Positions 1 to 64,000 of a DNA stretch of 64,000 nt are shown piece after piece. A program made the translations under genes and the position numbers. The stretch comes from Candidatus Hydrogenedentota bacterium (GTDB lineage Bacteria; Hydrogenedentota; Hydrogenedentia; Hydrogenedentales; SLHB01). The DNA lies in contig JARKSN010000313.1 of assembly GCA_029974275.1 (NCBI GenBank), positions 22,525-86,524 of the forward strand, given 5' to 3'. How positions within the stretch are numbered: the first letter of the stretch is position 1; each line of letters starts with the position of its first letter. Under the pieces are notes generated by a model. That model was not told where the DNA came from, made no database searches, and worked only from the letters and a program-made list of their open reading frames with translations.

Positions 1-5
1 AGCGG

Positions 6-1790
6 ATGCCGTTCTACTGCGGCACGTATTTCCCTCCGTCCGATCAGCATGGGCGCCCAGGCTTCCAGACCGTGCTCCGCGCATTGGCGAAGGCGTGGCG
101 AGAACAACGCGACTTCATTCGCGGCAATGCGCGGCAACTTACCGAATGCCTTCGCCTCGGCGGAGCGGGGCGACCCGAGGAAAGCGCGCCGATACGCCCC
201 GATCTGATCCGCCATGCGGCGGCGGCGCTGTCCATGAGCTTCGACCCCGAACATGGCGGCTGGGGCGGCGCGCCGAAATTTCCCGCGCCGGCATCGATCG
301 CGACGCTGTTGCGCCACGCCTGGCGTCACGGAGATTCCCATGCTCTCGCCATGGCCTCGTCCACCTTGGAAGCCATGGCGCGCGGAGGCATTCACGACCA
401 TCTTGGCGGCGGCTTCCACCGGTATGCGGTCGACGCGGCATGGCATGTTCCCCACTTTGAAAAAATGCTCTACGACAATGCGCAACTCGCGGCAGCATAT
501 CTCGAAGGATACCAATGCACGAAAAAATCGCTTTTCCGGGAGACGGCGGAAGGAATTTTTCGGTATGTCCTGCGCGATCTGATTTCTCCGGAAGGCGGTT
601 TCTTTTCCAGCGAAGACGCAGACAGCGACGGACAGGAAGGGATGTTCTATCTGTGGAAGCGCGATGAATTGGACGCCGTTCTCGGCAAGGACGATGCGGC
701 GCTTTTCGCCCATTGCTATAACGTGCGCCCCGAGGGAAATTTCGATTCGCCCGAAACGCGCCACGCGGGCATGAACATCCTGCGCCGGGCATGGCCCATC
801 GACCCGCACGAAGCCGTTTTTTGCGGGATGGAGGCGACCGCGCTGGAGGCAGCGCTGGAGCCGATGCGGACGCGCCTTTTCAACGTCCGCGCCCAACGCG
901 CCCGGCCAGGACGAGACGACAAAGCGATCGCTTCCTGGAATGGAATGATGATCGCGGCGTTCGCGCGCGGCGCGCAGGCACTCCACGAGCCACGGTATGC
1001 CGAAGCGGCCCGGCGCGCCGCCGGGTTCACGCTCGAACGCTTGCGTCACGATGGACTGCTGGCGCGCAGTTATCGCGATGGCGCGACAAGCGCGCCGGGC
1101 TTCCTGGACGACTATGCCCAGGTCGCTTCGGCTTTGGTTGACCTGTACGAGACCGAGTTCGATGCGCGTTGGCTGCGCGAGGCCAAGCTGCTTGCCGATC
1201 GCATGATCGCGTTGTTTTGGGATCGGGAGGCAGGCGGCTTTTTCAGCGCGCCCCACGGCCAAGAGGACCTTATCGCGCGACTCAAACCGGTCTACGATAC
1301 GGCCGAACCTTCTGGCAACGCGGCGGCGGCGACGCTCCTGCTGCGCCTGGCCGCCTATTTTGATAACGCCGAATACCGGAAAACGGCGGAAATCGTGCTC
1401 GAACAAAATGCGGCCCTGCTTGAAACGGTTCCGCAAGCCATGGGCCGCATGCTCTGCGCGGCAGACCAATATCTGCATCCCCCGACGGAAATCGTGCTGG
1501 TCGGACCGCGCTCATGCGCCGACGTCCAGCGCATGGTGCGCGCATTGCACGAGCATTTTCTTCCGAATAAAGTAGTGGCCTTGGCGGATGCTGAAGACGA
1601 TGACCCGGTTGCGTCGCGGCGCAGGCCATGGGCCGCCGTCAACGCCATGCAACGCGGCGCGGCCACGGCGCTTGTATGCAGCGATTTCACGTGCCTGCCG
1701 CCGCTGGCTACGCCCGAGGCGCTGGCGCAAGCGTTGGAAAAAGCCAACGGGAGGACGCACGAATGCGCACATGGATCCTCGTCGGATTGA
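6..1790 (+). CDS. YyaL/SSP411-family thioredoxin-domain protein with six-hairpin glycosidase-like region (5'-truncated by window edge)
   Basis: Motifs PFYCGTYFPP, GGAPKFP, GGIHDHLGGGFHRYAVD, VPHFEKMLYDNAQL, RDDKAIASWNGMMI, FLDDYA. Confidence 0.9.
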   Translation: MPFYCGTYFPPSDQHGRPGFQTVLRALAKAWREQRDFIRGNARQLTECLRLGGAGRPEESAPIRPDLIRHAAAALSMSFDPEHGGWGGAPKFPAPASIATLLRHAWRHGDSHALAMASSTLEAMARGGIHDHLGGGFHRYAVDAAWHVPHFEKMLYDNAQLAAAYLEGYQCTKKSLFRETAEGIFRYVLRDLISPEGGFFSSEDADSDGQEGMFYLWKRDELDAVLGKDDAALFAHCYNVRPEGNFDSPETRHAGMNILRRAWPIDPHEAVFCGMEATALEAALEPMRTRLFNVRAQRARPGRDDKAIASWNGMMIAAFARGAQALHEPRYAEAARRAAGFTLERLRHDGLLARSYRDGATSAPGFLDDYAQVASALVDLYETEFDARWLREAKLLADRMIALFWDREAGGFFSAPHGQEDLIARLKPVYDTAEPSGNAAAATLLLRLAAYFDNAEYRKTAEIVLEQNAALLETVPQAMGRMLCAADQYLHPPTEIVLVGPRSCADVQRMVRALHEHFLPNKVVALADAEDDDPVASRRRPWAAVNAMQRGAATALVCSDFTCLPPLATPEALAQALEKANGRTHECAHGSSSD

Positions 1791-3496
1791 TCGCGTTGAT
1801 AGGCGCGGGGCTGCTGGACCGTCCCGTGCAAGCGCAGTCATCTTCCCCGGCGATGCGCGTCGAAGCGGTTACGCAAACCGACGCCGCTCACCCAGGCTCC
1901 CGCCTCGACGTCGCCATCGTCGCCACCCTTCCCGAAGGCTGGCATACCAACTCCAACGCGCCGCTGGAGGCATTTCTGATACCCACCGAACTCACCGTGA
2001 CGCCTCCCGCAGGCATTACGGTCGAGCGCATCGCGTACCCCGAGGCCAAGCGCGTCACGTTCTCGTTCTCCTCCACGCCTGTCGCCGTGTACGATCGCGA
2101 GTTTGTGATGCGAGTGCAGCTGGCCCTTGCCAAGGACCTGGCTCCCGGCGCATATCTGGCAACGGGCGCGCTGCGCTACCAGGCCTGCAACGATCGCACC
2201 TGCGCCCCGCCCAAAACCGTCCCCGTGTCGATCGCGGTGAACGTCGTTCCGCCTGATCGCGCCGTGACGCCACAGCGCCCGGAACTGTTCGATCAGCCCC
2301 TTTCCGCCGCGCCCGCCGAAACGGGGCGGTCCGAAGCGCCAACGACGCCGGTCGCGGAGCCTTCCCCCGGCGCCTGGAAAGAACGACTCGAACGTTTCGA
2401 GACGATGAGCGTCGGAAGTTTCATGACCGCCTCCGAATTCTTGCGCTTCCTCGAGGACGCGGAATCGGGGAGAGGGCGATCGGCGACGGGCTTGTTTGAG
2501 GGACGCAGCATCGCGACGGTGATCCTCTTGACGTTGATCGGCGGTCTCGCGCTGAACCTGACGCCGTGCGTGTTGCCGTTGATTCCCATCAACATCGCGA
2601 TCATCGGCGCCGGCGCACGCGCCAGTTCGCGCGGACGCGGCTTCGCTTTGGGCGCGGTGTATGGCGGCGGCATCGCTCTCGTCTACGGCGCGCTCGGACT
2701 GATCGTCGTGATCGCCGGAAAGACCTTTGGCGCGATCAACGCCTCGCCTTGGTTCAACGGCGCGATCGCCGTCGTGTTTGTCGCGCTCGCCTTGGCCATG
2801 TTCGACCTGTTCCTAATTGATTTCACCCGCTTTCAAGCCAAGATCGGCCTCAAGAAAAAAGAAGGCGGCAGCTATCCCGTCGCGTTTTTCATGGGGGGGA
2901 TATCCGCGCTACTCGCGGGCGCGTGCGTGGCGCCCGTCGTGATCGCCGTCCTTCTTTTCTCGCAAGACCTGTACGCCAAGGGGTCGTCGGCCGCGTTGCT
3001 GCTTCCCTTCCTGTTGGGCGTGGGCATGGCCTTGCCCTGGCCCTTCGCGGGAGCCGGTCTTTCCTTTCTGCCCAAGCCCGGCAAATGGATGGAGCGCGTC
3101 AAATATGCCTTCGGCGTTTTTATCCTGCTCCTCGCCGGATACTACGGCTACCTGTCCTACAGTCTGTTCACCGCCCGCACTTCCGAAACCACGCACGTGG
3201 CCCAAAGCGTCGCCGCCCTCGAAACACACGGCTGGACCTCGTCGCTCGAAGAAGGTCTTGCCCGCGCCGCTTCCGAGAAGAAACCCGTGGTGATCGATTT
3301 CTGGGCCACCTGGTGCAAGAACTGTCAAATCATGAACGAGACCACCTTCAAAGACCCTGAAGTTGTCCGCCGTCTCGATCGCTACGTCAAAATCAAATAC
3401 CAGGCAGAGTCTCCCGACGATCCGCCGCACAAGGAAATTCTCGACCGCTTCCGCGCCGTCGGTCTGCCTACAATCGTGGTCCTGCGTCCAAAATGA
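1763..3496 (+). CDS. dsbD: Thiol:disulfide interchange protein DsbD (alpha, beta and gamma domains)
   Basis: Signal peptide from ATG 1763; N-domain YQACNDRTC; transmembrane LNLTPCVLP and GACVAP; C-terminal thioredoxin FWATWCKNC. Confidence 0.85.
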   Translation: MRTWILVGLIALIGAGLLDRPVQAQSSSPAMRVEAVTQTDAAHPGSRLDVAIVATLPEGWHTNSNAPLEAFLIPTELTVTPPAGITVERIAYPEAKRVTFSFSSTPVAVYDREFVMRVQLALAKDLAPGAYLATGALRYQACNDRTCAPPKTVPVSIAVNVVPPDRAVTPQRPELFDQPLSAAPAETGRSEAPTTPVAEPSPGAWKERLERFETMSVGSFMTASEFLRFLEDAESGRGRSATGLFEGRSIATVILLTLIGGLALNLTPCVLPLIPINIAIIGAGARASSRGRGFALGAVYGGGIALVYGALGLIVVIAGKTFGAINASPWFNGAIAVVFVALALAMFDLFLIDFTRFQAKIGLKKKEGGSYPVAFFMGGISALLAGACVAPVVIAVLLFSQDLYAKGSSAALLLPFLLGVGMALPWPFAGAGLSFLPKPGKWMERVKYAFGVFILLLAGYYGYLSYSLFTARTSETTHVAQSVAALETHGWTSSLEEGLARAASEKKPVVIDFWATWCKNCQIMNETTFKDPEVVRRLDRYVKIKYQAESPDDPPHKEILDRFRAVGLPTIVVLRPK

Positions 3497-3587
3497 ATCG
3501 GGAGCCGGGACTTTTCTTTTGGACACTCATGCTCTATAATGTCGCCAATAGCCAGCGGTTCCGATGCCGCGAATGGAGGAACTAGAA

Positions 3588-4154
3588 ATGAACCGAAAGG
3601 TGCGCTTGGGTGTCGCCGTATGTGTGTCCATGTTGCTTGCCGCGTTCTTGGTCGTCGCCACGCACGCCGACGACGGCGCCACGTACGTCGGCGCCGCCAA
3701 GTGCAAGATGTGCCACAACAAAGCCGATGAGGGGCAAGTGTGGACGAAGTGGCAGGAATCGAAACATGCCAAAGCCTTCGCGACGTTGAAAACGGATGAA
3801 GCCAAAGCGGTCGCCGAAAAAGCGGGCGTTGCCACGGCTCCGTCCGAAGCGCCCGAATGCCTGCGCTGCCACGTGACCGCATATGAGAAAGACAAGCCAC
3901 TCCCGGCGGACATCAAGATGGAGGACGGCGTCCAGTGCGAAAGCTGCCACGGCCCTGAGTCCGCGCACTTTGCCGCAGCCAAAAAGGCGCTTGCAGACAA
4001 GTCCATTCCCCAAGTCCTTTCGGGCGCGCCCAAGGAAGAAACGTGCAAGAAATGCCACAATCCGGAGAGTCCGACGTATAAGGAATTCAACTTCAAGTCG
4101 TTCTCCGAAAAGATTGCCCATCCCAACCCGTTGCGAAAGGCCCCCAAATCCTGA
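3588..4154 (+). CDS. Periplasmic tetraheme cytochrome c (c554/c-552/4 family)
   Basis: RBS GGAGGA; signal peptide; YVGAAKCKMCH, CLRCH, VQCESCHGP, CKKCH. Confidence 0.88.
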   Translation: MNRKVRLGVAVCVSMLLAAFLVVATHADDGATYVGAAKCKMCHNKADEGQVWTKWQESKHAKAFATLKTDEAKAVAEKAGVATAPSEAPECLRCHVTAYEKDKPLPADIKMEDGVQCESCHGPESAHFAAAKKALADKSIPQVLSGAPKEETCKKCHNPESPTYKEFNFKSFSEKIAHPNPLRKAPKS

Positions 4155-4325
4155 TCGCGCCGTGACCCGAGCGAAGCTGTCCGTTTGCGTGCGATGCGCG
4201 GTTTCCGGAGAGGCCTTCCTTCGCACAGCAAGCCGAGGCCATGATTTCGCCCGCGCACGCCGCAGCTGTGAGTGAATAACGATTGGGCTGGGTTCCGATC
4301 CGGACGACTGGACCATGGAGACGCC

Positions 4326-4973
4326 ATGAAAACACGCATCCTGCTGTCCGCACTCGTAGTCTGTTCCCTCGGGTGCGATGCCGACAACGTCAAATCCATT
4401 ACGCAAGCGCGGATGGTTCCCGCGCCCGCACTGGCGACGGCGGACGGGACGGCGACGCAAGGATTTCATGCGGCGCACCCCCCTATCGAGGCATCGGGCA
4501 TGGCGGGATCGCCGCATGCGCGGACGGTTCCCTTCCGTTGGACCAAGCCCGCTTCCTGGGCCGACATTCCGCCCACGTCCATGCGGCTCGCCAATTTTTC
4601 CATTCCTGACCGGCCCCGCGTCGAATGCTATATTTCGACGTTGTCGGGCGCGGCGGGGGGCGTCGCCGCAAACGTCAACCGTTGGCGCAACCAGATGGGG
4701 CAACCCGATCTCGCCTCCGACGAGATCGCCGCGTTGCCGACGATCGAGGTGATGGGCAAACCGGCTTCGATGGTCGAGACGACGGGCTCCTACACCGGCA
4801 TGAAAGGGGCCACCGAACCCAACTACACGTTGCGCGGCCTTGTCTTGGAATTGCCCGGCCAGGTTCTTTTCGTCAAGATGATTGGTCCAACGGAAGAAGT
4901 GGCTGCCTTGAAGGAGGATTTCGTGGCATTATGCGCCTCGATCGCCTCCGTTCCGCCGGAAGACGCCCCGTGA
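4326..4973 (+). CDS. Hypothetical lipoprotein in the cytochrome c biogenesis cluster
   Basis: RBS GGAG; lipobox-like SLGC; stop overlaps the GTG of the next gene; motifs MRLANF, GGVAANVNRWRNQMG, FVKMIGP. Confidence 0.7.
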   Translation: MKTRILLSALVVCSLGCDADNVKSITQARMVPAPALATADGTATQGFHAAHPPIEASGMAGSPHARTVPFRWTKPASWADIPPTSMRLANFSIPDRPRVECYISTLSGAAGGVAANVNRWRNQMGQPDLASDEIAALPTIEVMGKPASMVETTGSYTGMKGATEPNYTLRGLVLELPGQVLFVKMIGPTEEVAALKEDFVALCASIASVPPEDAP

Positions 4974-6139
4974 AGATCATCCTTCAACGCGGGTTTCTCG
5001 CCCTTTCCTCGTACGGATTCTCCTGCATATTGTTTTTGTTCCTGTTTGTGCTGACCTATCTGGGAACCATCGAACAGGTTACGCACGGCCTGTACGAAAC
5101 CAGCCGGAAGTATTTCGAGTCCGTTTTTCTGACGCATTACCTGTGGGGAGTCGTTCCCGTGCCGCTCCCCGGGGCCTACCTCCTGCTCGTCCTGCTTGCC
5201 CTCAATCTCGTAGCCTGCGCCTTCGTGCGCAACCGGCTGAGTTGGGCGCGCACCGGCGTGTTGCTGGCCCATGCAGGCATCTTGCTCTTGCTGCTTGGCG
5301 CCTTCCTCTCTTTTCAACGCTCGCAACAGGGCCAACTGACACTGTACGAAAATGAGCACGCCCATGAATTCCAAAGCTATCAGCAATGGGAGATCGGGCT
5401 CTGTCCTCTTGCGAAACCCGGAACGACGGTGGAAGAGCGCATCATTTCGCCCCGAGATCTCGCCCAGGGGAAGCGGAACGCCCCTGTCTCTTTCGAATTT
5501 CCTGGGCTTCCCATCCGCCTTACGGTGTCGGATTTCGCTAGGAATGCCCGTCCTCAATCCGCAAGCGGATCTTCCGTCGCCGGCAAGGCGATCGACGGCG
5601 TCGTATTGACGGCGCTTCCCCCCGCTCGGGATGGCGAGACGAATATTCCAGGAGCCTACGTAACCGTGGAGGACCTGTCCAGCGGCGAGCAGCGCGAAGG
5701 CATTTTGTGGGGCGCCGCGCGATCCCCGCTTGCGTTGGAATTGGGCGGCGTCTCCTGGGCGATCGAACTGCGGCGCCAGCGTTGGACCTTGCCTTTCCAG
5801 GTGACGCTTGATTCATTCGTCCGGGAGGTCTATCCGCGCACCTCCATCCCGAAGGTGTTTGAGAGCACAGTGACCGTCCGCGACGGCGATCTCGAGCAGC
5901 GTTTCAAGATCGCCATGAATGAGCCGTTGCGCTACAAGGGCTATACGTTTTTTCAATCCTCCTGGGGGCCGCCGAACGCCGGGCCCAACGATCGGCTCTA
6001 CTCCACGCTCGCCGTGGTGAAAAATCCGGCGGAAAAATTCCCCTTGTACGCTTCCGCCGTCATATCCCTGGGCATGTCCATTCACTTCGGGCTGGCGCTC
6101 ATCCCGCGCCTCAAGAACCGGAGACGGAGGACGGCATGA
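4970..6139 (+). CDS. resB: Cytochrome c biogenesis protein, ResB/CcsB-like
   Basis: GTG start overlapping upstream TGA; N-terminal TM helices, GVLLAHAGILLLL, C-terminal MNEPLRYKGYTFFQSSW; directly upstream of ccsA. Confidence 0.8.
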   Translation: MKIILQRGFLALSSYGFSCILFLFLFVLTYLGTIEQVTHGLYETSRKYFESVFLTHYLWGVVPVPLPGAYLLLVLLALNLVACAFVRNRLSWARTGVLLAHAGILLLLLGAFLSFQRSQQGQLTLYENEHAHEFQSYQQWEIGLCPLAKPGTTVEERIISPRDLAQGKRNAPVSFEFPGLPIRLTVSDFARNARPQSASGSSVAGKAIDGVVLTALPPARDGETNIPGAYVTVEDLSSGEQREGILWGAARSPLALELGGVSWAIELRRQRWTLPFQVTLDSFVREVYPRTSIPKVFESTVTVRDGDLEQRFKIAMNEPLRYKGYTFFQSSWGPPNAGPNDRLYSTLAVVKNPAEKFPLYASAVISLGMSIHFGLALIPRLKNRRRRTA

Positions 6140-8124
6140 GACCTTTGTTTTTCATACGCGTCGCGGCGATTTCCGGGGGGTTGTTTCTGGCATCCGCCGG
6201 TCTGGCCGGCACCCAGCCCGTGCAGGATCCTTCCGCGCCCCCGTCTTGGGATGCGCCAACCGAGCGGCTGTTTTCTTCCCTGCCCATCCAGGACGAGGGA
6301 CGCATCAAGCCCATGGGGACATTCGCGGCGTACACGTTGATGAAGTTCAGCGGCAAGCAAACCTGCAAGGACCCGTCCGGGAATACGCTTTCCGCGACCG
6401 CTTGGCTTATGCACTGCCTGTTTCATCCGCGCTATGCGCAGACCTGCAACGTGTTCCGGGTGGACGATTCCGGCGTTATGGTGGCGCTCGGATTGCCGTT
6501 TACGCGCAAGCGCGACCTCTACGCGCACCAGGATCTCGCGCCCGCCGCCGCAAAACTCTCCGCGCTGGCCGAACAATACGCGCATGTGCCCGCCAAACAG
6601 CGGACGCCTCTCCAAACTCAACTCCTCAACCTGGCCAGCAACGTTCACGATTTCGAATCGCTGCTGGGGGCGATGGACTTTACGGAAGTTTCGTTTACGT
6701 TTCCATCTTCCGATCCGCTGGGCGCCCTCTTTCCCCAAGATCGCCCGTATCGCATCAGCGACGCGCTCGCCAAGTCCGGCGCGATTCGAGCCGCCGTCAT
6801 CGCGATGCGATCCCAGGCGGGCGCCGAGAAAGACCAGGATCCCCAGGGGTGGGCCTCGGTGGGCGTTTTGTTGGGAGAAATGGAAAAGATCGCGGCCCAC
6901 GGCCATGTTCTTGCCCTTTTTCCGCCCCCGCCGGATTCGGGAGAAAAAGAATGGATGGCTCCTGCCGACGTCGTCGAATGGGCCTTCGATCGCGACGAGG
7001 AAGAGCCGTCCGCCGCTCCCATCGCTTTGTTGCGTTCGCTCGAGGATCTCGCCCTCGCCCGGCATGACGCCGCTGCATTCGCCGCCAACCTACGTCTCTT
7101 TCATGACGCCGTCACCCAGATCGCCATGGCCCGGGGCGAATACGAAAAAGTTCCTCTCGAAAACGCCTACCACCGCGCCAAGCTTTTTCAACGCAGCTTG
7201 ATGTTGTATATCCTGGCCTTTCTGATCCTCGCGGCATCCTGGGCATTGCCCAAGCGAATGACCGAGAACACGTTTACGGACGCATTGTTGATGTTCGCCG
7301 TGTTTGCGCCCACGGCATGTCTCGGCGCGGGCATTGTTTTACGTTGCATCATTCGCGAGCGCCCCCCGGTGACGACGCTCTACGAAACCATTCTCTTCGT
7401 AACGTTCACGGCGGCGCTTATCGCCCTTCTCATTGAATTTCTTTCCAAACAACGTTTGGCGCTGTCGCTGGGGGCGATTCTTGGCGTGTTGGGAATGTTT
7501 TTGGCCAACAAATACGAAATCGAGGAGGGCGTGGACACGATGCCCAGCATGGTGGCCGTGCTGGATTCGAATTTCTGGTTGTCCACGCACGTGACCACCA
7601 TTGCCATCGGGTATGCGGCCGGCCTGCTTGCGGGGGCCATCGCCCATGTATACCTTTTGGGAAAGCTCATGGGATTTCGGAAAGATGACCCCGTTTTTTA
7701 TGGGGACATTACGCGCATGGTGTATGGGACCTTGTGTTTCAGCTTGTTGTTTTCCGTGATTGGCACCGTGCTGGGCGGCGTCTGGGCCAACGAAAGCTGG
7801 GGCCGCTTCTGGGGATGGGACCCCAAGGAAAACGGGGCCCTTCTTATCGTTCTCTGGCAATTGGCCCTTCTCCATGCGCGATTGGGAGGTTATCTTCGCG
7901 ATCACGGCGTCAACATGGGGGCGGTTTTTGGCGGCATTGTCGTCGCTTTCTCTTGGTTTGGGGTGAATTTGCTGGGCGTCGGCTTGCATAGCTATGGGTT
8001 TGCCACAGGAACCCATCGCGCCTTGCTGCTTTTCTACGCCGTCGAGGGCGTGGCGCTTTTGTTGGGCTGGGTGGCATGGCTGCGCTCGGACAGCGGATCC
8101 GCCGGGCAAAGCGCGAAGACATAG
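6136..8124 (+). CDS. ccsA: Cytochrome c biogenesis heme lyase CcsA/ResC
   Basis: WWD domain GGVWANESWGRFWGWDPKE; heme-ligand His motifs WLSTHV and GLHSYG. Confidence 0.92.
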   Translation: MRPLFFIRVAAISGGLFLASAGLAGTQPVQDPSAPPSWDAPTERLFSSLPIQDEGRIKPMGTFAAYTLMKFSGKQTCKDPSGNTLSATAWLMHCLFHPRYAQTCNVFRVDDSGVMVALGLPFTRKRDLYAHQDLAPAAAKLSALAEQYAHVPAKQRTPLQTQLLNLASNVHDFESLLGAMDFTEVSFTFPSSDPLGALFPQDRPYRISDALAKSGAIRAAVIAMRSQAGAEKDQDPQGWASVGVLLGEMEKIAAHGHVLALFPPPPDSGEKEWMAPADVVEWAFDRDEEEPSAAPIALLRSLEDLALARHDAAAFAANLRLFHDAVTQIAMARGEYEKVPLENAYHRAKLFQRSLMLYILAFLILAASWALPKRMTENTFTDALLMFAVFAPTACLGAGIVLRCIIRERPPVTTLYETILFVTFTAALIALLIEFLSKQRLALSLGAILGVLGMFLANKYEIEEGVDTMPSMVAVLDSNFWLSTHVTTIAIGYAAGLLAGAIAHVYLLGKLMGFRKDDPVFYGDITRMVYGTLCFSLLFSVIGTVLGGVWANESWGRFWGWDPKENGALLIVLWQLALLHARLGGYLRDHGVNMGAVFGGIVVAFSWFGVNLLGVGLHSYGFATGTHRALLLFYAVEGVALLLGWVAWLRSDSGSAGQSAKT

Positions 8125-8211
8125 GCGCAGAGGTGCAAGGGGTTCCGAAGGGGGACGAGGTTCGCAAAGGCGGGATTGCAGATAAAAAATCTCGTTTCTC
8201 TCTTTTTTCCC

Positions 8212-8240
8212 TTTACAAGTTTCATGAAATGCACTACAAT
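8212..8240 (+). promoter_or_regulatory. sigma70-type promoter of the multiheme/porin operon
   Basis: TTTACA-17nt-TACAAT; spacer contains the palindrome TTTCATGAAA. Confidence 0.55.
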
Positions 8241-8549
8241 GCGTCTATTCCTGATGGTCTTCGAGGTTGCGGATGCTGAAACGGCGTTTTCGGAACGTGC
8301 CTTGCGGACGGAAGAGTTCGCGTGAAAACGCCTGCGTGCGCTCCCGAGCGATGGTCCGGGGCGGGGATGAATGCGCCGCAGGTTCGAGTGAAGCGCGCCA
8401 GCCTTTTGTGCAGTGCTAGCAGTACCCGTAATCGTGAGAGAGGCCTATGCGTGCATGGTCTCGGAACGATGCGTGCGGTTCCATGAGCGATGGGTATCGA
8501 GATGGCCGGGGTGTGTAGCGTGTATGGGAATGCGTGAAAGGGACTGATC

Positions 8550-11114
8550 ATGAAACGTCGGATCGCAGCGCCTATAATCTCTCTTCTGGCAACGGGGATG
8601 CTTGCGCTTGGAGTGGGGGGATGCGGCCTGGTCGTGGTGTCGCCTTCCGTGGCGTCGTTGAAGGTTGGTCAGACCGTGGGGCTGACCGCGAGCGGCACGT
8701 CGGACACGAGTTTCACGTGGCGCACCTCGAATCCGGCCGTGGCTTCGGTAAGTGAGGGCGGGGTGGTGACGGCGCTGGCGATTGGGTCGGCCCGCATCAC
8801 GGCGACCGGCAACGCTTCCGGTCAAGTGGGGAGCGCCGTCATCAACGTCGTGCCGTTTGTGGCGCGCGTCACGGTCGTTCCGGACGCGGCTTCCCTGGAG
8901 GCAGGCAAGACCTTGGCGCTGGCGGTTTCCTCGAATGATCCCCTTGACGCGAATTTTGAATGGGTTTCCAGCGATACGGCCGTTGCGACGGTCGACGCTT
9001 CCGGCGTGGTGACGGGGGCGGCTTCAGGAATGGCCGTCATTTCGGCCACGGGCGTTCATAGCGGTGCGGGCGCCAAGGGGACATGCTCGATCACGGTCAC
9101 CCCGCGCGTCATTCTTCCCCCTGTTGCGAACGCGGGCGTCAGCGGAACGGCTTCCTACAACACCACGGTCGCGTTGGACGGGTCGTTGAGCAGCGATCCG
9201 CAGAGTTTGACGTTGACCTATGCGTGGACGCAGACTTCGGGGCCTGCGGCGACGCTTACGGGGGCGACGACGAACAAGCCTTCCTTCAAGCCTGCGCAAC
9301 CGGGGTCGTACGTGTTTGAGCTGGTTGTGAACAACGGGACCTTGTCCAGCGCTCCCGCGACGGTCACGATCACGGCGGTGAACAATCCCCCTGCGGCGGC
9401 CATAGCGATTGACGCCATTTCGGATATCGAGCGGCAGTACCTGGGGTTGGAAAGCACCTTGTCGAGCGGCTTGTCCAATGTCGGCGTCGGCACGGACGTG
9501 TATTTGCTGGGATCGGCCACGGACATCAACGGCGATGCCATCGTCGGGTTTCAGTGGTCGATCGTGTCGCGCCCTGCCGGCTCCCTGGCGGCGTTGACCA
9601 CCCCCACGGAGGCGGACACGGCGTTTCGCCCGGATGTCGCTGGCACGTATCGGATTTCGCTGATCGCTTCCGACGGTCTGAAAGCGGCGGGGGCCGCCGC
9701 CACGCAGGATATTCACGCGGGCTTCTGGGTCGGCGAAGGCACCGACGTTGGCCAGAGCGCCTGTGCGCCGTGTCACAACGGCACGGTCGCGCCGGACAAG
9801 ACCACGGAGTGGCTGGGCACCAAACACGCCATCACGTTTGCCAATCGGATTGATGGGCTGTACGGTCCGACGTATCCCGAGTATTGCCGCCGCTGTCATA
9901 CGGTTGGGTATGACAAAACCGGCACGGCGGCAAACAATGGATTCGACGACGTGGCGGCGTCGGTAGGCTGGACGCTTCCCGGCACGCTACAGCCGGGCAA
10001 TTGGGCGGCCCTGATCGCCGACACGCCGCAGTTGGCGCGTCTGGCGAATGTCCAATGCGAGAATTGTCATGGCCCGGCGAGCCAGCATGTGGCCGGGGCG
10101 GCGTTCACGCGCGACAAGAAGATGTCGGTTTCCTTCGGCAGCGGCAACTGCGGCATGTGTCATGGACAGGAAGAGGAATGGAAGCTGACCGGTCATGCGG
10201 ACGAAAACGCGGAGCCGTGGACGATGCCGGTGGGGCCGTCTCGGACGGCGTGTGTGCGATGCCATTCGGGGGTGGGTTTTATCGACACGATTGGCGGGGT
10301 CACGCCGGCGCGCACGACCAAGCAGAATCCCACGTGCGCGGTGTGTCATGATCCCCACAGCGACGCCCACGAAGCCCAGTTGCGTTTGGGGGATGAGGTC
10401 ACCTTGCCGGGCAACGTGCGCGTGACGGGGGTCGGGCCGAACGCGGTATGCATGTATTGCCACAACGCGCGGCGGGCTCCGGCGGACGCCCTCGCTGGGT
10501 CCTATCCGCATTACAGCACCGCGTCGGAGATGGTCCTGGGGGTCAATGGGATCACCTATTCCAACGGTCCCATTCCCAATTCGCCGCATACCTTGATGAA
10601 GACGGGATGCGTGGACTGTCATATGGCGCCGACGCCGGGCGTGGAACGCGACAATGTGCATCAGCCGGGCGAGGGCGTGGTGGGGGCGCATACCTTGGCA
10701 ATCACCGCTCGAACCTCCGATCCGGCAAGCCCGGATTATGGGTTTGAGAACGTGCAGCACGCATGCAACACGGCGGGGTGCCATGACAAGAGCCCCATCG
10801 TCGCGGTGAATCGCACGGCGTATGGAGATTATGATGGCGATGGCGCGATCGAGGGCGTCCAGGATGAGGTGCGGGATTTGATGGCGCTGGTGAAGACCGC
10901 GATCGTGAACAGCGGGGTGACGGCGCTTGCCAACAACCCCTACTGGGCCAACGTCACCACCAATGCCCAGCGCAGGGCCATTTACAACTATTCCCTGGCA
11001 AAGGGCGATGGCAGTTACGGCATTCACAATACGGGTTTCGTGGTTGGATTGCTCCAGTTGTCCTACAAAGATTTGAAGGGGCATGACGTTCCGGGGGCGA
11101 CGCTCCGGTATTGA
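8550..11114 (+). CDS. Surface multiheme c-type cytochrome lipoprotein with Ig-like (Big_2) and PKD-like domains
   Basis: Lipobox VGGC; two Big_2-like repeats (WRTSNPAVASV, WVSSDTAVATV); PKD-like PPVANAG...YAWTQTSGP; 8 CxxCH plus CNTAGCH; C-terminal DGSYGIHN. Confidence 0.88.
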   Translation: MKRRIAAPIISLLATGMLALGVGGCGLVVVSPSVASLKVGQTVGLTASGTSDTSFTWRTSNPAVASVSEGGVVTALAIGSARITATGNASGQVGSAVINVVPFVARVTVVPDAASLEAGKTLALAVSSNDPLDANFEWVSSDTAVATVDASGVVTGAASGMAVISATGVHSGAGAKGTCSITVTPRVILPPVANAGVSGTASYNTTVALDGSLSSDPQSLTLTYAWTQTSGPAATLTGATTNKPSFKPAQPGSYVFELVVNNGTLSSAPATVTITAVNNPPAAAIAIDAISDIERQYLGLESTLSSGLSNVGVGTDVYLLGSATDINGDAIVGFQWSIVSRPAGSLAALTTPTEADTAFRPDVAGTYRISLIASDGLKAAGAAATQDIHAGFWVGEGTDVGQSACAPCHNGTVAPDKTTEWLGTKHAITFANRIDGLYGPTYPEYCRRCHTVGYDKTGTAANNGFDDVAASVGWTLPGTLQPGNWAALIADTPQLARLANVQCENCHGPASQHVAGAAFTRDKKMSVSFGSGNCGMCHGQEEEWKLTGHADENAEPWTMPVGPSRTACVRCHSGVGFIDTIGGVTPARTTKQNPTCAVCHDPHSDAHEAQLRLGDEVTLPGNVRVTGVGPNAVCMYCHNARRAPADALAGSYPHYSTASEMVLGVNGITYSNGPIPNSPHTLMKTGCVDCHMAPTPGVERDNVHQPGEGVVGAHTLAITARTSDPASPDYGFENVQHACNTAGCHDKSPIVAVNRTAYGDYDGDGAIEGVQDEVRDLMALVKTAIVNSGVTALANNPYWANVTTNAQRRAIYNYSLAKGDGSYGIHNTGFVVGLLQLSYKDLKGHDVPGATLRY

Positions 11115-11178
11115 GCGCAGGTTTTCCAGGGGCGCGAAGGGGCGGCGTGCGTGCGGGACATAACGTGAGAATGGCGGC

Positions 11179-11976
11179 ATGAACGTGATGTGGAAATCGC
11201 TGGCGGTTCCGGCAGGACTGTTGGGTTTTGTCGTGGCGAGTTCTCTGGGCGCGCAACAGTGCGGCGGGCCGGCCACGGTGGGAACGGGGGTTTGCATCGC
11301 GTGTCATGACGGGCGTTCCGCCACGGACCAACTCGATTTTCTGGTCAGCCAGCATGCCGGCATCGAGTGCGAAGCCTGCCACGGACCGGGCTACGTGCAT
11401 GTACGCAATGGCGGACGCGGCGGACGGTTCATCAAAAACCCCGCCAAGGAGTCATTCGCGAACGCGTATCGGCTTTGCACCGCTTGCCATGCGGAGCAGG
11501 TGGCTGGTTTTCTGGCGAGCGGTCACGGCCAGAAACAGGCGGCGACGTGCCATGACTGTCACGACGTGCATGCGCCCGGCGGCGCCCGACGCAATCCGAA
11601 CAACAACGAGATGTGTCTGACATGCCATGCGCCGTTCGGATTTTCGGACAGCGCGGCCATCGAGGCGCATACGATGTATCATCCGAATGATCCGGGGGGG
11701 ACGGGCGCGAGTCGTTGCATCTCCTGTCACATGCCGCCGTTGGACGCGATCCTTCAGGCAGACGGCCCGCATGATCACACGCTGGCGACGATCCCGCCGA
11801 TTCGTTCCAACGAGGCCGCGCAGGCGGGCGCGGTTCCGACGCCGCCCAATTCGTGTTCGGGCATCGCGGGCTGTCACGATGGTTCCGTGCCCGGCGCGCC
11901 GATTTTTGACGTCGACAATTTCACCTTTAACGGCATACTCCAATCGCTCTATGAGCAGGTGGGTCAGATGCCGTAA
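11179..11976 (+). CDS. Multiheme c-type cytochrome (6 CxxCH plus one CX5CH), exported
   Basis: Signal peptide; CIACH, CEACH, CTACH, CHDCH, CLTCH, CISCH, CSGIAGCH. Confidence 0.88.
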   Translation: MNVMWKSLAVPAGLLGFVVASSLGAQQCGGPATVGTGVCIACHDGRSATDQLDFLVSQHAGIECEACHGPGYVHVRNGGRGGRFIKNPAKESFANAYRLCTACHAEQVAGFLASGHGQKQAATCHDCHDVHAPGGARRNPNNNEMCLTCHAPFGFSDSAAIEAHTMYHPNDPGGTGASRCISCHMPPLDAILQADGPHDHTLATIPPIRSNEAAQAGAVPTPPNSCSGIAGCHDGSVPGAPIFDVDNFTFNGILQSLYEQVGQMP

Positions 11977-12003
11977 CGCGGCGGTCCGGGAACGGTCGGG
12001 GTC

Positions 12004-13632
12004 GTGATCCGGCGGCGCATGGCGGAGGCGGGGAGACGCACGGTGGGAGTTGAGCACGCATTTCGATGGCGGTGGGCGTTGGCAGGCGTTGTCCTATGGG
12101 GTTTCGTGATCGGCGCTTCCGCACGCGCCGCGGATCAAGGAGACGACGCTTCTTCGGAAGCCGGGCAGGAAACCCTTCAGGCGCCGCGCGCGGCTGCTCC
12201 TGAATCGACCGCGGGGGATGAAAAGCCCGAGAAGACGCCGAAGAAGTGGTTGCGGGGCAGCTTTGAAACCGGTCTGGACGCCGCATGGTCGGACCGGGAT
12301 TCGGACATCAATCTGGATCAAACCTTGCGCGTGAAGATTGACCCGCCGAATCATGAGCGGATTCATATTCGCGCATCGTTGTGGCTGCGGGAAGACCTTG
12401 ACGGCGACGAGTCGCGGACGAGCGGCTTGCGCGATGTCGACGACGCCTACGGGTCGAGCGTTCGGTTTCGTCCGCTATACATGTATGTGGACGTGGACGA
12501 TCTCTGGGGCGATTCCACGTTGCGCCTCGGCCGGCAACGCATCCAGGAAGGAACGGCCTGGAACCGGATCGACGGCCTTTACTTCAAACAGCGCGCGGCG
12601 TGGGGGGACTGGTATGTTTTCGCAGGCGCGCGGGCTTCCTTGTACACAGACGCGCACAGGGATTTCGCGGGCGGCGGCGGCGTCTCGTTCCGCCCGGCCC
12701 CGGCGACGCGGATAGCGCTGGACGGGTATTACGGCACGGAGCGCGATCGCGATCGCGATGAGACGTTTTTCTGGCCGTTGGCGTGGGGCGCCTGGTTCAA
12801 CCTCGCCTCGCCGAGGGCGGTCCCGGACGATCGGGAAGACCATCAGATATCGCTGAGCGCGTGGCAAGCGGTCGGCGCGCATCTCATGCTGTATGGCCGT
12901 CTCACGGAGCAAAGCGGCGCGTTTCACAGCGCGCTCCTCAGCGCGACGGGAACCATCCCCGCGTGGAACCTCACCTACGAGGCGGCCTACCGCGCCCAGA
13001 CCGACGCCATTGGGGATCGACTGCGCGATCTGGGCGGTTTTTACCAGACCGTGGGGCGCCGCGACAAGCGCCAGGACTTTCGGATCGCCTTGCATCGCCC
13101 GCTGACGGAAAAATGGACGCTTTCGCTGGAAAGCGAATTTCGCCGAAGCGACGCCCATGCTTCCGGTTTCGGCAATCGCGATTATGATCGTTACGCGGCG
13201 ATCCTGTCGGCGGAAAAGCTGCGGGGCGGCATCGACGCCACCGTCGGTCTCGCGTGGTGGCGCACCGATCGCGATCAGGGGTCGACGGCCGTCACGGCGG
13301 AGGTTGCCAAGAAATGGAGCCGCCTTTCGCTGGCGTTGGGGGCTGATTTCGAGCGATACGAGGACCGGATTGTTTATCATCCCCTGTCGTTTTGGGCGGA
13401 CCAATTCACGCCGGGGACGATCTTCGGCGCGTATCCATTCGTCAATCGTTTGCTGTATCTCGCGGATGGCGTGGCGATCGACACGCGCGAAAACGTGCGG
13501 TCGATCTACGGAAAGGCCAAATGGACCGTCCGGCCTGACCATGACGTGAACGCGCGCGTCTCGTACGAGACGGACAGCGAGCCGGATTCGCCGTACTGGC
13601 GGGTGCAGATGGGATATGTCGTTCGTTTCTAA
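12004..13632 (+). CDS. Putative outer-membrane beta-barrel (porin of a porin-cytochrome complex); start codon uncertain
   Basis: Signal peptide; amphipathic aromatic-rich beta strands; LRLGRQ motif; C-terminal YVVRF with terminal Phe; flanked by multiheme genes. Confidence 0.75.
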   Translation: MIRRRMAEAGRRTVGVEHAFRWRWALAGVVLWGFVIGASARAADQGDDASSEAGQETLQAPRAAAPESTAGDEKPEKTPKKWLRGSFETGLDAAWSDRDSDINLDQTLRVKIDPPNHERIHIRASLWLREDLDGDESRTSGLRDVDDAYGSSVRFRPLYMYVDVDDLWGDSTLRLGRQRIQEGTAWNRIDGLYFKQRAAWGDWYVFAGARASLYTDAHRDFAGGGGVSFRPAPATRIALDGYYGTERDRDRDETFFWPLAWGAWFNLASPRAVPDDREDHQISLSAWQAVGAHLMLYGRLTEQSGAFHSALLSATGTIPAWNLTYEAAYRAQTDAIGDRLRDLGGFYQTVGRRDKRQDFRIALHRPLTEKWTLSLESEFRRSDAHASGFGNRDYDRYAAILSAEKLRGGIDATVGLAWWRTDRDQGSTAVTAEVAKKWSRLSLALGADFERYEDRIVYHPLSFWADQFTPGTIFGAYPFVNRLLYLADGVAIDTRENVRSIYGKAKWTVRPDHDVNARVSYETDSEPDSPYWRVQMGYVVRF

Positions 13633-13651
13633 CGCGAAGGAGTGTGCTGCG

Positions 13652-14674
13652 ATGCCGCGCCGCAACGGAAAGCTATGGTTGATGACGGGCCTGCTCGTTG
13701 CGCTTGCGGGCGCGTGCATGACGTATTCGGTGACTTCCTTGGCGCGCAAGGACCGCGGTATCCGCGCCCACCATGCCCAGCACGCCAAGGAAGGGCTGGC
13801 CTGCGCCGACTGCCACGCTTTCGACAAGGGGGAGGCTGTTTTTCCCGGTCATGACACCTGCAGCGCCTGCCACGAGGTCGACGCCGAGCTCACGCCCGGC
13901 AAGGCGTGCGAGAAATGCCATACGAAGGAGGGCTACGCGATCGAGCGCTATGTCAAGCGCGTGCGGGATGAAGTGAAATTCGCGCATCCGGTTCATCTTG
14001 CCAAAGGCATCGAATGCGCCGTCTGCCATGCCGATCCCGACAAGTCCCTGCTGTCGACCGGATCGCTGAAACCGTTCTGCATGGACTGCCATGGCAAGAC
14101 CGATCCCGCGCTGAATGCTTGCGAGACCTGTCACGCCGTCATCAACAAGACCGTCCGCCCGACGGAACGCGGCGGAGTCCGCTTGGCGCACGATGCCCCC
14201 GCCATTTGGGAACGCGTGCATGGCCGCGAGTCGCGGGTCGATCCGAAATACTGCGCGTTGTGCCACGACCAGGAGGATGATTGCGAGGATTGTCACCGCA
14301 AGACGCCTCCCCGGGATCATACCGTGGCGTGGCGTCGCGACGGGCACGGCCTGCGCGCCCAATGGGATATCGAGAAATGCTCCACCTGTCATGAAGAAGA
14401 CATGTGCATCAAGTGTCACCGGAACGCCGCGCCGCGATCGCACGCCGCCGGGTGGGGAAGCCCCGCCAATCTTCATTGCGCGACATGCCATTATCCGCCT
14501 GCGGGGGAAGGATGCGTGACGTGTCATGAGACCGTCTCGCATGCGACGGCCATGCCGTCGCCGCATGATATGGGCATTTTCCCGCCAAAATGCGGCCGCT
14601 GTCATCCCGGAGGATTGCCCAATCGCGCGCCCCACATCATGAACGGCAGCGCGCGCTGCGCCGTTTGCCACTGA
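13652..14674 (+). CDS. 14-heme cytochrome c3-like lipoprotein
   Basis: RBS AAGGAG; lipobox LAGAC; 14 CxxCH motifs counted; FAHPVH c3-type His motif. Confidence 0.9.
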   Translation: MPRRNGKLWLMTGLLVALAGACMTYSVTSLARKDRGIRAHHAQHAKEGLACADCHAFDKGEAVFPGHDTCSACHEVDAELTPGKACEKCHTKEGYAIERYVKRVRDEVKFAHPVHLAKGIECAVCHADPDKSLLSTGSLKPFCMDCHGKTDPALNACETCHAVINKTVRPTERGGVRLAHDAPAIWERVHGRESRVDPKYCALCHDQEDDCEDCHRKTPPRDHTVAWRRDGHGLRAQWDIEKCSTCHEEDMCIKCHRNAAPRSHAAGWGSPANLHCATCHYPPAGEGCVTCHETVSHATAMPSPHDMGIFPPKCGRCHPGGLPNRAPHIMNGSARCAVCH

Positions 14675-14984
14675 GAGCGCCGCCTGCCGTTCCCGTGGCG
14701 TGACGGTTCCGCGCGAAAGATATCCGGGCGCAGCGTTCAAGCGCTCGGCCCAGCTGCAGGTTCTGTTGCGCATGTTCCCAAGGACGCCAACGGCCTCGGT
14801 CGCGGGAAGAGCCGTGGCGGCGGCGCTCCTTCCTCTGGAACCCGCAGGCGTGGAATCGTACAATGCCCCGCGAGAGAGACCCGTGGGGGAAAACGCTGAA
14901 CCATGTTTGCCAGGAGCGCCGCCGAGCACATGATAGCCGGCCTTTGTGGTCATGCCGTTGGATTGCGCGCCGGGGCGCCGCCGC

Positions 14985-16439
14985 ATGACTGATATCGGAC
15001 GGCATGGGCGCAACATCGCGTGGCTTGCGTTGGCCGATCTTTTTGGCAAGGCGTGCGGCGTATTCTATTTCGCCTACCTTTCGCGAAGTCTGTCCGTGAT
15101 CGAGAATGGATGGTACGGGACATTCATCGCCGCCATTCCGATACTCAGCACGCTGAATACGCTCGGGTTTCAGGACATCGTGACGCGGGAGACGTCCCGG
15201 GACCGCGGTCGCGTTCACGCGCTCATGGGGTCGGGCATGGCGACGCAGCTGGGTCTTTTCGTGGTTCTGCTCCCGGCGGTCTGGGGCGTGTCCGTGTGGC
15301 TGGGCTACGATCCGTCTCTTCGTTTCGTCATCGCGTTGGCGGCGCTGGCGGCCCTTGAACGGGCGCTGATCTCGATGCATGCCGCCGTAATCGCCGCGCA
15401 CGAACGCTTCAAATACGCCAGCATCGTCGCGATTTTCACGCGGTCGGCAACGGTGGCGGGCGGCATAGGCTTGCTGTACTTGGGCTATGGGCTCAAGGGC
15501 ATTCTCTGTTTCACCCTCGGCGTTTTTGTCATGGAACTGCTGCTTACGTACGTTGCGGTTCGCCGGAAATGCGTGAACTATCGCCTCGTGTATCGTCTTT
15601 CCGACGTGCGCTTTCTCCTGCGCGAGGGATCGGGGATGGCGTCGGGGCGCCTTGTGTCGGTACTATATTACAGTATGGACATGTTTGTCCTCAACGCCTT
15701 GGTTTCCGGCGAGGAAGTGGGTTATTTTGCGGTGGGGACCCGGTTTCTGGCGCTGCTTTGGACGTTTCCCGATCTCTTGGAGAGCGTTTCCTATCCCATT
15801 TTGAGCCGCAAGGCGCTCGAGGGGGAGGCGTCGCAGCATTTCGCTTTTTTGCGGTTGGTCAAGGGGATGACGCTGATTGGGTTTCCGATGGCATGCGGCA
15901 TGTCGGCGCTTTCCGAGGGGGTGGTGGCCACGTTGTGCGGCGCCAAGTTCATTCCCGGAGCGGCGGCGGCGGCGGTCTTGACGTGGGTGCTTGCGTTGGA
16001 AATGCTGATGCGGATTCCCACGGTGTATTTGCGCGCCCGTTCGTGTTTTGCGGCCGTCACGCGCTGCTACGCCTTGGGCGTCGCGATAAAGCTTCCGTTG
16101 GCATGGCTGCTCGTTCCTCGGCTGGGCGTCAACAGCTTTCTGGCAATCAGCGTCCTGGCCTCCTGCATCATGTCTGTGGTCATTTTTCGAAGCGTGCGCT
16201 CCGTGTTGCCGGCTCTTTTTTGGCGCGAGGTTTTCGTGACGGCGGGCAAGCCTTTGATCGCTGCGATCGCGATGGCGGCCATGCTGTGGCCGATGAGGGA
16301 CCTGTCGGTTTTCCTCACCGTGCCGGCGGGAGCGATCGGGTATGGCGTTGTTTTTGCCGCATTGGGCGGGATCGATCCGTTCGATCTTTCCTTTCTGCGC
16401 CAGCTGCTTGTCCGAAAAGGCGGCCGGGAAGCGGCGTAA
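14985..16439 (+). CDS. Wzx-type polysaccharide flippase (MOP superfamily)
   Basis: Many TM helices; RNIAWL...YLSRSL...GWYG, REGSGMA, EEVGYFAVG. Confidence 0.8.
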   Translation: MTDIGRHGRNIAWLALADLFGKACGVFYFAYLSRSLSVIENGWYGTFIAAIPILSTLNTLGFQDIVTRETSRDRGRVHALMGSGMATQLGLFVVLLPAVWGVSVWLGYDPSLRFVIALAALAALERALISMHAAVIAAHERFKYASIVAIFTRSATVAGGIGLLYLGYGLKGILCFTLGVFVMELLLTYVAVRRKCVNYRLVYRLSDVRFLLREGSGMASGRLVSVLYYSMDMFVLNALVSGEEVGYFAVGTRFLALLWTFPDLLESVSYPILSRKALEGEASQHFAFLRLVKGMTLIGFPMACGMSALSEGVVATLCGAKFIPGAAAAAVLTWVLALEMLMRIPTVYLRARSCFAAVTRCYALGVAIKLPLAWLLVPRLGVNSFLAISVLASCIMSVVIFRSVRSVLPALFWREVFVTAGKPLIAAIAMAAMLWPMRDLSVFLTVPAGAIGYGVVFAALGGIDPFDLSFLRQLLVRKGGREAA

Positions 16440-16686
16440 TCCGGGCGGCATGTTCCGCGCCATCGCTCGACTTTTTAATACGATGCCCCCAGAAGGCTTA
16501 CCCACTGCAAAAGCTTTGCTGAAGGTATGCGTGGCTAGAGCGTTTTCGCTAATTATGCCTGAGCCCATCCTCCCGACAATCCTTCATCTTTTGGCAATCG
16601 GCTATGGGAAACGGGGAGGGATATCGAGATTCTTTGATATTTGGTTTCAAGGCGCGCCTGTCACGCAACTACGTGAAAATTTACGC

Positions 16687-17463
16687 CTATTTTTGCTGCA
16701 ACAGCCGGATGCGCTGCGCGATTTGTTTGATGGGTTTTGTGTAGGGGGTTGCGTCGCCGGCGCAGGCGAGGTAGTCGATGCGGAGGGTCTTTTTTGTGGG
16801 GGCCTTCCAGGTTTCGGCGTCGAAGGAGCCGATGAGGGTGAGGCCCGCGTCGGCAATGGCTTGTTCGATGAATTCGCGGGGGTACATGCGTTCGCGAATG
16901 ACGCTCTCCGCGCCGCGATTGACTTTCACGATGGTCTCGGACAGTCCCTTGCCGCGATGGTACCGGCTGTCCCAGTCGCTCGAAATGCGCCCGGTTCGTT
17001 CGCTCCAGCGTTGGTCCTCGAAATGTTCCAGCACCATGCGCTCGGTCACGACGTCGAAATAGAACAGGCCTTGTGGCCGTAGCGCGCGCGCGACTTCGCG
17101 CAATCCTTTGCGGAAATCGCGTTCGGCCAGCAGGAAATTAAAACTGTCGAACAGGCACGTCACGAAATCGACGTTGCGAAACGGCAGCGCGCGAAGGTCC
17201 GCGACGGCTACTGGAAGCCTCCGCGCGCCTTTCTTCCCGGCGCGCACCATCGCGGGCGAAAGGTCGCACCCCACGCTGGTCCACCCCGTCCTGCGCAGGC
17301 GCTTGATCAACGTGGCCGTGCCGCACGCCGCATCGAGATGCACGAACGGCTCGGGCAACATCTCCGCCAGCGCGCGCACCCCGACTTCCCACCGATCATA
17401 GTTCACATGCGCCATCAGCGGGTCGTAGTAACGGGCCAGGTCTTTGAAGGCGTCTTCGATCAT
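16687..17463 (-). CDS. Class I SAM-dependent methyltransferase (YqeM-like)
   Basis: LDAACGTA, GCDLSPAM, VTCLFDSFNFL; lies downstream of nadD-yqeK. Confidence 0.85.
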   Translation of the reverse strand: MIEDAFKDLARYYDPLMAHVNYDRWEVGVRALAEMLPEPFVHLDAACGTATLIKRLRRTGWTSVGCDLSPAMVRAGKKGARRLPVAVADLRALPFRNVDFVTCLFDSFNFLLAERDFRKGLREVARALRPQGLFYFDVVTERMVLEHFEDQRWSERTGRISSDWDSRYHRGKGLSETIVKVNRGAESVIRERMYPREFIEQAIADAGLTLIGSFDAETWKAPTKKTLRIDYLACAGDATPYTKPIKQIAQRIRLLQQK

Positions 17464-17477
17464 GGAGTAAGCCTCTT

Positions 17478-17620
17478 GGGGAAACCCTTCTTGGAAGAAG
17501 GGTTTTCCCAAACTCCTTCCCAAGAACTTTTGTTGGCGCTTCGCGCGTGGGATGCGCAGCACTAAAAAAGTTTTTTGGAAAGGGGTTCGGGGAAAACCAT
17601 TTTTCAAAAAAGTTTTCCCC
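17478..17620. repeat. Inverted pair of ~53-bp REP-like hairpin elements
   Basis: The reverse complement of 17479-17530 (AAAGTTCTTGGGAAGGAGTTTGGGAAAACCCTTCTTCCAAGAAGGGTTTCCC) resembles 17567-17620 (AAAGTTTTTTGGAAAGGGGTTCGGGGAAAACCATTTTTCAAAAAAGTTTTCCCC). Confidence 0.65.
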
Positions 17621-17630
17621 GGTTATCGTT

Positions 17631-18212
17631 CTATCTCTTTCGTTGCAGCCAATTATGAAATGCCAAGGTATTCGGATCGACAACGGTCTTGGTCAGCACG
17701 TGGTGGAGTTTTTTTCCAGACACGTATATGAGTGCGGGCATGAAGCCTTCGTTGGTCAGGATGGCGCGCGCTTCGGCGGCTTCTGGGTGCGTACGCAACG
17801 GCTCGGAAAAATCGGCGAAGTAGAGCGCGAGACCCGTCGTGCTCATTTCGGGATGCCCGGTCGTGTGCCATCGGATCGCGTCGAGCACATCCTCGTCGTC
17901 GATGCCCAACACGCGCCGGCATTCTTCCGCCGAAACAGGGCCATGCAGCAGTTTGGGTTTGCGCAGGGAGACGTCGGACACCGGGATGTCGCACCGGCGC
18001 GCCGCCGCCAACAGGTCCTCATCGCTCATGCCTTTGCACAAATCGTGCAGCAGGCCCGCTTGGACGCACTGCGCCGCGGCGATGCCCACGCGATCGGCGA
18101 TCGTCAACATGAGTTCCGTGGCGGAGATGCAATGGTTCGCGGTCTTCTCGCTCAGGCGCGCGCGGATCAGCGAGACGTACTCTTCGGCGCGCGGCACGTC
18201 AAGAAGCGGCAT
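17631..18212 (-). CDS. yqeK: HD-domain Ap4A hydrolase YqeK
   Basis: GLLHDLCK, LLHGPVSA, AIRWHTTG, LYFADFSEP; follows nadD. Confidence 0.88.
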   Translation of the reverse strand: MPLLDVPRAEEYVSLIRARLSEKTANHCISATELMLTIADRVGIAAAQCVQAGLLHDLCKGMSDEDLLAAARRCDIPVSDVSLRKPKLLHGPVSAEECRRVLGIDDEDVLDAIRWHTTGHPEMSTTGLALYFADFSEPLRTHPEAAEARAILTNEGFMPALIYVSGKKLHHVLTKTVVDPNTLAFHNWLQRKR

Positions 18213-18780
18213 GATAGATGCCTTTCCTGCGGATGAGTTGCAGCACGGCGGCCGGCAGCAGGTCGCCGAGTTCTCCGCCGTTTTGGATGCGATCGCGGAT
18301 TTCCGTGGAGGAGAGATCCACCGGCGTGAACGGCAACACCGTCGCATAGGGCCGCAGCATCGCGGGGATTTCAAACGCGCCGGGTCTGGGGACGATCAAC
18401 ACGCGCGCGCGCTCGAGAATGCCCCGCGTGTCGCGCCAAAACGGGAAATCCATGGCCATGTCGAGGCCGACGATCAAAAAAAGCTCTGCGCCGGGGTGCA
18501 TTCCTTGCAGCGCGCGGAGCGTGTCCACCGTATAGGACGGCCCTGGCCGGTCCAATTCGACGCGGCTCGCGGTCATCTGGGGCTCGTTTTCGAGGGCGGT
18601 TTCGACCATGGCAAGGCGGTCTTCCGCGCAAGCCGTTGGTCCGTCGCCTTTGTGCGGCGGGCGCGCGGCGACGACAAACAGCACGCGGTCGAGTTGACCC
18701 ACGGCCAGCGCGGCGCGCGCAATGTCGAGGTGCGCGTTGTGAATCGGGTCAAAGGTGCCGCCGTAAACGCCTAACCGCAA
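18199..18780 (-). CDS. nadD: Nicotinate-nucleotide adenylyltransferase
   Basis: GVYGGTFDPIHNAH, PPHK, SYTVDTL, LSSTEIR. Confidence 0.95.
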   Translation of the reverse strand: MRLGVYGGTFDPIHNAHLDIARAALAVGQLDRVLFVVAARPPHKGDGPTACAEDRLAMVETALENEPQMTASRVELDRPGPSYTVDTLRALQGMHPGAELFLIVGLDMAMDFPFWRDTRGILERARVLIVPRPGAFEIPAMLRPYATVLPFTPVDLSSTEIRDRIQNGGELGDLLPAAVLQLIRRKGIYHAAS

Positions 18781-18784
18781 TGCC

Positions 18785-20056
18785 TTATCCCCGAAGTTGG
18801 CCGGAACCGCGCACGATGTATTTCAAGGTGGTCAGTTCCTTGAGCGCCATCGGCCCGCGGCAATGCAGCTTGTTGGTGCTGATGCCGATCTCGGCGCCCA
18901 GTCCAAACTCGAAGCCGTCGGTGAAGCGCGTCGACGCGTTCACGTACACGGCCGCGCTGTCCACCGCATCGAGAAAGCGTTCCGCCGCCGCGTAGCTTTC
19001 CGTGACGATGGCGTCGGAATGGCGCGATCCGTAGTGATTGATGTGACGGATCGCCTCCTCGAGAGAGCCGACGATCTTGATGGAGAGAATCTTGTCCAGA
19101 TATTCCGTGCGCCAATCCTCTTCGATGGCGGGCGTGCAGTCGATGAGGCTTCGCGTGCGCTCGCAACCGCGCAGTTCGCAGCCGCCGTCCTGCAACGCCG
19201 CCGCCATGCGCGGCAACGACAACGGCGCGATGGCCGCATGCACCAACAAGGTTTCCATGGCGTTGCACGTGCCCGGACGTTGGAGCTTCGCGTTGACGCA
19301 TATTTTTTCGGCCATGTCCACGTCGGCGTCATCGTGAATGTACGTGTGGCACACGCCGTCGAGATGCGCGACGACCGGAATGCGCGACTCCTCATAGATT
19401 CGCGCGACAAGACCTTTGCCGCCGCGCGGCACGATGACGTCGATGTAGTGATCGAGTTGGAGCATCTCGCCGACGGCCGCGCGATCGGTCGTGTCGATAA
19501 TCTGGACGGCGTGTTGCGGCGCGCCGGCTTCGACGGCTCCGTCGATGAAAATGCGCGCGATGGCGAGGTTCGAATGAATGGCCTCCGACCCGCCGCGCAG
19601 AATGCACGCGTTGCCGGACTTCAAGCACAGCGCCGCCGCATCGGCGGTTACGTTGGGGCGGCTCTCGTAGATAATGCCCACCACGCCCAGCGGCACGCGA
19701 ATCTGCGCGATGCGCATGCCGTTGGGGTGCACGTATTGATGCGTCACGTCTCCCACGGGATCGGGCAACGCCGCCACGACTTCGAGTCCCTCGGCCATCG
19801 CGTCAATCCGTTTATCGGTCAGTTCGAGACGGTCGAGCATCGCCGCCGACAGGCCTTTGGCGCGGCCTGCCTCGAGGTCCTTGGCGTTTTCCGCGCGGAG
19901 AACTTCCTTGTTCGCCCGCAGGCGTTTTGCGACGGCCGACAACGCGGCGTTTTTCACGGACACCGACAACGATCGCAACGTGTCCGCGGCGTCGCGCGCC
20001 TGCCGTCCGATGGATTCCATGCGATCTTTCAAAGCCGAATTTTCTACGTGCGCCAT
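18785..20056 (-). CDS. proA: Gamma-glutamyl phosphate reductase
   Basis: [42 protein letters not shown]. Confidence 0.97.
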
Positions 20057-20152
20057 CCTGCTTGCTCCTCAAGGAATGCGCCGGCCTTCGCTGGCGCCTT
20101 TCATGAATCTTGCCTGCATCTTGCGGACGGCGCGTCGTTGCGAACCTGCGCG

Positions 20153-20326
20153 CTACGCGCCGCCGTTTCCATTCGAGAATTCCTTCAGCCGGGCCAGCAT
20201 GCGCTTGATGTCGAGCGCGCCTTTGACGGCCACGAAAACGGTGATGCACGCGTACCACAAGAGCGCGGCAACGGTCAGCGCCAGCCAGAAATATTGAAGC
20301 GCGGGAACGGGCATGCTCTGTTCCAT
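20153..20326 (-). CDS. Small single-TM protein downstream of the sodium:solute symporter
   Basis: 57 aa, MEQSMPVPALQYFWLALTVAALLWY...KGALDIKRML; RBS GAGGAGG; starts 2 nt after the symporter stop. Confidence 0.7.
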   Translation of the reverse strand: MEQSMPVPALQYFWLALTVAALLWYACITVFVAVKGALDIKRMLARLKEFSNGNGGA

Positions 20327-20328
20327 GG

Positions 20329-21882
20329 CTATGCGGCCTCCTCGCCTTTCACGGCGATCTTGAGGTAGGAGCCAATCACCATCGCCAGCCCCGCGGCAAC
20401 ATAGGCCGCGATGCCGGGGATGTATGGACCAAGCCTCTCGGCAAAGGCTTCCGTCGCCGGGACTTTCTGCAACACCAAGAAACCCACCGGAAACACGGCG
20501 CCGCAGATTATCGCGCCCAAGGCTCCCCAGTTGTTCGAGCGTTTCCAGTAGCAACACGCGATGAGCAACGCCGACATGCTGGACAGGTAGACGGTGCCCG
20601 TCAAGCCGAGGTAGGTCCACACGTCGCCTTTGATCTCGTACCACAATCCGTAAAACATCAAGAACAAGCCGATCGCGCCCACCAGAATGCGGTTCGCGCC
20701 CAAACGTTTCCGCTCGGTCCACTTCGCCTTGCGCTTGCGCGAAAGGATGTCGTTGTAAATCACGCTGGCCCACGTCAACATGTAGGAGGAGTCCGTCGAC
20801 ATTTCCGCCGCCAGCATCGAGGCGATGAGAATGCCCATCAGCCCCACGGGAACGATGCTGGCCAGCAACATCGGCATCGCGACGGTTGTGTCGCTCGCGG
20901 GCACCACGCCCGAGGGAAGCGTCGCCAAGGCCGCGATGCCCCACAGCCCCGGCAGCAAGCACGCGCACACCGTAAAGAAGCACGATGCGGAATAGATGCG
21001 GCGGCTCGTGGCGGAGTCCTTCGCGGCAAGCAGACGTTGAATTTTCGTTTGCCAGGTGAGCATGGCCGCCGTCTGCAAGAGCAGATTGAACCCGATATAT
21101 TGCCACCCCATCTTCGGGTGCGCGATGGGATTGAAGCCGCCCTCGCCGTAGTGCTCCATCACGGTCGCGGTCAGCTTGCCCCAGCCGACGTCCCGGAGGA
21201 TGAGGACCGTCACGAGAAGCAGGCCGATGCTCATCACGACGAACTGAAGGAAATCGGTCACCAGCACCGAAAGCATTCCGCCCATGATTGTGTATGTCGC
21301 CACGGCTATCAGCAGGCCGGTCATGGTCAACTCAAGATAATGCGCCCCTGCCCAGGCCATTAACGCATTCATCCACGAAGGCGAGGCGGCGGCCTCGGCG
21401 GCGCGGGCGGCCGCTTGGCCGCTGATCCCGAAGACATGGACGAGAAAATTGCCGCCCATGCGCAGAAAAACGCCCATGTTGAGCAGTCCGCCCAAAATAA
21501 TCACGACGCCGCTCAAGCGGCGTATGCCATACCCGAAACGTCGCTCCAACAATTCGGGGATGGTGATGACCCCCGCGTCCCGTAACGGCTTCACGCAAAA
21601 GCCCGTCAGCCCGATGAACAGCATGGCCGCCGCGCCCAGAATGCCGACGACGGCTCCGGAAAAGCCCTTGTCGTAGCCGTTCTGCGCCATGTACATGCAC
21701 GTGACAATGCCGAATTCCGTGGCGGACAACGAAGCGATTCCCAGCGACAGCCCCATCTCGCGGCCCGCAACCAGGAAATGCTCCACTTTGCCCACGAACT
21801 TGCGCACGGCAATGCCCGCGAACATCGTCCCAACGAGATAAACGGCCACAATGGCCCAATCCAAACCCGAAAAATGCGACAT
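20329..21882 (-). CDS. Sodium:solute symporter (SSS) family protein
   Basis: DWAIVAVY, FLVAGR, TIPELLERRF, YTIMGGMLSVLVTDFLQF, AAEMST. Confidence 0.92.
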   Translation of the reverse strand: MSHFSGLDWAIVAVYLVGTMFAGIAVRKFVGKVEHFLVAGREMGLSLGIASLSATEFGIVTCMYMAQNGYDKGFSGAVVGILGAAAMLFIGLTGFCVKPLRDAGVITIPELLERRFGYGIRRLSGVVIILGGLLNMGVFLRMGGNFLVHVFGISGQAAARAAEAAASPSWMNALMAWAGAHYLELTMTGLLIAVATYTIMGGMLSVLVTDFLQFVVMSIGLLLVTVLILRDVGWGKLTATVMEHYGEGGFNPIAHPKMGWQYIGFNLLLQTAAMLTWQTKIQRLLAAKDSATSRRIYSASCFFTVCACLLPGLWGIAALATLPSGVVPASDTTVAMPMLLASIVPVGLMGILIASMLAAEMSTDSSYMLTWASVIYNDILSRKRKAKWTERKRLGANRILVGAIGLFLMFYGLWYEIKGDVWTYLGLTGTVYLSSMSALLIACCYWKRSNNWGALGAIICGAVFPVGFLVLQKVPATEAFAERLGPYIPGIAAYVAAGLAMVIGSYLKIAVKGEEAA

Positions 21883-22013
21883 AAGATTCCTCGCCTTGCG
21901 GACAGTCCGCCCTCGTTTCGCGGGTATATGACCGCGCCACTGTATCCCTTTCAGGACACGGTATCAACCCGAAATCGATCCCCCAAACACGATTTCAAAC
22001 GCCATGGCGCGCA

Positions 22014-22877
22014 TCATGCCTGCGCGAAATGCTTCGCCTCCATGCGCTTCAAGAAGGCCAGTCCCTCGCGCAACAAGTCATCGCTTGAAGACGCAAGTCG
22101 GCGCCAGATGCACGTGGCCGCCGCCATCGCCGGCGAGACCTCGCAGAAAGATTCGAGGCCCGCCACGCCGGCGTATCCGGCCTCCGCCAAGGCCCCGAAG
22201 ATGCCGTCCCAATCGACGACGCCCGTGCCGGGCGCGCCGCGATGACTCTCGCTGAGGTGGAAATGGCACAAATACGGCGCGGCTTTTTGCGTGGGGCCGC
22301 GAAAATCGGCCTCCTCGATGTTCATGTGGTATGCGTCGAGATGAACGGCCACGTTCGGTTCGCCGATCAGCTCTCGTAGTCGCAACGCTTGATCGCAGGT
22401 GTTGACCAGGAACGACTCGTACCGGTTGATGGGCTCAATGCCGACGGTCACGCCCAAGTCCCGGGCGTGCCGCGCCGTTTCCTTCAATGCCGCCGCCGCC
22501 CAATCCCAATGCCGCTGCTCCGGAAAACCGGTTATTCTCCGTCCTATGGCCGAATAAACAACCCCGGAAAAGGTCGTCGCGCCCATCCTGGCCGTCGCCT
22601 CGACGCACGCCTTGAGATACTCCACGCTGCGCCGCCGCACGCCTGGATCATCCGCCGTCGGATCGGTCGCTTCGCTGCACGCTGTCGACGCGCACACCCC
22701 GATGCCGGCGTCCGCCGCCGCCGCCCGAATGGCCGCCGCATCGATCTTTTCGATCTCCATCAACGGAATCTCGATGAGATCAAACCCCAACGCCTTGGCA
22801 TGCGCGATTAAATGCAGCGTCTCGTTCGACCAGCTTGTCGTCCATGCATACGCATGGACCGCGTACCGAATCCCCAT
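22014..22877 (-). CDS. Ketose 3-epimerase (D-psicose/D-tagatose 3-epimerase family)
   Basis: GFDLIEIP, EPINRYES, HLDAYHMNIEE, HLSESHRG, GLESF. Confidence 0.88.
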   Translation of the reverse strand: MGIRYAVHAYAWTTSWSNETLHLIAHAKALGFDLIEIPLMEIEKIDAAAIRAAAADAGIGVCASTACSEATDPTADDPGVRRRSVEYLKACVEATARMGATTFSGVVYSAIGRRITGFPEQRHWDWAAAALKETARHARDLGVTVGIEPINRYESFLVNTCDQALRLRELIGEPNVAVHLDAYHMNIEEADFRGPTQKAAPYLCHFHLSESHRGAPGTGVVDWDGIFGALAEAGYAGVAGLESFCEVSPAMAAATCIWRRLASSSDDLLREGLAFLKRMEAKHFAQA

Positions 22878-22980
22878 GACTCCCTTCCCTTTCCGCCCCC
22901 CCGATCGACCCATCGGAAAACCCCATGCCGCATAAACTATCCGCTCTTCCAGGGCTCCTGTCAAGAACGGACCCTGCCGG

Positions 22981-23009
22981 TTGACGCGTTCGGAACGCGC
23001 CGGTAAACT
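22981..23009 (+). promoter_or_regulatory. sigma70 promoter giving a probable leaderless mRNA
   Basis: TTGACG-17nt-TAAACT; ATG 7 nt downstream; no Shine-Dalgarno. Confidence 0.55.
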
Positions 23010-23016
23010 GCGCCCT

Positions 23017-23721
23017 ATGAAACCGGATGCGATCATCGTCTTGCCTGCCTACAACGAAGCTGTCCGCATCGGGGAAATCGTGCATGCCGTGCGCGCGGCC
23101 ATGCCGGACGCGGACGTCGTCGTGGTGAACGACGGATCGAGCGACGACACCGGAACGCGAGCGCGGGAAGCCGGAGCCATCGTGTTGCCGCTTCCCTTCA
23201 ACATGGGCTATGGCGTGGCGCTTCAAACCGGTTACAAATACGCCCTCGAAAAAGGCTATGCCTATCTCGTGCAACTCGACGCGGACGGCCAGCACGATCC
23301 CCGCGGGATGGCGCCGTTGCTCGATCGCGTGCGGTCGGGCGCGTGCGACGTGTGCCTCGGGTCGCGCTTTCTCGAAGGCGACACCTACCGCGTGCCGTTT
23401 GCCCGGCGTGCGGGCATGTACTTGTTCCGGCGCATCGCGACGGCCCTGATCGGCGCGACCATCACCGACCCCACCAGCGGATTTCAAGCGATGAACCGCC
23501 GCGTCGTCGCGTTTTTCTGCCGCGACCTGTACCCCGTCGACTACCCCGACACGGACGTGCTCGTGTTGCTCCACCACAGCGGCTTTCGCATCGCCGAATG
23601 CCCCGTGGTGATGTACGCCGGGCAACAAGAGAAATCCATCCATGCCGGGTTGCGGCCCGTGTACTACCTGTTCAAAATGGCGCTGGACATTCCCCTCAAC
23701 CTTCTGCGCCGGGAGAAATAA
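23017..23721 (+). CDS. Glycosyltransferase family 2 (DPM1-like)
   Basis: LPAYNEA, VVNDGSSDDT, QLDADGQH, DPTSGF. Confidence 0.92.
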   Translation: MKPDAIIVLPAYNEAVRIGEIVHAVRAAMPDADVVVVNDGSSDDTGTRAREAGAIVLPLPFNMGYGVALQTGYKYALEKGYAYLVQLDADGQHDPRGMAPLLDRVRSGACDVCLGSRFLEGDTYRVPFARRAGMYLFRRIATALIGATITDPTSGFQAMNRRVVAFFCRDLYPVDYPDTDVLVLLHHSGFRIAECPVVMYAGQQEKSIHAGLRPVYYLFKMALDIPLNLLRREK

Positions 23722-23724
23722 GCC

Positions 23725-24096
23725 ATGGACATCCGTCAAAAAGTCCTCGCGGTGGCGTGCGGCGCTGCTCTCATGATCACCATCATCGAACTCGTGCGAC
23801 GCCGCAAACTCAAGGAAGAATACTCCTGGCTGTGGCTGCTCGCCGGCGCGACCATCCTCGTGATAGGCCTTCACTATCCATTGCTCGTGTGGATCACCAA
23901 GTTCGTCGGCGCGGGCTTCACGTCCTCGACGCTCTTCTTCTTCGGCCTGTTCTTCCTGCTCGCCCTCGCCCTGCAATTCAGCGTCAAAATTTCCAGCCTC
24001 GAGACCCAACTCAAGAACCTCGCACAAAAGGTCGCCCTGCAAAACGCCCAGGAACCCGCCCAGACTCCGGAGGACATGAACCGGCCAAAGGAATAA
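23725..24096 (+). CDS. DUF2304-family membrane protein
   Basis: ELVRRRKLKEEYSWLWL; C-terminal KNLAQKVAL; typical partner of GT2 genes. Confidence 0.85.
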   Translation: MDIRQKVLAVACGAALMITIIELVRRRKLKEEYSWLWLLAGATILVIGLHYPLLVWITKFVGAGFTSSTLFFFGLFFLLALALQFSVKISSLETQLKNLAQKVALQNAQEPAQTPEDMNRPKE

Positions 24097-24125
24097 TTGC
24101 CCTTGTTTGGACGTGAAGGTTGGCT

Positions 24126-25265
24126 TTACGGAGCCGGTCGCGACGTCGCGCCGCGATACTCCAGTTCGCAGCAGCCTTGGCAGATGCAGTAGACGCCTTT
24201 CTTGAGGCGGTTGCGCAGGGCGCGCATGCGGGGGCCGTTCCAGAGTTCGCGCATGGACTGTTCGCGGACGTTGCCGACCTTGCCCGGCAGGCAGGCATAC
24301 GCGTCGCCTTTGCAGCCGATCATGAAGTTGGTCCAGGGCGACCGGCATTCGAAACGGCGCAGGTCGAGCCCGCCGTCGTAGTACTGGAGAAGTTCCTCGC
24401 GCGGCATGGTGGGCAGGCGCAGGCCGATGCCGGCCCGGTCGGCGGCGGCGCGGGTCGCGTCGAGGCAGCGCGTCAACGCCGCGCGCTCGATACGCGGCAA
24501 CCGCGCCAGGTCGATCGTCAACGTGTCCGGGTCGGTGGCGCCGACGCCGGGAACGCTGGGGATGCACATCTCGATCGCGAGGTTCAGCACGTTCGCGCCG
24601 GCCTTGGCAATGAGCGCGGGCAGTTCCGGCAGGGCGTCCAGATTGGCGTTCTGGATCACCGCCGTCACGTGGATTAGCGGACATTGCTTGCCCAGCTTCT
24701 CGCGCGCGCGCGTGAGGGCGCGCATCGCCGCAAGGGTCCGGTCGAACGCGCCTTCCGCGGTGAGTTTGTCGTGCAGGTCGCGCGGGCCTTCGAGCGAGAA
24801 ACCCGCGAACGCCAGCCCCTTGCCCATGGGCGTCTTCGGGGCGAGGCGCGCACACAGCGCGGCATTCTCGTCCGAGAGGCGCGTGCCGTTCGTGATGAAA
24901 TGCACCCGCCGCTTGCGCGCGGCGTGTTCGAGGAGCGTGACGAAGTCCTCGCGCACCCACGGCTCGCCCCCGGTGAAGGTGATCAGCCCGTACGGTACCG
25001 TCTCGTCGATCAGACGCAACCACTCCTCGGTGGTCAGTTCGCCTTCCCGCTGTTGTTCCGGCGAATTCTGGCGGTACCACTCCAGGTATTGGCACATCGC
25101 GCAGCGCAGGTTGCACCGCCGCGTCACTTCAAAAAAATAGTGCCATGCTGGAAAGGCTTTTCCCTGCGTCGACCAATGATACGGCGCCGCGCTGTACAGG
25201 CGCGTCGCCAACCGGTACAGCGATCCAAGACTCATGGGACGATTTTCAGAAGCCGTCTGCGCCAT
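24126..25265 (-). CDS. Radical SAM protein with SPASM/twitch domain
   Basis: CNLRCAMC, FTGGEP, CRSPW...GDAYAC...GNV...CQGCC. Confidence 0.9.
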   Translation of the reverse strand: MAQTASENRPMSLGSLYRLATRLYSAAPYHWSTQGKAFPAWHYFFEVTRRCNLRCAMCQYLEWYRQNSPEQQREGELTTEEWLRLIDETVPYGLITFTGGEPWVREDFVTLLEHAARKRRVHFITNGTRLSDENAALCARLAPKTPMGKGLAFAGFSLEGPRDLHDKLTAEGAFDRTLAAMRALTRAREKLGKQCPLIHVTAVIQNANLDALPELPALIAKAGANVLNLAIEMCIPSVPGVGATDPDTLTIDLARLPRIERAALTRCLDATRAAADRAGIGLRLPTMPREELLQYYDGGLDLRRFECRSPWTNFMIGCKGDAYACLPGKVGNVREQSMRELWNGPRMRALRNRLKKGVYCICQGCCELEYRGATSRPAP

Positions 25266-25352
25266 CCTTCTCGCTCTCCGTTTCAGAACGCGAACGCGAA
25301 AGCCAAGTGTAGCACGCCGGATCGCGCGGTCCCAATCGGGCGGGCGCCAAGG

Positions 25353-25781
25353 CTATGCGTCGGGATTTTTGCCCGCGCGTTTGGGAGGCGAAATCTTCAT
25401 CAGCGCGATGAGAAAGGCCCCGAGCAAGGCCCCGAACGCGGCATATTGGAGCGATCCCAGCACGCCGAAGAACAGCAGCACGCTGACGAACTCATTCCGA
25501 AACGCCGCATCGGCGGCCAGCGCAAAGACGTCGTATCCCAACGAAAGCGGCATGTCCATCCCCCGGAACAAAAGATAGGCGAACAACACGCCGCCGCCGC
25601 CCCATGCCAGCGAGAACAAGGAGGAGACCAGGCAAAGCGTCATCACCGCCGCGAAGTGCGCCGCGCCCACGAGAAAGGCAAGCCTTCGCGGCGACCGTCG
25701 CGTCGGATCGGACAGATAGACGCCCGCAACGCCTATCAGCAAAAACATGCCCATCGGAAATCCAACGTATTCCATCATCAT
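25353..25781 (-). CDS. Hypothetical membrane protein
   Basis: Several hydrophobic segments; fills the gap between co-directional genes. Confidence 0.55.
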   Translation of the reverse strand: MMMEYVGFPMGMFLLIGVAGVYLSDPTRRSPRRLAFLVGAAHFAAVMTLCLVSSLFSLAWGGGGVLFAYLLFRGMDMPLSLGYDVFALAADAAFRNEFVSVLLFFGVLGSLQYAAFGALLGAFLIALMKISPPKRAGKNPDA

Positions 25782-25821
25782 GTCGTCCTTGCGCGGCGCC
25801 GCTCAACGGGCGTCCGGAAAA

Positions 25822-27624
25822 TCATTCCGTCCGGTACACATAGCGGAACCGCGCATTGGGCGCGGCGTCCCCGTTGAGAAGGAAGGCGTCTGTATCGTCC
25901 GGCATCTGGAAGTTATCCGCCCATTTGAACGAGAGGCGCAGGGGGGCCTCTCCCTCGGGCAGGCCCAATGACGCCCGAGACGCGATCAGCATGACTTCGT
26001 TGCCTGCGACGCGGAGTTGCGCCTCTCCCGCGGGTTGCCAGTTCCAGCCGTTGCGGGTGCGTTCGAGCACGCTTGTCTTGGCGTCCTTGATCTGGCGGTT
26101 GACCGCGAAATCAAAGCCCTGCCATCCGGTGGCGGGGTTGTTGTCGCTGTCGATGAACAGCACCATCCAATCCGGGTCCGTGGACGGCGAGAGCGGATCG
26201 CGCGTTTTCGCATAGAAATACAGATTCGCCGCGTCACGGGCGACTTTCGCCAACACGATGTCATTGCGGCCGGTGTTGTTTACATAGCGCGTGGCGGTGT
26301 TGTAGCCCGGATGATCGCGGTGAAACACATCGCCGATGCCGTCGCGGTATTCCGGACCTACGTCCTCCCACGCGCCGAATCCAGCGTCCAGATCGATGGT
26401 CTTCGGCGCGGACGCAACGGGCAGTGGGCGCACGCCCTTGTATTTCCGGACGTAATCGACAAGTTGGTAGTAATAGTTGTCGCCGTGGCCGCCCTTCATT
26501 GGTTCAATGTCGCGACTGTTCTCCTGATCGAACGCGTCCACAAACATCACCGGCAGCTTCTTGCCGTTGAATTCCTGAAAACGCCCGGCGATCCACTCGT
26601 TCCATCCCGTCACAAACACCGTACGCGGGTCTTCGCGCAGCGCGCGCTCCCATTGCTCCGCGAAATTGTAGCCGTGCAACACCGCGTCGGGGCGCGTGTC
26701 GTCGCGGCCGTCGTGAAAACTGCGCCCGCGCGAGGTGGGCTCGGACATTGTCCCGAGGCGCAGGCCGCGTTCATCCGTCACGGCGTTCTGCGCGACGCCC
26801 ACCGACATCTGCTCCTTCTCGCCCTTGCTGTTGCGGAACACATGCTGCGGGTAGACCTCGAGCCAACTCCACATGTCCGGCGCGATGGGGCCCATGAAAT
26901 AATCGGGCTGCGGCCAGCGGAAGGTGAAGAAATCGTGCAGTTCCGGCTCGACCTGTTCCTTGTTCGCCAGGATGAGCGGCTTGCCCTCCCACTGAAACCA
27001 AAGGTCCTTGTGAATGCCCTTACTGTAAAGATCATCGTATATCTCGCGGACGGTCGTCTTGGGGTCCCAAAACGGCGTCAGGAACGCAATCTGCGGCACG
27101 CGGTTGCCGGCCTGTTGCACGGCGTGGAACGCTTCCAGCAACGCCATATACTGCTGCTTGTACGTGACGCGGTTGCTCGTGTCAAAAACAATGGCGTCCA
27201 CGCCGGCGTCGGCAAGCATCTGGGCATGCTTGCGCAACACCCACGGATCGTCGGTAAGGTAGTAGCCAAACAACGCCTCGCCCCAATGGTGCGGCGCATG
27301 CAGCGGGCCCCACAGCGGACTGTCGGACTTGTTCATGGCATCGGGGTCCATGCGCAGAATCCGCGTGACGTCCCACGGCCCTCCGTTCGCATGCGGGCCA
27401 AGCCACAGAAAATAAAACATACAGACATAACGTCCAGGACTATACGGTCGCGCCGTGTCGGCCATGGCCACGGCGCGCCCCAGCGCATCCGTCGCGGCCC
27501 ACGTGTCGCTGAAGACATCCCGTGCGGGGGCCGCATCTCCTTCGGCCATCGCCCCAACGGCGGCAAACAAAATAACCGCCGCCCCCACAACAAGCGCTAT
27601 GCCGCCTCTTCGTTGTCCTTGCAT
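25822..27624 (-). CDS. Secreted glycoside hydrolase-like protein (GH71/GH99-like barrel) with C-terminal beta domain
   Basis: Signal peptide; HHWGEALFGYY, HAQMLADAGVD, VTGWNEW, SRDIEP; RBS AAGGAG. Confidence 0.65.
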   Translation of the reverse strand: MQGQRRGGIALVVGAAVILFAAVGAMAEGDAAPARDVFSDTWAATDALGRAVAMADTARPYSPGRYVCMFYFLWLGPHANGGPWDVTRILRMDPDAMNKSDSPLWGPLHAPHHWGEALFGYYLTDDPWVLRKHAQMLADAGVDAIVFDTSNRVTYKQQYMALLEAFHAVQQAGNRVPQIAFLTPFWDPKTTVREIYDDLYSKGIHKDLWFQWEGKPLILANKEQVEPELHDFFTFRWPQPDYFMGPIAPDMWSWLEVYPQHVFRNSKGEKEQMSVGVAQNAVTDERGLRLGTMSEPTSRGRSFHDGRDDTRPDAVLHGYNFAEQWERALREDPRTVFVTGWNEWIAGRFQEFNGKKLPVMFVDAFDQENSRDIEPMKGGHGDNYYYQLVDYVRKYKGVRPLPVASAPKTIDLDAGFGAWEDVGPEYRDGIGDVFHRDHPGYNTATRYVNNTGRNDIVLAKVARDAANLYFYAKTRDPLSPSTDPDWMVLFIDSDNNPATGWQGFDFAVNRQIKDAKTSVLERTRNGWNWQPAGEAQLRVAGNEVMLIASRASLGLPEGEAPLRLSFKWADNFQMPDDTDAFLLNGDAAPNARFRYVYRTE

Positions 27625-27974
27625 GATCCGTCTCCTTGCCGATCGGCCCCTCGCATTTCGCTTCGCATCATACCATTCCGCAAGGAAAATCAAGAACGAG
27701 ACCCCAAGGTTTCTGTTCCAGGCTGGAATTTATCCCCATTGACAATTTTCTAGTTAGGGTATAAAGTGAAAAGTTGGAACGTAGTGCGCGAGCATCTGGA
27801 AGAAAAGGGGAGGAGGCCGCGCCGTTCTTGGGGAACGGGCGAGGGAACCGCGCCGAAAGGGGGTGAAACGCCGCGCTTTTGAATCAATACTCCATCTGGT
27901 GACGCTCAGTAAGAACATGTTTTCGCGTCCTGACTGAGTGGGTATGGCCAACGTTACAGAGGGAGGTTGCAGCT

Positions 27975-30185
27975 ATGGTACCCGTCAGGAAGGGTCGGCG
28001 CGCCGCGGTTTGCCTATGGGGCATGGCGGCATTCGCGTCGATCTGCACGCTCTCGCAAGCGCAAGGAGTGAATTTTTCCGTGGACTCCAATGCGGCGGGG
28101 CTTTCCGGCTCCGCCGTGGCCGCCGATAACCATCCGGCCCACGTCTTTATCGGCGGCGGCGGAACAAACGTTGTGCGCGTTTCGCGAAATGATTTGGGGC
28201 TGCTGGCCGGCGACAACGTGGACGCCATTTCCTTTCCGCAGCAGACGCTGATGGTGGAGCCCACCTATCCGTGGACCGTTATGTGGCATTTCTCCGTGGA
28301 CCCGCCGACCCAAGGCGCTCCGGGTTCTGCGGTGAACACGGAACAAGGATTGACGCCGCCCGAAGCGGCAGGCGACGTGTTCGTCGCCACCGGTCCGCCC
28401 GCCTTCTCCAACGCCAAAGCGATCGACGAATCCGTTTTGGGGCTGGCTGCGCCGGGAGGGCCCGAAGACAATGTAGACGCTCTCGACTTGGATGCTCCCT
28501 TTTTGCCGCGTCCACTGCCCAGAGGATCCCTGTTCTTCTCCCTATCCGCCGGATCCCCCTCCTTACTATCGAGTGGCAGAACCGCCGGCGACATTCTCAT
28601 GCCCGATGGAATGGGCGGTTTTGAACTGGCTGTTCCTCCCTTTTTGTGGTCGTCGGGATTGTATCTGCCGAACGGATCGGATGTAAGTCTTGGCATTCCC
28701 GGGCAGGACTTGGACGCCCTGTTTCTCGACTCGATCCAGTTTCCTTACTTCTCCATCGCCGCGCCGTGGGTGTCGCCCGGCGGCCCCATCGCCCCCGGCG
28801 ACATCTTGTGCCCCGATGGAACCGGGACATTTCCCTTCGCCCCCAAGAATGGCGCAGCCGACATTGTCATCTCGGCTCCGCAATTGGGGCTGACCGTGAA
28901 CGATAACCTCAATGCGCTGGACGCTCACGGGACGGTTTTCCCGTCCGAACCTGAGAATCCCGCGAACCAAATGCCGCACATGAACGGGCGCTTCCTCACG
29001 CCGGTCCCCGATAACAATCAACCGCCGCTGAGCGGACGGCCAAATTGGTGTTCCCCCGTGGCGACTCTCAACGTGGTGGAGTTCTGGGAAGTGAACCAGG
29101 CGCACGCAAGCGCACAAGGTTTGCTGGACCCCGCCGATGTGGTCCCCGGGCCGGGCGTACGCCCCGGCAGTTCCACAGCGGATTACATCGGATGGTTCAT
29201 GGACACCAGCAATCAGGGCAGTCCTGCCCGCGCCAATCCCGGAAACGGCGGCACGTTGGACATCGACATCATGCCCGGGTTTGACGAGTTCCTGCGGTGG
29301 GATAGCGCGAATCTGTTCGGATGGCCCGCCGCCATGCCCTATGCGAAAACCCAGCACGCATGGGCGCTAGGGTATAGTTTTCGACCCGCTACGGCGGAAC
29401 CCCAGGCATGGACGGAGCTGACGACCGAGATCGATGCGCTACGGACGCTCATCATGTCGTTCGTCATGTGGTCGCTCAAAAATCCCATCCACGTCATGGC
29501 GAATGGTTTGGGCGCATCCCCGGTCAGCATCACCTTCTACGAATGGGCGCCCCCCGCAGCCGCCGGAAACACCGGTTCCAACACGGAAACATGGGACTTT
29601 GGCATGGGGATCGGCCACAGCGTGACGGCTGTAGGCTATCTCAATGGCGTAGACCCGGACGGGCCAGGTCCTTGGCCGACATGCGACTGGGTGATAGTCC
29701 ACGACAACTGGTCGAGCACGCCGCGCAACGTCGCCGTGCCATGGGTGGATTTCTCGAACGCGCCCCCCAACAACCCGGCAACGGTCCTTGGCGATCCTGC
29801 CGCTACTAACTGGTGGCGCTCCAACGTCGTGGCCAGCCTCGGCAATGATTCGGACGGCGACGGAATTCCCGATTCCGTAGAAGGAACGGGCGACTCGGAC
29901 GGCGACGGAACTCCCGACTATCTCGATCTGGACAGCGACGATGACGGAATCCCCGATGTCACCGAAGGCTCAAGCGATCCGGACAGCGATGGCGTTCCGA
30001 ACTACCTTGATTTGGACAGCGACGGTGACGGCGTGCCCGATTCACTCGAGCGCATCCTCGGCTCCAATCCCTACGACGCCGGCAATCCCACGGAAATACC
30101 TGCGGCGCACTGGCTACTGGTGGCGCTGGCGCTTCTGACGGCAGGGTGGCTACTGGCGCGAAAAAGAAAATCGCCCATGGCGTAA
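27975..30185 (+). CDS. Secreted protein with papain/C39-like peptidase domain, DxDGDG Ca-binding repeats and C-terminal sorting signal
   Basis: Signal peptide; [19 protein letters not shown]; repeated DSDGDG; C-terminal EIPAA-TM-RKRK. Confidence 0.7.
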
Positions 30186-30195
30186 TGCATGCACC

Positions 30196-30225
30196 GGGTC
30201 CCTGCAGGCCTTCCTGCGGGGACCC
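30196..30225. terminator. Hairpin between convergent genes
   Basis: GGGTCCCTGCAGG-CCTT-CCTGCGGGGACCC. Confidence 0.55.
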
Positions 30226-30297
30226 GCGCCCTTTCGATCCATGAGGAAAGAGGGCGTGGGGCGCGCATTCGCGGAAAACGGCCGTGCGGATCGCGGT

Positions 30298-32193
30298 TTA
30301 CGCGACGGGATGGCCGCTATGATGCTGCACAAAAGCGCGAACGGCGCGCGTGAGAGACGGCGCATCGAGACCGATCTCCGCGAGTTGCTCCTCGCGGGTG
30401 GCGTGGTCGATAAAGCGATCGGGAAAGCCGAGCGTTTTGACGCGAACTCCTGAGCCTTCGAATTTTCCCTCCTGGGAATAGTATTCAAGCACCGATGCGC
30501 CCAATCCGCCAAGGAGGGTGTTCTCCTCCACCGTCACGATCAACCCGCCCGATAGGCGGTCCAACATGGCCGTATCCAGCGGCTTGACGAACCGGGCATC
30601 GACCACCCCTACGGATATGCCCTCCCGCGCAAGGGCGTCGGCGGCCTCCAAACATGCCGCCAAGCATGGCCCCACGCCCAAGAAGGTCGCGTCCGTCCCT
30701 TCGCGCAAGATTTCGGCGCGGGAAATGTCGCGCCCGTCAGCCGGGCCGATCCGCGGCGCCAATCCGCGGGCATACCGAATCGCCACGGGGCCGGATTGCT
30801 CCAACGCCCAGGCCAGTGCCCGCTGCAAATCTTGGGCGTCACGCGGCGCCAGCAACGTGAGGTGAGGAATGATGCGCAAAAAAGACAGATCGAAGGCTCC
30901 TTGCTGGGTGGGGCTGTCCTCGCCCACCGCTCCGGCGCGATCGATTGCGAACACGACCGGCAGGCGCTGCAAACAGACGTCGTGCAGCGCTTGGTCAAAG
31001 CCTCGCTGCAGAAACGTCGAGTAAATGGCGCAAATCGGCTTCATGCCCTGCGCCGCCAACCCCGCCGCAAACGTGACGGCGTGTTCCTCGCAAATGCCAA
31101 CGTCGTATACGCGATCCGGAAATTCTTTTGCAACCGTCGAAAGACCGGTTCCCGTCGGCATGGCCGCCGTGATGGCCGCCACCTTCGAATCGGCGCGGAA
31201 CGCCTCCAACGCCGCTTGGGAAAAGGCCTCCGTAAAGGTCGGACATGGGGGAGAATTTGGCGTGAAGCGTCCCGTGGTGATGTCGAACGCCGCAACGCCA
31301 TGATAGGTTTGCGGATCTTCTTCCGCAAAACTGTACCCTTTTCCCTTTTGTGTCACGACATGAAAAAAAACAGGGCCGTGCAATTTGCGTAGATTCGAAA
31401 AACATTCGGTGAGCGTGGGCAAATCGTGGCCGTCCACCGGGCCCACGTAGCGGAAACCAAGCTGCTCGAACAACGTGCCCGGCGTCAAAAAGCCCTTGAC
31501 CGTTTGTTCCAAGCGAGACGCCGCCCGCGTCACGTGTTCGCCCAGCATGCGCTTCATGAAGCTCCCGATGTCTTCCTTGGCGCGCGTGTAGATGCCTGCG
31601 GTGATCAAACGGCTGAAATACGACGACAACGCCCCGACGTTGGGCGATATCGCCATCCGGTTGTCATTGAGGACGACAAGCAGGTCCTTGCCGAGATGGC
31701 CCGCATGCGCCAGCGCTTCAAAGGCCATTCCCCCTGTCATGGCTCCGTCGCCGATGATCGCAACGACTTTGCGATCGTTTCCCAGCCAATCGTTGGCCAC
31801 GGTCATGCCGAGGGCCGCCGATATCGAGGTCGAGCTATGCCCCACGCCAAACGCGTCGTATTCGCTCTCGGAAGGCCGGGGGTAGCCGCTGAGGCCGCCT
31901 TTCTTGCGGACGCTGCAAAACCGTTCCCGGCGTCCGGTAAGCAGCTTGTGCGCGTAGCATTGATGTCCCACATCCCATATCAGCAGATCGTTTGGAGTGT
32001 CGTAGACGTAATGCAGCGCGATGGTCAGTTCCACCACTCCCAAATGCGGCGCCAGATGCCCCCCGTTTACGGCCGCCGTCGCAATGATGGTCCGGCGAAC
32101 CTCGTCGGCCAACGAGTCCAACTCCTCCGCCGGAAGCTTTCTCAGATCGATTGGGCTGGCAATAGAATCCAACAATGGCGTGTTGTCCGCCAT
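30298..32193 (-). CDS. dxs: 1-deoxy-D-xylulose-5-phosphate synthase
   Basis: GGHLAPHLG, WDVGHQCY, GDGAMTGG, DVGICEEHAV, IYSTFLQR. Confidence 0.97.
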   Translation of the reverse strand: MADNTPLLDSIASPIDLRKLPAEELDSLADEVRRTIIATAAVNGGHLAPHLGVVELTIALHYVYDTPNDLLIWDVGHQCYAHKLLTGRRERFCSVRKKGGLSGYPRPSESEYDAFGVGHSSTSISAALGMTVANDWLGNDRKVVAIIGDGAMTGGMAFEALAHAGHLGKDLLVVLNDNRMAISPNVGALSSYFSRLITAGIYTRAKEDIGSFMKRMLGEHVTRAASRLEQTVKGFLTPGTLFEQLGFRYVGPVDGHDLPTLTECFSNLRKLHGPVFFHVVTQKGKGYSFAEEDPQTYHGVAAFDITTGRFTPNSPPCPTFTEAFSQAALEAFRADSKVAAITAAMPTGTGLSTVAKEFPDRVYDVGICEEHAVTFAAGLAAQGMKPICAIYSTFLQRGFDQALHDVCLQRLPVVFAIDRAGAVGEDSPTQQGAFDLSFLRIIPHLTLLAPRDAQDLQRALAWALEQSGPVAIRYARGLAPRIGPADGRDISRAEILREGTDATFLGVGPCLAACLEAADALAREGISVGVVDARFVKPLDTAMLDRLSGGLIVTVEENTLLGGLGASVLEYYSQEGKFEGSGVRVKTLGFPDRFIDHATREEQLAEIGLDAPSLTRAVRAFVQHHSGHPVA

Positions 32194-32621
32194 CTGAGGC
32201 GAAAGCATGTCCATACAGTCCGCAATTCTCCCCAAGCGCCTTGCGCCGCCCTGCCGCGACGTGGAGCGCCTTGCTTCCGAACGATCCGCGCCCCATCTGG
32301 AACCGCGATATAACGTCGCACGCGCCGGCATCTCCGTCACAAAACCTTTTTGCGAAAGCTACTTATACCATATTTCCGGGTCGAAAGGCACGTGCGCGCC
32401 GCGGACCGTAGAAGGCAGCGACAATGGCTGGCGTTTCCGTCGCGACGGTCCAGCCTTCGTCGCGGAGTTTTTTGTTTGGCGAGGCGGATGTCTTTGGCGG
32501 TTTGGTCGAGCTTGTAGCCGCAGGAACGGGGTGTTCTTCCCGGCGCTTGACGGCGCGTTTCAGTGCAACACTCGTGCGCACATGAGTAGGGACATCTTCC
32601 AACGCATGAGAGGAAGCCGCT

Positions 32622-33266
32622 ATGTCATGTCACATCGATCCCGAGACCCATTTGTTGACGGAAACTCCGCACCGGCCCAGTCCCGATTCCGGAGGCGTCA
32701 TCACACCCGAAGCCATTGTTATCCATTACACGGGCGGGGGACGAGCCGCCGGCAGCATCGACTGGTTGACGCGCGCCGATGACGTGTATGTTTCCGCCCA
32801 TGTCGTGATGGATCGCGACGGCTCCATCACGCAGCTTGTTCCCTTTAATCGCCGGGCGTTTCACGCAGGCCGCAGCGCATGGAACGGCCGCTCCGCCCTC
32901 AACGATTGGAGCATCGGCATTGAACTCGCCAATTACGGTGTTTGCTTGGAGCAACCGGACGGAGGCGTTCGCGCGTCTACGGGCGCTGAAATTGCCCGGG
33001 GAAGCGCCCTTCGCGCCGCGCAAAAACACGGCGGGCCTGTTGTCTGGTGGGAACGTTTTCCGGAAGCCCAGATCGATGCCTGTGCGCGGCTCTGCGTCGC
33101 ATTGATGCGCGCCTATCCCATCGAGCTTGTTCTGGGACATGACGATGTCGCCCCGGGCCGTAAAGTCGACCCCGGCCCCGCGTTCGACCTGGATGCGTTT
33201 CGGGCGCGGGTCGCCGTGTGCGGCGGTTCTTGCGGGAATGCTCGTTTGGATGCAACGGGGTTGTGA
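32622..33266 (+). CDS. N-acetylmuramoyl-L-alanine amidase (Amidase_2/AmpD-like)
   Basis: IVIHYT, SAH, AFHAG, SIGIEL, GHDDVAPGRKVDPG. Confidence 0.9.
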   Translation: MSCHIDPETHLLTETPHRPSPDSGGVITPEAIVIHYTGGGRAAGSIDWLTRADDVYVSAHVVMDRDGSITQLVPFNRRAFHAGRSAWNGRSALNDWSIGIELANYGVCLEQPDGGVRASTGAEIARGSALRAAQKHGGPVVWWERFPEAQIDACARLCVALMRAYPIELVLGHDDVAPGRKVDPGPAFDLDAFRARVAVCGGSCGNARLDATGL

Positions 33267-33315
33267 GAATTCGGGCCAGGCGTTGCGCGGGGAACGGGCG
33301 GGGAAAAAATAGAAA

Positions 33316-33408
33316 TGGCGGAGAGAGCGGGATTTGAACCCGCGGTACCCCTTGTGAGGGTACACACGCTTTCCAAGCGTGCGCCATCAACCACTCGGCC
33401 ATCTCTCC
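33316..33408 (-). tRNA. tRNA-Ser(GGA)
   Basis: Reverse complement GGAGAGATGGCCGAGTGG...CTTGGAAAG...long variable arm...GGTTCAAATCCC...CTCTCCGCCA; CCA encoded; upstream TTGACA/TAAAAT promoter. Confidence 0.97.
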
Positions 33409-33556
33409 GCGCCGGAAACGCCGATTTTAGGCGCCGGGGCGGAATAATGTCAACTTGCCTTTTGGGCGCAGTTGCGTCTTTCCTTGGAAGTGTGGTTTGA
33501 TGCTGGCGTGTTGAGTGCGGAAAACGTTGTGAAGGACGTGGCGCGAGGAAGACGAC

Positions 33557-34216
33557 ATGAAGCCGATAGCCGTTTTGACGCTGGTTGCAGCATTGTTGTG
33601 GGCGATGACATCGTGCAGCCCGAAGCCTTCTGGCAGCCCGGCGGCATCGCAGGGAAGCGCCGGAGCGGAGGCGGTGCAGGGAACGATCGAGGAGACGGTT
33701 GAAATCGGCGATGTCGAGCAGTCTGTGCTGTTGTCGCTGACGTTGGCCAGCACGCTCACCGGCCCCAACATCCGCCAGGAGTTGCTCCGGGATCCGCGTC
33801 AGATCATCAATTTGGCCCGGGTGTCTGTCAAGCCTCCGTTTCCGAAGGAGTTGCCTATTTTGTTGACCATTTCTTCGATGCGCACCTTTCCGGATACGCC
33901 GGTGGTGTTGCGGGTGCGCGCGTTTGCGGATGAGCGGCCGGTTGGCGTTTTTGCGGCGATTGCGGGCCGACACGACACGGGAAATCGGGATGTGTTGTGG
34001 ACCTTTGATCCGTTGAAGGATGTTCCGGCGTTTCCCGATACGATGTTGGTCCGGGTGGAGGCGGACGCGTTGTTGATGCCGGCGGGCACGGATCCGGGAT
34101 CGATTGATCTCCAGACGGCCACGACTTCGCCCGAGCGCGTCACGAAGCTTATTGGCAATCCGTTGCGCATCCAATTTCACGGGAATGGCGCGCCTGAGGC
34201 CCCCGCGGCTTCGTGA
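33557..34216 (+). CDS. Hypothetical lipoprotein
   Basis: Lipobox MTSC; RBS GAGGAAG. Confidence 0.7.
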   Translation: MKPIAVLTLVAALLWAMTSCSPKPSGSPAASQGSAGAEAVQGTIEETVEIGDVEQSVLLSLTLASTLTGPNIRQELLRDPRQIINLARVSVKPPFPKELPILLTISSMRTFPDTPVVLRVRAFADERPVGVFAAIAGRHDTGNRDVLWTFDPLKDVPAFPDTMLVRVEADALLMPAGTDPGSIDLQTATTSPERVTKLIGNPLRIQFHGNGAPEAPAAS

Positions 34217-34305
34217 CATCCCTGCCTGCTTCACAGCCAACGTCTTGAAAAAGACATCGCCGGAAGGCGTTGCGGCGTTCCCGGCGATGTGATTGGCGCA
34301 CGGAA

Positions 34306-35538
34306 TCAGTTCTGGACAACGACGTATATCGGGTTGCTGATCGCGGTTACGCCATCCATGTATGCGTTTCCTGGCCCGGGGTTGGGCGTGGGGATGCGGT
34401 GCAGTTCGGGGCGGTAATAGGCGGACGCGGACGGCGTGTCGCGGAACGTGTAGGCGTTGGCGCCGCCCAGGAGCGCGGTGAAGCGGAACAAGACGCCGTC
34501 TTTGTAGATCAACAGCAAATCGTAGGAAGCATACCCCTGTTGGCTCATCCAGTTTTTGATGTCGACAAAGCGAAGCTGGCGGTTTAGAAGGGCCTGGATC
34601 GTGGCGTTGTCGAAGTCGATGATGCCGCCGCCGCCGGGGTTGCCCGCGACGTTGACTTGGAAGGCGATGGGCTGTCCGGCGCAGGCGATTTCGTCGCCCA
34701 TGCGGGCGTCATCGTACCGGCCGTCCTGGTTCGCGTCCGCCGCGAATTCGAGGCGCGGTCCGGCCGGATCGTAGGTCACGGAGGCGCGTCCGTTGCGGAT
34801 GGCTTCCAGGATGGCGGCTCCGGTTCTTGCCTGGGCATACACCCATGTGGTGGGCTTTCCGAGGCCGCTATATTTGTGTTCGGATCCCCAGAGCCAGGAG
34901 TATGCGCCGGTCAACGTGTGGGTGTCGCTGCCTCCGACGAGCGGCACGCGATTTCCGGCGCGGAGCAGGTCGTCGTAGAAGGCGCGGCCTTGAAAGGCGA
35001 CGAGGTCTGCTGTGCAAAAGGGAAGGTTCCAGATTTCGACCGCGTCGGGGAGGTAGGCGAGCGGGTATTTCCAGAGGTGGCTCTCTGGGTGGTTGATGGA
35101 GAACAGGGCGCCTTGTTCGGCGGCGGCGGTTTGGGCGGCGTCGGCGTTGTTTGCGCGGTTGGCGGTCCACAGGGGGCCATAGTTGAACATGGCGTCTTTT
35201 AGAATGTTCGCATGGCCTTTCGCGGTGGTCCATTCCATTCCGTAAAGCAGGATCATCGACGTCGATCGGTAGTTGGCGTTGTGCCATTGTGCGGGATAGC
35301 CCATGGTCAGGGGCGAGTTGTCGTGATCGGTGATGACGTAGTAGTCAAAGCCTAGCGTTTGGGCTTTTTTGATGTGGTCGGAGACGCTGTTGATGCCGTC
35401 GCTTTGGTTGGAGTGCGCATGGAGGTCGCCTTTGAGCCAGACGCCGCCGAATACGGGCGGGTTGTCGGCCCATGCCAGAGACGCAATGAGGAGAAACGCG
35501 CTAACGGCTGCCGTAACACGACTGGGCGCATGTTGCAT
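34306..35538 (-). CDS. Secreted PHP-domain metallohydrolase (CehA/McbA-like)
   Basis: WLKGDLHAHS, ITDHD, GMEWT...GHAN, INHP, GGSDTH; signal peptide. Confidence 0.85.
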   Translation of the reverse strand: MQHAPSRVTAAVSAFLLIASLAWADNPPVFGGVWLKGDLHAHSNQSDGINSVSDHIKKAQTLGFDYYVITDHDNSPLTMGYPAQWHNANYRSTSMILLYGMEWTTAKGHANILKDAMFNYGPLWTANRANNADAAQTAAAEQGALFSINHPESHLWKYPLAYLPDAVEIWNLPFCTADLVAFQGRAFYDDLLRAGNRVPLVGGSDTHTLTGAYSWLWGSEHKYSGLGKPTTWVYAQARTGAAILEAIRNGRASVTYDPAGPRLEFAADANQDGRYDDARMGDEIACAGQPIAFQVNVAGNPGGGGIIDFDNATIQALLNRQLRFVDIKNWMSQQGYASYDLLLIYKDGVLFRFTALLGGANAYTFRDTPSASAYYRPELHRIPTPNPGPGNAYMDGVTAISNPIYVVVQN

Positions 35539-35761
35539 GATGATGCCCTCTCGGGTTGTTCCCGCGCGGACTTGCGCCCTTTTCTTGCTCAAGCCCCGCC
35601 CTCTTCGCTGTGGAGATCATGACACGAATCCAACACGGAGTATATGTCTAAATATGTGAATTCGTCAAGGGGTTTTCGTTGCGGCGTTGGAGGGGGGGGA
35701 GTATACTTTGGGGCGCAACGTTTTCGTCGGAATGCAAGCATTGGAGAAGGGAAGAGAAGTC

Positions 35762-37432
35762 ATGAGGAGCGATATCGTCAAAAAAGGTTTCGAACGTGCG
35801 CCGCACCGCTCGTTGTTGTGGGCGACCGGCCAGATTCAGTCGGCGGAGGATTTCAGGAAGCCGTTTATCGCGATTTGCAACAGTTTCATCGAGATCATCC
35901 CCGGCCACGTGCATTTGAATGAGTTGGGGCGTCTCGCCAAGGAGGCCGTGCGCGAGGCGGGCGGCGTTCCGTTCGAGTTCAACACGATCGGCGTGGACGA
36001 CGGGATCGCGATGGGGCATGCGGGCATGAGCTATAGCTTGCCTTCGCGCGAGTTGATTGCCGACTCGGTGGAGACGGTCATCAAGGCTCACTCGTTCGAC
36101 GGGATGATTTGCATTCCGAATTGCGACAAGATTGTGCCGGGCATGATCATGGGCGCGATGCGCTGCAACATTCCGACGATTTTCGTCTCTGGCGGCCCGA
36201 TGCTTGCGGGCAAGACGAAGGATGGGAAGACGGTTGATTTGATCAGCGTGTTCGAGGGCGTGGGCGCGTATCAGAAGGGCGAGTTGACGGATGAGCAGTT
36301 GGACGATCTTGAGCGCAATGCGTGTCCGTCGTGCGGGTCGTGTTCGGGCATGTTCACGGCGAACTCGATGAATTGCTTGTGCGAAGCGCTGGGCATTGCG
36401 TTGCCGGGCAACGGCACCGTTCTCGCCACCACCGGGGACCGTCGCGAATTGGTGAAGCAGGCCGCGCGACAGGTTTTGAAGCTTGTCGAAGCCGATCTGA
36501 AGCCGCGCGACATCGTCACGCCGAAGTCGATCGACAATGCGCTTGCGCTCGACATGGCGATGGGCGGCTCGACCAACACCGTGCTGCACACGTTGGCCAT
36601 CGCTCATGAAGCGGGCGTGGATTATCCGCTTGCGCGCATCAATGAGGTGTCCGCGCGGGTGCCGAATATTTGCAAAGTCGCGCCGTCGATTCATTGGCAC
36701 ATGGAAGATGTTCACGCCGCGGGCGGCATCAGCGCGATTCTCGCCGAACTCGCGAAAAAGCCCGGCGCGTTGCATCTCGATGCGCCGACGGTCACGCTGA
36801 AGACCCTTGGCGAGAATATTCAGGGCGCGACGAGCACGAACCTGGAAGTCATTCGCGCGCTCGACAACGCCTACAGTCAGACCGGCGGTCTCGCGATCTT
36901 GTTCGGCAATCTCGCCCCTGACGGCGCGGTCGTGAAGGAGGCGGGGGTGGACAAGGCCATCTTGAGGCACACCGGCCCGGCGGTCGTGTTCGAGAGCGAA
37001 GAGGAGAGCATGAAGGGCATTCTCGCGGGCAAGGTGAAGGATGGCGATGTCGTCGTTATTCGTTACGAGGGTCCGAAGGGCGGCCCCGGCATGCGGGAGA
37101 TGTTGGCGCCGACCTCGGCGGTGATGGGGATGGGTCTTGGCAAGTCCGTCAGCCTCATCACGGACGGGCGTTTCTCGGGCGGCACGCGCGGCGCCTGCAT
37201 CGGGCACGTTAGCCCGGAAGCGGCGGACGGCGGTCTCATTGCGTTGGTGCGCGACGGCGACCGGATCGAGATCGATATCCCCGCGCGCACGCTCAATCTG
37301 AAGCTGTCCGACGCCGAGATTGACGCGCGCCGCAAGGAAATGCCCGCGGCGCCGGATCGCAAACTGAGCGGTTGGCTCAAGCGTTATCAGCGCATGGTGA
37401 CCAGCGCGAACACGGGAGCCGTGCTCGAATAG
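35762..37432 (+). CDS. ilvD: Dihydroxy-acid dehydratase
   Basis: [43 protein letters not shown]; promoter TTGCGG-17-TATACT. Confidence 0.97.
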
Positions 37433-37453
37433 GTCGCGAGCGGCAAGGTTTTC

Positions 37454-37492
37454 AGCGCCCGTCTGTCGGATGGCAGACGGGCGCTTTCGTTT
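37454..37492. terminator. Intrinsic terminator between ilvD and etfA
   Basis: AGCGCCCGTCTGTC-GGAT-GGCAGACGGGCGCT followed by a T-rich tract. Confidence 0.75.
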
Positions 37493-38505
37493 TATTGCAA
37501 CAGCGCATTCACGGCGCGCATGACTTCGAAGGCGTCGGCGACGTAGAGCACGTCGGCTTTGCCGTGGGCCCAGCCGCAGTTGGGGTCGAGGCTGATGGCG
37601 CGGCGTTCGTTGATGAAGCGCCAGCCGACGACGTGCGGCTCTTCGCCGTGGCAGCAGGTGGACAGGCCTTTGGGGTGGCGCGGCGTGGAGCCGGTCTGGC
37701 CGACTTGGTTGAGGTGGGTCATGAAGGGCAGGACGGCTTGGCCTTCGCCGCTGAGGTCGACGATGGATTTGCTGCCGCCGAGCGAGGCTTGGGTTGCGTT
37801 CAGGAACCCGAGAATGATCGACTGGGCATCGTCGATGTGCGTTTGCCCGTCGGCCTGTTTTTTGGTCCAACCCGCGCCCGCCACGAAAAGCAGTTTCGCC
37901 TCGGGACGAATCGTCTGCGCGCCGCTGGAAGGCGATTGCACGCCCTGGACAACGGTGCGGCGTTGCGCATCGGACAGGTTGGCGGCGACGCGTTCGATGG
38001 TTGCCGCCCCCGCCTCTCCGGTCCACGCCGGGTGGGTGCCGGGGTCGACGCCGATAAGCCATGGGCGTTGTTGGCGCGATTGCACGGCTTCCATGCGTTG
38101 GCGGTAATACCAGCGGGTGATCGATGCGCCTTCGATTTTTGTCGCGTGGAGGTCGGCGGCCCCGCCGAGGCGCGCGGCGGCTCCGGGCAACACGCGGTTC
38201 ATGCGCGACGTGCCGGGCGCCACGATCAGCGTCGCGCTCGCCGCCGTGCACAGGGCTGCAATGGCCGCGGCGTCGGTGGCGTAGCGGGGCTGCGCGAAGT
38301 CCGCGCCTTCCACTGCGAGCATGCGTTGCGCGCCGCAGTTGGCCAAGGCGTTCGCGGCCGGTTGCACTCGTTCGCCGATAAGTCCCGCAAGCAACGGCGC
38401 GCCTAATGCGGCGGCAAGTTCTTTTGCGGCGGTCATGGCCTCGCAAGCAGACTTGGCCAACGCGGCGTCGGATTCAGTGTGCGCTATGAAGAGGATCGTT
38501 TCCAT
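37492..38505 (-). CDS. etfA: Electron transfer flavoprotein alpha subunit, divergent
   Basis: QVGQTG, ISLDPNC, ADVLYVADAF; paired with etfB. Confidence 0.8.
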   Translation of the reverse strand: METILFIAHTESDAALAKSACEAMTAAKELAAALGAPLLAGLIGERVQPAANALANCGAQRMLAVEGADFAQPRYATDAAAIAALCTAASATLIVAPGTSRMNRVLPGAAARLGGAADLHATKIEGASITRWYYRQRMEAVQSRQQRPWLIGVDPGTHPAWTGEAGAATIERVAANLSDAQRRTVVQGVQSPSSGAQTIRPEAKLLFVAGAGWTKKQADGQTHIDDAQSIILGFLNATQASLGGSKSIVDLSGEGQAVLPFMTHLNQVGQTGSTPRHPKGLSTCCHGEEPHVVGWRFINERRAISLDPNCGWAHGKADVLYVADAFEVMRAVNALLQ

Positions 38506-38553
38506 GTTCAGATTCCTACTGTTGGTCCCAAACCCCATTCGAGGGGTGGCGTG

Positions 38554-39354
38554 TTATCCCTTGATCCACTCGACGATTTCGCGCGCGATCGCGTCGGGGG
38601 GGAGGTCCTTGACGATGCGCGTTTCGCGGCGTTGGCTGGGCAGTGATACGGAGGCATAGTTGATGCCTGCGCCGGGGAGGTTGGCGGGCTTGGCGCGTTG
38701 CAACGCGGGCATGGCGGTGCGCATGTTGGCCATGCCGGTTTGGGGGTTGTTGGGCGGCTCGGGAAGATTGCCGGTCGCCCATCCCAACACGGCCGGGGGG
38801 CCCGCGCATACGGAGACTTGGTGGTTGCCGCCTTCGACGCGTTCGAGAATTCGGAGCGCGCCGTTGTCGGCGACCGTCAATTCGTCCACGCCCTGGAACT
38901 GGTCCGCGATGCCGAGGCGTTCGCCGATGATCTGCAACGTGGCTCCCGCGCCGCGCGAGGCCGATTCCCATCCGCCGAACACGAGCAGACGGGTCAGGTC
39001 CAGGTCTGCAATCGCGCGGATGGCATCGGCCAGCGCAGCCCCGACTTCGTATGCGTCGGTGAATCCGCCGCCGGGGCCGTCGAGCGCGACTAACTCGAAC
39101 GGGGCCTTTTGCGCGACGGTCATGAGGACTTGTTGGAGTTTGGCCTTGGGTCCGAGGCTCACGAGCCAGACCTTGCTGCCTGGCGCGTTTTTGGCCAAGT
39201 GGGCGGCCTCGTATAGTGCGTGACCGGCCCAGGGGTCCAACGCCGCCGGCAGCATCAATTCGTTTTTGATCGCGGGGCCGGCGATCGGCTCCAGGGTTTG
39301 CAGGGGGTCCGGAACAATTCCCGCGCATACGACGATGTGATAGTTTTGTGACAC
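38554..39354 (-). CDS. etfB: Electron transfer flavoprotein beta subunit, divergent
   Basis: GTG start with RBS AAGAAAGGA; IVVCAGIVPD, ALYEA, LVSLGP, FGGWESAS. Confidence 0.8.
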   Translation of the reverse strand: MSQNYHIVVCAGIVPDPLQTLEPIAGPAIKNELMLPAALDPWAGHALYEAAHLAKNAPGSKVWLVSLGPKAKLQQVLMTVAQKAPFELVALDGPGGGFTDAYEVGAALADAIRAIADLDLTRLLVFGGWESASRGAGATLQIIGERLGIADQFQGVDELTVADNGALRILERVEGGNHQVSVCAGPPAVLGWATGNLPEPPNNPQTGMANMRTAMPALQRAKPANLPGAGINYASVSLPSQRRETRIVKDLPPDAIAREIVEWIKG

Positions 39355-39485
39355 GATGCGTTCCTTTCTTGGCTCCACAGGCTTGCATGGCGGCGCCCGA
39401 AATTCGGGGCGCGAACCCATCCCGTCCGCCGACGCGTCTGCGGCGAATGGTTATGCCTTTTCCCGCTTGTGAAAACAACCTTTCG

Positions 39486-40403
39486 TCATGTTTCCATCGC
39501 GCCGACGAGCTTGTTTACGTCGTCGATCGCGTGACGGCTCAAATAGGCCGCGATTCCGCGGATCGCCTGCACCGGCGCGTCGGGCTGGCGGAAGGACATC
39601 GATCCGATGGACACGGCGCGCGCGCCTGCGAGCAGAAACTCGATGGCGTCGCTCGCGCGGCAGATGCCGCCGGCGCCGATGATCGGAATGCGCAACACGC
39701 GGGCGGCGTCCCATACCATCTTGAGCGCGACGGGTTTTATGCAGGGGCCGCTCAAGCCGCCGACGATGTTCGAGAGACGCGGGCGCCGCGTTTCCGCGTC
39801 GATGGCCATGCCCAGCAGCGTGTTGATGAGGCACACGCCGTCGGCCCCGGCCTCTTGGGCGGCCAGGGCGGGTTCGCGGATATCGAGGATGTTCGGGGTG
39901 AGCTTGATGAAGAGCGGCAGTTTGGTGGCGGAGCGTATGGTTCGGGTGTATTGCGCGACGCGCTCCGGGTCTTGGGCGACGAGCGGGGCGCCGCGCGTTG
40001 TTTTTGCGTCGTGCACGTTCGGACAGGACAGATTGGCTTCGATGGCGTCCGCCGCGCCGGCCGCTTCGAGACGGCGCGCGAGTTCCGCGTATTCGTCGGC
40101 GTTCGCGCCGTAGATGTTGGTGATGATCGTCGCGCCTTTTTCGCGCAGATACGGGGTCTTGTCGCGCAGGTAGGCGTCGATGCCCACGTTTTGCAGGCCG
40201 ATCGCGTTCAGGATGCCCGCGGGCGTCTCGACCAGTCGCGGCGGGCGATTTCCGGGGCGCGGATTGAGCGAGATGCTTTTCGTCGTGACGGCGCCAAGCG
40301 TCGCCACGTCGTAGTAGCGGTCGTATTCGCGGCCATAGCCGAAGGTGCCCGACGCGACCGTCACGGGGTTTTTCATGTTGAGGCCGCCGAGGTCGATGGC
40401 CAT
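39486..40403 (-). CDS. pyrD: Dihydroorotate dehydrogenase class 1B, catalytic subunit
   Basis: KNPVTVASGTFG, LNAIGLQN, EANLSCPN, KLTPN, GGLSG. Confidence 0.95.
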   Translation of the reverse strand: MAIDLGGLNMKNPVTVASGTFGYGREYDRYYDVATLGAVTTKSISLNPRPGNRPPRLVETPAGILNAIGLQNVGIDAYLRDKTPYLREKGATIITNIYGANADEYAELARRLEAAGAADAIEANLSCPNVHDAKTTRGAPLVAQDPERVAQYTRTIRSATKLPLFIKLTPNILDIREPALAAQEAGADGVCLINTLLGMAIDAETRRPRLSNIVGGLSGPCIKPVALKMVWDAARVLRIPIIGAGGICRASDAIEFLLAGARAVSIGSMSFRQPDAPVQAIRGIAAYLSRHAIDDVNKLVGAMET

Positions 40404-40413
40404 GTTGGGGGCG

Positions 40414-41229
40414 CTAGAGGTCGTAGGCAAAGTTATGTTTTTCCCAATCGATGAGCGCGGCATCGAACACCGGGCCGTCGAGACACACGCGCACCATGCG
40501 TTCGCCGTCGATCTCCCTCGTGGATTCGACGACGCAGCCGAGGCAGGCGCCGTCGCCGCAGGCCATCTGCGCTTCGAGCGAGACGAGGCAGTTTGCGCCG
40601 GCAGCCGCCGCGACGTTCGCGACGGTCTGCATCATGATCATCGGCCCGCACGCATACACGCGCGCGTCCGGGCCGGGGCTCAGTCGTTCGAGCGCCTGCG
40701 CGGCGTAGGCTTTTTCGCCTGCGGAGCCGTCGTCGGTCGCGATATGGAGCGTGCAGCCCATGTCGCGAAAGTCTTCTTCGCACAGCAGCAGGCTTCGGGT
40801 GCGCGCGGCCAGAATCACTTCCGGGGGGGCGCCGGTTTTGCGCGCAATCGCTTCGGTCAGCGCGGGGAAACACGCCACGCCGATGCCCCCGGCAACGATG
40901 ATGTGGCGTTGGAACGTCGTGTCGATGGGGAAGCCGTTGCCGAGGGGCCCTTGCAACGAAACCGTTTGCCCCGGCGCATGGCGCGAGAGGAGCCGCGTGC
41001 CTTCGCCCTCGATTTTGTACAGCAGGCTGACGACGCCGTCGTCGGGATGAATGCGTTCGAAGCACAAGGGCCTGCGCAGGAAGGGGTGCAATCCTTCGCT
41101 GACGAGCGTCATGACGAATTGGCCCGGTTGCGCCGCGGAGGCGATTTCCTGCGCGCGCACGCGCATGCGGAATTGGCCGGGCGCCACTTCCGCGTTCGAG
41201 AGGATGCGGCAATCGCTGAGGTATCGCAT
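40414..41229 (-). CDS. pyrK: Dihydroorotate dehydrogenase electron-transfer subunit
   Basis: PGQFV, LRRPL, GPLGNGF, ACGP, MACGDGACLGC...VCLDGPVF. Confidence 0.93.
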   Translation of the reverse strand: MRYLSDCRILSNAEVAPGQFRMRVRAQEIASAAQPGQFVMTLVSEGLHPFLRRPLCFERIHPDDGVVSLLYKIEGEGTRLLSRHAPGQTVSLQGPLGNGFPIDTTFQRHIIVAGGIGVACFPALTEAIARKTGAPPEVILAARTRSLLLCEEDFRDMGCTLHIATDDGSAGEKAYAAQALERLSPGPDARVYACGPMIMMQTVANVAAAAGANCLVSLEAQMACGDGACLGCVVESTREIDGERMVRVCLDGPVFDAALIDWEKHNFAYDL

Positions 41230-41230
41230 G

Positions 41231-42316
41231 TCAGCGCCTGATGCGTTCGAGGGCGAGTTGGTCGCGCAGGGTGTTGAGGCTCATGCGGATGCGTTCGGCC
41301 AATACCTCGCCGACGCCGTCGACTTCGCACAGGTCTTCCTTGGGGGCGCGCATGATCGCTTGCAACGAGCCGAAGCGCTGCACGAGGTTCTCGATGATTT
41401 GCGCGTTCAGGCGATGCGTCTGGGTGAGGATGCGATAGCCGCGCGAGCTGAGATAGGTGTCGATCGAGCGCAGGTTGGGTCCGTACCCGAGGGATTGGCT
41501 GATGCTGCCCAGGGTGAGCAGGTCTTGTTGCGATATTTCGCGCACTTTGTCGCGGACGTCTTCGTAGCTTTGGCCGGGACGCGGCCGGTAGTAGTCTTTG
41601 ATGACGAGTTCGGCTTCTTCGAGCGGGAAGATTAATTCCTTGAGTTGCAAGTCGATCAAGCGGCCTTCGGTGCCGAGTTCGAGCAGGTAGGGTTCGATCT
41701 CGAAGGCGATGCGGGCGACCATTTCGTAGCGTTGGACCGATTTGCACACGTCGAAGATGGTGACCATGTCCTGGAATTCGCGGGTGCTCAGGTCCTGGTT
41801 GGCCTGGTTCATCGTGTTGATGTATTTCTCGAGGGTCTGGATGGCTTGCGCGGCTTTGTTGAGCAGCGTGGGGATATTGTCCATGCCGTGCTTGATGTCG
41901 TGCACGTATAGGGTCACCGCGGAGCGTCGTTCCGACACGGCGACCACCACGCATTTGGCTTGTCGCGCCAAACGTCCCGCCGCGCGGTGGCGCGTGCCGG
42001 TTTCGTCGGAGGGGATCGAGTTGTCGGGCTTGAGGAATCGGTTCGCGTAGAGAATGCGCGTGGCGTCTTCGTCGCAGATGATGGCGCCGTCCATTTTCGA
42101 CAGTTCGTACAAGAGTTGGGGCGTGAAGGGCGCGTTCAATTCGACGCCGCCTTCGGAAAGGTCCGCCAGGCGTTTGGGTTCGCCTAGGCAAATGAGGGCT
42201 CCGTTGCCGCCTTGCAGGATCGCCGCGATCCCTTCCCGCAGGGCCGTGCCCGGCGAGACCATTAACAGCGCTTCGCGGTATGCTTCTTCGCTGTTTTTTT
42301 TGCGCAGTTTTGCCAT
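41231..42316 (-). CDS. disA: DNA integrity scanning diadenylate cyclase DisA
   Basis: PGTALREG, ELSKMDGA, GTRHR, C-terminal HhH motif VDGVG. Confidence 0.93.
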   Translation of the reverse strand: MAKLRKKNSEEAYREALLMVSPGTALREGIAAILQGGNGALICLGEPKRLADLSEGGVELNAPFTPQLLYELSKMDGAIICDEDATRILYANRFLKPDNSIPSDETGTRHRAAGRLARQAKCVVVAVSERRSAVTLYVHDIKHGMDNIPTLLNKAAQAIQTLEKYINTMNQANQDLSTREFQDMVTIFDVCKSVQRYEMVARIAFEIEPYLLELGTEGRLIDLQLKELIFPLEEAELVIKDYYRPRPGQSYEDVRDKVREISQQDLLTLGSISQSLGYGPNLRSIDTYLSSRGYRILTQTHRLNAQIIENLVQRFGSLQAIMRAPKEDLCEVDGVGEVLAERIRMSLNTLRDQLALERIRR

Positions 42317-42317
42317 G

Positions 42318-43679
42318 TCAACGCTCCATCGCCCATTCGATTGCCTGGGTTATGCCGGCGGCCGGCAGTAGATGCATCGCGTCGCCGTCGAGATCGCTCA
42401 TGCAGCCTCGCGGCAACACGCACGACGCAAACCCGAATTTCTTCGCCTCGGCCACGCGTTGCCGCGCGAGATCGACCGCGCGAATTTCGCCCGCGAGCCC
42501 TATCTCGCCAAAGGCCGCGAGGCCCGGCGGCAAGGGGACTTCGAGCAAACTCGACATGACCGCCAAGGCGACGGCGAGGTCGGTCGCGGGTTCGTCGAGC
42601 CGCACGCCGCCCGCCACGTTCACGAACACGTCGCGGTCGGAGACGTGCGCCCCGGCGCGTTTTTCGAGCACCGCGAGAATCAGCGACACGCGGTTGGGGT
42701 TCATGCCCGTCACCGTGCGGCGCGGCGTGCCCATCATGGCATCGCCCACGAGCGCCTGGACCTCGACCAACAACGGGCGCGTGCCTTCGACGCTCGGTAT
42801 CACGATCGAGCCGCTCACGCCTTTGGGCCGTTCGTTGAGGAACAGCGCGCTGGGATTGGGCACTTCCTTGAGCCCCGCCTCGGTCATTTCAAAGACGCCG
42901 ATCTCGTTGGTCGAGCCGAACCGGTTCTTGACCGCGCGCAGGATGCGCAGCGCCTGCTTGCCCTCGCCTTCGAAGTATAGAACGGTGTCCACCAGATGTT
43001 CCAGCAGCCGCGGACCTGCGATCGCGCCGTCCTTCGTCACGTGGCCGACGAGAAACACCGGCACGCCCGTGTCCTTTGCAATACGCAGGAACTCATTCGC
43101 GCACTCGCGCACCTGACCGACGCTGCCGGGCACGGCAGGCAACTGCGCGGTGTACATCGACTGAATGGAATCGACCACCACGAAACGGTAGTCGTTCTGC
43201 AGGATTTCCTTGCGGACGGATTCGACTTGCGTCTCCGTCAGGATGAGCAGGTCGTCGCACAAAGCGCCGAGTCGCGACGCGCGCAGGCGGGCCTGGTCGA
43301 AGGATTCTTCGCCGGAGACGTAGAGGGTGCGCCCGTGCGTGCTCGCGAGCGTGTGGCTGACCTGCAGCATCAGCGTCGATTTGCCGATGCCCGGGTCGCC
43401 GCCGATCAAGGTGAGACTTCCCGGCACCACGCCGCCGCCCAATACGCGGTCGCATTCGCTCATGCCGGTCAGCAGGCGGGGCGGGGCTTGTTGCGCGCGA
43501 TCGGTGATGGGGATGGGGCCCGCCGTCTCGCGATAGGTCTGGCGGACGTGATCACCTTCCTCGGCAATGCGCTCCTCGACGATGGTGTTCCACTCGCCGC
43601 ATTCGGCGCAGCGGCCCATCCACCGCGCAAGCACTACGCCGCAGGATTGACAGACAAATCTGGACTTTGGCTTGGCCAT
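42318..43679 (-). CDS. radA: DNA repair protein RadA/Sms
   Basis: Zn finger CQSC...CAEC, GDPGIGKST, KNRFG, Lon-like C-terminus. Confidence 0.96.
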   Translation of the reverse strand: MAKPKSRFVCQSCGVVLARWMGRCAECGEWNTIVEERIAEEGDHVRQTYRETAGPIPITDRAQQAPPRLLTGMSECDRVLGGGVVPGSLTLIGGDPGIGKSTLMLQVSHTLASTHGRTLYVSGEESFDQARLRASRLGALCDDLLILTETQVESVRKEILQNDYRFVVVDSIQSMYTAQLPAVPGSVGQVRECANEFLRIAKDTGVPVFLVGHVTKDGAIAGPRLLEHLVDTVLYFEGEGKQALRILRAVKNRFGSTNEIGVFEMTEAGLKEVPNPSALFLNERPKGVSGSIVIPSVEGTRPLLVEVQALVGDAMMGTPRRTVTGMNPNRVSLILAVLEKRAGAHVSDRDVFVNVAGGVRLDEPATDLAVALAVMSSLLEVPLPPGLAAFGEIGLAGEIRAVDLARQRVAEAKKFGFASCVLPRGCMSDLDGDAMHLLPAAGITQAIEWAMER

Positions 43680-43979
43680 GTGAGAAATCTCGGTTCCAAG
43701 GCTATCCGGAACACGCTGGAGGAGGGGCCAGCGGGGCAAGTATAGCATGTTCCGCGGGCGTGATCTCGCAAACGGATCAGGCCAATGCATGGCATTCTCG
43801 TTCCTTCGACGATATCCAAGCGCCCGCCGAAAACGCGGTTGGCACAGAGACCGGACGTTACGAAAAGCCTTCGCGGCATGTTGCGTGTGTCTTGAGGTGG
43901 TCGTGGTGATGGAAATTTGGAATGGAGTCACGGGCACGAAAAGACACAACGTTGGGGAGAGGAAGGGGCTTTCTGCGAA

Positions 43980-44041
43980 CTCCGCGTTCTCCGCGCCTTT
44001 GCGATAAGATTCTTCAACGCAGAGGCGCGGAGAACGCGGAG
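43980..44041. repeat. 24-bp inverted repeat (one mismatch) with 14-nt loop
   Basis: CTCCGCGTTCTCCGCGCCTTTGCG ... CGCAGAGGCGCGGAGAACGCGGAG. Confidence 0.8.
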
Positions 44042-44347
44042 AAGAGAAAAGAACCGCCCGGCACAACGAACGGGCGCTACACAAAAAGAGAAAGGAACGA
44101 GACGGCAAAAAACGGCGTGGAATAGGGAATGAAAAAACTCGGACAAACCGAAATGCCATGCGATTGGTCTGATGTCTCCTTGCGAAATCCCCGCAGCATG
44201 CGTTACTATTTGGACGGGGCAGGCACGCGATCGGCGCCGCATGCGACGGCGAGAAGCGGCCTATTCGGGCGCAAGAATGATTTCGAATGACAACCTCGCG
44301 CCGCCTAAAGACGGCTTCGCAATAAACCAGGAAGACGCGCCAGCGCA

Positions 44348-45421
44348 ATGACCAGCAACGACTCACAAAACGATCGAATGACCCCGGAAGAAGTGGAGAA
44401 GTTCCTCGCAGTAGGAGCGATCGCCACGTTCAATCCGCATCCGTCCCTCCCTCAAGAACAACGCTTCCGGACAGCCATCCGCGGCTGGAAACGAGGCGAG
44501 TACATCATCCTGGACATGCCCCCGCGTCAACATGCCGGGAGCGTTTATTTCAGAGACAAGCAACCCTGCTTGATTCACTTCTTCTACGAAGGAACCGCCT
44601 GCGGCTTTGACGCAGAAGTGCTTGAGATCCCCCGTTCCTCGGCCGGGGCCGAGTTCTGGGTGTCCTGGCCCGGCTACATTCACTCCGTGGCGGTGCGCCA
44701 ACACGAGCGCCTCAAAATATCGCTGCCCTGTACGCTAAACGACGATCACGGCACCACGTGCGCCGGAGAAATTCAGGATTTGAGCGAAGGCGGCTGCCTG
44801 GCCCGGGCGAACGTGGCGTTCAACAAAGGGGCCATCATCACCCTTCGCCTGGCTTTCCCCGACGGAGCCGCGGTCGATCCCATTCGCGCGGAAATCCGGA
44901 ACATGCGCGGAACCCCAGGCGGATACTTCATCGGCTGCGCGTTTCGCGAGGTAACCCCCACCACCAAAAGCAGCATTGCGTTCTACATCACCTCGGCCTA
45001 TTCCCTGCTCCGGGGAAAAATGACTCAAGGCCGGCGAACACTGCTCATCCAGGGAACAAGCAACCAAGACGTTTCACTCTTGGACGACGCAATCATGAAA
45101 TTCCGCGTCGACATGGTTGTGTCGTCAGGAGCCCTCGAAGGATTCCACCGGCTGCACGTGCTCCGTCCCATGGCCGTCCTGCTGGAAGCCGACGTGCCGC
45201 CGGACGCCGTGGCATTGGGAACGGTCATCAAGCAAACCCCCGGCTTCGAAAACACCTTGGTTTTCATATACGGCGGCGACGCCCAAACCCTTGCGCCTCG
45301 TATCGCCGCCGCGGGATTGGACGGCCATGTCCCGCTCGTAACCGACGCCAAACGGATCGATAGCCGGCCCTTCCAGATGGCGCTGGCCGGATTCTCGCCG
45401 AGCCCCCAGAAAAATCCCTGA
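44348..45421 (+). CDS. YcgR-like PilZ-domain c-di-GMP receptor with degenerate C-terminal receiver-like domain
   Basis: PilZN-like N-terminus; RQHER (RxxxR) and DLSEGG (DxSxxG). Confidence 0.8.
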   Translation: MTSNDSQNDRMTPEEVEKFLAVGAIATFNPHPSLPQEQRFRTAIRGWKRGEYIILDMPPRQHAGSVYFRDKQPCLIHFFYEGTACGFDAEVLEIPRSSAGAEFWVSWPGYIHSVAVRQHERLKISLPCTLNDDHGTTCAGEIQDLSEGGCLARANVAFNKGAIITLRLAFPDGAAVDPIRAEIRNMRGTPGGYFIGCAFREVTPTTKSSIAFYITSAYSLLRGKMTQGRRTLLIQGTSNQDVSLLDDAIMKFRVDMVVSSGALEGFHRLHVLRPMAVLLEADVPPDAVALGTVIKQTPGFENTLVFIYGGDAQTLAPRIAAAGLDGHVPLVTDAKRIDSRPFQMALAGFSPSPQKNP

Positions 45422-45504
45422 CCGCGAGAACCGCCTCGATCCATCGCCCTACCGGGCGATCGCGGCGCGCAAGACGCTCACGCAACAAGCAAAAGGAACA
45501 TTCC

Positions 45505-46446
45505 ATGTACAGGCCCGAAATCAAAATACTCGATTGCACCATCCGCGACGGCGGCCTGATGAACAATTGGAATTTCGACAAAGCCCTGGTCAAAGACGTG
45601 TTCCAGGGATTAGCCGAGGCAGGAATCGATTACGTCGAGCTCGGCTACCGGGCAGACAAACGCATTTTTCCCCCGGACCAAAACGGTCCATGGCGGTATT
45701 GCGACGAAGAACTCCTGCGCGAAGTCGCTTACGAGTGCCCAACGAAAATCAGCGTCATGTGCGACGTCGGACGCACCCGCTACGACGACTTCCTCCCCGC
45801 CTCCGAATCCATCGTCTCATTGGTCCGCGTGGCCTGTTACGTAAAAGAAATCGACAAAGCCATACACCTCGGCAATTTCCTGCAGGACCTGGGATATCAC
45901 GTTTCCGTCAACCTCATGGCCGTCTCGCACGTGCTCGAAATGGACCTCGACGACGCCCTGACGCAGCTCGCGGGCACTTCCTTCGACGTCGTCTACCTGG
46001 TCGACAGCTTCGGGTATCTACATTCACAACACATCCACTACCTCACCGAAAAATATCTAAAAGCTCTTCCAGGCAAGCAAATCGGAATTCACGGACACAA
46101 CAACCAACAGCTTGCGTTTTCGAACTCGATCGACGCCTTGCAGCGCGGAGCCAACTTTGTCGACGCCACAATCTTCGGCATTGGCCGCGCCGCAGGCAAC
46201 TGCCCCATCGAACTGATGATCGAGTTCCTCAAAAACCCCAAACTGAACGTGCGGCCCGTGCTCGATCTCATCGGAAAACACTTCCTCCGCCTACACCAGG
46301 AACTGCAATGGGGATACCACATCCCCTACGCCCTGGCGGGATGCCACAACAAACACCCTCGCTCCGCCTTGGCCGCCATGAAATCCGGCAACGCGAACCA
46401 GTTAGGCCGTTTTTACGACGACCTTCTCAGCGAAGACACCGTCTAA
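45505..46446 (+). CDS. DRE-TIM metallolyase (HMG-CoA lyase / 4-hydroxy-2-oxovalerate aldolase-like)
   Basis: LDCTIRDGG, LVDSFG, GIHGHNNQQLA, GIGRAAGN. Confidence 0.88.
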   Translation: MYRPEIKILDCTIRDGGLMNNWNFDKALVKDVFQGLAEAGIDYVELGYRADKRIFPPDQNGPWRYCDEELLREVAYECPTKISVMCDVGRTRYDDFLPASESIVSLVRVACYVKEIDKAIHLGNFLQDLGYHVSVNLMAVSHVLEMDLDDALTQLAGTSFDVVYLVDSFGYLHSQHIHYLTEKYLKALPGKQIGIHGHNNQQLAFSNSIDALQRGANFVDATIFGIGRAAGNCPIELMIEFLKNPKLNVRPVLDLIGKHFLRLHQELQWGYHIPYALAGCHNKHPRSALAAMKSGNANQLGRFYDDLLSEDTV

Positions 46447-46707
46447 AGACAACCGAAATGCGGCCGCACGACCACGTCCATTCCACACATAACAAAAAAC
46501 TATTTTCTTCGTAACACTGCAAACATTACGAAAATCGTCTCTGCATCCAGACAACACCCCCGCCCGACACGCAAGAAATCCGTGAATAGATATACTGTTT
46601 TTTCAATATTTTATTGTTTCAAATAAGACGATTGCAAGGTTGCCGACCAATCAAAACGTGCCACTTAACGGGGCGAAATGTTCATACTATGCAAAAGTAA
46701 ATAATTG

Positions 46708-46736
46708 TTGAATCGGGAAATCCTTTGTGATAGAAT
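46708..46736 (+). promoter_or_regulatory. sigma70 promoter with extended -10
   Basis: TTGAAT-17nt-TAGAAT with TG; AT-rich upstream region. Confidence 0.6.
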
Positions 46737-46756
46737 GAGAGACGAGGTGAGGTACA

Positions 46757-47179
46757 ATGTCTCATTACGATCTCAATGCAGCATGGGATGATCCCTTCGA
46801 TCATGTCAAAGAAAAACGGCGCGCGCGCCGTTTCAGGATCCCATTGCGCCTTTCTCTAACCGCGGAAAGTTCACAAACAGGATGCTCCATGGTGGGCCCC
46901 TGTGTCGTCCAGGATATTTCGCTGGGAGGAGTGAACGCCCTTACAAAGCACAAACTGACGCTGGGGCAAACCGTGCAACTGGCGATTCCAACAGCCAAAT
47001 GCCCTCCAGGAATGTGCCTGCCCGAAGAATTCATAGGCCCCGCCAAGGTCGTTCGCATAGCCCCCATCGATACCGGCCGCAGCATCGTGGCGCTTCGATT
47101 TAGCGACGAGCTTCAAAACAACATGGAATTCGCCGTCTTCATCGATTTCCTGGAGTCCGTATCCCGCGTGATGATCTGA
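46757..47179 (+). CDS. Stand-alone PilZ-domain protein
   Basis: EKRRARR, DISLGG, KVVR. Confidence 0.82.
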   Translation: MSHYDLNAAWDDPFDHVKEKRRARRFRIPLRLSLTAESSQTGCSMVGPCVVQDISLGGVNALTKHKLTLGQTVQLAIPTAKCPPGMCLPEEFIGPAKVVRIAPIDTGRSIVALRFSDELQNNMEFAVFIDFLESVSRVMI

Positions 47180-47264
47180 TTCAGATCGTTCCCGGGCGCC
47201 ATCGCCCAGCGCCCATCACGAAAACGCCCGGCGACATGCCTCGCCATAGGGGATCCAGGCGAAA

Positions 47265-48455
47265 TCAACATCCCCTAACGCAAGACGTGCTTCCCCGGCG
47301 CCCAAGCGCCTGTTCATACGCTTGCACGTATTTTTCCGCACAGGCCTGCATCGAAAACTGTTCTCGGAACCGCGAAGCCGCATCGCGCGCACATTGAAAA
47401 TGGAACGCATAGTTCGCGCGCAGCGCGCGCAGCGCCTCGGCGAATCCGGAAACGTCGTCCACGGGAACCAGACGCCACGCATCGCCCGGATGCAGAAATC
47501 GAATTTCCGGTATGTCCGAGGCCGTTATCGGAAGACCGCACGAGGCGGCCTCGGGCAATACATTGGGCAACCCCTCATAACGCGACGGAAAACAAAACAG
47601 GTCCGCAGCCCGAAGAGCGGGCCACGGCTCCGGTTGCTGCCCCAAAAAATGCGTTTGACCTTCGATGTGCAATGCGTGCGCCAACGCCTCCGCCTCGGGG
47701 CGCAAGGGACCATCGCCAACCAGCAACAACCGACACTGGGGATCGTTTCCAAAGGCCTGGGCAAAAGCTTGCAACAAAACGTCATGCGCTTTTTGGCCGC
47801 TCCGCAGTCCGCCCCCCAACCCTTCTCCTGCCCCAAACATCCTGCCGATATGCGCCACCACAAAAGCCTGATCCGGCAGGTTCCACGCGCGGCGAGCCAG
47901 CCGCTTTTCCTCCTCGGTGGTGACGGAGGGCTGCAACAACCCGCCATTGGGGATGGTGACGACGACGCTCCGCTGTTTATTTCCCATGAAGGCGGCATAC
48001 GCCTCGGCCACCTGCGGCGAGCAGGCGATGGTCGTGCGAAAGAAGAAATCGAGGTTTCTCACAATGCACGAAGAACGATGGCCACATTGATCCGTGTTGG
48101 CCAAACGGCGCACATACAGGGTATTGCCGCCGGTTCCGGTCATGTTGGCGACCGCGCAGGCGACTTCCGCAGGATAAAGATTCGCCTGGGCAATGTCGGG
48201 GCGCCAGGAACGGATCAGACGCCGCAGCCGCAGCAGATTGCCCAACGAGGCAGGCCGACGCACCTCCGCGCCGATGACCTCCACGCCCGCGTTCTGAAGA
48301 CGATCCAACAAAACCCGGCCGCGCGCGTCAAAAACGCCCGCCAACAAAAAAAAACGCACCTCCGCGCCCAGGGCAGCAAGGTGCACCCCCAGATTCGTGA
48401 CAAAACCCTCGGCCCCGCCCGCCGTCAAAGCGGGCAAAATTTGTAATACCTTCAT
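47265..48455 (-). CDS. Glycosyltransferase family 4
   Basis: GGAE, VGDGPLR, FPSRYEGLPNVLPEA. Confidence 0.92.
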   Translation of the reverse strand: MKVLQILPALTAGGAEGFVTNLGVHLAALGAEVRFFLLAGVFDARGRVLLDRLQNAGVEVIGAEVRRPASLGNLLRLRRLIRSWRPDIAQANLYPAEVACAVANMTGTGGNTLYVRRLANTDQCGHRSSCIVRNLDFFFRTTIACSPQVAEAYAAFMGNKQRSVVVTIPNGGLLQPSVTTEEEKRLARRAWNLPDQAFVVAHIGRMFGAGEGLGGGLRSGQKAHDVLLQAFAQAFGNDPQCRLLLVGDGPLRPEAEALAHALHIEGQTHFLGQQPEPWPALRAADLFCFPSRYEGLPNVLPEAASCGLPITASDIPEIRFLHPGDAWRLVPVDDVSGFAEALRALRANYAFHFQCARDAASRFREQFSMQACAEKYVQAYEQALGRRGSTSCVRGC

Positions 48456-48487
48456 GGAACGCCTACCTTCTTGCGTCGCCGCCACGG

Positions 48488-49831
48488 TCAGACCGAGACA
48501 GAGTCCGCCTCCTCCGGTTGGCGGACCGCCTTTCGGTCGCAACGACGGTCCCAGTGCCCCGTGATTCTTCCCGCGGCATCGTCGCGCTGGAAGAGATATG
48601 CAGGACAAATCGCGACGACGACAAATACGCCAAGAACCACAAAAAACGTGCGCTCATCAAAAATGCTGCTGCCTGCAAACAAAGGAATCGTTATGAAGAC
48701 AAATTGCGCCGTCGCGTTGGTCTCGAAAAAATCTTCCAGATCGCGACGTCCGCGCCGCCAATAGAGACGCAACAGCATCCACACAAACACGATCGGGCAA
48801 AGAAGACCTTGCTCCATGGCGCGGGTGAGCGCGTCGCTGTGCGCCGACAAACGAATGACGCCCGTTTCCTGGTAATGGGAGTCCGCGCCAAACCCGTGGC
48901 CCAACAAAGGCTTCTGCATGACAAGATCCCAATAGACGGCTTGCGTTTCCATTCGCTTTTGAACGCTTATGTCGTCCTCTACGCCGCCCTGCGGATTCAA
49001 CTTAAGGCTCAGCATGGCCTGCATGCGATCAATCAAATCGACTTCGCGACGAACCGTCGTGCTGCCCACGCGAGAAAGGTAAAGATTCAGCGCAGCCGCC
49101 GCGCCCCCTACGCAAATCGCCAAGACCCCAATCGTCACGAGAAGCCTTCCGCTAAACAGCCGGCTTCTCCATGAATGCCCAAGAATGAGCGCCCCCGTCA
49201 CGCCCGCTACGAGTATGCCGCTGCGAGAGCCCGTAACGAGTTCCAGCAGCAAAAAACCGCCGATGGCCGCCACATCGAACAAGACCCCCTTGCGTTGACG
49301 CAAAGCGTACCACGCAATAAACAGGAAACCTATGCTTACGGCGAGAGAATTCGGCTGCAGAAAAAAACCGAAGGGCCGGCCCATGTAGTCCGTCCGGGCA
49401 TTTGCCAGATCGGCGACCGCTGTGAAATGACCCGGCGCGATCAAACTAAGCGCCATGCCCGCGATGGTGATTAGGAGACTCGCGGAAAATGCGCGGCGCA
49501 GGGAAGGCAAACCGTTGGACAACGCATAGACCGCAACGCCGAAAAACAGAGTGGCGTTGTATGCCAACAGGCCAATCTCGCGAGCGTTGATCGTTGGCGA
49601 GTACAGAAGCGTCAACAAGGGCCACGCCAACAAAACAAAGAGCCACGCGCCAAAATCGCCCCGAAGCAAAAGAGGAGCCGTTCGCCTCGCCTTAATCGCC
49701 AAATAAAAAAGGTTCAACGCGAACAAGACGGCGCTGATCTCTCCGATCGAAACATGCAACGGCAACGCCGCGAACCGAAAGATCCCCGTTGCATTCAAGA
49801 CAATCACGACAAAATAAATCGCATCAACCAT
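48488..49831 (-). CDS. O-antigen ligase / Wzy polymerase-family membrane protein
   Basis: Multiple TM helices; GFFLQPN, TGSRSG, PLLGHG, AHSD. Confidence 0.8.
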   Translation of the reverse strand: MVDAIYFVVIVLNATGIFRFAALPLHVSIGEISAVLFALNLFYLAIKARRTAPLLLRGDFGAWLFVLLAWPLLTLLYSPTINAREIGLLAYNATLFFGVAVYALSNGLPSLRRAFSASLLITIAGMALSLIAPGHFTAVADLANARTDYMGRPFGFFLQPNSLAVSIGFLFIAWYALRQRKGVLFDVAAIGGFLLLELVTGSRSGILVAGVTGALILGHSWRSRLFSGRLLVTIGVLAICVGGAAAALNLYLSRVGSTTVRREVDLIDRMQAMLSLKLNPQGGVEDDISVQKRMETQAVYWDLVMQKPLLGHGFGADSHYQETGVIRLSAHSDALTRAMEQGLLCPIVFVWMLLRLYWRRGRRDLEDFFETNATAQFVFITIPLFAGSSIFDERTFFVVLGVFVVVAICPAYLFQRDDAAGRITGHWDRRCDRKAVRQPEEADSVSV

Positions 49832-50044
49832 GTGTGTCGTCGTTCATAGGGCCGCCCTTGCGAAGCGCATGTCCGCTCTCCTCGTCATCGGGCGTAGTGT
49901 AGCATGTTTTCGCCGTCATGTTCAGGGGGCGAAGAAGATAAACTTGACCCAGGAAGTCCTGTTCCGATCTGCGCCAGGGGCGAGCAACGCGGTTCGCGTT
50001 ACAAAAACGCCTTGCCAATAGAGGGGATTTTTTGAGGCGGCCGG

Positions 50045-50159
50045 AAAAAGGAGAGGAGCCGCTTCGAGAACACTAACCACTCACTGGGCCGTCTAGGCCA
50101 CTCCGTTAGTCCTATGCGGGGCTCTCGCCATGTTGTTCTCGGAGGCGGCTCCTTCATCC
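50045..50159 (-). ncRNA. Candidate orphan structured small RNA
   Basis: Promoter TTGCCT-17-TACAAT (extended TG) at 50194-50166; ~20-bp 5'/3' closing stem; GGC-GAGA-GCC hairpin; ACTAAC/GTTAGT stem; followed by U5. Confidence 0.55.
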
Positions 50160-50303
50160 ACCCTTATTGTAGCATGAGCCACCCAAAAAGGCAAGGAAGG
50201 CAAATGAAAAACTTCAAAAAAACCGGCGCGAAAAATGCTGCCCTTTACGCCAAAACTGCGCCAAAATATCAGCCCCCGCAACGCGCTCGACCTGTCAACG
50301 TCT

Positions 50304-51080
50304 CTACTCCGTTCGGGCATCGCCCGCGTCAGGAACAGCCAGCGCCGCAGCCAACACATCGACGCGCGACACGCCCGCCTTGCGCAAAACCTTGGCGCAT
50401 TCGCTGACCGTGCCGGAGGTGGTGACCACATCGTCGATGAGTAGCGCTGTCTTGCCTCGAAGGTGGACGCCGTCTTGAACGCCGAACGCCCCCACAACAT
50501 TCGCGCGGCGCTCAGAAGCGTTGGTCAAGCGACTTTGAACGCGCGTGGGCCGAAGACGGCGGAGAGATTCGTCCGGCTTGGCGTTCGGGAAAAACGGCAA
50601 CAGCTCGTGCATCAACAACCGGGCCTGATTGAAGCCGCGGTCCCGTTCCCGCACGCGATGCAGCGGCACGGGCACAAGATAGTCGTACTGCTCGGTCTCC
50701 ACTTCGCGCGCGACAAATTCGCCCATCATCGCCGCCAGGGGCCGCGCCAGACGTTGTCTGCCGCCGAATTTGAACAGTTTGATCGCGTCTTCGACCGCCC
50801 CGGCGTACACCGCAGCCCCATAGATGCGCCCATACGGTCGCGCACGGGCCGAGACCTCGCGGCAGTCCGCGCAAGGAAAATTGTGGAGCGTGCCGAAACC
50901 CACCGCTCCCTCGTGCGGCCGTCCGCAAAGCGTGCAGAAGGGCCGTTCCACGCGCGGACTCCGCTCCCAGCAGACGGGACAAAAGAAGCCGTTTTCCTCG
51001 GTCAGCAAGCGGATGCCGCATCGTTTGCAGAAAATTGGCAAGATCAAATTCTTCAGCGTCAACGTCCAGAACCCGATCAT
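50304..51080 (-). CDS. comF: ComF-family phosphoribosyltransferase-like protein with double zinc ribbon
   Basis: CxxC pairs; VPVPLH...RGFNQA; LIDDVVTTSGT. Confidence 0.9.
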   Translation of the reverse strand: MIGFWTLTLKNLILPIFCKRCGIRLLTEENGFFCPVCWERSPRVERPFCTLCGRPHEGAVGFGTLHNFPCADCREVSARARPYGRIYGAAVYAGAVEDAIKLFKFGGRQRLARPLAAMMGEFVAREVETEQYDYLVPVPLHRVRERDRGFNQARLLMHELLPFFPNAKPDESLRRLRPTRVQSRLTNASERRANVVGAFGVQDGVHLRGKTALLIDDVVTTSGTVSECAKVLRKAGVSRVDVLAAALAVPDAGDARTE

Positions 51081-51090
51081 GCCCTCGTCC

Positions 51091-52809
51091 TCATGCGCAT
51101 CCCCCCCGCTCCTCGCCCAACAAAATGCGGTGCTGACGCAAACGCTCGGCATCCGTGCGGGCCACGTGGATCGGTCTGCCCGCAACATCTTTGCCGGCGA
51201 CATACATGGCTGTCGCAACCGATCCCGGCGTGGGCACAAAGCACTGCACCTGCTTGGGCCGCCAATTCATCGATCGCAACCAGTCGGCCAGCGCGCGCAT
51301 GTCATCCTCGGTGCAGCCCGGAAACGCGCTCATGAGATACGGCACAATGTATTGACGCTTGCCGGCCCGCTGCGATTGCTCCTCGAAAACGCTGAGGAAC
51401 CGCTCAAACACCGTGAAACGCGGTTTGCGCATGAGATCGAGCACCGATGGCGCGCAATGCTCCGGGGCGAGTTTGAGTTGCCCCCCGACAAAGTTGGACG
51501 CCAGGTCGCGGACATAGGCGGGATTCTGAAGCGCCAGGTCGTAACGCACGCCGCTGGCAACGCGCACATGACCCATGCCGGGCACGGCCGAGATGCGCTG
51601 GAGCAAACGCGCGAGTTCGCCTTGTCCGTCGCGGAAACTCGGGCATATTTCCGGCGTGAGACAACTGCCGCGCCCGCAGTTTCGCGGATCGGCCGTGCAT
51701 CGTGAAGCCCACATGTTGGCGCTGGGACCTCCAATATCCGAGAGGCTGCCTTTCCAATCGGAATGCCGCGTCAACGCGCAAATCTCGTCTTCGATCGACT
51801 TCGCGGAACGCGAGGCGATGTGACGCCCCTGGTGCATTGCGAGCGAACAGAACGAACACCCGCCGCCGCATCCGCGATGGGTGGTGACGCTGAACTGAAT
51901 CATCTCGACGGCCGGAATTCGTTCCGTATAGGCGGGATGCGGTTTTCGCGTGAACGGAAGGCCATAGAGACGATCCAGCATCTCTTGCGTCAATGGCGCG
52001 GCGGGCGGCGCAAAATACACGCGGCGCCCGCCCGATTCCTGCGCAAGCCACGGACCGCCATGATGCACCTGTTGCTCGATCGCCAACGTCGCCGGCATGA
52101 GCGCCTCCGGATTCGCCACGATCTCCTCGTGCGACGGCAAGTCTTCTGTTTCCGGCGGCGCGACGTAACCGCGGGGTGGAACGAAAACAGTGCCCGGAAC
52201 GCCGCACAAAGCATCGAGCGGACGTCCCGCGGCGCTCTCGATACGGCGCGCTATCTCCAGAATCGCGCGCTCACCCATTCCATACACGACCAGATCGGCC
52301 TTGCTATCCAGAAGGATGGAGCGACGGAGTTTGTCCGACCAAAAGTCGTAATGCGTCGCGCGGCGCAGCGAAGCCTCGATGCCGCCGATCACCACCGGAA
52401 GCCCCGGAAACGCGTGACGCACAAGATTGGCATAGACCATTGACGCGCGGTTTGGCCGGGCCCCGTGGCGATCGCCGGGCGTGTAGGCGTCATCACGGCG
52501 CAGTTTGCGAAAGGCGGTATAGTGCGCGAGCATCGAATCGAGCGCGCCGGCGGCAACGCCTGCAAATAGCCTCGGGCGGCCCATGCGCGCAATATCCTCG
52601 GGAGAATCCCAACGCGGTTGCGCGACAATCCCGACGCGGTATCCGTGATCCGCCAGCCAGCGCCCCAACAGCGCCGCGCCAAACGCGGGATGATCCACAT
52701 ACGCATCGCCCGTCACGAGCAAGATATCCAACTCGGACCAGCCGATCCCGTTCATCTCCGCGCGTGTCATCGGCAACGGAGACGCCGCATCGATAGCTGT
52801 ATGATTCAT
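51091..52809 (-). CDS. YgiQ-family radical SAM protein
   Basis: VTGDAYVDHPAFG, GGIEASLRR, HRGCGGGCSFC, DIGGPSANM. Confidence 0.93.
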   Translation of the reverse strand: MNHTAIDAASPLPMTRAEMNGIGWSELDILLVTGDAYVDHPAFGAALLGRWLADHGYRVGIVAQPRWDSPEDIARMGRPRLFAGVAAGALDSMLAHYTAFRKLRRDDAYTPGDRHGARPNRASMVYANLVRHAFPGLPVVIGGIEASLRRATHYDFWSDKLRRSILLDSKADLVVYGMGERAILEIARRIESAAGRPLDALCGVPGTVFVPPRGYVAPPETEDLPSHEEIVANPEALMPATLAIEQQVHHGGPWLAQESGGRRVYFAPPAAPLTQEMLDRLYGLPFTRKPHPAYTERIPAVEMIQFSVTTHRGCGGGCSFCSLAMHQGRHIASRSAKSIEDEICALTRHSDWKGSLSDIGGPSANMWASRCTADPRNCGRGSCLTPEICPSFRDGQGELARLLQRISAVPGMGHVRVASGVRYDLALQNPAYVRDLASNFVGGQLKLAPEHCAPSVLDLMRKPRFTVFERFLSVFEEQSQRAGKRQYIVPYLMSAFPGCTEDDMRALADWLRSMNWRPKQVQCFVPTPGSVATAMYVAGKDVAGRPIHVARTDAERLRQHRILLGEERGGCA

Positions 52810-53039
52810 TGCGTTCTTTCCTGGGCGCTTCCCATTGAAGTCTGTCTTCAGGATACCCATTCCCCGCCGCAGAACGAAACCCTGAAGCGCCTCCCTGGAG
52901 CAGTGCAACACACCCGCACAATGGATGGAAGACGACCCGCTGCCAAGTGCAAGTTTGGGTTCGAACACATGTCTACACTATGGGGCCGGGGCTCTGAAGC
53001 AAAAGCGTGAGGCCGAGACGCAGTAAAGGAGTGCCAAAC

Positions 53040-53447
53040 ATGGCAATCATACGTAGTCGCGCAAGCCGGTTTTCTATTAATATGGCGAACGATGTGCTGA
53101 GCAAGATTGACCGAACAAGAGGGGCCTGGTATGAGACGGAAGAGGAAATCGCGGCGGGCGTGAAATGGGGCCGCGAGAAAGCGCGCCTGTTGCGTTGGGT
53201 GCGGAGCCAGATGACCATGCGGCTCACGCTGAGGGAAAGGCGTTGCGTGGAATTATATTATTTCGAAGGATTGACCTTTCGCGAGGCCGCCCATCGCACC
53301 GAGACAAACGCCACATCGGTCTATCGCGCCGTTCAACGATCGCTGCGTAAGCTGCGCCAAGCCGCCGCCGAAAGCGAAATCAGCAATCATCCGCCTCGGA
53401 AACGTCGCGTCCTGTCGTCCGGCGCACGAAAAAAAATCTTCCCATAG
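53040..53447 (+). CDS. Small protein with sigma-70 region 4 HTH only
   Basis: RBS AAGGAG; LTLRERRCVELYYFEGLTFREAA...SLRKLR. Confidence 0.75.
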   Translation: MAIIRSRASRFSINMANDVLSKIDRTRGAWYETEEEIAAGVKWGREKARLLRWVRSQMTMRLTLRERRCVELYYFEGLTFREAAHRTETNATSVYRAVQRSLRKLRQAAAESEISNHPPRKRRVLSSGARKKIFP

Positions 53448-53480
53448 CGGCATTCTCGGAAAGCCGGGATCGGCGAAACC

Positions 53481-54731
53481 CTACTCGGCGATCAAGATGC
53501 CTGCAACGCATGCCGTCATGAAACACGCGAGCGTGCCGCCCAAGAAGGCCTTCATGCCAAGCTGGGTCACCTCGGCGCGGCGCTGCGGCACGAGGGCATT
53601 GAATCCGGCGATCATGATGCCGACGCTTCCAGGATTCGAGAATCCACAAAGGGCATACGTCGCAATCATGACGGCGCGCGGACTGAGGGAATGATCCGCG
53701 ATGCACTGTTTCAATCCCATATACGCCAGAAACTCGTTCAACACGGTTTTCGTGCCGAGCAACTGGGAGAAAACCGCAATATCGCGGGAAGGAACGCCCA
53801 TCATCCACGCAAACGGACGGAAAACATATCCTATAAGGTCCACAAAGGTCATGCCGCATAAAGCGCTCAACGCCGCATTCAGCATGTATACAAGACCTAT
53901 GAATACGATGATCATCGCGCCAACATGCAACGCCATGTTCAATCCATCCGACGCGCCCCGAGCCACGGCATCGAAAACATTATGGGTTTCGACAGGAGCC
54001 TGAATGCGCCCCGCGCCCCGTGTTTCGGGTTCGCCGGTTTCTGGAATCATGATTTTCGCCATAACAATGGCTGCGGGAGCGCTCATGAGCGAAGCCGTGA
54101 GCAAATGACCCGGCTCCGCGCCGAAGGTTGCGTACACGATCATCACGCTGCCCGCAATCGTCGAGAGAAAAGCTGTCATCACCGTCAACAATTCAGATCG
54201 TGTAAGTTTGCCAAGATACGCGCGAATGCCGGTGATGGATTCAATGCCAAGAAAGACGAACAGGCCCGCTGCAAAGGTTTCCGCGCCGGAAGTCCTCAAC
54301 GTGCGGCGCATGACCCATGCAATCCCATGCACCACGACTTGTATCACGCGCAGATGATGCAGCATGGCCGTGACGGCGGAAACGAAAATAATGACAGGGA
54401 GCACCTGAAACGCGAACATCGCGTTGATTTCGAGATCGCCCGAAGCGCCCAACACAGCGTCTTTGTCGATGGTAATGGGGCCCGTCAGCTTGCCAAAAAC
54501 AAACCCCGCCCCTTCCAGCGTCGCGCGCGTGAGGAAATCGACCATCCAACGCATCGAAACAAAAACCGCGTTCTCTACAGGCGTGCGCAACATCACAACG
54601 CCAATGGCGATTTGAAGGCCAATACCCCATGCCGCTAACCGCCAATCCACGCGACGGCGATTTTCCGAAAACAACCACGCCAAGGCCAACATCGCCGCCA
54701 ACCCGCATGCGCTTACCAATCGCAATCCCAA
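53481..54731 (-). CDS. nupC: Concentrative nucleoside transporter (NupC/CNT family)
   Basis: AWLFSENRR, FAFQVLPVIIF, TSGAE, KTVLNEF, YALCGFSN. Confidence 0.92.
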   Translation of the reverse strand: MGLRLVSACGLAAMLALAWLFSENRRRVDWRLAAWGIGLQIAIGVVMLRTPVENAVFVSMRWMVDFLTRATLEGAGFVFGKLTGPITIDKDAVLGASGDLEINAMFAFQVLPVIIFVSAVTAMLHHLRVIQVVVHGIAWVMRRTLRTSGAETFAAGLFVFLGIESITGIRAYLGKLTRSELLTVMTAFLSTIAGSVMIVYATFGAEPGHLLTASLMSAPAAIVMAKIMIPETGEPETRGAGRIQAPVETHNVFDAVARGASDGLNMALHVGAMIIVFIGLVYMLNAALSALCGMTFVDLIGYVFRPFAWMMGVPSRDIAVFSQLLGTKTVLNEFLAYMGLKQCIADHSLSPRAVMIATYALCGFSNPGSVGIMIAGFNALVPQRRAEVTQLGMKAFLGGTLACFMTACVAGILIAE

Positions 54732-54780
54732 AACCCAGTCCCCTTTTCCGCACGCGATGAAACCGTCTATTGAAACGTCG

Positions 54781-55887
54781 CTAGATGCGAATGGGCATGA
54801 TCACATTGACGTAATTGTCCACGCCCGTGTCGTTCGTCGGCTTCAACAATCCCGGGCTCATTCCATCCTTCAGCAACAAACTCACCTGGTCACTCTCCAC
54901 GCGACGCAATACATCAAGGACAAAATCTGGATTGAACGCGATTTCCACCTTTTCACCTTCGTATTCCGCGTCCATTTCTTCGTTGTATTCACCCACCTCG
55001 GGGGTCACCACCTTCAGCGACATAGTCCCCTTTGAAAGCCCAAAACGAACGGAATTGAACTTGTCGTTGGTCATGGTGCGCGTGCGTCGAACGCCCTCGA
55101 TAAAGGTCGTCGTCTTTAGCACCGCTTCCTTATCATGTTTCTTGGGAATGACCATCTCATAGTTGGGGAACGTGCCCTCGATCAATGCCGTGATCAATCG
55201 AATGTTCCGGAATGAAAAAGCCGCCTGGGCCTCGTCGATAAACACTTCCACGTCGTCGTCATCGCTCAACAACCGTTCCAGTTCGGAAATCATCTTTCCG
55301 GGAATGATTACCTTCATGGAAATGCCGCTCGGAATGCCTTCCCGCTCCACATACAAACTCATCCGCCTGCCGTCCGTCGCGACAACCGTCAAATTCCCGC
55401 CCTGAATCTCGAACAACAACCCTGTCAAATTGTAACGCGCCTGATCGGAACAAATGGCAAACGACGTCTTGCTGAATATCTTCTTTAGCGTCTGCTGGGA
55501 AAGCACCAAGGGCTCGATTCCCTCAAAAGAACGGACAGGCGGAAATTCTTCCGGAGACATACTGAAAAGCCGAGTCTCGATTTTTCCACAATTCAAATAA
55601 ATAACGCTATTATCCCCCAACACTAGCGTCATTTCTCGATCGGGCAACTCCGCCAAAATAGAACTTAACCGCTGCGACGAAACCGTAAGCGACCCCGGCT
55701 CATCCACCTGACAGTCTACGACACATTCGATACTCACCTTGAGATCCGTCGCCGTCAAACGAAGACAAGCGTTTCCGGTCTCCATCAAAATGTGGGAGAG
55801 AATGGGCAGCGCCGATTTCGCCGCCACAACCGTCTTGACCTTGTTCACGGCGTCAAGCAGTTCACGACTGGAAATAATGACCTTCAT
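54781..55887 (-). CDS. dnaN: DNA polymerase III beta sliding clamp
   Basis: LPILSH, LTATDL, VATDGRR, LIEGTFPNY, IAFNP, VIMPIR. Confidence 0.97.
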   Translation of the reverse strand: MKVIISSRELLDAVNKVKTVVAAKSALPILSHILMETGNACLRLTATDLKVSIECVVDCQVDEPGSLTVSSQRLSSILAELPDREMTLVLGDNSVIYLNCGKIETRLFSMSPEEFPPVRSFEGIEPLVLSQQTLKKIFSKTSFAICSDQARYNLTGLLFEIQGGNLTVVATDGRRMSLYVEREGIPSGISMKVIIPGKMISELERLLSDDDDVEVFIDEAQAAFSFRNIRLITALIEGTFPNYEMVIPKKHDKEAVLKTTTFIEGVRRTRTMTNDKFNSVRFGLSKGTMSLKVVTPEVGEYNEEMDAEYEGEKVEIAFNPDFVLDVLRRVESDQVSLLLKDGMSPGLLKPTNDTGVDNYVNVIMPIRI

Positions 55888-55899
55888 GCTTCGTCTCTC

Positions 55900-56510
55900 C
55901 TTTGTGGACTTTTCACAAGAATGTGCTCTTATGAGTCTCTTTTATATATATAATTAGTGTTAATAACACTAGGACTTGTGGAAATGTGGATATCTACGTT
56001 ATCCTATTGTAAAAAAATAAGTTACGATGTAAGTAACGCGTGAATTATCCGCTTGGATTATTCAGGTTTTCCTCAAATTCAGAAAAGAGCTTCGTGGAAT
56101 ACATTTTTTCTTCTTTTTTTTGTGGAAAACGAATGCATGTTATCCCAAAAACAAAGTCGTTTTCTCCACAATACTACACCACTTCACCTAAGAAATTGTT
56201 CCACGCGTTTGACAAAAGTTATCCCCACGCCGTGCCCTATGTTCCATGGAACAAAAACAACCATTCCCCGGATTCATCCACGCATTTCCACCCTCTCATC
56301 GTTGGATGTTCCACGGAAAAAAATCGCCAGAAAAATATCTTCACAAATCATTATGTTTCATGGAGTTACAATGAAGCAACCAAATTTTCCAGTAATTTAC
56401 ACCTTCTCAGTAACCCCAATCCATAAAACTTTTTATCGCTGAAGGAAACAGTTCTTGCCCATTTTGCTTTTCACAAAGAGGCTCTTTTCCACAGGTTATC
56501 CACAGAGTGC
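55900..56510. other. Probable chromosomal replication origin (oriC)
   Basis: AT-rich intergenic region; TTATCCACA 56496-56504, TTTTCCACA 56485-56493, TGTGGAAAA 56121-56129, tandem boxes at 55977-55993 next to trio-like and AT tracts. Confidence 0.8.
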
Positions 56511-56579
56511 ATTCTCCCGCGCCCATGCTAGCAAAGGCATGAAATGAAAGCAACTTCGCCGCGACGCCCAATCCCCCAA

Positions 56580-58571
56580 TCACGCACGAATCACGCGCAG
56601 GAATTCTTCGGGGGCGACAATGCCTTGTTTGACTTTTTGACGGCACCGATCCGCCATTGTTTTCATTTTCCCGGACTTGGCGATTTCTTCCACGGGAGCA
56701 TCGCTGGCTATCATGCGGCGGACCTCGGGAGTCACCTCCAGTATCTCAAAAATGCCGGTGCGTCCCTTGTTTCCCGTGTGATAGCACGTTTGACACCCCA
56801 CGCCCTTGAACAGTTTTTTCGTGCTTTCAGGAAGCCCTATGGCTTTAATGAGGTTTTTGGGCGCGGCGTACTCTTTCTTGCACTGATCGCACACCTTGCG
56901 AACCAATCGTTGGCCCACGACTGCGGTCAAGGCGCTTGCGATCAGATAGGACGGGATTCCCATGTTCCGTAAGGTGCTGATGGCTTCAGGCGCATCGTTC
57001 GTGTGTAACGTGCTGAAGACCAAGTGACCGGTCATGGCGGCGCGAATGGCGATGCGAGCGGTGTCGACGTCCCGGATTTCTCCCACCAGCAACACATCGA
57101 TGTCTTGACGTAGGGCCGCCCGAAGCGTGTTGGCGAACGTGACGCCGATATCGTTGTCGATCTGCACCTGGTTGATGCCGGAGAGCTGGTACTCGACAGG
57201 GTCTTCCAGAGTGACGATACTATCGGTCATCACGTTTTTTTGATTGAGAGCCGCGTAGAGAGTCGTTGTTTTTCCGCTTCCGGTGGGTCCCGTGACCAGG
57301 ATCATGCCATATGGCTGTTCGACGAGTTTAGTGAGACGTTTCTCGTCTTCCGGCTCTAGCCCAAGGTCGCGGATGCCGGAGAGAACGGAACTCTGGTCGA
57401 GCAGCCGCAACACCACCCTTTCCCCCAGATAGGTGGGCAACGTTGCGACGCGGATGTCGTATTCCATGTCGCCGATGTCCATGCTGATATGCCCGTCCTG
57501 AGGCCGCCGGTTTTCGGTGATGTCCAATTCAGACATGATTTTAACGCGCGAAATGACGGCCGGTTCGATGTCCTGAGGAATGCTCATGACATCGTGAAGC
57601 ACCCCGTCGATTCGGTACCGCACCCGCATTTCCGGATCTTGCGGGTCGAGGTGAATGTCCGTGGCGCCCGAATTCACGGCGCCCTCGATAATGGTGGAAA
57701 CGAGTTTCATGACCGGCACGCCGGAGGCCTGTTCCGCAATTTCTTCGAAGCGGTTTTTGCCGTTTTTTTCTTTCTCGATCATGGGTGCACCCTTCTCCGG
57801 CATGATAGCCGTTACAATTTCTTTCTTCAGGTTTGGCTCCTTGACGCGCTCTTTTTTCTTTTTTTCCACGGTCGCGGGCTCTGGTTTTGGCGGAGGGGCC
57901 GTTTCTTTTTTTGAAGGCAATCCAATGCCTTTGCTTCGGGGCATTCGGTATCGTTTTTTGATTTCTTCGGTGATGTTCGTGACATTGGTCATGATGGCGT
58001 GGACGCGTTTGTTGAGAAGGACCGACAAGTCCGCCAAGCTTTCGCGCACTTGAGGATGAGCCACGAGAACGGTGAGCCGGTCGCTTTCGATGCGGATCGG
58101 AATGATCTGATAGCGGCGCGCAACGTTTTCGGGAACGACCTCGAGCGCTTCCCGATCGCTGGGAGTTTTTTCCAGTTCGGCGAATTCCATGTTGTGCTGG
58201 CGGCTGAGCGCAATGCCGATGGTCCGTCCCGTTACGAGACCGCGATTCAATAGAATGTTGCCAAGAAGACGCCCATTTCGCTTTTGTTCCTTCAGCGCCT
58301 CGGCGAGCTGTTCCTCCGAAATGGCCTTCATTTCAACCAGCGTGCGCCCAAGGGCGGAATGCTCTTCCCGGACGGACTTGGGGTAGATTTCATACCGGAA
58401 AATGTCATCCAGCACGGAAAAGGATATTTTTTTGTGCTGGATGAGTTGACGGTACCAAGGAATTCCGCTCGTCTTCTCGTGCGCGCGGGCTTTGTCCAGC
58501 TCTTCGCGCGTGATGACTTCTTTTTTGACGAGCGCCTCGCCCGCGTCGCGTTGCCGTTCGCTGCCAGACAT
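56580..58571 (-). CDS. GspE/PilB-family assembly ATPase with MshEN-like N-terminus
   Basis: ATDIH, RRPQDG, GPTGSGKTTT, EDPVE, LRQDID, GEIRD, TLHTN; LGxxLV motifs. Confidence 0.92.
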   Translation of the reverse strand: MSGSERQRDAGEALVKKEVITREELDKARAHEKTSGIPWYRQLIQHKKISFSVLDDIFRYEIYPKSVREEHSALGRTLVEMKAISEEQLAEALKEQKRNGRLLGNILLNRGLVTGRTIGIALSRQHNMEFAELEKTPSDREALEVVPENVARRYQIIPIRIESDRLTVLVAHPQVRESLADLSVLLNKRVHAIMTNVTNITEEIKKRYRMPRSKGIGLPSKKETAPPPKPEPATVEKKKKERVKEPNLKKEIVTAIMPEKGAPMIEKEKNGKNRFEEIAEQASGVPVMKLVSTIIEGAVNSGATDIHLDPQDPEMRVRYRIDGVLHDVMSIPQDIEPAVISRVKIMSELDITENRRPQDGHISMDIGDMEYDIRVATLPTYLGERVVLRLLDQSSVLSGIRDLGLEPEDEKRLTKLVEQPYGMILVTGPTGSGKTTTLYAALNQKNVMTDSIVTLEDPVEYQLSGINQVQIDNDIGVTFANTLRAALRQDIDVLLVGEIRDVDTARIAIRAAMTGHLVFSTLHTNDAPEAISTLRNMGIPSYLIASALTAVVGQRLVRKVCDQCKKEYAAPKNLIKAIGLPESTKKLFKGVGCQTCYHTGNKGRTGIFEILEVTPEVRRMIASDAPVEEIAKSGKMKTMADRCRQKVKQGIVAPEEFLRVIRA

Positions 58572-58682
58572 GCTTGCCTCCTTCCGTGCGGCCTGCCCCC
58601 GCCCTATCGCCCGAACGGGGCCGCCCCATTTTCCGGTCATTATAAGAGCGCGTCGTTCCCTTTGAAAGTTTCCAGGCGGCTA

Positions 58683-60743
58683 TCACCGCGACGATTCGCT
58701 CCGGATGTATTCCAAGATGCCCCGGGATATTCCCTCGGCGATTTTCTGCCGGTTCGCGGCGTTTTGGAAGGTTTCCTCGGCGGCGGCATCCTCGATAGTT
58801 GCCGGTTGCAACAACGCGCTGGGGCAGCTGGTTTGCTGGATCACCAAGGAGCCCGTCGAAGCTACGGAGAGCTTTCCCACGTTTTGGGCCAGCGCCTCGG
58901 CCAAGCGTTTTCCGCGCACGCTGGAATGATAGTGACCGGCAAACGCGGACCGCCGATTCGGATTGGACTCGCCGGCGTTCGTGCGCGGATCGCGGAACGG
59001 GCCGAATGAAATGCATACGTAGAGTTCGGCCTGGAATTGTTCCGAGAGGGCAACGCGCTGCATATCGCTCATGTCCGCATCGGTGTCGCGCGTCAAGGCG
59101 ATCTCCGCGCCGGCCTGTGTCAACCAGGCGGCGGCCCGTCGCGCCACGTCCATATTGATATCGCATGCCCGAACGCCCGATGGCCCTACGGCGCCGGGAA
59201 CGCGGCCGCCATAGGCCGGATCGATCGTGATTTTCTTGCCGATGAGAACGCCGTCGTATGCGGGCTGGAGAAGCAGATCGGTGTGGGGAGCGACGAGCTT
59301 CGCGTTCAATGGCTCGTATCCGTTGGCGCGGACGACGCAGGTCGTGATGGCGTTGGAGATGGCCGCCCAGCCTTCCGGGGCGCCGGCGGCGGCAATGCGG
59401 CCATCGGCTTCGACATAGATGCCCGGGATGGGCCTTTGCGTGCGGGCGTTGCGGACGCGGATCGTCTTGAAAGCGTCTCCGCGCGTCAGCGGAAACGATT
59501 CGCGCAGCGATCCGCATGTGATCGTGAGGGCGTTGTGGCGCGAACCGGGTTTGAGATAGAACCGGACTGTGCCGTCGATGGTCTTTTCCGAGGCTCCGGC
59601 TTCGTTGCAGGCGACGGTGACGCCGTCGGCCACGGGCATCCCAAGGGAATCCGTCACCGATACGCAAGCCATGGTTTGGTTGGCGGCGCTGGCTTCTTGA
59701 GGGCCCTGCTGAAAGGCGAGCCGGGCCGGCGGACGGTTGATATCGATGTCGGTGGCGTATAGAAACGCGACGCCCGCAGGGTTGCGTCCTTGGACGGTTA
59801 GCCGCCCCTTGCCGTTTGGAAAGGGACGGGCAAACGCCCATTCCACGGCTTCGGCGCGCGTGACGGCGTGTCCCGGCTGGAGGAGTTGATTCAGACGGGC
59901 CTGAACCGTGCCGGGATCGATGGTCGGCCCGGGCGCGAGACGCAGCACGGTTTTGTGAACGCCGGAACCGTCCAACTCCGTCGTGGCCCCCTCCAATACG
60001 CGCGGGGGTTGCTTGGCGAAATATTGCAAAATGCCGGCGGCGATCGCCTCCGCTTCTGCGCGGACGCCATCTTCAGACGCAAGAAAACGCGCACTCTTCG
60101 CATCCGTCAAATAAAACGACTCAAGCAATACGGAGGGCGTCTCGGATTCGCGCAACACCTTGTAGTTGCCGGGCAGAAGACTTTTGGCGGCGGCGTCGCG
60201 GCGAAGGCGGCGGGCGAGTTCCCACGTGAGGCTTTGGGCAAGATCCATGCTTGGGCCATCGTCAGACATGTTGTAATACACTTCAAGATCGTCCCGGGAA
60301 TCCGGGAAACCATTGGCGTTGTGGTGGATGCTCACGAATATTTCGGCGCCTGCCTTGTGGGCGATCGCCGGCCGGGCGGCCAAATCCGCCGCGAGGGAAG
60401 ACTCGTCAAGCGCCGTATCGGTTTCGCGCGTCAAGACGACCGTGGCGCCGGCGTCGGCCAGGAGGCGTTTCAAGCGAAGCGCGACGTGGAGGTTTACGTC
60501 GCATTCGCGCAAGCCGTTTGCAGGCGCGATGGCGCCGGCCCAGGGGCCGCCGTGACCGGGATCCAGCGCGATGACACGTCCCGAGAGAGGACTAGCGGGA
60601 GAGGGGGAACCGGAGGGCGCGGGACCGGCGGGAAGCGAAGGCGGCTTGATGGACGCGGGCTTTTCGGCGGTTTGGCATGCAGCGAGAAAGACGAGCGACA
60701 GCGCGATTGGCGAGGCGCGCAGCAAACGCAATTGGGTCGCCAT
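58683..60743 (-). CDS. Lipoprotein N-acetylmuramoyl-L-alanine amidase with two Amidase_3 domains
   Basis: Lipobox LAAC; LDPGHGG...E...SIHHN...LLE; second domain IDPAYGG. Confidence 0.85.
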   Translation of the reverse strand: MATQLRLLRASPIALSLVFLAACQTAEKPASIKPPSLPAGPAPSGSPSPASPLSGRVIALDPGHGGPWAGAIAPANGLRECDVNLHVALRLKRLLADAGATVVLTRETDTALDESSLAADLAARPAIAHKAGAEIFVSIHHNANGFPDSRDDLEVYYNMSDDGPSMDLAQSLTWELARRLRRDAAAKSLLPGNYKVLRESETPSVLLESFYLTDAKSARFLASEDGVRAEAEAIAAGILQYFAKQPPRVLEGATTELDGSGVHKTVLRLAPGPTIDPGTVQARLNQLLQPGHAVTRAEAVEWAFARPFPNGKGRLTVQGRNPAGVAFLYATDIDINRPPARLAFQQGPQEASAANQTMACVSVTDSLGMPVADGVTVACNEAGASEKTIDGTVRFYLKPGSRHNALTITCGSLRESFPLTRGDAFKTIRVRNARTQRPIPGIYVEADGRIAAAGAPEGWAAISNAITTCVVRANGYEPLNAKLVAPHTDLLLQPAYDGVLIGKKITIDPAYGGRVPGAVGPSGVRACDINMDVARRAAAWLTQAGAEIALTRDTDADMSDMQRVALSEQFQAELYVCISFGPFRDPRTNAGESNPNRRSAFAGHYHSSVRGKRLAEALAQNVGKLSVASTGSLVIQQTSCPSALLQPATIEDAAAEETFQNAANRQKIAEGISRGILEYIRSESSR

Positions 60744-60889
60744 GGCGTTGCTCCAAAAGTCATGGGCGATCATTGGCCCGAGAGTTTCTGGCGTTTACGT
60801 AGACATCCGTAAACGCCAACGTCGCCTTGAGCGGCGCGCATCATCCCACGCGCCACCGATGGTTTTCAACTCCCCGCGCGCGCAATGGG

Positions 60890-62743
60890 CTAAAACAGAT
60901 CGGGAATCTTTGTCATGTCGACGGCTTCTTCCTCCGTCTTTTCTGTGACGATTGGCTGACGCGGCGTGATGTACTGGCCGGTGAGCATCTCTTTGTACCC
61001 CATCCCAGGGCCGACCATGGGGTAGATTTGCGCATTCGTGTCGATCATGATTTCGAGAAACGCCGGGCCTTTGTAGGCGATGAACTCTTTGAGGGTTTTG
61101 CGCACATCGGCTTTTTGGGAAAGACGCTTGGCAAACCCGAATCCATCGGCTTCGGCGGTTTTGACAAAATCCTTCTTGTGAAGCGATTTGTCGGTGCCGG
61201 AGAAGCGATCGCCGAAATAGAGGTTTTGCCATTGCCGCACCATGCCGTCGCCGAGATTGTTGAGAAGGAGCACCTTGACGGGAACATCGTAGGTGGTGGC
61301 GGTTTCGAGTTCGCCCAGGTTCATGCGCAAGCTGCCGTCGCCATCGACGTCGATGACAAGCTTGCCGGGATTCGCGATTTGGGCGCCGATCGCGGCGGGC
61401 AGGCCGAAGCCCATGGTGCCCATGCAGCCCGAGGTGATCCAGTGGCGCGGCTTGTGGAAGGAACTGTATTGCGCGGACCACATCTGGTGTTGGCCGACGC
61501 CGGTGCAGATGATGGCGTCTCCCTTGGCGAGTTCGGCAAGGGTTTCCAGGATGTATTGGGGCTGGATGAGTTCGCTCTCGCGGTTGTAGTTGAGCGCGTT
61601 GTTTTTTTTCATCGCCTTGACGTGTTTTTGCCAGGGCGTGAAATCCTTCTTGAAATTCTTGCCCAGTTCCATAAGGTCGTTGAGGGCGTTCCGGGCGTCG
61701 CCGACATGGGACCAGTCGACGGATTTGACCTTGCCGATTTCGGCGGCGTCAATGTCGATGTGTCCGACAAAGGCCGCATTGGGGGCGAATTCGCTGACCT
61801 TGCCGGCGACGCGATCGTCAAACCGGGCGCCGATGGTCAGCAGAAAATCGCAGTCTTCGACGGCGTAGTTGGCGTAGGGCGTCCCATGCATGCCGAGCAT
61901 GCCCAGACATAAATCGTCGCTCGTGTCCATGCTGCCAATGCCCATGAGCGTGGTGACGACCGGAATGCCAAAACGCTTGGAAAAAGCGCTCAATTCGGAG
62001 GAGGCGTTGGCGATGACGACTCCTCCTCCGGCGTAGATCAGCGGGCGGCGGCTAACGGCCAAACGGCGGAACAGGACTGACGCCGATTCCTTGGAAACGC
62101 GGGAAGACAGAATGGCGGCCAGGCGGTCTTCGTAGCCGCGGAAGTGAAGCATGCCCTCGCCTTTGAAGACGCCGCTGTGGTTTTGGACGTCCTTGGGAAC
62201 GTCAATGACCACGGGGCCCGGACGGCCGCTGCGCGCTATGGCGAAGGCGGCGCGCACGGTCTCCTCGATCTCGTCGGGGTTGGACACCAGAAAGACGTGT
62301 TTGGCGCACGCGCTCATGATGTTGAAGACGGGCGCCTCCTGGAACGCGTCCGACCCGATGGCCGCACGGGGAACCTGCCCGCAGATAAGCACGACGGGAA
62401 CGGAGTCGGCCATGCAATCGCGAATGGGCGTGACGCAGTTGGTGGCGCCGGGCCCTGAGGTGACCAGGAAACAGCCGACTTTGCCGGTCGAACGCGCATA
62501 GCCCGCCGCCATGAACCCGGCGCCCTGTTCGTTGGCCGGCACGACGAGGCGGATTTGTTTATCCTTTGGCTTGGAGGCGTTGTAACGGAAGATGGCATCG
62601 TACGTGGGCAAGATGGCCCCGCCGCTGTAGCCGAAAATAGTGTCGACGTCTTCGTCGGCCAACACCTGCAAAATGATTTCCGCGCCGGTCATGGGGGCGC
62701 CGGCCAACGGATGTTTGCTCGACCTCGATGTTTTCGTTTTCAT
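60890..62743 (-). CDS. ilvB: Acetolactate synthase large subunit
   Basis: FGYSGGAIL, TSGPGATN, AFQE, GARFDDRV, GVGQHQMW, GDGS. Confidence 0.96.
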   Translation of the reverse strand: MKTKTSRSSKHPLAGAPMTGAEIILQVLADEDVDTIFGYSGGAILPTYDAIFRYNASKPKDKQIRLVVPANEQGAGFMAAGYARSTGKVGCFLVTSGPGATNCVTPIRDCMADSVPVVLICGQVPRAAIGSDAFQEAPVFNIMSACAKHVFLVSNPDEIEETVRAAFAIARSGRPGPVVIDVPKDVQNHSGVFKGEGMLHFRGYEDRLAAILSSRVSKESASVLFRRLAVSRRPLIYAGGGVVIANASSELSAFSKRFGIPVVTTLMGIGSMDTSDDLCLGMLGMHGTPYANYAVEDCDFLLTIGARFDDRVAGKVSEFAPNAAFVGHIDIDAAEIGKVKSVDWSHVGDARNALNDLMELGKNFKKDFTPWQKHVKAMKKNNALNYNRESELIQPQYILETLAELAKGDAIICTGVGQHQMWSAQYSSFHKPRHWITSGCMGTMGFGLPAAIGAQIANPGKLVIDVDGDGSLRMNLGELETATTYDVPVKVLLLNNLGDGMVRQWQNLYFGDRFSGTDKSLHKKDFVKTAEADGFGFAKRLSQKADVRKTLKEFIAYKGPAFLEIMIDTNAQIYPMVGPGMGYKEMLTGQYITPRQPIVTEKTEEEAVDMTKIPDLF

Positions 62744-63069
62744 GGCAGTCCTTGTCTCCCGCGATGTCCTTCAATCGCCGGTTTTTCTTGCTTCACTCTG
62801 GAGTATGCACACCGGGCGATCCATTCGCTGAACGTGATACATACCATAATTTAGGGTTGCGAAGCCACCTGGAAGCAGGGGCATCGCATCCAAAAACCGA
62901 ACAAATGGCGCATGAGAAGGGTCATCGGTGATTATTCCGTAGATGGCGCCCGGTCTCTGTGTCGCGCGGGTTCATGGGGGGCGCGGCGCGTTTCTTTGCG
63001 AAATCATGCAGACGCCACGAAAGGGGGCCGCGTTTGCGGGTTTTTTTCGAGGGGGAAGATCCTTCAGAC

Positions 63070-63406
63070 CGCCCGGCACGGAGACCGGGCGCTACAAAGA
63101 CACACGGAGACCGGGCGCTACAAAGACACACGGGGACTGGGCGCTACAAAGACACACGGGGACTGGGCGCTACAAAGGCACACGGGGACTGGGCGCTACA
63201 AAGACACACGGGGACTGGGCGCTACAAAGGCACACGGGGACTGGGCGCTGCAAAGGCACACGGGGACTGGGCGCTGCAAAGGCACACGGGGACCGGGCGC
63301 TGCACAGGCACACGGGGACTGGGCGCTACAAAGGCACACGGGGACCGGGCGCTACAAAGGCACACGGGGACCGGGCGCTGCAAAGGCACACGGGGACTGG
63401 GCGCTG
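63070..63406. repeat. Tandem array of ~12.7 copies of a 26-bp unit derived from a GTAG-type REP
   Basis: Unit CACGG(A/G)GAC(C/T)GGGCGCT(A/G)CAAAG(A/G)CA from 63077; the reverse complement of 63070-63095 is GTAG-CGCCCGG-TCTCCGTG-CCGGGCG. Confidence 0.9.
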
Positions 63407-63569
63407 TCTACAGAGGCAACGGAATGACGGCGTCGGCAATCCCGGCGTGGAGCGGGGGCGGAAAAGCTTGGAGGAATCGAAGTGTGGCGGTTGCCGGTGT
63501 GGAGCGTCGGGTGGATTGACTTTGCGGGCGTTTTTTTGGTAGGGTTCGGGTTGAAATTTTGATGAAGTG

Positions 63570-63687
63570 GAAGCGCCAGCTTCTCACCATGCCACGGCCG
63601 AAGTCGTTTGTGCGCATGGTAGCTCGTACGTCGTGGACGTATGCCGGCGATAGGGGACTGGTGTGTTCTGTCGCCGGTTTTTCTTTT
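63570..63687 (+). promoter_or_regulatory. L20-leader-like attenuator upstream of infC
   Basis: GAAGC-GCCA-GCTTC TCACC; ACCATGC/GCATGGT stem; terminator CCGGCGATAG...CTGTCGCCGG-TTTTTCTTTT; TTGACT promoter upstream. Confidence 0.7.
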
Positions 63688-63772
63688 GCGCCGCCCTGGC
63701 GGCGGCGAGGCGTTTAGGCGTCCGTTGGGTAAGGGAGTAGCCGCGACAGGGACCTGAAAGGAGGGTCTGGGT

Positions 63773-64000
63773 ATCGCCAAGCCGATAGAAACGAGGGTTC
63801 GGGTCAACGAAATGATCCGCGCTCGGCAGATTCGCGTGATTGACGAGGAAGGCAATCAAATGGGCATATTGAGTCCGTTGGATGCGATCCGCGAAGCCGA
63901 GAACCGGGGGCTTGATTTGGTGGAGGTGGCTCCGAACAGCGTGCCGCCGGTGTGTCGCATCATGGACTATGGCAAGTATAAGTATCAGATGAGCAAGCGC
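63773..64000 (+). CDS. infC: Translation initiation factor IF-3 (3'-truncated by window edge), ATC start
   Basis: RBS AAGGAGG then [21 protein letters not shown]...[10 protein letters not shown]...[14 protein letters not shown]. Confidence 0.95.

Follow-up and report, generated by a model that had tools for sequence, protein, structure and literature searches.

A probable porin-cytochrome conduit with an OcwA-like, putative surface cytochrome in a Hydrogenedentota genome

Introduction

Shi et al. (2014, PMC4245776) surveyed Pcc clusters, in which porins of 18–22 strands are combined with periplasmic cytochromes of 5–14 hemes. Some of these clusters, in Kuenenia and Anaeromyxobacter, consist of just two genes, one for a porin and one for a protein of 338–344 aa with 12–14 hemes; the 12–14-heme proteins are classed as periplasmic (PMC4245776). 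The MtrCAB system of Shewanella (6R2Q) combines a heme wire with a barrel and a lipoprotein reductase at the surface. In Gram-positive Thermincola potens, OcwA (6I5B) is described as a nonaheme terminal reductase at the cell surface (PMC6703420). From peat, the EET1-4 clusters of Acidobacteriota and Verrucomicrobiota have been reported, in which porins and periplasmic and surface multiheme cytochromes are syntenic in uncultured phyla; their parts are said to show low identity to Mtr/Omc components, and MtrA-like, MtrC-like and OcwA-like cytochromes are mentioned (bioRxiv 10.64898/2026.05.27.727921).

Here we analyzed a 64-kb stretch of DNA (the window) from the 4.38-Mb genome of an uncultured Hydrogenedentota bacterium. 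We propose, with a probability of about 0.7, that it encodes a Pcc-type porin-cytochrome conduit through which electrons from respiration would cross the outer membrane and reach an acceptor outside the cell.

Results

A first-pass annotation, made from the sequence alone, had reported a four-gene operon with about 30 hemes in total, encoding an Ig-stalked lipoprotein cytochrome (8 CxxCH + Cx4CH), a 6+1-heme cytochrome, a beta-barrel ending in Phe and a 14-heme lipoprotein. We confirmed four adjacent, co-directional open reading frames (ORFs) at positions 8550–14674 of the + strand, downstream of a promoter-like site:

8212..8240, + strand: promoter-like site, TTTACA-17-TACAAT, 10/12 matches (consensus match only), in the 425-nt gap upstream of A
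8550–11114, + strand: gene A, predicted Ig-stalked nonaheme lipoprotein, 854 aa
11179–11976, + strand: gene B, 6+1-heme cytochrome, 265 aa
12004–13632, + strand: gene C, predicted outer-membrane barrel, 542 aa, GTG start
13616–14674, + strand: gene D, predicted 14-heme lipoprotein, 352 aa

The intergenic gaps measure 64 nt (A–B) and 27 nt (B–C), while the end of C shares 17 nt with the start of D, which is compatible with translational coupling. Motif counting gave 30 candidate heme sites for the four products together, and the composition described for each protein was likewise borne out. This cluster of heme motifs is not a product of chance, since the entire genome has no more than 10 stop-to-stop frames (≥80 aa) with at least three CxxCH, four of them in the window, and the motifs are invariant across homologues. 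A molybdopterin, FeS or similar catalytic subunit was found in the cluster neither in the ORF list nor with Pfam. The term “four-gene operon”, however, overstates the unit, because conservation extends only to B-C-D, with A as a terminal component that is specific to the lineage and exchangeable.

AlphaFold2 folded C into a barrel of 22 strands (residues 83–541; mean pLDDT 79.6, pTM 0.73), preceded by a signal peptide and a disordered Ala/Pro/Glu-rich linker that extends to about residue 75. The C-terminus reads ...GYVVRF. There is no cysteine in C, which excludes a Cyc2-type fused porin-cytochrome. Searches with C returned no Pfam family at E ≤ 0.01, no NCBIfam match and no PDB sequence at E ≤ 10, and PF11854 (MtrB_PioB) matched neither C nor anything else in the genome (completeness 100%). 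All best fold matches were outer-membrane barrels, with Cir, BtuB, FimD and SusC barrels at Z 18.5–19.1 and MtrB (6r2q_B) in rank 20 at Z 16.2. As MtrB is no closer than TonB-dependent receptors or ushers, we describe the fold as a large outer-membrane barrel and not as a cytochrome sheath.

The “+1” of B is a Cx5CH site (CSGIAGCH, followed by Asp) that accompanies six CxxCH. These six motifs, C28 and a PNSCxGxxGCHD motif including the Cx5CH were invariant in all 32 aligned homologues. B has a signal peptide and a poor lipobox of its own (SLGAQQC); the invariant Cys28 is part of a lipobox in most homologues. In the PDB, B matched 6r2q_A (E 1.6e-10), a chain of 333 aa that we take to be MtrA. 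The same length is given for MtrA by Shi et al. (2014, PMC4245776). Scores against TIGR03508 (54.8 bits, cut-off 192.2, covering only model positions 1–152 of 258) and NF041028 (59.7 bits) were below cut-off. Judged by its sequence, B resembles the N-terminal part of MtrA/DmsE; with 6+1 hemes and a score far below the cut-off, it was rejected as a member of the decaheme MtrA/DmsE family (TIGR03508).

D contains 14 CxxCH, and most of its heme sites are invariant in an alignment of 49 sequences. Its lipobox (LVALAGAC), identified by eye, is conserved among homologues as L/V-G/A-A-C. The C-terminal half was modeled at pLDDT <50, so the model gives no readable heme chain geometry.

In A, eight CxxCH and one Cx4CH (CNTAGCH, residue 739) were counted, the latter lying near a canonical CxxCH of one homologue (L115). 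A lipobox (LALGVGGC, by eye) precedes an Ig region at about residues 29–380, in which Pfam recognized two Big_2 domains (2.8e-18) and a K319L-like PKD domain (5.6e-18). The remainder (about 400–854) is a nonaheme domain of the OcwA/NrfA family, an assignment based on its nine heme sites and its similarity to OcwA. The best PDB match of A was OcwA (6i5b_A; E 6.7e-13, and 2e-14 with phmmer) rather than MtrC, and the alignment covered OcwA residues 158–197, 253–395 and 455–495, including the C-terminal helical region. We propose that A is a cell-surface terminal reductase.

All 39 related loci show the order B-C-D as far as their contigs reach. D lies 3′ of C in 37 of them, the remaining two being cut by the contig end, while B lies 5′ of C in 35, with three cut and one carrying a 21-heme ORF instead. 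Fourteen hemes are present in 35 of the 37 D homologues; the other two are truncated. A is not a conserved neighbor of this triad. In 12 of the 39 sister loci, a decaheme cytochrome with the same lipobox-Big_2 start occurs near the triad; the one scanned against the PDB matched MtrF (3PMQ) at 6e-26, and the two scanned against Pfam matched PF22113 at 5e-47 and 1.9e-58. The source genome itself has no MtrC-like heme domain.

Within the phylum the presence of C is patchy, with matches in 61/135 genomes (41/86 of high quality). A profile search (E ≤ 1e-3) defined a wider, unnamed C superfamily of 526 representative clusters (50% identity), with members in a number of other uncultured lineages. 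Of 80 metagenome loci from this wider family, 78 have ORFs with at least three CxxCH on the flanks of the barrel, and across these 80 loci 64 ORFs are D homologues, the usual arrangement being the barrel and then the D homologue. In other lineages, the C-terminal 7-heme half of D alone is encoded directly 3′ of the barrel gene, with an ordinary Sec signal peptide. As far as sequence comparison goes, D is a barrel partner conserved across phyla.

Three further genes upstream of A could contribute to electron supply or heme attachment:

3588..4154, + strand: tetraheme c554-like periplasmic cytochrome, 188 aa, 4 CxxCH, Pfam Cytochrome_C554 E 1.3e-19
4625..6139, + strand: ResB/CcsB-like subunit of a system II cytochrome c synthase, Pfam ResB E 1.2e-16
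6136..8124, + strand: CcsA-like heme-handling subunit of a system II cytochrome c synthase, Pfam Cytochrom_C_asm E 1e-22

Homologues of the tetraheme protein, which could carry electrons through the periplasm to the conduit, occur in 17/39 related loci, mostly directly 3′ of D. ResB and/or CcsA homologues are found near the triad in 12/39. The true start of the ResB/CcsB-like ORF probably lies ~100 codons later, as homologues have 386–418 aa, and the CcsA-like ORF reached 128 bits against NCBIfam TIGR03144 (ccsB), below the cut-off of 187.6. Elsewhere, the genome encodes 19-heme and 11-heme cytochromes, both joined to a cytochrome b561 domain, a NapC/NirT-like pentaheme protein, and a separate NrfA and NrfH pair. 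Homologues of the multiheme/cytochrome-b fusions adjoin the triad in 2/39 loci and those of the pentaheme protein in 14/39. By their presumed likeness to Geobacter CbcL, a quinol oxidase, the fusions are candidates for CbcL-like oxidases of the inner membrane.

Comparison with described systems

Like the surveyed Pcc clusters, the locus has a porin barrel (C, with 22 AlphaFold2 strands and outer-membrane fold matches), an adjacent secreted cytochrome within the range of 5–14 hemes (B, 6+1, signal peptide) and adjacent multiheme cytochromes predicted to be outer-membrane lipoproteins (D and A, lipoboxes by eye). Linked inner-membrane and periplasmic cytochromes are common to both, and C plus D, the latter with 352 aa and 14 hemes, resembles the gene pairs of Kuenenia and Anaeromyxobacter. 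The gene order differs, being cytochrome-barrel-cytochrome here; D is a predicted lipoprotein, unlike the 12–14-heme proteins classed as periplasmic; and the proposed terminal component is an Ig-stalked protein resembling OcwA. OmbB/OmaB/OmcB, kuste4024/4025, IALB_1838/1839 and Geobacter names were absent among the matches listed, most of which are nameless.

With MtrCAB, the locus shares the general plan of barrel, heme wire and surface lipoprotein reductase, the match of B to the 333-aa chain A, and the MtrC/MtrF-family decahemes near the triad in sister genomes. It differs in the 6+1 hemes of B rather than 10, in the additional 14-heme lipoprotein, and in a barrel without PF11854 that has fewer strands (22) than MtrB, whose structure has 26. 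Shi et al. (2014, PMC4245776) give 28 predicted trans-membrane motifs for MtrB. We rejected an assignment to MtrCAB, MtoAB or PioAB because the cluster has no PF11854 barrel, B is not TIGR03508, and A is not an MtrC/OmcA/MtrF-family decaheme.

The nine motifs in the heme domain of A recall nonaheme OcwA. The ninth site of A, however, is a Cx4CH, and the match is partial over the OcwA chain and of modest similarity (E 2e-14). Moreover, OcwA lacks the lipobox-Big_2/PKD stalk and comes from a Gram-positive bacterium, whereas A stands in a Gram-negative porin-cytochrome cluster. In their described layout, the EET1-4 clusters resemble the locus; they come from different phyla, and Hydrogenedentota fall outside the preprint (bioRxiv 10.64898/2026.05.27.727921).

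Discussion

We infer the assembly, topology, flow direction and acceptor of the A–D proteins as follows. Quinol would be oxidized at the inner membrane by the CbcL-like fusions or the NapC/NirT-type pentaheme protein, and the electrons would cross the periplasm, probably via the tetraheme c554-like protein and B. They would then pass through barrel C along a heme chain from D and/or B and exit via A, an OcwA-like reductase that would be held off the surface on its Ig-like domains. The hemes would be attached by the ResB/CcsA products encoded just upstream. Candidate acceptors are Fe(III)/Mn(IV) minerals, humic matter, electrodes and partner cells. Our slight preference for the cytochrome inside the barrel is the 7-heme C-terminal half of D, because in other lineages that half alone, with a Sec signal peptide, follows the barrel gene.

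The porin-cytochrome conduit proposed by the first-pass annotation fits the barrel fold, the synteny, the MtrA-like and OcwA-like parts and the MtrC-family neighbors in sister genomes, and the cluster showed no match to a characterized periplasmic enzyme complex. Counting against it are the fold of C, no closer to MtrB than to other large barrels, the position of B far below decaheme cut-offs, along with its poor lipobox, the patchy distribution within the phylum, and the mere 10 frames with at least three CxxCH in the genome, where model metal reducers have many more. A also belongs to the NrfA/OcwA family, which includes enzymes for soluble substrates.

A itself could be such an enzyme, acting on nitrite, hydroxylamine, sulfite, tetrathionate or selenite, with B and D as periplasmic donors and C as an ordinary substrate channel. 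OcwA reduces nitrite and hydroxylamine (PMC6703420), A matches the fold region of this family including the C-terminal helical part, and the fold of C is as near to transport barrels as to MtrB. We nevertheless regard this as quite improbable: A is not kept with the triad, sister genomes have MtrC/MtrF-family decahemes (surface metal reductases) in its place, and it combines a lipobox with three or four Ig-like domains such as surface proteins typically have. Furthermore, multiheme lipoproteins accompany the barrel-D pair in other lineages too, and the genome already has its separate NrfAH pair. That the four genes are neighbors without joint function is hardly credible; it would suit the non-conserved position of A, but not the B-C-D order retained wherever contigs permit, the persistence of the barrel-D pairing in other lineages or the 17-nt C/D overlap.

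Electrons might also flow inwards through the same complex, which would then be an oxidizing conduit of the MtoAB/PioAB kind: they would be drawn from a syntrophic partner, Fe(II) or a mineral acting like a cathode, and delivered to periplasmic reductases (NrfA, for example) or the quinone pool. The linked inner-membrane parts, multiheme/cytochrome-b fusions with a presumed resemblance to CbcL, argue against this direction, as does the presence of a surface-type lipoprotein reductase, OcwA-like here and MtrC/MtrF-like in 12/39 sister loci. According to Shi et al. (2014, PMC4245776), oxidizing Mtr-type clusters usually lack a surface cytochrome. Multiheme chains are reversible, however, no sequence feature fixes the direction of the electrons, NrfA and NrfH are encoded in the genome, and homologues of Cyc2-type iron oxidases have been reported in Hydrogenedentota MAGs (PMC9769843). 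We therefore give inward flow some weight but consider it unlikely.

Outward transfer through a porin-cytochrome conduit remains our preferred reading. Its novelty had been argued from heme counts unlike those of MtrA/MtrC; the counts do differ, but the argument is weak because such differences are normal in Pcc clusters (PMC4245776). The description of the conduit as undescribed holds in that we found no study in the literature characterizing this conduit in Hydrogenedentota, and no experiment on any member of the C or D families, although a FeGenie survey had already counted 15 Hydrogenedentota MAGs with porin-cytochrome homologues (PMC10809760). In summary, the porin-cytochrome conduit is a known kind of machine, which Hydrogenedentota would possess in an unstudied version.

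Gene cluster and heme motifs

Four open reading frames (ORFs), A to D, were found where the first-pass annotation had claimed them, all on the forward strand. Genes directly upstream encode a c554-like tetraheme cytochrome (hereafter the tetraheme) and ResB and CcsA, which make up a system II cytochrome c synthase.

3588-4154: c554-like tetraheme cytochrome gene
4625-6139: ResB gene
6136-8124: CcsA gene
8550-11114, forward strand: A, ORF of 854 aa, Ig-stalked nonaheme lipoprotein
11179-11976, forward strand: B, ORF of 265 aa, 6+1-heme cytochrome
12004-13632, forward strand: C, ORF of 542 aa, barrel
13616-14674, forward strand: D, ORF of 352 aa, 14-heme lipoprotein

The ORFs are closely spaced, with 64 nt between A and B, 27 nt between B and C and a 17-nt overlap of C and D, and a terminator scan revealed no convincing terminator 3′ of D. 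Motif counts gave eight CxxCH and one Cx4CH in A, six CxxCH in B and 14 in D. A seventh candidate site in B (PNSC-x5-CHD) is invariant in all 32 aligned homologues, and the Cx4CH of A lies near a canonical CxxCH of the homologue in a related locus, L115. With these two sites, A-D contain 30 candidate heme sites (A, 9; B, 6+1; D, 14), in agreement with the approximately 30 hemes claimed at first. Since the 4.38-Mb genome contains just ten frames with at least three CxxCH, four of them inside the window, the heme cluster is not a product of chance.

The first ~100 codons of the longest ResB ORF (window 4625-4933) are Arg/Gly-rich, and homologues measure 386-418 aa; the true start is probably near 4934.

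Fold of the barrel and relationships of the cytochromes

Searches with C yielded zero matches in Pfam, NCBIfam or PDB sequences. The protein is cysteine-free and ends in ...YVVRF. Its AlphaFold2 model, built with an alignment of 41 homologues (mean pLDDT 79.6, pTM 0.73), contains 22 strands (residues 83-541) preceded by a signal peptide and a disordered linker, which bears out the proposed β-barrel with a terminal Phe. The top fold matches (Foldseek, VIA-align) were all outer-membrane barrels, namely SusC-like (Z = 19.1), Cir (18.7), FimD (18.6) and BtuB (18.5), and MtrB followed at rank 20 (Z = 16.2); C is therefore a large barrel without special likeness to MtrB. Modelled together without controls, C (76-542) and B (28-265) scored 0.00 against a mark of 0.32, which speaks neither for nor against their pairing.

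Behind its N-terminal lipobox (LALGVGGC), A carries two stretches of Big_2 as well as PKD-like domains, as expected for the Ig-stalked lipoprotein described initially. Its heme domain matches PDB entry 6I5B (E = 6.7e-13 and 2e-14), which is OcwA, described as a terminal reductase with nine hemes at the cell surface of Thermincola potens (PMC6703420).

B possesses a signal peptide and aligns to positions 1-152 of 258 in the DmsE-family decaheme model, with a score far under the cut-off. It also matches chain A of 6R2Q (‘Structure of the Mtr complex’; E = 1.6e-10), a chain of 333 aa that we take to be MtrA. The length of MtrA is given as 333 aa by Shi et al. 2014 (PMC4245776).

The lipobox of D is conserved among its homologues. 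A PDB sequence search with D matched only the pentaheme subunits (ActA) of alternative complex III. The structure model of D (mean pLDDT 66.7; residues 235-352 <50) is unreliable in its C-terminal half, and Foldseek comparison of this unreliable model with the PDB returned nothing at E ≤ 0.001; the best row for the low-confidence model was again ActA (E = 0.07). The similarity of D to ActA is generic and c7-like.

Conservation across Hydrogenedentota

All 66 close homologues of C matched at E ≤ 1.4e-81, and the few that are named are labelled Candidatus Hydrogenedentes or Hydrogenedentota, one Nitrospiraceae label excepted. Across the phylum, C is matched in 61 of 135 genomes (41 of the 86 of high quality) and in 36 of 66 genera. 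From species-representative genomes, we collected 39 related loci carrying C homologues. D follows C in 37 of them, and the contigs of the other two end there. B precedes C in 35 loci; three are cut and one encodes a 21-heme ORF in its place. Fourteen hemes were counted in 35 of 37 D homologues, the remaining two being truncated, and B homologues contain six CxxCH in 25 loci and eight in nine, with one further B partial. ResB and/or CcsA lie close to B-C-D (the triad) in 12 of 39 loci. Of the four-gene unit proposed initially, the order B-C-D is thus kept in related loci; A is not conserved with the triad.

The titles of these loci name Hydrogenedentes, Hydrogenedentota or Hydrogenedentales (23), Nitrospiraceae or Nitrospirales (10), ‘uncultured bacterium’ (4), FCB group (1) and Bathyarchaeia (1). 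Because gene content is the same, we consider the non-Hydrogenedentota titles (L003, L005, L006, L007, L010, L012, L017, L018, L026, L030, L031 and L041) to be probable taxonomic mislabels or binning errors.

Some genomes, including G036, G040 and G067, contain two copies of the triad or two barrel matches. In both MAGs seen with duplicated triads (L026 with L031; L028 with L032), the B of one copy carries six hemes and that of the other eight.

Apparent exchange of the proposed terminal reductase

A as a whole is not conserved among the 39 loci, and only its lipobox-Big_2 start recurs. In 12 loci, a start of this type is found on decahemes near the triad; one more decaheme copy is split and one fragment lies at a contig edge. 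A sister-locus decaheme searched against the PDB (n = 1) matched MtrF (3PMQ, 6e-26) and OmcA (8e-18), two searched against Pfam matched PF22113 (5e-47 and 1.9e-58), and the other ten are homologous to these two by BLAST. No MtrC/MtrF-type heme domain was found in the window's own genome, where an OcwA-type reductase on an Ig stalk would fill the role of the MtrC-type proteins of sister genomes.

In the split copy (L040:1852-4025, reverse strand), the MtrC/MtrF-type decaheme gene by the triad is divided into 7-heme and 3-heme ORFs; a frameshift, a pseudogene or an assembly error accounts for the split.

Components elsewhere in the genome

Other contigs of the same genome (C61, C81, C104 and C240; locus coordinates in brackets) encode further multiheme proteins.

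C81:3650-6421 (L042:3650-6421), forward strand: fusion of a 19-heme cytochrome c with a cytochrome b561-type membrane domain
C61:8756-10726 (L043:3757-5727), reverse strand: fusion of an 11-heme cytochrome c with a cytochrome b561-type membrane domain
C240:8108-9562 (L045:3109-4563), reverse strand: NapC/NirT-like membrane pentaheme protein, 484 aa

The two fusions, which presumably resemble CbcL of Geobacter, are candidate quinol oxidases, and their homologues abut the triad in 2 of 39 loci (L003 and L004). Homologues of the pentaheme protein (45-58% identity) abut it in 14 loci and those of the tetraheme in 17, mostly directly after D. The genome also encodes NrfA and NrfH.

A 679-aa protein with seven CxxCH (C104:25377-27416, reverse strand; L044:3378-5417) has a lipobox-like N-terminal signal (VMVAC), an Ala/Pro/Glu-rich linker and a C-terminal hydrophobic helix, and matches PF22113 weakly.

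The wider barrel family

Scored against 1.84 billion representatives, the C profile yielded 526 matches with E ≤ 1e-3, of which 351 reached E ≤ 1e-10 and 55 reached E ≤ 1e-30. Distant members are unnamed hypothetical proteins of ~450-520 aa that, like C, carry an invariant G-R-Q ... D-G motif. Those of their records that give a taxon name Brocadiales and other Planctomycetota, Nitrospirota, SAR324, Deltaproteobacteria and Omnitrophota; a protein Atlas look-up, which returned unnamed clusters only, added Acidobacteriota.

With a subgroup profile, we gathered 80 metagenome loci of the family, and ORFs with at least three CxxCH adjoin the barrel in 78 of them; the other two are contigs of 1,007 and 3,458 bases. 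Two layouts were seen repeatedly. In one, a divergent 9-heme Sec-type protein stands ahead of the barrel, with a 6-7-heme Sec-type protein (~200 aa) and a lipoprotein cytochrome (500-800 aa) after it. In the other, the barrel is followed by a 12-15-heme protein of ~320-440 aa, for which four sampled ORFs (318-342 aa) showed a lipobox, and by a lipoprotein cytochrome of 800-1000 aa. D matches 64 ORFs in these loci, with full-length matches at 31-35% identity (E = 1e-29 to 1e-46), and 7-heme neighbours match its C-terminal half only (residues 198-352). B had zero matches at E < 1e-6 in the 80 loci, and the heme domain of A had two, each to the third gene of an Omnitrophota-like locus (1e-31 and 2e-18). 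This pattern identifies the barrel and a D-type cytochrome as the conserved pair, B as phylum-specific and the terminal protein as exchangeable.

Among the matches listed for the distant-barrel and D profiles, most of them unnamed and the searches being word-dependent, no protein of a cultured, studied organism was found; named matches came from MAGs of Planctomycetota, Nitrospirota, SAR324, Deltaproteobacteria, Labilithrix and Gemmatimonadales. This family of barrels has no name, and its conserved partner is the 14-heme lipoprotein D. Three long database proteins (P0164, P0178 and P0179) join the family to ResB, a 4Fe-4S dicluster domain or a multiheme cytochrome; whether merged gene calls or true fusions, they exhibit the same linkage in other lineages.

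Somewhat short of even odds, we tentatively propose that C with D (or with the 7-heme C-terminal half of D) might be the ancient core of an unnamed superfamily of at least 526 clusters at 50% identity, which lacks a detectable sequence relation to MtrB. The wire in the barrel would be of D type and not MtrA type, and MtrC/MtrF-type decaheme or OcwA-type nonaheme reductases would be swapped as cassettes on the shared lipobox-Big_2 stalk. Records of this superfamily name Hydrogenedentota, Omnitrophota, Planctomycetota including Brocadiales, Nitrospirota and SAR324.

Comparison with known systems

Reports of divergent porin-cytochrome clusters from uncultured phyla have become frequent. By architecture, the locus falls within the definition of porin-cytochrome clusters (Pcc) by Shi et al. 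2014, which combines an 18-22-strand porin with two cytochromes, one secreted (5-14 hemes) and one in the outer membrane (PMC4245776). In contrast to Mtr, PF11854 (MtrB_PioB) is absent from both C and the genome and B stays far under the decaheme cut-offs, so the locus is not an Mtr system, and the suspected mismatch with the decaheme MtrA/MtrC pattern holds.

In the literature on Hydrogenedentes/Hydrogenedentota, searches for multiheme proteins, porin-cytochromes or extracellular electron transfer returned survey-level mentions only. A FeGenie survey reports 15 Hydrogenedentota MAGs with porin-cytochrome homologues (PMC10809760), and their presence in the phylum has been proposed at this level. 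A term search for ‘extracellular’ and ‘porin’ in the text of a 179-genome catalogue of the phylum found neither word (PMC11406978). For Acidobacteriota and Verrucomicrobiota, a recent preprint describes divergent clusters that are similar by their description (bioRxiv 10.64898/2026.05.27.727921). The novelty lies in the unnamed barrel family with its 14-heme partner and in the OcwA-type reductase on an Ig stalk.

Proposed function and alternatives

The feature is real, and it very probably encodes an electron conduit. The analysis shows its genes, motifs, fold, synteny and homologies; we infer the assembly of a complex, its topology, the direction of flow and the acceptor. We favour a conduit of Pcc type that spans the outer membrane and carries electrons outwards (probability about 0.7). 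Quinol would be oxidised by an inner-membrane multiheme/cytochrome b fusion or a NapC-type protein, and electrons would pass through a periplasmic relay of the tetraheme and B, along a heme chain within barrel C and out through A on its Ig-like stalk. Either B or D may fill the barrel: similarity to MtrA favours B, while the 17-nt overlap of the D start with the C end and the C-terminal half of D, the universal Sec-type barrel neighbour in other lineages, favour D.

The same complex could run inwards, which we regard as improbable given that its partners are of surface-reductase type. Even less likely is that the genes encode an enzyme system of the periplasm or cell surface in which C is a plain channel; the replacement of A by MtrC-type proteins and the barrel-cytochrome pairing kept in other lineages speak against it. 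That A-D are mere neighbours is hardly credible.

Short contigs from sludge libraries (151-310 nt; 12 of 13 mismatch-free) map to the tetraheme, A, B and D (window 3500-15000 examined), which points to sludge as a habitat of the organism or of a near-identical strain. The three libraries, two metatranscriptomes and one probably DNA (shares 0.07-0.09), provided contigs and not reads with possible DNA carry-over, and these contigs do not amount to evidence of transcription; nor do the stretches they leave uncovered carry any meaning.

As Pfam and NCBIfam hold no model for the barrel, surveys that look for extracellular electron transfer by its genes would gain from a profile built on C. The apparent exchange of an MtrC-type for an OcwA-type reductase on one stalk offers a testable case of modular evolution in conduits. 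Hydrogenedentota are widespread, uncultured and described chiefly as fermenters or oxygen respirers. If the proposed function is true, a conduit conserved in about half of the phylum's genomes would enable these bacteria in sludge, sediments and groundwater to respire anaerobically, with iron minerals, humic matter or partner cells as the outlet.

Follow-up and report, generated by a model that had tools for sequence, protein, structure and literature searches.

Minus-strand positions 50159–50045 of the window (the whole stretch of 64,000 nucleotides analysed here) very probably form a genuine, independent gene for a structured noncoding RNA of a new family. As far as searched, this family is confined to the uncultured phylum Hydrogenedentota; with homologs of like architecture in 74 of the 135 genomes searched, the feature is far beyond chance. 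The RNA is predicted to be ~115 nt long, with a 5' end at ~50159 that reads GGAUGAAGGAGCCGC and a 3' end that reads GCGGCUCCUCUCC followed by UUUUU. The minus strand carries all the sequence elements quoted in a preliminary description of the locus. A sigma-70-type promoter with an extended −10 element (TTGCCT-17-TGcTACAAT), the only promoter-like site in 49500–50700 (shuffles: mean 0.4), would drive the gene, and the GC-rich helix P1 with the U run immediately after it would act as an intrinsic terminator; both assignments draw on sequence and conservation. In the window's own family, the module alone would constitute the whole RNA. The features are as follows.

50189..50194, minus strand: −35 hexamer TTGCCT, read from the sequence, with TTGnnn at equal distance in 20/24 same-family loci
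50166..50174, minus strand: extended −10 TGcTACAAT, with the hexamer TACAAT at 50171–50166 and a 17-nt spacer ending in TGc
50045..50159, minus strand: predicted RNA of ~115 nt, its start placed from the −10 and its end from the U run
50145..50159, minus strand: P1 5' strand (GGAUGAAGGAGCCGC), partner 50050–50062
50142..50144, minus strand: asymmetric internal loop, 5' side CUC (UAG in most homologs), 3' side AA at 50063–50064
50135..50141, minus strand: P2 5' strand CGAGAAC, partner GUUCUCG at 50065–50071
50109..50122, minus strand: hairpin A, GCCC-CGCAUA-GGAC, with one C-A mismatch (family consensus GUCC-N6-GGAC)
50087..50099, minus strand: hairpin B, GGCC-UAGAC-GGCC, which appears with different sequences in the single-sequence folds of homologs
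50065..50071, minus strand: P2 3' strand GUUCUCG, from the fold and the alignments
50050..50062, minus strand: P1 3' strand (GCGGCUCCUCUCC), doubling as the putative terminator stem, with the U run abutting it
50045..50049, minus strand: U5 tail, abutting P1 directly

The minus-strand RNA has a minimum free energy (MFE) of −49.1 kcal/mol (z = −3.8), and none of 200 shuffled sequences folded as well. In the MFE structure, a helix of ~21 bp joins the ends and closes a multi-branch junction, in agreement with the ~20 bp of paired ends described previously. The junction as drawn in the preliminary description stood in part: hairpin B is conserved, whereas the GNRA-capped hairpin GGC-GAGA-GCC (50129–50120) and the ACUAAC/GUUAGU arm (50110–50105 with 50077–50072) are limited to the MFE of this genome, in which the 5' half of hairpin A joins the GGC-GAGA-GCC hairpin instead.

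A BLAST search of the locus against 40 relatives returned one homolog only (G019, 68% identity), so covariance models were needed to reach further, and three (R1, R2, and R3) were built here. R1 gave matches in 13/54 family genomes, and R2 in 52/133 order genomes and 52/135 phylum genomes. With R3, the RNA was detected in 74/135 species genomes of the phylum, in 59/86 high-quality genomes, and in 11/15 families. The window sequence, which was among those used to build R3, scored 69.3 bits against it (E = 8.4e-15 per genome); the covariance-model match at window positions 50039–50159 corresponds to G000:C222:72563-72683. A pattern scan of genome contigs yielded eight matches, seven of which were confirmed by covariance model; the remaining one comes from an Alphaproteobacteria MAG, where the sequence looks coding, and was attributed to chance. 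Named records with the RNA are mostly titled Hydrogenedentota, and DNA matching the window is present in metagenomes from wastewater, activated sludge, and anaerobic digesters.

No copy was detected in 61 of the 135 phylum genomes, in which the RNA is therefore either dispensable or too diverged to detect. These include four genomes of the window's own family that are 96–99% complete (search threshold E ≤ 1) and the whole of family f3 (14 genomes), in one of which (G037) two short model matches (49 and 65 nt, 28 and 22 bits) were not counted as members. The locus is single-copy in its own 4.38-Mb genome, where the remaining matches are 14–20-nt chance hits, and the homologs almost always occur once per genome. 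The concern that it might be a multi-copy DNA repeat was thus not borne out, and a dispersed REP/MITE-like element was rejected on these counts.

To examine covariation, 50 homologs were aligned with MAFFT without regard to structure (mean column identity, 58%). The interior structure had been written by hand from single-sequence folds and was then tested on this alignment; RNAalifold applied to the same alignment recovered only nine outer P1 pairs, because the interior is poorly aligned by sequence. Of 1659 cells, 83.1% were paired, compared with 73.5 ± 0.5% in column shuffles (0/500 reached 83.1%) and 30–45% when the partners were slid. Changes on both sides were found in 28/35 pairs (19.9 in shuffles), double-change cells numbered 185 against 62.5 in shuffles, and the covariation score was 0.326, as against 0.183 for shuffled and 0.07–0.14 for slid partners. 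Related sequences can exceed column shuffles without structure, an effect to which the slid-partner control is a partial answer. The model-fitted alignment gave similar values (85.4% paired, 28/34 pairs, score 0.347). Covariation, which the preliminary description had named among the checks to be made, is strong in this set.

The compensatory changes extend over the individual helices. In the family P1, 10/12 pairs showed compensatory changes and 92.8% of cells were paired. In hairpin A, 91.7% of cells were paired in the MAFFT alignment and 95.9% in the model-fitted one, with compensatory changes in three pairs, and in hairpin B all four modelled pairs showed such changes. The P2 sequence CGAGA/UCUCG was invariant in the 13 first homologs, with CGAAA/UUUCG and similar forms in the wider set; family f13 is without P2. 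Between P1 and P2, most rows carry a 3-nt loop opposite 1–2 nt, and a K-turn reading of this internal loop did not fit the K-turn consensus on inspection by eye. Covariation supports a conserved fold in which P1 leads through the asymmetric internal loop to P2/P3, and these to a three-way junction bearing hairpins A and B.

The same data bear on whether the locus is a minus-strand RNA at all. It could instead act as DNA, as an inverted repeat that binds a protein, serves in recombination, or terminates transcription from both sides, or it could encode a plus-strand RNA, and the caveat on plus-strand pairing in the preliminary description was a fair one, since in this one sequence the plus strand forms the more stable fold (−53.5 kcal/mol, z = −5.5). 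Weak covariance-model scores are obtained on the reverse strand as well (e.g., 16.8 vs 86.6 bits). Against these readings, the cells paired on the minus-strand reading include 129 G-U/U-G vs 59 A-C/C-A, the promoter and T tail are conserved for the minus strand, and compensatory changes keep hairpins A and B, which would be needless for a simple terminator or a protein-binding palindrome; the single copy likewise argues against a DNA element. We regard a DNA element or a plus-strand RNA as very unlikely, and a plain terminator was rejected, as the internal hairpins are kept with compensatory changes.

The minus-strand RNA gene appears to stand alone. Among the same-family loci, 20/24 carry TTGnnn-N16-18-TAnnn[AT], and in 19/24 exactly 6 nt separate the end of the TAnnn[AT] hexamer from the start of the covariance-model match. 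A T run of at least four is present in the tail of only 32/50 homologs, and termination by P1 is therefore not uniform. The nearest ORFs (97 flanking ORFs) carry unrelated Pfam families; by crude ORF calls, 17/24 loci of the window's family have their upstream ORF on the other strand. A tRNA-Asn lies just downstream in 1/50 loci only. The kept promoter position and the non-conserved neighbours agree with the earlier view of a free-standing RNA with its own promoter. The link to comF-downstream regions proposed at the same time did not hold: a comF-like gene (DZR_2 + PRTase) lies upstream in the window, but such a gene was found in 1/50 loci, with neighbours differing between genomes, and the adjacency is thus not a family property. 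An ORF of 52 aa (49999–50157) overlaps the RNA locus; annotators should enter an ncRNA gene here and leave this ORF uncalled. Sequencing runs yielded no RNA data over the locus; the one run labelled RNA-Seq, rated as probably DNA, gave coverage only at 49316–49528 and 50394–50435, outside the RNA locus.

This lack of conserved neighbours also weighs on a cis-acting role. A gene for a Wzy/O-antigen-ligase-like protein (48488–49831, Wzy_C) lies on the same strand 208 nt downstream, and the RNA might be its leader, a riboswitch or attenuator in which P1 and the U tail form a regulated terminator; the P1-closed three-way junction resembles many aptamers, and P1 followed by U5 could terminate transcription. 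However, a Wzy-like neighbour occurs in 1/50 loci, 25/48 loci have a downstream ORF that runs the other way (crude ORF calls), the downstream families are unrelated to one another, and neither a conserved anti-terminator alternative nor a riboswitch family match was found. We rejected a riboswitch or cis-regulatory leader on this basis and consider it highly improbable.

Searches against known RNA classes left the locus unassigned, as the preliminary description had held for the common classes. With Rfam 15 (4227 models), no match was obtained at the RNA locus at the gathering threshold in a scan of the whole window, and there were no matches at E ≤ 10 over 49850–50350; the only Rfam match in the window is a tRNA at 33319–33408. 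Ten homolog loci searched at E ≤ 1 gave no match to the RNA itself, with a tRNA and a sub-threshold M23 match elsewhere.

A divergent housekeeping or ribonucleoprotein RNA, namely a Y RNA (YrlA), 6S, SRP, or raiA motif RNA, would nevertheless share some traits with this one. The bacterial Y RNAs (YrlA/Yrn1, with Rsr, the Ro60 orthologue) are likewise ~110 nt, with a long stem formed by the ends, an internal loop, and a branched distal domain. They differ from the present RNA in that the 100%-complete own genome has no match to TROVE (PF05731; controls in Deinococcus and Bacteroides were detected), and hence no Rsr gene; moreover, there is no Y-RNA-type match in Rfam, and ARAGORN gave no tRNA-like gene at the locus (L035), where no tRNA-like domain was detected. 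Comparison with the Ro-binding motif of Y RNAs showed no agreement. For 6S RNA, a ~180-nt rod with a central bubble as opposed to a branched RNA of ~115 nt, a bona fide gene is located elsewhere (G000:C106, 60.3 bits, above the cut-off), and the SRP RNA was also found elsewhere (G000:C81, 72.2 bits, above the Rfam cut-off) with no match at the locus. The raiA motif RNAs are often near comFC and recur between comFC and raiA/hpf, so that the comF-like gene in the window recalls many raiA loci; this adjacency is limited to 1/50 loci, no hpf/raiA neighbour was found among the 97 flanking ORFs, and the raiA model in Rfam gave no hit. Many complete genomes lack the RNA, which is therefore not a universal housekeeping RNA. 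Each of these classes was rejected, and we give a divergent member of any of them a negligible probability.

CsrA deserved separate attention. As a sponge of the CsrB/RsmZ type, the RNA would sequester CsrA through GGA sites in each module, with the module number tuning capacity. Its likeness to CsrB/RsmY/RsmZ lies in repeated similar modules, a module number that varies between lineages, two kept GGA triplets per module (GGAAG in P1 and ACAGGA in hairpin A), and a CsrA encoded in its own genome. It differs in that these triplets are base-paired inside covarying helices rather than placed in loops, and in that the RNA and CsrA do not co-occur: 14/74 RNA-positive genomes have no CsrA match, including 10 of family f11 (CsrA in 1/23) and G007 (100% complete), whereas genus g4 (CsrA 8/8, RNA 0/8) and family f3 (CsrA 12/14, RNA 0/14) have CsrA without the RNA. 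The sponge was rejected, and there is very little to recommend it.

A further alternative is a trans-acting base-pairing sRNA, in which an exposed loop or junction segment would pair with mRNAs and alter their translation or stability, leaving the terminal stem and U tail as terminator or stabiliser only. The promoter, terminator-like 3' end, small size, variable neighbours, and lineage restriction match the usual profile of bacterial sRNAs, and two segments are conserved in sequence: the hairpin A loop and, outside family f1, the junction that follows hairpin B on its 3' side (AGACC...ACCAG). However, f1 and f13 have not retained the AGACC junction, the invariant positions of the window's family lie in P1, P2, and hairpin A with no conserved unpaired run longer than ~3 nt, and seed-type sRNAs do not usually combine dense covariation with assembly from several similar modules. 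Neither Hfq (PF17209) nor ProQ (PF04352) had a match in the 100%-complete own genome (controls detected), so an sRNA dependent on either chaperone was rejected, while chaperone-independent pairing remains compatible with this result. Overall, a base-pairing sRNA seems unlikely. Conservation instead concentrates in the helices, the internal loop, and the junctions, with no long single-stranded seed and no conserved neighbour, which points to action in trans through the three-dimensional fold. We tentatively favor this role, in which the RNA may serve as a protein's RNA partner or as a ligand-binding RNA.

The module also occurs in longer contexts. In 19/21 loci outside families f1 and f13, a promoter of the form TTGnnn-16/17-TGnTAnnnT was found 198–369 nt upstream of the module, and the conserved module is immediately preceded by a second one with the same hairpin-A motif. 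R2 did not detect the preceding module, and R3 detects it weakly (e.g., 13.9 bits for L053 1380-1498). Seven f5 sequences (423–449 nt) gave a consensus four-module fold, the long form of this family being listed here.

Family-f5 long form: ~445 nt, predicted start after TGGTATACT

In most other families, the module thus appears to be the 3' end of a ~310–490-nt RNA; this is partly shown, the single transcript being judged from the promoter position. Each unit of these long forms would consist of a long stem topped by a three-way junction from which two hairpins extend. A BLAST search of the own genome with f5 modules, an insensitive test for upstream modules, returned chance matches only (E ≥ 0.65).

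It is possible, though still speculative, that Hydrogenedentota have a class of large modular RNAs of their own, of which the 115-nt RNA is the smallest, one-module form; in most other families its members would be two-to-four-unit transcripts of 310–490 nt, driven by a single strong promoter and always ending in this module. If so, the window's module would be the unit with the conserved activity or binding site, and the mode of the class could be an RNA-only assembly or the scaffold of a multi-copy ribonucleoprotein.

Among the listings and abstracts covered by our literature search, we found no paper on noncoding RNAs of Hydrogenedentota. The present locus adds a well-supported structured RNA family that is missing from Rfam, with a usable alignment and covariance model, and the small size of its minimal unit, 115 nt, suits it to probing, crystallography, or cryo-EM. 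Structured RNAs with such covariation and no obvious role have repeatedly proved to be ribozymes, riboswitch-like sensors, or RNP cores.

Two groups of known RNAs offer the closest comparison. Orphan ncRNA motifs such as Acido-Lenti-1, Bacteroidales-1, and Chloroflexi-1 are entered in Rfam as 'Gene; sRNA' with unknown function. The RNA described here resembles them in being free-standing, restricted to one phylum, strongly covarying, and without a conserved neighbour; it differs in matching none of the 4227 Rfam 15 models and in having a module that occurs either alone or as the end of multi-module RNAs. OLE, ROOL, GOLLD, HEARO, and the raiA motif RNAs are large, 'ornate' bacterial ncRNAs. The RNA in the window is only ~115 nt and shares no Rfam homology with them, whereas the long forms (~310–490 nt, the transcript being deduced from the promoter position) are likewise large, multi-domain, and highly structured, with their own promoter. 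The apparent growth of the module to ~450-nt RNAs in sister families makes it a candidate for this rare class, and if the modular reading is correct, the family would be a further member of the few such RNAs known, among them OLE, ROOL, GOLLD, and raiA.

The locus lies between two genes on the minus strand of the window, where a promoter-like element, the predicted RNA and a U run follow one another:

50304-51239, minus strand: upstream ComF-like gene (domains: double zinc ribbon, phosphoribosyltransferase)
50194-50189, minus strand: -35 element TTGCCT, followed by a 17-nt spacer ending in TGc
50171-50166, minus strand: -10 element TACAAT, separated from the RNA by 6 bases
Minus strand, after these 6 bases: predicted RNA, starting GGAUGAAGGAGCCGCCUCCGAGAAC and ending GUUCUCGAAGCGGCUCCUCUCC
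50049-50045, minus strand: UUUUU directly after the RNA
48488-49831, minus strand: downstream gene, with a Wzy_C/O-antigen-ligase domain

A consensus scan of 49500-50700 identified TTGCCT/TACAAT as the sole promoter-like site (shuffle mean, 0.4). The 116-nt minus-strand RNA folds with an MFE of -49.1 kcal/mol (z = -3.8; 0/200 shuffles were as stable), and a 21-bp pairing of its ends encloses a multi-branch junction. The preliminary description had cautioned that one stem position pairs better on the plus strand; in the window sequence the plus strand indeed folds more stably (-53.5 kcal/mol, z = -5.5), so that the single sequence leaves the strand undecided. A 52-aa ATG ORF (49999-50157, minus strand) covers the RNA almost entirely. 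In the homolog alignment this ORF is disrupted by 1- and 2-nt indels and paired substitutions, and it should therefore stay unannotated as a gene. The candidate extended -10 of the Wzy-like gene, TGCTACACT (49896-49904, minus strand), was present as previously described, and was not listed by a promoter scan requiring both hexamers.

Rfam 15 (4227 models, gathering thresholds) matched nothing at the RNA locus, and no match appeared within 49850-50350 at E≤10. The sole Rfam match in the 64-kb window was a 90-nt tRNA (33319-33408, minus strand), its long variable arm being judged by length. The possibility that the element is a multi-copy DNA repeat was addressed by BLAST: it is single-copy in its own 4.38-Mb, 100%-complete genome, where the other matches were 14-20-nt chance hits. 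DNA runs containing the window were of wastewater, activated-sludge and anaerobic-digester origin. In the contigs of one run (X3), a strain variant showed 26 listed differences from the window over 48500-51500, none of them within 49836-50777, which spans the RNA plus the 3'-terminal part of the comF-like gene.

A BLAST search against 40 relatives yielded one homolog, in genome G019, with 68% identity along the whole element. Both promoter elements (-35 and -10) are retained in this homolog, as are the outer stem and the T tail; its neighbours differ from those in the window and include a convergent NHL-repeat gene 30 nt downstream. Covariance models were built in successive rounds. R1, from 2 sequences, found the RNA in 13/54 genomes of the family; R2, from these 13 sequences, in 52/133 genomes of the order and 52/135 of the phylum; and R3, from 50 sequences, in 74/135 phylum genomes, comprising 59/86 high-quality genomes and 11/15 families. 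Full-length matches numbered nearly always one per genome. R3 did not find the RNA in family f3 (0/14 genomes) or in the genera g4 (0/8) and g46 (0/4), nor did a search at E≤1 find it in four genomes that are 96-99% complete and belong to the window's own family. These absences imply that the RNA is either widespread yet dispensable or too diverged for detection in the negative lineages. When 185,579 species genomes were scanned for an exact pattern, 8 matches appeared. The model confirmed 7; five of these lie in records titled Candidatus Hydrogenedentota, Hydrogenedentales or Hydrogenedentes, and one in a record titled "uncultured Nitrospirales". The eighth, in an Alphaproteobacteria MAG, was not confirmed by the model and is a chance match. 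Among the genomes searched, the family is restricted to Hydrogenedentota.

The conserved architecture was derived from single-sequence folds of 50 homologs together with their alignments. The outer helix P1 (9-12 bp, typically GCGGAAGYYGCG paired with CGCNGCUUCCGC) leads through an asymmetric internal loop, where most homologs have UAG facing A and the window has CUC facing AA, to P2 (CGAGAG with CUCUCG), which continues into the variable P3. A three-way junction then carries two hairpins, A with the motif GUCC-N6-GGAC and B, whose sequence and length vary, before a 10-15-nt single-stranded return to P3. The junction drawn in the preliminary description needs correction in its details: its GGC-GAGA-GCC hairpin and ACUAAC/GUUAGU arm are unconserved; in the window, a U-to-C change creates a C-A mismatch in hairpin A, and the local MFE then favours these alternatives.

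We set out this structure manually (35 pairs) and tested it on a structure-blind MAFFT alignment of the 50 homologs (58% mean column identity). Compensatory changes at both sides were observed in 28/35 pairs, compared with 19.9 in column shuffles and 15-21 with slid partners. Of 1659 cells, 83.1% were paired, versus 73.5 ± 0.5% in shuffles (0/500 reached the observed value) and 30-45% with slid partners. The double-change cells (185 versus 62.5 and 49-86) and the covariation score (0.326 versus 0.183 and 0.07-0.14) behaved likewise; related sequences may exceed column shuffles even without structure, and the slid-partner control, which preserves relatedness, gave values clearly below those observed. 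Compensatory changes occurred in 10/12 pairs of P1 (92.8% of cells paired; at column 9, for example, 25 sequences have A-U and 21 have G-C), 3/5 of hairpin A (91.7%) and 4/4 of hairpin B. The model-fitted alignment, which is biased towards the model, gave 85.4% paired cells, 28/34 pairs and a score of 0.347. One P1 position (alignment column 13/117; window 50147/50059) is non-standard in 18/50 sequences (C-A, U-C, U-U, C-C). The columns on either side of it pair well, and the window has an ordinary C-G there. In longer forms, this position may represent a conserved mismatch or a recognition point.

Read on the minus strand, the paired cells contained 129 G-U/U-G against 59 A-C/C-A pairs, the bias expected if the RNA is the minus-strand reading. 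Upstream of the RNA, TTGnnn-N16-18-TAnnn[AT] was present in 20/24 loci of the window's family, mostly with an extended -10 TG, and in 19 of these 20 it ended exactly 6 nt from the model match; no such element stood at the equivalent place in the 26 loci of other families. A run of at least four T residues followed P1 in 32/50 loci, and most other tails were T-rich. Transcription would be driven by this predicted sigma-70-type promoter and probably terminated by P1 and the U run.

For the neighbours, the closest non-overlapping ORFs (minimum length, 80 aa) on either side of the 50 loci were taken, giving 97 crude ORF calls for a Pfam scan. Their families were mutually unrelated: FlgK (4 loci, one genus), CBS (4), URO-D (3), NadA, sugar transporter and ADP-ribosylglycohydrolase (2 each), RecG, COX15, a NotI-type endonuclease and others. 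ComF-like and Wzy-like neighbours occurred in the window's genome only, so the proposed link to comF-downstream regions did not hold. By these crude calls, the downstream ORF was on the opposite strand in 25/48 loci, as was the upstream ORF in 17/24 loci of the window's family, which rules out a 5' leader or 3' UTR as a general role. A tRNA-Asn(GTT) lies ~75 nt downstream on the same strand in a single genome (G025; L061 1350-1425, minus strand); the other 49 loci have no tRNA within 1.5 kb. What the data show is a structured element that is conserved and single-copy, is positioned independently of its neighbours, and carries signals resembling a promoter and a terminator.

Outside the window's family (f1) and family f13, the stretch directly upstream of the module is likewise conserved and non-coding. 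It has a second unit with module-like topology and the hairpin-A motif (GGUGGAARYAG ... GUCCUCAARACAGGAC ... GGCC..GCCCAGACC ... CURYUWYYCCACC), scored weakly by R3 (e.g., 13.9-16.2 bits). In 19/21 of these loci, a same-style promoter, TTGnnn-16/17-TGnTAnnnT, precedes the module at a distance of 198-369 nt, and none adjoins the module itself. In family f5, seven sequences (L053 1180-1626, plus strand; L047, L054, L055, L045, L048 and L050) span 423-449 nt from promoter to tail, and their start closely follows a TTGCAA-16-TGGTATACT promoter, itself located beyond the stop of an FG-GAP-type gene. Their RNAalifold consensus comprises four stem-plus-junction units, the module being the last. If this stretch is one transcript, it would be a candidate large ornate RNA. 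We infer that the family spans a one-module form in the window's lineage and putative multi-module RNAs of ~310-490 nt. A BLAST search of the window's genome with the upstream modules, an insensitive search, gave no match. The f13 loci (L065, L067-L070), from AT-rich genomes, carry a shorter, ~115-nt version without the P2 helix CGAGAG/CUCUCG, and a small extra hairpin (AAAGGUUU...AAACCUUU) directly upstream, where the second module would stand.

The conserved positions fall in helices, the internal loop, junctions and one hairpin. This pattern, and the reuse of the fold as a repeated module, lead us to favour, tentatively, an RNA that may work in trans through its three-dimensional fold, as the partner of a protein or as a ligand- or RNA-binding scaffold. 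The main rival, a base-pairing sRNA, would be chaperone-independent, as neither Hfq nor ProQ was found in the own genome; it appears rather improbable, and the window's family has no conserved single-stranded stretch longer than ~3 nt. A CsrA sponge is also unlikely: CsrA is encoded in the own genome, yet the GGA triplets that are conserved take part in base pairs, 14/74 RNA-positive genomes lack CsrA, and CsrA-positive lineages exist without the RNA. CsrA occurs in 104/135 phylum genomes but in 1/23 of family f11, which suggests a lineage-specific loss of the Csr system.

The preliminary description had proposed a free-standing structured RNA outside the common RNA classes, and the Rfam result, the covariation, the conserved promoter and the unrelated neighbours bear this out. 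The literature on Hydrogenedentes, Hydrogenedentota, Hydrogenedens or NKB19 describes no ncRNA of the phylum, as far as listings and the opening parts of abstracts show, and a search combining Hydrogenedentota with riboswitch found nothing. The own genome has separate 6S RNA and SRP RNA genes elsewhere, and no TROVE/Rsr gene was found in this 100%-complete genome. The comparison with Y RNA, raiA, OLE, ROOL, GOLLD and the Csr/Rsm RNAs draws on the general descriptions of these RNAs together with the present tests. We conclude that the RNA defines a genuine and new family of structured ncRNAs, whose minimal form lies in the window.
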